The translations under genes and the position numbers were made by a program. The notes under the pieces were generated by a model. That model searched no databases, was not told where the DNA came from, and saw nothing but the letters and a program-made list of their open reading frames with translations. From Candidatus Saccharimonadota bacterium (GTDB taxonomy: Bacteria; Bacteroidota; Bacteroidia; Cytophagales; Amoebophilaceae), in NCBI RefSeq assembly GCF_003351905.1, contig NZ_CP022339.1, forward strand, positions 840,001-872,000: a stretch of DNA of 32,000 bases, written 5' to 3'. Shown here piece by piece: positions 1-32,000 of the stretch (position 1 is the stretch's first letter; every line of letters starts with the position of its first letter).

Positions 1-7020: not shown

Positions 7021-8556
7021 TTAGCTGTAGGCAACAACGCTAGGCTTAGGGTCTGTTGTATGCTTAAAGTGGCCCATGGACAGCTGAACAGAGGGTACTA
7101 CTTTCCCTAAGAAAGGGCTATAGCCTATTCTTAACGTCGCGGCCAACCACGACATGGTGACATGTTCTACTTGTAAGCCTATGCCATAACTATCTACCCA
7201 TGTCTGGTTCAATAATGCTTGATTCTGATTATACAGGGCTATAAAATGGACAAACCCAAGACAAGCAAATCGAATGGGAGGGATCATAATGGGGATATGT
7301 AAAGTGCTGTCTAAATGGATAGTAAGCCGCGCATGGATAGGCGCTTGCATGCTATTGTCTTCGTCAGGTAATGCTAAGGATTCGGGATCACGGCGCCTAA
7401 TGCCTAACTGACGTTCCTTGGGCATGCGGTAACCCGCTATATAATCTATGGTAATAAACTGACGTGCGCCTTTGCACGTTTGTATAGGTGGACCAGCATA
7501 GGCCAACGCCAGTTTTAATATCGCTTCTTCGCATCTTTTTTTATTTATAAAAGTTCCTGACGAACAACTTAAATGTAGATATCTAAGCCTAGGGTCTGCG
7601 ATGTTTTTAATACAATGGATGCCTATATATTGTCTATTGTTAAATTTGCCCTTTTGGTAACCATATAGTATTTCTATCGATCCACCCTTGGGTAAAGTTT
7701 CCAAAGCATGCAGTCGGTATACCCCCCTTGTGGTTGTGTAATCAGCAGCTACCCAGCCTACCTTACCCAAAAGAAAACTATTATTTTGGTACGTTGTATT
7801 GCTCATCGCTGTATCAGGTGGGCGTGCGGTGAAGGTTTGCTTACCACTGCTTAACCCAATGATCCAGGAATAGGGCGTGTAGGGTTCCTTTGTTTGTATA
7901 GCGAATAACTTGCCTACCCATAAATTCTTGTAATTAAATTTATAGTTGTAACTGTAGGCAATACCTGTTTGATTGTAACATTGTCCGCCAAGGAAATAGT
8001 TCCCATGCCGATGAGGCAGTTCATATATAAAACCATAGCCCCATCTTTTCTTTAGGAAAAGTTGGTTGCTGAAGCGGTGGCCATAGCCTCCTACATTGTG
8101 ATGCGTTAGGGTACACAATGGTCCCTCATCTAGACTTACATCGACCGTTATAGGAAATTGATCCTTGGTCTCTATGATCAGGTCCGATAGCATCGTTGCA
8201 CTATTTCTTTTTACCTGTTTACAAGTAACAGAAACAGTTGAAAAGTAGGGTAGTGCCATTAAGCGTTGCTTAATAGCCAAGCGTGTTTGCGCATCAAAAG
8301 TTACACCAGGTGCCAAGGAAATATAGCTACGTATGAGCGAAGCATGTGTAGTAGGGGTCAGCCATCGCAACAAACGTAAGTAAGGGTATGATGGCGTTGG
8401 CGCTATAGCGCCTGTAGATGTTATGGTTATCGTTCTAAGTGTATAAACAGCAGAGGCGTCTGCCTTAGATGGCATACAAAAGGAAAACATCCATCCAGCT
8501 GTTAAGCCTATAAACTGTGCGATACCCTTAGCTTTTTTGCGCATGGATGTAACCAT
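7021..8556 (-). CDS. Putative outer-membrane beta-barrel protein with a POTRA-like N-domain (Omp85/BamA-TamA-like)
   Basis: 511 aa with a signal-like N-terminus. There is a POTRA-like segment IRSYISLAPGVTFDAQTRLAIKQRLMALPYFSTVSVTC...DLIIETKDQFPITVDVSLDEG. The rest is Gly/Tyr/aromatic-rich with alternating-pattern sequence. No search was run. Confidence 0.45.
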   Translation of the reverse strand: MVTSMRKKAKGIAQFIGLTAGWMFSFCMPSKADASAVYTLRTITITSTGAIAPTPSYPYLRLLRWLTPTTHASLIRSYISLAPGVTFDAQTRLAIKQRLMALPYFSTVSVTCKQVKRNSATMLSDLIIETKDQFPITVDVSLDEGPLCTLTHHNVGGYGHRFSNQLFLKKRWGYGFIYELPHRHGNYFLGGQCYNQTGIAYSYNYKFNYKNLWVGKLFAIQTKEPYTPYSWIIGLSSGKQTFTARPPDTAMSNTTYQNNSFLLGKVGWVAADYTTTRGVYRLHALETLPKGGSIEILYGYQKGKFNNRQYIGIHCIKNIADPRLRYLHLSCSSGTFINKKRCEEAILKLALAYAGPPIQTCKGARQFITIDYIAGYRMPKERQLGIRRRDPESLALPDEDNSMQAPIHARLTIHLDSTLHIPIMIPPIRFACLGFVHFIALYNQNQALLNQTWVDSYGIGLQVEHVTMSWLAATLRIGYSPFLGKVVPSVQLSMGHFKHTTDPKPSVVAYS

Positions 8557-8764
8557 TTGAAACGTTATAATGCTATATAAGTGGTTCGGGCTGCAATCTA
8601 GGATAAGGAGTTATGTTGAACCAATAACACCTTATTACCTAGAAGTGATTCCCAAAACCATATAAAAAGATGTAGGATGCTGCGATCAGCTTACAAATCA
8701 AGGCCTACATGAACTGCATCTACTACAGATAGCGCGTTATAGGTTGCTTGACTTGCTCCAAGCC

Positions 8765-8986
8765 TTAATATTCATCTTCATTAAAGATAAAATCATCCCC
8801 TGTTGGGTAGTCAGGCCATATTTCTTCAATCGAGGTATATGGATAATCATCATCATCCAATTCCTCTAGATTTCTAATCACCTCAAAAGGGGCGCCTGAT
8901 CGTTTGGCATAGTCTATCAATTCATCCTTAGTAGCTGGCCAAGGGGCATCTTCTAAATGCGATACTAATTCAAGTGTCCAATACAT
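8765..8986 (-). CDS. DUF2795-like small acidic protein
   Basis: 73 aa. APWPATKDELIDYAKRSGAPFEVIRNLEEL matches the fPAxKxeLixxAxxxGA pattern of DUF2795 proteins. Confidence 0.5.
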   Translation of the reverse strand: MYWTLELVSHLEDAPWPATKDELIDYAKRSGAPFEVIRNLEELDDDDYPYTSIEEIWPDYPTGDDFIFNEDEY

Positions 8987-9134
8987 AATGTAAAAGCGAA
9001 AAATAAATTAAATTTAAACTGCGTCGGATAGGCTTTAGGCCTATCTTTTAGCAGGCAAAAATAGCGCAATTTTCAAATTCATACAAGCAATTACCACTCT
9101 ATTGCTTGTGATGACTAGGCAATTGTTTGAAGCG

Positions 9135-9152
9135 CACCTTAACGTTAAGGTG
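9135..9152. promoter_or_regulatory. Perfect 18-bp palindrome 29 nt upstream of the permease gene (candidate operator)
   Basis: caccttaacgttaaggtg is its own reverse complement. Confidence 0.3.
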
Positions 9153-9180
9153 TATGGCTACGCTACAGATAGTATAATTT

Positions 9181-10407
9181 ATGCAAATTTCTTTTTTTCT
9201 TGCCAGGCGTTACGTTAAAAAGCATGGCCACACTACATTAATCTATAGGTTATCTAGACTTTCTTGCTACAGTATGGCATTGGGTAGCGCTATTTTAGTA
9301 CTTATCTTGTCTACCATGAATGGAATGGAAAAGGTACTGTCCAATTTGTTTGATACCTATACACCTGCCTTAAAAATAGAACCCAAGATCGGTCAAACAT
9401 TTATCTGCGATGCCGAATTAAAAGGTCATATCATAAATCTTTCTGGTGTAGCAGATATTGTAGAAGTATTAGAGGCCACTGCACTGGTACGGTTGCATCG
9501 TCAGCAAGCCATTGTGACGTTTAAAGGTGTTTCTAACAACTTTACAGCAAGTGATTTTTATAGAAACGCTACCTGGATGGATGGGGTTACTTTTTTGCGG
9601 GATGGTAGCCCACAAGCTATTGCAGGCATCTTGATTGGCCAATTTTTACAATGGACGCCTCATAGCAATCGGGTAGAGGTTTTTTATCCAAAACAGGGTG
9701 GTTACCTGCTTTGTAAGCCCTACAAGCGCATGACTTTGGCGGTGCATGGCCTCTTCTCTATAGCGCGGAAAATTGATGGCCAATATATCATTGCTCCTAT
9801 GGATTTTGTCGAGGCGTTGACAGGTGGCCGTCATCAACGTACCCATTGGGAAGTGGTCCTCGAAGAGACCGCGGACCTGGCAACCATACAAGCCCGCATA
9901 CAGCAAGTATTGCCAGATGGCTATAGCGTGACCCATCGAGATGAACAAAATGTACCACGTCGTAGGGCTATCTTCATAGAACGCCTTTCTGTCTGTTTTA
10001 TTTTTGCTTTGGTATTGCTTTTGGCTGCACTGCATATTTTCTTTATGTTATGTATGTTGATTGTGCATAAGCAAAAAGATATAGCGATGCTTGCTGCACT
10101 TGGTGCGACGCCAGGTCAAATAGGTAAGCTTATATGCTATAATGGCCTCTTGGTATCTTTAGAAGGTATGCTATATGGACTGATTATAGGGTGGGGTTTA
10201 GGCTTTTTGCAGCAAAAGTTTGGCATCATTACCCTTACTAGGGTGCGTAGTAGGATCCCGTATCCGATAGAAATGCATGGAGTGGATTGCCTATATACAG
10301 CTATGATAACCACTGTATTTAGTATGTTGGCTACCCTTTGGCCCGTGAAATGCGCTATGCAATTAGCCAGAAAGTCATTGCGTGGTACCAGTCTCATCGA
10401 GAGATAA
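9181..10407 (+). CDS. FtsX-like ABC transporter permease (LolC/LolE-type)
   Basis: 408 aa. The architecture is an N-terminal FLARRYVKK plus TM1, a large periplasmic loop, then three C-terminal TM helices, as in FtsX/LolCE permeases. Confidence 0.7.
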   Translation: MQISFFLARRYVKKHGHTTLIYRLSRLSCYSMALGSAILVLILSTMNGMEKVLSNLFDTYTPALKIEPKIGQTFICDAELKGHIINLSGVADIVEVLEATALVRLHRQQAIVTFKGVSNNFTASDFYRNATWMDGVTFLRDGSPQAIAGILIGQFLQWTPHSNRVEVFYPKQGGYLLCKPYKRMTLAVHGLFSIARKIDGQYIIAPMDFVEALTGGRHQRTHWEVVLEETADLATIQARIQQVLPDGYSVTHRDEQNVPRRRAIFIERLSVCFIFALVLLLAALHIFFMLCMLIVHKQKDIAMLAALGATPGQIGKLICYNGLLVSLEGMLYGLIIGWGLGFLQQKFGIITLTRVRSRIPYPIEMHGVDCLYTAMITTVFSMLATLWPVKCAMQLARKSLRGTSLIER

Positions 10408-10416
10408 GCGAAAGAG

Positions 10417-11442
10417 ATGAAAAAAATAATTATTATTAATTTAATAAGTTTATGTGGCTTGATGGGGTTTAAATGCAAGCATGTTGATGCTACTATTCCT
10501 GTCGTGGAGCAAACTGCTTCTAAAATTTCCCTCACATCGAATCGCACCAAGCCTAGTGCGCACAACCATCTTACTGGAGATGACGCTATAGTGCATCCAA
10601 TTGTAAGTTACGATGTTAAAAATGATCAATTAAGCAGGTATTATTTATTTAAACCTACACCAGCCTCTGGATTGGACCATGCGTTATGGGAAGAAGAGAA
10701 TCACAATAAGGCTAGCCATCAAAAACTTTTCAATTGGTTTGCAAAAATTATCCCTCAGCAATACAGGGAAGGGATCAAGTATTTTGCCATAATTGATCCA
10801 CGACAAAGCAATGCAGAAGAAGTTGTATGTGCCGCTATAGGTCCGCAAAGCCAAGCATCTATAGAGCCTTTCTGTCTATATATGGCATTTGATCTAGAAG
10901 GTTATAGGGATCTTCCTTACTTATTAAGCGATAATAGCCTAAGCTGTAACTGGTTGGTGTATATATTGCTCCATGAATTTGGTCACTATTTGACTATGAA
11001 TGAAGCACAACAAGCGCTTATAGAAGGCGCTTTTGTTCCCAAAAAAAATTCAATTTGTGAACAAATTTGGTTTAGACCTGCTTATAAAAAGCTGGCAACT
11101 TGTAGTAACGAGGTAGCATTGGCTCGATGCAAAGAAGAACTCTTCAAACAAGGAGAGTTCATTACAGAATATGCGGCCAATTCTTGTTTAGAAGACGCTG
11201 CTGAAACTTTTGCCTATTTTGTGCTCACGGACGAACGCCCACAACCAGGCGTTAGTGGCGCAAAAGATAAGATTCTGTTATTTTATGAAAATGAACAAAT
11301 GGTCAACATCCGAGAGGATATTCGGGAAAATCTCAAAAAACTAGGCATCGCTCCTAGAGTATCAAATATATTGATCCACTGTTCAAAACTCCTAACGAAG
11401 GCAAAAGAAAAACTCAAAAAACTAATAGGAAGAGCAATGTGA
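10417..11442 (+). CDS. Secreted putative zinc-binding metallopeptidase
   Basis: 341 aa. Signal peptide MKKIIIINLISLCGLMGF, HExxH motif LLHEFGHYLT, and a downstream EDAAETFAYF motif of the kind seen in putative zinc-binding metallopeptidases. Confidence 0.55.
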   Translation: MKKIIIINLISLCGLMGFKCKHVDATIPVVEQTASKISLTSNRTKPSAHNHLTGDDAIVHPIVSYDVKNDQLSRYYLFKPTPASGLDHALWEEENHNKASHQKLFNWFAKIIPQQYREGIKYFAIIDPRQSNAEEVVCAAIGPQSQASIEPFCLYMAFDLEGYRDLPYLLSDNSLSCNWLVYILLHEFGHYLTMNEAQQALIEGAFVPKKNSICEQIWFRPAYKKLATCSNEVALARCKEELFKQGEFITEYAANSCLEDAAETFAYFVLTDERPQPGVSGAKDKILLFYENEQMVNIREDIRENLKKLGIAPRVSNILIHCSKLLTKAKEKLKKLIGRAM

Positions 11443-11699
11443 GGGGTCAATGGTGTCAATTTAAGGGAGATATTTTATTATTTTTACTGTGTGCCCAATT
11501 CCTTTATAGGCAGCTACCATGCCAGTAATATACTAATTGCATGGAGTATATAAGCATTTATATATGCATTCATTTTATTGCCCTTGCCTTCCATTACGTC
11601 AATGTAAAGCGCTTCTCGCTCAAGGAGGTGCCAAAAATTTAATTAAAACTAATCTAAATAATTATTAAAAACCAGATAAAAAAAATAGTTGTTGCTGAT

Positions 11700-12035
11700 A
11701 TGTTGGGCTTATTATATAGTCTAATGTTGGCTGGATGTAGCCAATCTGGAGCTAGTATGATGGGATCAGTTGGGTCTATAAAAAAGCAATCTAATTACGA
11801 AAAATGTTGCAAGTGGATTAAGGACATCCTGCATCGCATAGGTGTTAGTTACCCTATAATTGTAGAATATAAAATTGTCGGCGATCAGCTTAAACGTGAA
11901 CATACATGCAAATATAAACAGGACTGTGGACTTGATAAGCATCAATGGGAAATAGAAAAAAAAATCAAGATAAACACCAAGGAATTTGGAACTGTGTTGC
12001 GAATATTATCAATAAAGAATATAGAAAACAAGTAA
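11700..12035 (+). CDS. Small lipoprotein, possibly a truncated paralog of the upstream metallopeptidase N-domain
   Basis: Lipobox LMLAGCSQ. YPIIVEYKIVGDQLKREHTCKYKQDCGLDKHQWEIEKK aligns by eye with HPIVSYDVKNDQLSRYYLFKPTPASGLDHALWEEENH of 10417..11442. It lacks the HExxH part. Confidence 0.35.
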   Translation: MLGLLYSLMLAGCSQSGASMMGSVGSIKKQSNYEKCCKWIKDILHRIGVSYPIIVEYKIVGDQLKREHTCKYKQDCGLDKHQWEIEKKIKINTKEFGTVLRILSIKNIENK

Positions 12036-12088
12036 ATCGTTTAGTCGTATTCGCTCTAAATAAGAATATACTCGCATATATGGGATCG

Positions 12089-12445
12089 CTAGCTGATCCA
12101 TAAGTGATCAAGGAATGCAATATACGAATTTTCTGTTATATATAAGGGCACTAAATCATATAAGGCTCTCAACCTTTCTTTATAAGGGTTTATATTTCTG
12201 AAAAACTCATGTAAACCTAGGCGACCCTCAAGTGGCTTGATAAAGTTTATACAACCTAGAATAGATAAAGAAGAAAAATAACCTAGACTTTTTGGGTTTA
12301 TAGACTTTTTTTGATCTGACACGGCATATCCACCCGAAAACTTACCACAACCAGTAGTAAATACTAAAGATGATCCCAAAATTAATCCGGTTGTTAATTG
12401 GGAAAATAAAGCCTGTGTTATATGTTTTTTAACTTTTTTATGCAC
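12089..12445 (-). CDS. Hypothetical lipoprotein
   Basis: 118 aa with an N-terminal signal and lipobox-like VFTTGCGK. No recognisable domain. Confidence 0.4.
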   Translation of the reverse strand: MHKKVKKHITQALFSQLTTGLILGSSLVFTTGCGKFSGGYAVSDQKKSINPKSLGYFSSLSILGCINFIKPLEGRLGLHEFFRNINPYKERLRALYDLVPLYITENSYIAFLDHLWIS

Positions 12446-12510
12446 AATAAGTGAAGTTTTATAGTAGTTCTGCTTTCCCTCCTACCTACTCAATGCCTGG
12501 CCACTCCTAT

Positions 12511-12678
12511 TCAGAATTTACCATTTCTGTGTATTTTACTTTTCAGGATATGCTGTATTAAATCCTGTCTTAGCTTCTCACTATATAGATCTGCAATAGC
12601 TTCTTTATCTTCTTTAGCAACCGATTCTGATTGAAATTGTAGCTTATTGATTCTTTCTACCAGTTCTCCCATTGCCAT
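12511..12678 (-). CDS. Hypothetical 55-aa helical protein (below the ORF-track length cutoff)
   Basis: ATG 12678 gives MAMGELVERINKLQFQSESVAKEDKEAIADLYSEKLRQDLIQHILKSKIHRNGKF*. It lies on the same strand between two neighbouring minus-strand ORFs. Confidence 0.25.
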   Translation of the reverse strand: MAMGELVERINKLQFQSESVAKEDKEAIADLYSEKLRQDLIQHILKSKIHRNGKF

Positions 12679-12732
12679 TATATTGTTATTTTTGAGGCTT
12701 TTTAGTTGAAAATATTTGACCGGGTCATCTTT

Positions 12733-13587
12733 TTAAAATCTTGGATCAACTAGTGTTTTATCTATCTGTCTATTTTGCGCCTCTAGATTTTTGATTTGTT
12801 CTTTATAGATAGGTATTAGCTTATTATTGCATTCTTTAGCCGCTATTTTAATTTGATCTGAGCGGCGCAATTCTCTTTGTATATCAGAGCAAAGTCCATT
12901 TAAATTTTTTGAACGCTTTACATTTAGGAAATTACTACTTCTACCAGTAAAAGCATCTATCCTACCTAAGAGAGACTTTTCTCTGAAGTACGAAAAAGAA
13001 CAATCTCTCTTAAGCGCTCTAGTACAATCTAAACTAGGAATATAATCACTTGGGTTTAAACTAATACCTTTAATACTTCTCCCATGTTTGAGTTCCTGAG
13101 TGCCATAGACATGGCCTGAAATAAAACTATTTTTTACTTTTAAAGCCTTTTTTCTGCCTTTTCTTTCAAAGGATACTGGAAAGTAGTTTTTTTCCTGTTT
13201 AGGAGAAGGAACTATCTTGTTAACTTTTTGAACTACCCTTTCAGGCTTAACGATAATTTTTTTAGTTGCTTTAACAGGTTCTGGTAGAGGAGACTCTGAT
13301 TTAACGTTTGATACTGCTTCTTGGTCCGCTTTCTTGACATTGTTTAGCATATCTTCAAATAAAGAAAAACGTACTTTTTCTGATTTAGATTGACCGAATC
13401 CTTTCATTCTTTGATTGGTTTCTTTAGTAATCGATAAGGGTTCTGCTTTTTCCAATAGCTTACAAGGTTTAGGAGGAGGCGCTACAAAAAAATCATGCCA
13501 ACTTTTTGTTTTGCTCACATCCCTGAGCACTACCCAAGCAAAAACCAACAAGCCAGCCAATCCAAAACTTAATTGCTTTTTGTTCAT
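12733..13587 (-). CDS. Hypothetical membrane-anchored Lys-rich protein with a C-terminal coiled coil
   Basis: 284 aa with an N-terminal TM segment LSFGLAGLLVFAWVVL. The middle is basic and low-complexity, and the C-terminus is heptad-like (IPIYKEQIKNLEAQNRQIDK). Confidence 0.45.
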   Translation of the reverse strand: MNKKQLSFGLAGLLVFAWVVLRDVSKTKSWHDFFVAPPPKPCKLLEKAEPLSITKETNQRMKGFGQSKSEKVRFSLFEDMLNNVKKADQEAVSNVKSESPLPEPVKATKKIIVKPERVVQKVNKIVPSPKQEKNYFPVSFERKGRKKALKVKNSFISGHVYGTQELKHGRSIKGISLNPSDYIPSLDCTRALKRDCSFSYFREKSLLGRIDAFTGRSSNFLNVKRSKNLNGLCSDIQRELRRSDQIKIAAKECNNKLIPIYKEQIKNLEAQNRQIDKTLVDPRF

Positions 13588-13592
13588 AGGAA

Positions 13593-13922
13593 CTAAACTT
13601 CTTTAGGGTCTGGCATCAGACAGGGTATACTTAGCAACAATCTATTAGGTAGATTCAAGCTTAAATCCCTACGTCCTTTTTTCTCTTCAAAACAGACAAT
13701 GATACCTGATTTTTCTACCTTATGTTTAATCACAAAAACCATAGGAATGATCTCTCCAGGGGCTACTACCATACGCTTAGGCTTGAGTGTAGTAGGAATA
13801 GTGGTTTTGTCTTTGTTGTTACCTACAAAGTAAATGTTCCCTACTTTGTAGTTATAAGGAGAGTTGTTTTTCAATATAAATTTTAAAACAGTCGCTTCTC
13901 CTGTGCTAACCGCGTTGCTCAA
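13593..13922 (-). CDS. Hypothetical protein; possible C-terminal fragment of a TraN/DUF4138-like conjugative-transposon protein
   Basis: 109 aa with a TTG start. VLKFILKNNSPYNYKVGNIYF...IIVCFEEKKGRRDLSLNL recalls the remembered DUF4138 pattern lxNxSxxxYxidxixF ... ixEkxGgRxlxlxi. It lies about 75 nt from an IS110 remnant end. Confidence 0.3.
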   Translation of the reverse strand: MSNAVSTGEATVLKFILKNNSPYNYKVGNIYFVGNNKDKTTIPTTLKPKRMVVAPGEIIPMVFVIKHKVEKSGIIVCFEEKKGRRDLSLNLPNRLLLSIPCLMPDPKEV

Positions 13923-13998
13923 AAAACAACTTACTTTTTGTTTAGTCTGATGAAAGCGTTTAATATTTGGTTATTCCTGAGATACATATGCTAGTTAA

Positions 13999-14049
13999 GA
14001 TGTGGAGCTTGTGGATAACTTTGAAAAAGTTATCCATCAAATCCACATC
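13999..14049. repeat. IS110 left-end terminal hairpin (remnant copy)
   Basis: gatgtgga-gctt-gtggataactt-tgaaa-aagttatccat-caaa-tccacatc, with inner and outer stems both complementary. Confidence 0.65.
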
Positions 14050-14335
14050 TTAGAGAAAGGTCTAGATTTGTCGGGTTGCAACCCAAAGATTGTGTTGATT
14101 AAATATTAAAGCTAGCAGGTGACTTGAAGGCAACTGGACTTTAAGTTAATTAATAGTCGAAAACAGAGTAAGTACCTGCTTAGCCTTATTTTTGCTTTGA
14201 ACAAATAGCAGAAGAAGTTGTTACCAACTGTCTTGTACGATAAGAATAAAGAAATATAAATATAATATAAAATGAACACAACACTCGGTTTAGACGTCAG
14301 TAAATACCGTTCAACTTGGGTTTTTTTTAGATCGG
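13999..14335 (+). mobile_element. Truncated IS110-family element (left-end hairpin, 5' leader, about 10-20 transposase codons)
   Basis: The region 14150-14300 aligns with the reverse complement of 19600-19760, for example gaacaaatagcagaagaagttg...ctgtcttgtacgataagaataa...aatataatataaaatgaaca. It encodes MNTTLGLDVSK versus MNRILGLDIGK in the full copy, after which homology is lost. Confidence 0.7.
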
Positions 14336-14610
14336 CTAGAGGCCTATTTGGTCTATTTGAATGTAGTAAGCAAAATAACGCATGCCATGATTCGACCTTG
14401 TATGCGCACTAGAGAGGCCTACTTAGCCGATAATGTAGGCCCTCCTACCACTGAGGCCTCCAAAGAGATAGTAGGGGATGCTTTGCCTGTAAAATAATGA
14501 TGGTAAGGATGCATTTAATGCAATCATGCACGCTATTCAATATTTTTGGTTATTTTTGATCCTATATTGGTCTGCACTTTTGCGACAGCAAAATAAATCA
14601 CCCCTTTAAA

Positions 14611-15828
14611 GTGGCCGTGGTGCCCACTAATAGGGATCAATATAATATTTATATGACAATGGTTTTTAGTATGTTTCGGTTCAGATATTTGTTTTTTATA
14701 TGGTTGTCATTGGCTTCCTTTGCAGGTCTTCGTCGCAATCACCCTACCAGTCAATCTCCCGGTAAGGTAAGCCAGACGACAGGGCGTCCTTTTAACCAGC
14801 CAGATACCCTTTCGGTAGTTCCTTGTAAGGCAAGGCCACCTATTCCAGGTATGGTCTATATTGAGGGAGGGTATATGATCATGGGTAACTTAGGTGAAGA
14901 TAAACTGGGTACAGGGGGTTGTTGTGCCAAGCCTGTTACCGTTAATTCTTTTTGGATGGATGAAACACCTGTTACCAATTTGGCCTATAGAGAATACCTC
15001 TATGATTTGAAACAGCGTGGCTTGATGGAACAATATCAGGCTGCTATGCCCAATCAGCAAGTTTTTATAGAGCACTTTAGCTACAATGACCCATTGGTAG
15101 ACAATTATTTATATGCACCTGGTTTTATGTACTATCCTGTTGTGGGCGTCAGTTGGGAGCAAGCTATGAAATATTGTGCGTGGCGGACCGAGAAACTTCA
15201 TGAGGCGATTAAGAAACGCAAAGGAAGTCCAGTTCCCGATCCTGATCCTGATGCGGGATCCTCGAATGGTGAAGATGAACCAAAGTTTATGGTTCGGTTG
15301 CCTACTGAAGTAGAATTTGAATATGCTGCGCGTGGTGTAGTGGGCGCACCGGATATAAGCTATTTACAAAGTCATCAGCGCAACTACCCTTGGGATGGAT
15401 CTTCTCCAAGAGGAAAAAATGGTCGGTTTTTAGCTAATTTTAAGCGCGGTAAAGGCAATTATAAGGGAATGGCTGGTGAATCTGACCATTCGGCACCAAC
15501 TTCTAACGTCTATGCCTACCCTCCTAATGCAGTTGGTCTTCGCGATATAATGGGTAATGTCTGTTGTTGGACACTTGATACCTATAGGCGCATACAAGAT
15601 ACAAGTGATTTAAATCCAGTTAGGCGTGATGGTTTTTTGGATCCTGCTGCGCACTATAGTGCAACCCATAAGGCTTCCCTGGTGAATGATGATGCAAAAG
15701 TCTATAAAGGCTGTTCTTGGGCAGACTGTGCCTATTTTTTACAAATAGGTACCCGCCGGTATTTGAATAAAGATTCGGCTACGGCTACCATTGGTTTCCG
15801 GTGTGTGGTTTCCAGCTTAGGGCAGTAA
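14611..15828 (+). CDS. FGE-sulfatase (SUMF1) domain protein, GldJ/GldK-like
   Basis: 405 aa. Motifs are GMVYIEGGYMIMG, VTVNSFWMDETPVTNLAYREYL, YYPVVGVSWEQAMKYCAWRT, RLPTEVEFEYAARG, GNVCCW and IGFRCV. The GTG at 14611 is probably too early; ATG at 14653 (MTMVFSMFRFRYLFFIWLSLASFAG, signal peptide) is the likelier start. Confidence 0.65.
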   Translation: MAVVPTNRDQYNIYMTMVFSMFRFRYLFFIWLSLASFAGLRRNHPTSQSPGKVSQTTGRPFNQPDTLSVVPCKARPPIPGMVYIEGGYMIMGNLGEDKLGTGGCCAKPVTVNSFWMDETPVTNLAYREYLYDLKQRGLMEQYQAAMPNQQVFIEHFSYNDPLVDNYLYAPGFMYYPVVGVSWEQAMKYCAWRTEKLHEAIKKRKGSPVPDPDPDAGSSNGEDEPKFMVRLPTEVEFEYAARGVVGAPDISYLQSHQRNYPWDGSSPRGKNGRFLANFKRGKGNYKGMAGESDHSAPTSNVYAYPPNAVGLRDIMGNVCCWTLDTYRRIQDTSDLNPVRRDGFLDPAAHYSATHKASLVNDDAKVYKGCSWADCAYFLQIGTRRYLNKDSATATIGFRCVVSSLGQ

Positions 15829-15850
15829 TAGATGCTGGGTCAGCCTATTT

Positions 15851-16546
15851 TTAGGCTTCTACTACCGCTATGGTGGCAATGCTTACTTGGGCTACACCTG
15901 CCGCTAAAAGCGCATGGGTGCAAGCGGTCAAGGTCGCTCCTGTAGTGAGAATATCATCCACCAGCAGCAGGTGTTTGCCTGCTAGTAAACCTGCGTCTAT
16001 AACTTTAAAGGCATCTTTAAGGTTGGCGATACGTTCTATTTTATTTTTGGTTGTTTGGGAGGGCGTATAACGGGTCCGTGCTATGCATGCTGTGTACAAA
16101 GGCATGTTTAGTGCAGCGGAGAGTCCTTTTGCAAAAAAATCACTCTGGTTATAGCCCCGTTCTTTGAGTCGTTTGGGGTGCAGTGGAACCGCTACAATTC
16201 CATCGATGGATGGCATCATCGGTGCCTGATGTAAGATCTGGCCATAGCGTTGCCCTAGCATCTGTCCGATTTTGGGTTGGTTTTTATACTTCATAGCAAA
16301 GAGTACTTGTTCAAGATGGCTCTTCTTTCTTAACTTGTAAAGCGAAAATCCATAGGCTATGGTCACTTTACCTATAAAGTAGTTGGTAATAAGGTTGTCT
16401 ACTAATGTATGCGCGTTGGTTTCTGGAAATGCACTCAAACAAATGGTACAAACCCATGTTTCTCCCTGAATCAGTTTATGGTTGCATCCCACGCATAGGG
16501 GTGGAAAAAACAAATCCAATAGCCCAGCGATCAATCGTTTCATCAT
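15851..16546 (-). CDS. comF: ComF-family phosphoribosyltransferase-domain protein
   Basis: 231 aa. N-terminal zinc-finger-like FPPLCVGCNHKL...CTICLSAFP and the C-terminal PRTase motif LLLVDDILTTGATL. Confidence 0.8.
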   Translation of the reverse strand: MMKRLIAGLLDLFFPPLCVGCNHKLIQGETWVCTICLSAFPETNAHTLVDNLITNYFIGKVTIAYGFSLYKLRKKSHLEQVLFAMKYKNQPKIGQMLGQRYGQILHQAPMMPSIDGIVAVPLHPKRLKERGYNQSDFFAKGLSAALNMPLYTACIARTRYTPSQTTKNKIERIANLKDAFKVIDAGLLAGKHLLLVDDILTTGATLTACTHALLAAGVAQVSIATIAVVEA

Positions 16547-16593
16547 ATAGAAGTATGTGTTCAGCGCATTGGTTTTTATTAGGCATCTGTTCC

Positions 16594-16634
16594 AATCACT
16601 GGTTTTTTGTCCACTTTTTTATCAAGAAAAAAGC
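16594..16634 (-). repeat. Minimal (about 40 bp) form of the MITE-like repeat, two termini fused
   Basis: aatcactggttttttg + tccacttttttatcaagaaaaaagc joins the two ends of the copy at 26746-26959 through the shared ttttttg. Confidence 0.5.
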
Positions 16635-16644
16635 TATTATCTTA

Positions 16645-17324
16645 CTATGCAAGTTTTTTAGTCATTTTGTACTCGTTTTTGATACTTTTGACGAAGCTTC
16701 TTTTTTGTTGTATAAGCTTATGCGCCAGCTCTAGGAGCTTCCTCATACATGCTACGATAGCCACTTTTTTAGGCTTATATTTACCTACTAATCTATCATA
16801 GCATTCTTTTAAATATAGGAACCACTTTTTCCCTGCTAATACAGCCATATACAGTGCATCTCGTGGTATTTTCCTTCCTCCCCTAATAAATCTTTTTCCC
16901 TGTTTTTTCCCACTATCAGCCGCATATGGTGCTATACCTACTAAAGCTGATAGTTGATTACTACTGTAGCTTCTATCACCTAATTCAGGTAAAAAACTGA
17001 CTAATTTAGTGGCTAAACATTTCCCGATTCCTGGAATGGTTTCTAGTATATTAGCCTTTTCGTCTAGATCCTTATCAGTAGTTATGGTTTTATTTAACGC
17101 TTTATCAATAATTTTTATTTCTTTTTCTAAAAAATCGATATGCCTTTCTATGCTTTCTTTATCTATATTAGTCTGGCTATGGTGTAACCGTTTCTTTTCA
17201 TTGCTTAATGTAGCTACCAGCTCTTCTCTTCTTTGTTGTTGCCTTTTAAGCCGATCTGTTGTAATATAATAGCTGTAATTAGCTTTCAATCCCCTTTCCT
17301 GTCCATAGCGAGCTAGTTTAAAAG
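16645..17324 (-). CDS. IS110-family transposase, exon 2 (C-terminal Transposase_20-type domain)
   Basis: ...LARYGQERGLKANYSYY...LETIPGIGKCLATKLVSFLPELGDRSYSSNQLSALVGIAPYAADSGKKQGKRFIRGGRKIPRDALYM, the typical IS110 C-terminal domain. The frame stays open upstream of the listed TTG start. Confidence 0.8.
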
Positions 17325-17437
17325 GTAGAGTAGAGCACTGGCGCGGTGAAGTATAGGACCAGGTTTATCCGTGTCCATCGTTTCCGATTTCGTGCCTAAA
17401 TAACCCAATCTCTCTTTCCCGTTTCCAGCACCCCCCC

Positions 17438-17475
17438 GTCGCACCGTACGTGAGGTTTTCCCTCATACGGCGCAC
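17438..17475 (-). ncRNA. Group II intron domain V
   Basis: The minus strand reads GUGCGCCGUAUGAGGGAAAACCUCACGUACGGUGCGAC. The canonical sequence is GAGCCGUAUGCGAUGAAAGUCGCACGUACGGUUC, and the two share GCCGUAUG...GAAA...CACGUACGGU. Confidence 0.85.
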
Positions 17476-17496
17476 GGATCGTCTTCTTCGTCTGCA

Positions 17497-18795
17497 TTAC
17501 GTCCATCTGTATCGCACCCGATAAGCTCCTACATTGACTAATTTGTACACTTTGTGGAGCTTCTCGTCGGGGAGTTCCTTATACCCGTTCTTCCTACTCC
17601 CTTTCTTTTTCATGATAAATCTTCTCAGACGCCTGTTTGCATGCCCTTGTACTTTCCTAAATCTCCTAGAACTGGCCGTGTGACGGTAATACTCCGTCCA
17701 CCCCAGTAAGGATGCGTTTAAGTCTTTAACAATAGTTTCAACACTTTCGTGCAACCGGTTCCGATAGGTCAATTGCGTGACTTTCTTAATAATCCGCTTG
17801 ATTGCATCAGGTGTAGGATACATATGGGTAACGGGTTTCTGATATCTTGGCGAGTATCCCCTTTTAAAGGCATACCCTAAGAAATTGAAACCTTCTTCGG
17901 CCGTGGTCATTCGACTCTTTTCTTCATTGATCGAAAGGCCCAAGCGTTGCAGATACCCACATAAAATACCCAAAATCTTCTCTACCGGTTTATTCGACAC
18001 TATCACGAGATCGTCCGCATAGCGGACAATCTGTGCATTCCACCCATTCCTTTCGGTCATCCGCTTGACCCATACTGTGTCTAGCAGATTCAGGTATATA
18101 TTAGAAAGTAAGGGCGAAATGGGGGACCCTTGAGGGGATCCTTGTCGAGTAGCAACTTCTTCGCCTTTAAGGACTCCTGAGCGAAGCCAGGCTTGTATTA
18201 ACTTTAGAACATACCTATCACTGATTCGCTTTTGAATGACTTTCATAAGCTTATCGTGTGGGATTGAGTCAAAGTATCGCTTCAAATCAATATCTAAAAC
18301 TTGGGTGAGCCCGTAATTAAGCCATTTATATATTGATAGACTTGCATGGACTGCGGATCGTTTAGGTCGAAACCCAAATGAGCATTCTTGGAAGTCTGCT
18401 TCAAAAATTGGCTCTATAACAAGACGGGTTGCAGTTTGTACTAAGCGGTCCTTAATCGTGGGCACTCCCAAGATTCTTATTCCTCCTTTCGGTTTGGGTA
18501 TTTCCACGCGCTTTGTCTTATTGCTTCGGTAGCTTCCTGATTCCAGTTCTTTTTGAACTTGTCCAAGAAACGCTTCTTCCCCTTGTTCTTTGATTTGTTC
18601 TATTGTTATTCCATCTATGCCTGGTGCCCCGTGATTTGCACAAACCTGTTTCCATGAACAGACCAGTACGTCCAATCTATATATTTTGTCATGAAGGGTG
18701 TAGAAGCTGCGTTTAGGATTAGACTTAGCAGATCGATAAAGTTCTCGCTGCAGTTCTCGGACGCTTTGTGCCATGTGGTTACCTTGCGGAATCAT
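17497..18795 (-). CDS. Group II intron reverse transcriptase/maturase (no obvious HNH endonuclease domain)
   Basis: 432 aa. Motifs are GAPGIDGITIEQI, RVEIPKPKGGIRILGVPTIKDRLVQ, FGFRPKRSAVHA, LDIDLKRYFDSIPHD, GSPQGSPISPLLSNIYLN, RYADDLVIV (YADD) and a maturase/X region LLGWTEYYRH. Confidence 0.9.
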   Translation of the reverse strand: MIPQGNHMAQSVRELQRELYRSAKSNPKRSFYTLHDKIYRLDVLVCSWKQVCANHGAPGIDGITIEQIKEQGEEAFLGQVQKELESGSYRSNKTKRVEIPKPKGGIRILGVPTIKDRLVQTATRLVIEPIFEADFQECSFGFRPKRSAVHASLSIYKWLNYGLTQVLDIDLKRYFDSIPHDKLMKVIQKRISDRYVLKLIQAWLRSGVLKGEEVATRQGSPQGSPISPLLSNIYLNLLDTVWVKRMTERNGWNAQIVRYADDLVIVSNKPVEKILGILCGYLQRLGLSINEEKSRMTTAEEGFNFLGYAFKRGYSPRYQKPVTHMYPTPDAIKRIIKKVTQLTYRNRLHESVETIVKDLNASLLGWTEYYRHTASSRRFRKVQGHANRRLRRFIMKKKGSRKNGYKELPDEKLHKVYKLVNVGAYRVRYRWT

Positions 18796-19321
18796 GGTAT
18801 CTTTCCCTGTTTTGAAAACATGACGAAACTGAAGATCCTTCGCTCCGGTAAGGTTTTGTTGTCCTTGCCATCTTCACTACTACTATCTTCCCGACTTCCT
18901 GCACAGCATCGGAACGAACTTCGACTTGCGCCTTATATCCTTCCTTACTCTTGGAACTTAAAGACCGTGCAGGATCTCCCACGTTTCTCCTCCTTTCTTT
19001 CCTACGTGCCGCCCCTGCTACGCCGGGAGATAAGTGACGGTTATTGACCTGTTATCTTTCCGTCACTTTACAGCTTTCGCCCACCAGACGAGAGGCTCAG
19101 CATCTCCAATTCCCAGATTTCTCTGGTAAGACCTTCACGGCGCTACATATAGGTTCCTTGCGTACGGCCCGCAGTTTGCGTAGCTCCTTGTACAGAGCCG
19201 TCGTCGAGTGGCTTCATCTACAAAAATTACTCTTTATAGATGCACTCCTCGCTACCTGGCCAACAGGCCTATTGCCAGGGTGGGACTTGCACCCACTAGA
19301 AAGGAGGCCTTCGTGGCACGC

Positions 19322-19619
19322 CATCGTGTTTATCCGTTTTACAGTGGTCTAGAGATTTACTAAATGAACTAAAAGTATATGTATTCACTTGATGTATGTG
19401 TACATTAGCGGCATACAATTTCTCACAAATGGCTCTTTCATATCCCCCAGTTGGTTCACATACTATAATTTTAACAGCTACTTGATCTAAATAATCTATA
19501 AGTTCCTTATGGCCCTGCTCATCGTTACGAAACCTTTTATATACAGATTTAGCCTCTTGACTATAGAAACATGCATCCAGCCATGTTTTCCCTATATCTA
19601 AACCAAGTATTCTGTTCAT
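19322..19619 (-). CDS. IS110-family transposase, exon 1 (N-terminal DEDD domain)
   Basis: MNRILGLDIGKTWLDACF...IIVCEPTGGYERAI...KTDKHD. The read-through into the intron stops after 8 further codons. Exon 1 (298 nt) plus exon 2 (680 nt) is 978 nt, or 325 aa plus stop, with the junction ...KTDKHD-AFKLARYGQ.... Confidence 0.8.
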
Positions 19620-19830
19620 TTTATATTATATTTATTTATATTTCCTTATTCTTATCGTACAAGACAGTTGTAGGCAACTTCTTCTGCTATTTGTTCAAAG
19701 AAAATAAAGGTAAGCAGGTACTTAAGCTTTTTTCGACTATTAACTATATAAAGTCCAGTGGGATACAAGTAACCTGCTACCTTTAAAATACAATCTTTTT
19801 AAATCTTAACTACATCTAGAATCTTTCTTA

Positions 19831-19877
19831 AGCTGTGTTTTTGATGGATAACTAAAGTTATCCACAAAACCACAGCT
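19831..19877. repeat. IS110 left-end terminal hairpin (full copy)
   Basis: agctgtg-ttttt-gatggataac-taa-agttatccac-aaaac-cacagct. The architecture is the same as at 13999-14049, but the outer stem has a different sequence. Confidence 0.65.
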
Positions 19878-20088
19878 TACCTACTACTATTTTTTACTAT
19901 AAATTGAATATGATTCAAGCTACATCTATAGCTATATCTATCTAGTGCTAAGATATAAGTGGGATAAAATGCATTATTAACCAGTAACGTTGTGAACAGA
20001 TACATATAGAAATGCGTATGCTATGGGTTGTTTACAGTGTAGTAGGTAGATTCCTTCTGAATTTAATATATTTTAAATCTATTTTTAT

Positions 20089-21345
20089 ATGCTCGATAGA
20101 ACCATTCCACCTAAGTTTCAAGAGATTGAGTCCATTGATTTTCCATGGCCAGAAAAGCATACACTTCAGATGCCATTGTATCTGCTCCACATGGGCAGTC
20201 AGCCCATTATAGAGTTGGAATTGATTTTTAAATCTGGTAGTTGCTATGAGTTACAGCCAGGTGCCGCCTATTTTACGGCTGCTATGTTATTAGAAGGTAC
20301 GGAAACCAAAAGTGCCCAAGCTATTGCCCATGCGATTGATTATTATGGTGCCACTATTTCCACCCATGTGCGGAAAGATTTTTGTACCCTTTCTCTTTCC
20401 ACGCTTGCCAAACACCTTAGTCCAGTATTAGATCTATTGGTAGAGCTTTTGTTGACCCCTAGTTTTCCTGAAAAATCACTCCAACGGCTCAAAAAGCTAA
20501 AAGTGCAAGCCATTCAAATGGCCGATAAAAAAAATAGTCAAGTAGCCTATAAGCGGTTTTGTACAGCGCTTTTTACAGCAGCGCATCCTTATGGCAGGCA
20601 GCTCACCGTGCAAGATGTTGATAAGATTCAACGGGATCATTTACAGTACCATTATGATCAAGTATTCTTTGCGCATGGTGCTGCTTTTGTGAGTGGGCAA
20701 GTCACGCCAGCAGCCTTACAACGCATCAAACAGGCCCTAGCCCATATTACTCTCAAAACAAATCTACAAGCAAATCCAATACCCTGTCGTACGCTGCCTG
20801 AAAAAGTCCGCTTAGTGGATGGGCAACATCTACAATCTGCTATTGTAATCGGTAAAAAGCTACTGGTCAAAAAGGAAGCAGATTTTTTACCCATGGTTGT
20901 CGTGAATACCCTTCTAGGCGGCTATTTTGGTTCTCGGCTCATGCGGAATATTCGAGAAGATAAAGGTTATACCTATGGGATTCATTCCAGTATGGTATCA
21001 TTTTTGCAAGCCGGCTATCTAGCCATTACGACAGAAGTAGCCCAAGCCGTTACGCAAGAGACCATCCAAGAAATCTATAAAGAAATTGCCCTATTGCAAG
21101 ACGAATTCGTTTCAGAAGCAGCCTTACAAAATGTTAAAAATTACCTATTGGGTCATTTTTTAACGACCCTTAACGATCCTTTTTCTATCATGCAAAAGTT
21201 TCAATCCGCCTATCTCCATGGTTTAGGTCAAGATTATTATACTAGATTTTACCAGCAGGTGCGCAACATAACCCCTCTAGACGTTAGAACTTTAGCACAA
21301 AAATACTTATCTTTAGATTCCTTTACAGAAGTAGTGGTGTGCTAA
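20089..21345 (+). CDS. M16 (pitrilysin/insulinase) family peptidase-like protein, probably the non-catalytic type
   Basis: 418 aa with M16 two-domain-like sequence (LLEGTETKSAQAIAHAIDYYGATIS..., GGYFGSRLMRNIREDKGYTYGIHS). No HxxEH zinc motif is visible near the N-terminus. Confidence 0.65.
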   Translation: MLDRTIPPKFQEIESIDFPWPEKHTLQMPLYLLHMGSQPIIELELIFKSGSCYELQPGAAYFTAAMLLEGTETKSAQAIAHAIDYYGATISTHVRKDFCTLSLSTLAKHLSPVLDLLVELLLTPSFPEKSLQRLKKLKVQAIQMADKKNSQVAYKRFCTALFTAAHPYGRQLTVQDVDKIQRDHLQYHYDQVFFAHGAAFVSGQVTPAALQRIKQALAHITLKTNLQANPIPCRTLPEKVRLVDGQHLQSAIVIGKKLLVKKEADFLPMVVVNTLLGGYFGSRLMRNIREDKGYTYGIHSSMVSFLQAGYLAITTEVAQAVTQETIQEIYKEIALLQDEFVSEAALQNVKNYLLGHFLTTLNDPFSIMQKFQSAYLHGLGQDYYTRFYQQVRNITPLDVRTLAQKYLSLDSFTEVVVC

Positions 21346-21364
21346 TGCACTTAACTGTATGATA

Positions 21365-21383
21365 GGGGGCTATCGCCTCCTTT
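21365..21383 (+). terminator. Weak intrinsic-terminator-like hairpin after the M16 gene
   Basis: gggggc-tatc-gcctcc followed by ttt, a 6-bp stem including one G-U pair. Confidence 0.25.
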
Positions 21384-21395
21384 AGTAGGCTTCAA

Positions 21396-21427
21396 TTTGC
21401 ATTTGATGCGATAAAGGGGTATATTTG
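21396..21427 (+). promoter_or_regulatory. Candidate Bacteroidetes-type promoter for rplM-rpsI-rpsB-tsf
   Basis: TTTG (21396-21399), 20 nt, then TATATTTG (21420-27), matching the Bacteroidetes -33 TTTG / -7 TAnnTTTG consensus. It lies about 65 nt upstream of the rplM start. Confidence 0.3.
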
Positions 21428-21491
21428 AAGCCGTTGGTTTTATATATACGGTGCTCAATTTTTTTGTTGGTTCAACTTTTCTTTAAAAAGC

Positions 21492-21941
21492 GTGGATTCT
21501 ATCAGTTACAAGACAAAATATGCTAATAAGCAAAGCGTTAACAAGCAATGGGTGGTTGTTGATGCTTCATTTCAGCCCTTGGGTAGGTTGGCTAGCCAAC
21601 TTGCTTACCTCATTCGTGGCAAGCACAAGCCTGATTTTACGCCTCATGTAGATAGCGGGGATCATGTGATCGTTTTAAATGCGGATAAAATCGCTATATC
21701 GGGTAATAAATCGGAAAAAAAGATCTATACCACTTATTCGGGCTATCCTGGTGGGTTAAAGCGTGCTACATTTCAAGAAGTTCAAGTTGCGCATCCCAAG
21801 CGTGTGGTAGAGCATGCGGTTAAGGGCATGTTGCCTAAAAATAGATTGGGCAGAAGGTTGTTGCACAACTTACATGTTTGTGAAGGGTCTGTGCATCCCT
21901 ATGCAGCTCAAAAACCAACCTCAATAACCCTAAAATACTAA
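21492..21941 (+). CDS. rplM: 50S ribosomal protein L13
   Basis: (GTG)MDSISYKTKYANKQSVNKQWVVVDASFQPLGRLASQLAYLIRGKHKPDFTPHVDSGDHVIVLNA is the canonical L13 sequence. Confidence 0.95.
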   Translation: MDSISYKTKYANKQSVNKQWVVVDASFQPLGRLASQLAYLIRGKHKPDFTPHVDSGDHVIVLNADKIAISGNKSEKKIYTTYSGYPGGLKRATFQEVQVAHPKRVVEHAVKGMLPKNRLGRRLLHNLHVCEGSVHPYAAQKPTSITLKY

Positions 21942-21951
21942 TTATTAACGG

Positions 21952-22341
21952 ATGGAAACAGTCAATGCAGTAGGTCGAAGAAAGACGGCTGTCGCTAGGG
22001 TCTATCTTGTACCTGGGACAGGAGACATTATCATTAACCATAAGCCGCTTTTGGATTATTTTCCAGTAGAAGAAATTAACCTAATTGTTAAGCAACCTTT
22101 GGAAAAATTAGATAGGGTAGGTCAATATAACCTAAAAATTAACGTTGTAGGTGGGGGCGTGCGTGGGCAGGCTGAGGCCATTCGTTTAGGGATTGCTAGG
22201 GCGCTTTGTAAGTTAGATGTAGAAAGCAATAGGCCTATATTGAAGAAAGAGGGGTTCTTAACCAGGGATGCTAGGGTTGTGGAGCGTAAGAAGTATGGCC
22301 GTAAAAAGTCGAGAAAGAAGTTCCAGTTTACCAAACGTTAA
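21952..22341 (+). CDS. rpsI: 30S ribosomal protein S9
   Basis: GRRKTAVARVYL...GGGVRGQAEAIRLGIARAL...DARVVERKKYGRKKSRKKFQFTKR. Confidence 0.95.
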   Translation: METVNAVGRRKTAVARVYLVPGTGDIIINHKPLLDYFPVEEINLIVKQPLEKLDRVGQYNLKINVVGGGVRGQAEAIRLGIARALCKLDVESNRPILKKEGFLTRDARVVERKKYGRKKSRKKFQFTKR

Positions 22342-22377
22342 GTCTATTTTTATAGTTATTATTTATTATTACCCATA

Positions 22378-23265
22378 ATGATAAAATTAGAATTCAAAGC
22401 ACTGCTGGATGCTGGTGTCCATTTTGGTCATCTGACTAGGAAATGGAATCCTAAGATGGCTCCCTTTATTTTTATGAAGCAGAATGGCATTCACATCATT
22501 GATCTAAACAAGACCATTACCTGTATGCAGGGGGCTGCTTTGCAGCTTAATGCAATGGCTCAAGCTGGGAAAAAGATTTTGTTTGTAGCGACCAAAAAGC
22601 AAATTAAAGCTTCTGTAGAGCAGACGGCAAAAGATTTAGGTATGCCCTATGTAACGGAGCGGTGGCTGGGCGGTACGCTGACCAATTTTGTCAATACGCG
22701 GAAGTTGTTAAAGCGCATGCTTTCCATAGAAAAAAACATGCAGATGGCTGCCTATAAAAGCTTAGCAAAAAAGGAAAGGTTAATCATTGCGCGGGAGCAA
22801 GAAAAGCTCAATAGGATTTTGCAGGGGCTAGCTAATGTGACGCGGCTACCATCTGCTCTATTTGTAATTGATATTAAGGAAGAACATATTGCTGTTGAGG
22901 AAGCGCGCAAGTTGGGCATTCCTATTTTTGCGCTTGTAGATACCAATACCAATCCAGATATGGTTGACTTTCCTATTCCTGGTAACGATGATGCATTCCG
23001 TTCGGTAGATATTGTAGTGCGTTATCTTGCTACTGCGATTAAAGAAGGCATTGCATCCTATAAAAAAGAGAAAGCAGAAACCGCGCCTAAAAAAGAGGAA
23101 GAGGCTGTCAGTAATACAGCTACTAAAGGCGTTCCTAAGCGAGGCATAAAAGTGGTACAGGGGGTAGTCATCAAGAAGGGTCTGGCTGCAAAGGGTAAAG
23201 TGGCTACACCTGTAGCTAAGGTGGCTGCAGCTGCTCCACCACTTAAGGATCAACCAGAAAAGTAA
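22378..23265 (+). CDS. rpsB: 30S ribosomal protein S2 (with a Lys/Ala-rich C-terminal tail)
   Basis: LLDAGVHFGHLTRKWNPKMAPFIFMKQNGIHIIDLNKT...FVIDIKEEHIAVEEARKLGIPIFALVDTNTNPD. Confidence 0.95.
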   Translation: MIKLEFKALLDAGVHFGHLTRKWNPKMAPFIFMKQNGIHIIDLNKTITCMQGAALQLNAMAQAGKKILFVATKKQIKASVEQTAKDLGMPYVTERWLGGTLTNFVNTRKLLKRMLSIEKNMQMAAYKSLAKKERLIIAREQEKLNRILQGLANVTRLPSALFVIDIKEEHIAVEEARKLGIPIFALVDTNTNPDMVDFPIPGNDDAFRSVDIVVRYLATAIKEGIASYKKEKAETAPKKEEEAVSNTATKGVPKRGIKVVQGVVIKKGLAAKGKVATPVAKVAAAAPPLKDQPEK

Positions 23266-23287
23266 AGATAGCAATATTGTATAGTAT

Positions 23288-24121
23288 ATGATGGTTACAG
23301 CACAAGAGGTAGCTGCACTAAGGAAAAAGACCGGTGCAGGGATGATGGATTGTAAAAAAGCGTTGATTGAGGCAGGGGGTAATGTAGAGCAAGCCATTGA
23401 TTTGCTTAGAAAGAAAGGACAAAAAATATGTGCAGACCGTGCGGCCCATCATGCCAGTGAGGGCGCTGTTTTTGCTTGTGCAAGTTTGGATCATAAGGAG
23501 TCTTTTTTATTGGTGTTGAACTGTGAGACTGACTTTGTAGCTAAAAATGAATTATTTGTGCAATTGGGTAAAACCATCTTGGAGGTGGCAGTAGCACACA
23601 AGCCAGATACTGTAGCAGCGCTACAAGCCTTGCCATTGGGGGATGGGACGGTTCAAGAGGCGATTGTATCATTTGCTGGTACCACGGGTGAAAAAATTAC
23701 ACTTTCTACTTATGTCACTTTAGCTGGTGCGGTAACGGTTCCCTATATCCATACAGGTAATCGGTTGGCTGTTTTGGTAGCTTTACAAGGTGCCCAGGGC
23801 GAGGAGGTAATCGCTGCAGGTAGAGATGTAGCAATGCAGATAGCGGCTATGCATCCAGTGGCGGTGGATAAAGATCAAGTAGACCCAGTTGTTATAGAAA
23901 GGGAAACTGCCGTTATCCAGGCGCAGCTTATGGATGAAGGGTATGACGGCGTTAAAGCTGAGAAGATAACGCAGGGTAGGTTGCATAAGTTTTTTCAAGA
24001 AAACACTCTTTTGCAACAGCCATTTGTCAAAAATGGCAAGTTGACTGTGGCCCAATACCTGACAACCATTGCTCCATCTTTGACCGTTACGGCATTCAAA
24101 CGCATTGGCGTAGGGGAGTAA
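23288..24121 (+). CDS. tsf: Translation elongation factor Ts
   Basis: VTAQEVAALRKKTGAGMMDCKKALIEAGGNVEQAIDLLRKKG (UBA-like N-domain), then ETDFVAKNE and DVAMQIAAMHP. Confidence 0.95.
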   Translation: MMVTAQEVAALRKKTGAGMMDCKKALIEAGGNVEQAIDLLRKKGQKICADRAAHHASEGAVFACASLDHKESFLLVLNCETDFVAKNELFVQLGKTILEVAVAHKPDTVAALQALPLGDGTVQEAIVSFAGTTGEKITLSTYVTLAGAVTVPYIHTGNRLAVLVALQGAQGEEVIAAGRDVAMQIAAMHPVAVDKDQVDPVVIERETAVIQAQLMDEGYDGVKAEKITQGRLHKFFQENTLLQQPFVKNGKLTVAQYLTTIAPSLTVTAFKRIGVGE

Positions 24122-24223
24122 ATAAGTACCCCTACGGCCATATCCACGTTACCTAAAAGCAAGGATCAAGCGTGCTTTTACTGTGTGCATTAATCCTCCG
24201 CTATGGGTTGAATGGATATAAAA

Positions 24224-24399
24224 TTATTTAATTCTAAGAACAACTATAGATATATCATCTTTTTTACCTCCTGTACGGTTTTGAAGTCTGGATATTGTAA
24301 TTACATGGTTTGAATACTTATCATTTAAAGGATAGGCTGAATCTTTAATATGTTTAAGATGATCTTTCATATCTTGATCTTTATATTGATCCTTATACT
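24224..24399 (-). pseudogene. Truncated duplicate of the 3' part of ORF 25030..25395
   Basis: The segment 24182-24399 is a ~218-bp direct repeat of 24988-25206 with few mismatches. It retains ...DQYKDQDMKDHLKHIKDSAYPLNDKYSNHVITISRLQNRTGGKKDDISIVVLRIK* but lacks the N-terminal half. Confidence 0.6.
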
Positions 24400-24650
24400 A
24401 AGGAATCTTGTAGAGCTGGTTCCCAAGCAATCAAGGATGGATCTAAAAGGTTGGTGCAAGCACAGTTAGCACAGCAGAATGCCTTTGCTTCTTAAGATGT
24501 TATGTGGGGTATGATGGCCGCTGCTAAAGGAGCATTTGTCGTTTTCAGTAAAGCTAAAGCCTTTAAGCGTTCTGCCAATTGGGTTAACTTAAGGAATATT
24601 TTTTATTGATTGTCAGAATTTTTCATATTTCTGGTTAATAATGAAGTTTA

Positions 24651-32000: not shown

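What the first reader, a model, noticed from the sequence alone, without database searches (positions are those of the whole stretch)
16635..19880. Nested mobile elements: a group II intron interrupts the DEDD domain of an IS110 transposase, and in-silico splicing restores an intact 325-aa ORF
Seen in sequence: transposase exon 1 ends ...KTDKHD, inside the conserved IS110 KTDxxDA motif. About 2.0 kb follows, carrying an RT/maturase (YADD), a near-consensus domain V and a 3' ...CUAC end. The frame then resumes as ...AFKLARYGQERGL..., continuing through the Transposase_20-type domain. Joining 19322 to 17324 gives 978 nt in frame.

Inference: transposase production, and so IS mobility, would depend on intron splicing, one selfish element gating another. 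The intron 5' end is atypical (GCGUGCC, with GUGCC 2 nt further in). Choosing the GUGCC start together with the CUAC end breaks the frame, so the exact boundaries and splicing competence are open.
Basis: partly seen in the sequence, partly recalled or inferred. Interest (0 to 1): 0.6.

Follow-up and report, generated by a model that had tools for sequence, protein, structure and literature searches.

The report
Intron lineage homing into IS110 recombinases
A self-splicing mobile intron has cut an RNA-guided jumping gene (IS110) right after its last catalytic codon; its relatives sit at the same codon of very different IS110 genes in many bacteria, so this is a known kind of nested parasite with a host family for which I found no description.

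Summary
Observation confirmed; boundary question settled. A 1,997-nt group II intron (19321-17325, minus strand; intact 432-aa RT/maturase, no endonuclease) splits an IS110 recombinase at GATG|C. The join 19322|17324 gives 325 aa and aligns gap-free at the junction with intron-less homologues (KTDKHD|AFKLA). The GCGUG start is a lineage trait (relatives: GCGUG, GCGCG, GUGUG), not a defect.

New here: the intron's RT clade (48-100% identity) occupies the same K-[TNS]-D-x-x-D|A codon in IS110/IS1111 hosts mostly 20-30% identical. Identical introns sit in different hosts, and two off-target genes mimic the DNA motif. Invariant EBS1 (CGUC), EBS3 (G) and a likely 3-nt EBS2 (GUC) read the two catalytic Asp codons with wobble. 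The IS carries bridge-RNA guides for a Cardinium repeat; a relative has the empty site.

Splicing-gated transposition is plausible but untested, with precedent (RmInt1, E.c.I4, Ll.LtrB). The genome matches Cardinium cSfur, a short-read assembly. Its hybrid IS copies and copy counts are probably mis-joins at intron repeats.

The scan reported IS110 homing before on another copy in this genome.

The parts
16632..19959 (-). IS110 element ('IS110-a') including the intron, bounded by CT core dinucleotides at 19959-19958 and 16633-16632
   Evidence: Empty site TATCCCA-CT-TTTTTC at the syntenic position in relative G006; cores located
19620..19957 (-). Left non-coding end carrying a putative bridge RNA
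   Evidence: Two internal-loop hairpins in the fold (z only -1.8); guide matches below
19711..19779 (-). Target-binding loop: left guide UAUCCCACU (19765-19757), right guide GAAAAAAG (19734-19727)
   Evidence: Both match the target repeat; 0 of 20000 dinucleotide shuffles of the left end held both
19651..19691 (-). Putative donor-binding guides AAUAGC (19691-19686) and AUAAG (19655-19651)
   Evidence: [quoted passage not shown]
19322..19619 (-). Recombinase exon 1: codons 1-99 plus 1 nt; holds D8, E56, D96, D99
   Evidence: Pfam PF01548; alignment to intron-less homologues
17325..19321 (-). Group II intron, 1997 nt, GCGUG...CUAC, class-F-like
   Evidence: Rfam RF02003 and RF00029; six full copies in the assembly, five identical and one with a single difference; relatives with the same ends
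19262..19268 (-). alpha (pairs with alpha' at 19053-19047 in a terminal loop)
   Evidence: Complementary and co-varying in the alignment; inferred
19130..19132 (-). Putative 3-nt EBS2 (GUC), complementary to exon -13..-11 GAY (Asp96 codon)
   Evidence: Invariant in 12 clade introns; the equivalent segment pairs with the exon in two outgroup introns; inferred
19087..19091 (-). delta U (19091) and EBS1 CGUC (19090-19087), complementary to exon -4..-1 GAYG
   Evidence: Invariant in clade; the same loop changes with the exon end in outgroups: CAUG/CAUG, UCCU/AGGA
19078..19078 (-). EBS3 G, pairing with exon +1 C
   Evidence: Invariant; +1 is C at every junction read
17497..18795 (-). Intron-encoded RT/maturase, 432 aa, YADD, no En domain
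   Evidence: Pfam and TIGR04416; dN/dS 0.07-0.10 against four relatives
17441..17473 (-). Domain V, 33 nt, CGC triad, 5-nt loop
17328..17438 (-). Long domain VI with bulged branch A at 17331 (-7)
   Evidence: Basal stem with compensatory changes; A invariant in 15 introns
16645..17324 (-). Recombinase exon 2: coiled coil and Tnp domain with catalytic Ser237
   Evidence: Pfam PF02371; 73-77% identical to intron-less homologues
19960..20003 (-). Left half of the dispersed ~270-bp Cardinium repeat that IS110-a targets
16570..16631 (-). Right part of the target repeat, internally shortened relative to G006

Best explanation
A recently acquired, intact, class-F-like group II intron belongs to a lineage specialised on IS110-family recombinase genes. 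It recognises the DNA motif AARAMNGAY-N6-GAYG|C, which encodes K-[TNS]-D-x-x-D|A. Inferred mechanism: EBS1 CGUC reads the last catalytic Asp codon plus the next G. A short EBS2 GUC reads the preceding catalytic Asp codon. G-U wobble lets both accept GAU or GAC. EBS3 reads +1 C, and the protein probably reads the AARA of the Lys codon. Lacking an endonuclease, it would retrohome at transient single-stranded DNA (inferred from RmInt1). Because this motif is held in place by IS110 catalysis, the intron finds a target in very divergent IS110/IS1111 elements. In this symbiont it entered two IS110 families and one look-alike gene. The window copy lies in an IS621-like element guided to a dispersed repeat. 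Full-length recombinase can only come from spliced RNA, so the intron probably dampens the IS. Shown: anatomy, junction, target convergence. Inferred: splicing, homing chemistry, effect on the IS.
For: Junction matches intron-less homologues and empty sites. Of 19 tabulated sites, 16 are IS110, 1 is an IS110-like remnant and 2 are off-target genes that keep the distal motif. Positions -19, -18, -13, -12, -4, -1 are invariant. IS110 flanks 18 of 26 informative loci with RT identity >=55%, against 2 of 90 below; those two form the sister clade and use the same codon. The clade has 100/100 support, 97/94 with the sister. Hosts are mostly 20-30% identical, 40-65% within the IS1111 group. Identical introns occupy different hosts: L161/L162 0 differences; L022/L023/L025 0-1; IS110-a/IS110-b here. 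The EBS1 loop co-varies with the exon end in outgroups. RT is under purifying selection.
Against: No RNA or mobility data. The IBS1 pairing is only 4 bp and EBS2 is a 3-bp inference. Much of the DNA motif follows from protein conservation, so DNA-level reading of the distal part rests on two off-target sites. Loci are redundant and related, so the counts are not independent. Eight clade loci lacked an IS110 hit (short, truncated, off-target or degraded). Class F was not placed against named reference RTs (searches failed).
Confidence: 0.8

Rival explanations
1. The intron entered an ancestral IS110 once and was inherited with it; there is no active motif-specific homing.
For: All complete IS110-a copies in this genome carry it.
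Against: Identical introns lie in hosts about 27% identical and in non-IS110 genes. Close homologues of IS110-a and IS110-b are intron-less.
Confidence: 0.03
2. The intron is splicing-deficient in this host (U2>C, 4-bp IBS1), so IS110-a is simply inactivated; the copies arose by retrohoming into IS copies that had already spread.
For: Non-consensus second base, short pairing, no intron-free IS copy. Introns generally lower host-gene output (PMC6003770).
Against: GCGYG is widespread in this clade and in a distant multi-copy intron (L042-L045). Recent spread to three different sites requires excised intron RNA. RT, domain V and branch A are intact.
Confidence: 0.12
3. A functional two-element switch: regulated splicing controls when the IS110 moves, and the IS carries the intron as cargo to new repeat copies.
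For: IS110-a ends with the intron are seen at four to five different copies of the target repeat and are identical in sequence; the bridge-RNA region is untouched.
Against: The order of events cannot be read, the copy structure is unreliable in this assembly, and no regulation was tested.
Confidence: 0.2
4. The hybrid copies elsewhere in the genome (IS110-b or lipoprotein exon 1 joined to IS110-a exon 2) are real products of recombination between intron copies, giving in-frame chimeric recombinases.
For: Present in the assembly at 234.6, 315.9 and 875.5 kb; same codon and phase in all hosts makes swaps in frame; mate-pair libraries reached 40 kb (PMC6147030).
Against: Short-read assembly with GapFiller (PMC6147030). 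Relative G006 pairs the flanks differently at four sites, e.g. the 875-kb left flank with the 1052-kb right flank, which restores IS110-b on both sides. Re-joining turns an 84:16 GC-skew split into 44:56. One fill is 864 nt where the true IS110-b 3' part is 867 nt.
Confidence: 0.25

Closest known systems
E.c.I4 (class A) in IS3-family elements IS629, IS911, ISEc16, ISEc31 (PMC3522654)
   Same: One intron homing to a fixed position in transposase genes of several related IS elements; recent bursts; near saturation of sites
   Different: Different RT class and IS family. Here a whole clade down to 48% RT identity keeps one site in DEDD recombinases spanning the IS110 and IS1111 groups.
RmInt1 in ISRm2011-2 (class D, En-minus; PMC4615759)
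   Same: En-minus intron whose natural target is an IS; splicing level proposed to limit host IS mobility
   Different: Longer EBS pairing. Its close relatives switched targets (RmInt2 to ISRm17 inverted repeats, Sr.md.I1 to IS66), whereas this clade holds one motif.
Class F / g2-g4 / unclassified En-minus introns (PMC3552965, PMC3753933)
   Same: No En domain, about 2.0 kb, 430-445-aa RT, alpha' in a terminal loop, 5-nt domain V loop, long domain VI
   Different: EBS1 only 4 nt, CGC triad, frequent GCGYG start. YADD rather than the FADD of g2. Table S2 of PMC3552965 names no IS110 host.
IS621 bridge recombinase system (PMC11208160, PMC11208158)
   Same: DEDD plus Ser architecture (D8/E56/D96/D99/S237 against D11/E60/D102/D105/S241), CT core, guides in the left end, repeat target, TTGCAT-17-TATCTT promoter-like junction on circularisation
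   Different: Gene is split by an intron; target is a Cardinium repeat; activity untested
Ll.LtrB in the pRS01 relaxase gene (PMC6003770)
   Same: Intron inside the mobility gene of another element, lowering its expression
   Different: Class ML with En domain; plasmid relaxase; effect measured there and not here

Membership tests
Group II intron | Domain V with catalytic triad and bulge | tested here: met
   RF00029 above gathering score; CGC triad
Group II intron | Domain VI with bulged A and AY end | tested here: met
   A at -7 invariant in 15 introns; ends AC; compensatory pairs
Group II intron | 5' end GUGYG | tested here: inconclusive
   GCGUG, one deviation; clade members show GUGUG, GCGUG, GCGCG at the same register
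Group II intron | EBS-IBS pairing to flanking exons | tested here: met
   EBS1 CGUC/GAYG and EBS3 G/C; EBS1 loop co-varies in outgroups
Group II intron | Intron-encoded RT/maturase | tested here: met
   TIGR04416 375.7 bits, cut-off 300
Group II intron | Splicing and retrohoming activity | not testable with these tools
   Indirect only: identical copies at three distinct targets
Class F (IIF) introns | No En domain; alpha' in terminal loop; 5-nt domain V loop; long domain VI | tested here: met
   against the description in PMC3753933
Class F (IIF) introns | RT groups with named class F / g2-g4 references | not tested
   Reference records not held; tree has no named references
Class C (IIC) introns | Insertion after terminator hairpins; small RNA without the extra domain I elements | tested here: not met
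   Inserts in coding motif; 526 nt of RNA before the ORF; has alpha' arm and long domain VI
IS110 (IS621-like) | DEDD RuvC domain plus Tnp domain with Ser | tested here: met
   After the join
IS110 (IS621-like) | Core dinucleotide at both ends, no target duplication beyond it | tested here: met
   CT core; empty site in G006
IS110 (IS621-like) | Bridge RNA with target and donor guides | tested here: inconclusive
   Target guides clear (0/20000 shuffles); donor guides partial; fold z -1.8
IS110 (IS621-like) | Circular intermediate and RNA-guided recombination | not testable with these tools
   Needs experiment

The most novel reading that the evidence does not exclude
An old, so far undescribed intron lineage is a dedicated parasite of bridge recombinases. 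It reads the two catalytic Asp codons with wobble-tolerant GUC triplets, so hosts can hardly escape by synonymous change. It lowers IS110 activity in cis, and perhaps in trans by re-attacking spliced mRNA. Because it always sits at one codon in one phase, it can act as a crossover point that swaps RuvC and Tnp halves between distant IS110s.
Probability: 0.2. Interest if true: 0.65.

Novelty: new variant of a known kind. Interest (0 to 1): 0.42.

Why it matters
Group II introns hiding in IS transposases are known. A clade that keeps one catalytic-motif address across the whole IS110/IS1111 family is a clean natural case of a retroelement tracking a protein-constrained DNA motif with minimal base pairing. 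It gives a testable targeting rule and a small En-minus intron with a short recognition site. It matters for bridge-recombinase mining, since split genes are missed or mis-called but can be restored exactly. It shows an intron shared at 83% nucleotide identity between Cardinium and amoeba-symbiont Alphaproteobacteria. It also flags probable mis-joins in a reference Cardinium genome.

Tried and rejected
GUGCC start 2 nt inside the intron: rejected; it breaks the frame or adds a residue, and disagrees with homologues and empty sites.
Class C assignment from the CGC triad: rejected (see membership).
The conserved CAGUUUCG after domain III as an EBS for the Lys/Thr codons: rejected, it is the domain IV basal stem. 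The 10-nt match between exon 1 and the domain VI loop is not conserved.
3' transduction as the cause of the hybrid copies: rejected, the original 3' exons do not follow the transduced-looking segment.
Named class F references were not retrievable; PMC2525955 is not held.
Pattern searches of 400 phylum genomes and of viral contigs gave only chance matches.
No close RT relative (best 43%) in the 40 related genomes searched. An independent Logan contig has the same RT but ends 1 nt after the intron, so it does not check exon pairing.
A first codon comparison was out of frame and is replaced.
Literature searches found no description of IS110-motif homing; the library lacks most subscription papers and the Zimmerly intron database could not be searched.

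Full report
1. Observation. On the minus strand an IS110 ORF starts at 19619 and reads to ...KTDKHD. Unspliced, it stops 8 codons later. A 432-aa RT/maturase follows at 18795-17497 (RVT_1, GIIM, TIGR04416). Rfam finds domain I at 19298-19158 and domains V/VI at 17475-17325. Joining 19322 to 17324 gives 978 nt and 325 aa. Intron-less homologues read KTDKHD|AFKLA with no gap and are 66-68% identical to exon 1 and 73-77% to exon 2. The identical intron also follows a second IS110 ('IS110-b', 27% identical), whose empty site GATG|C is seen at 571 kb and in three relatives. The intron is therefore 19321-17325 and starts GCGUG.

2. Source. The genome's size and GC (1,103,593 bp, 39.2%) equal those of Cardinium cSfur, assembled from short reads with SOAPdenovo2, SSPACE and GapFiller (PMC6147030). 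No close RT relative was found in 40 related genomes (best 43%). The nearest are metagenomic contigs (88-90%) and Ca. Paracaedimonas/Caedibacter acanthamoebae (85% protein, 83% DNA over the whole intron). This points to recent horizontal acquisition (inference). dN/dS is 0.07-0.10.

3. Intron anatomy. Domain V is 33 nt with a CGC triad and a 5-nt loop. Domain VI is long, with compensatory pairs and an invariant bulged A at 17331. Alpha' lies in a terminal loop. These are the features listed for IIF introns (PMC3753933); the RT was not placed against named references. The Id3 loop U-CGUC (19091-19087) and G19078 are invariant and fit EBS1 against GAYG and EBS3 against +1 C. In outgroup introns the same loop reads CAUG or UCCU and their exons end CAUG or AGGA, which supports the assignment. 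An invariant GUC (19132-19130) lies where outgroups carry an exon-complementary segment and can pair with GAY at -13..-11. So both Asp codons of the DxxD motif would be read by GUC, wobble allowing either codon (inference). Starts in the clade are GUGUG, GCGUG and GCGCG.

4. A lineage that homes to IS110. The RTs form a clade (100/100; 97/94 with a 48%-identical sister). Nineteen sites give the consensus AARAMNGAY-N6-GAYG, followed by C wherever the 3' side was read. Sixteen are IS110 or IS1111 recombinases split at K-[TNS]-D-x-x-D|A, one is a degraded IS110-like site and two are off-target genes: an RluA synthase and a cSfur lipoprotein-like ORF. Both off-targets keep the distal motif, which argues for DNA-level recognition. 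IS110 flanks 18 of 26 informative loci at >=55% RT identity against 2 of 90 below, and those two are the sister clade. The loci are redundant, so this is a description and not a test. Hosts are mostly 20-30% identical while identical introns sit in different hosts, which excludes co-inheritance. In cSfur only two strict free sites remain.

5. The host IS. It runs 19959-16632 between CT cores. G006 has the empty target between the same genes, and about 30 empty targets remain in a dispersed repeat. The left end holds a hairpin whose internal loop carries UAUCCCACU and GAAAAAAG, matching both sides of the target; no shuffle of 20000 held both. Residues D8, E56, D96, D99 and S237 correspond to IS621 D11, E60, D102, D105 and S241, all essential (PMC11208158). 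The intron separates the four acids from the serine, so unspliced RNA cannot give an active enzyme. No intron-free IS110-a is in the assembly.

6. Copies and a caveat. Six full copies and one 3' fragment exist. All six are followed by IS110-a exon 2, although three have foreign 5' exons. G006 pairs the flanks differently at four sites; the 875-kb left flank (IS110-b exon 1) belongs with the 1052-kb right flank (IS110-b exon 2). Re-joining on that basis, with one further segment reversed because flank polarity forces it, changes the GC-skew split from 84:16 to 44:56. Mis-assembly is the likelier cause; recent real recombination is not excluded. The window's own pairing is supported by synteny on both sides, by the homologues and by the IS ends.

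7. Mechanism. Shown: anatomy, junction, convergence on one codon. Inferred: splicing with the maturase, En-independent retrohoming, dampening of the IS. Whether the composite has moved as a unit cannot be read from this assembly.

8. Comparison. Introns homing into IS transposases are known: E.c.I4 in several IS3 elements (PMC3522654) and RmInt1 in ISRm2011-2, with the suggestion that splicing limits IS mobility (PMC4615759). Ll.LtrB represses its relaxase host (PMC6003770), and hiding in mobile elements is general (PMC7306698). I found no paper on homing to the IS110 DEDD motif, within a limited library. The scan's own notes report it on another copy in this genome and on plasmid loci that look like L022/L023; these are not independent support. 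One note treats a hybrid copy as real, which the synteny evidence questions.

9. Verdict. Real and correctly called; a new variant of a known kind. Interest 0.42.

Noticed in passing
G000 whole genome; intron copies at 234.6, 315.9, 339, 584, 859, 875.5 and 1052 kb: Flanks are permuted across intron copies relative to G006. Re-joining gives a balanced GC skew (44:56 against 84:16). The published cSfur chromosome order is probably mis-assembled at these repeats.
   Followed up: partly
window 14304-16631 and G000 579057-581353: The gldJ-like and comF genes are duplicated with no mismatch behind two IS copies. In G006 the block continues as in the 579-kb copy, so the window's junction at 14304 may be a mis-join.
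   Followed up: partly
window 13992-14294 (+): Inverted, truncated IS110-a-like remnant (79%): left end plus about 11 codons.
   Followed up: partly
window 19950-20003 and 16570-16633; about 46 long copies in G000, dozens in G006 and G014: A ~270-bp MITE-like repeat with terminal GTATCTGTTCA...TGAACAGATAC and an internal palindrome; about 30 empty IS110-a targets remain. It looks different from the IS982-derived MITE described for cOegib, but this was not compared.
   Followed up: partly
L025:1974-3973: In Ca. Paracaedimonas acanthamoebae the intron splits an RluA-family pseudouridine synthase gene at a KKNDSLD|A mimic, in frame on splicing.
   Followed up: partly
G000 315421-315931: Third cSfur target: a lipoprotein-like ORF with weak ankyrin similarity ending KKDIKD; its 3' half was not found in the assembly.
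   Followed up: partly
L022:1974-3973: Plasmid copy lacks one G at the 5' junction and has an extra A at the 3' end; sequencing error or imprecise insertion.
   Followed up: no
G000 119340 and 210943: Two IS110-b-type 3' halves begin 2-3 nt after the intron insertion position with unrelated sequence upstream.
   Followed up: no
L042-L045: A distant multi-copy Neobacillus intron also starts GCGUG and inserts after terminator-like U-runs although its RT groups apart from this clade.
   Followed up: no
G000 806, 308, 226, 231 and 313 kb: Five other, more distant group II RTs or fragments in this 1.1-Mb genome.
   Followed up: no
window 5182-5611 (-): Three tRNA genes (Rfam).
   Followed up: no
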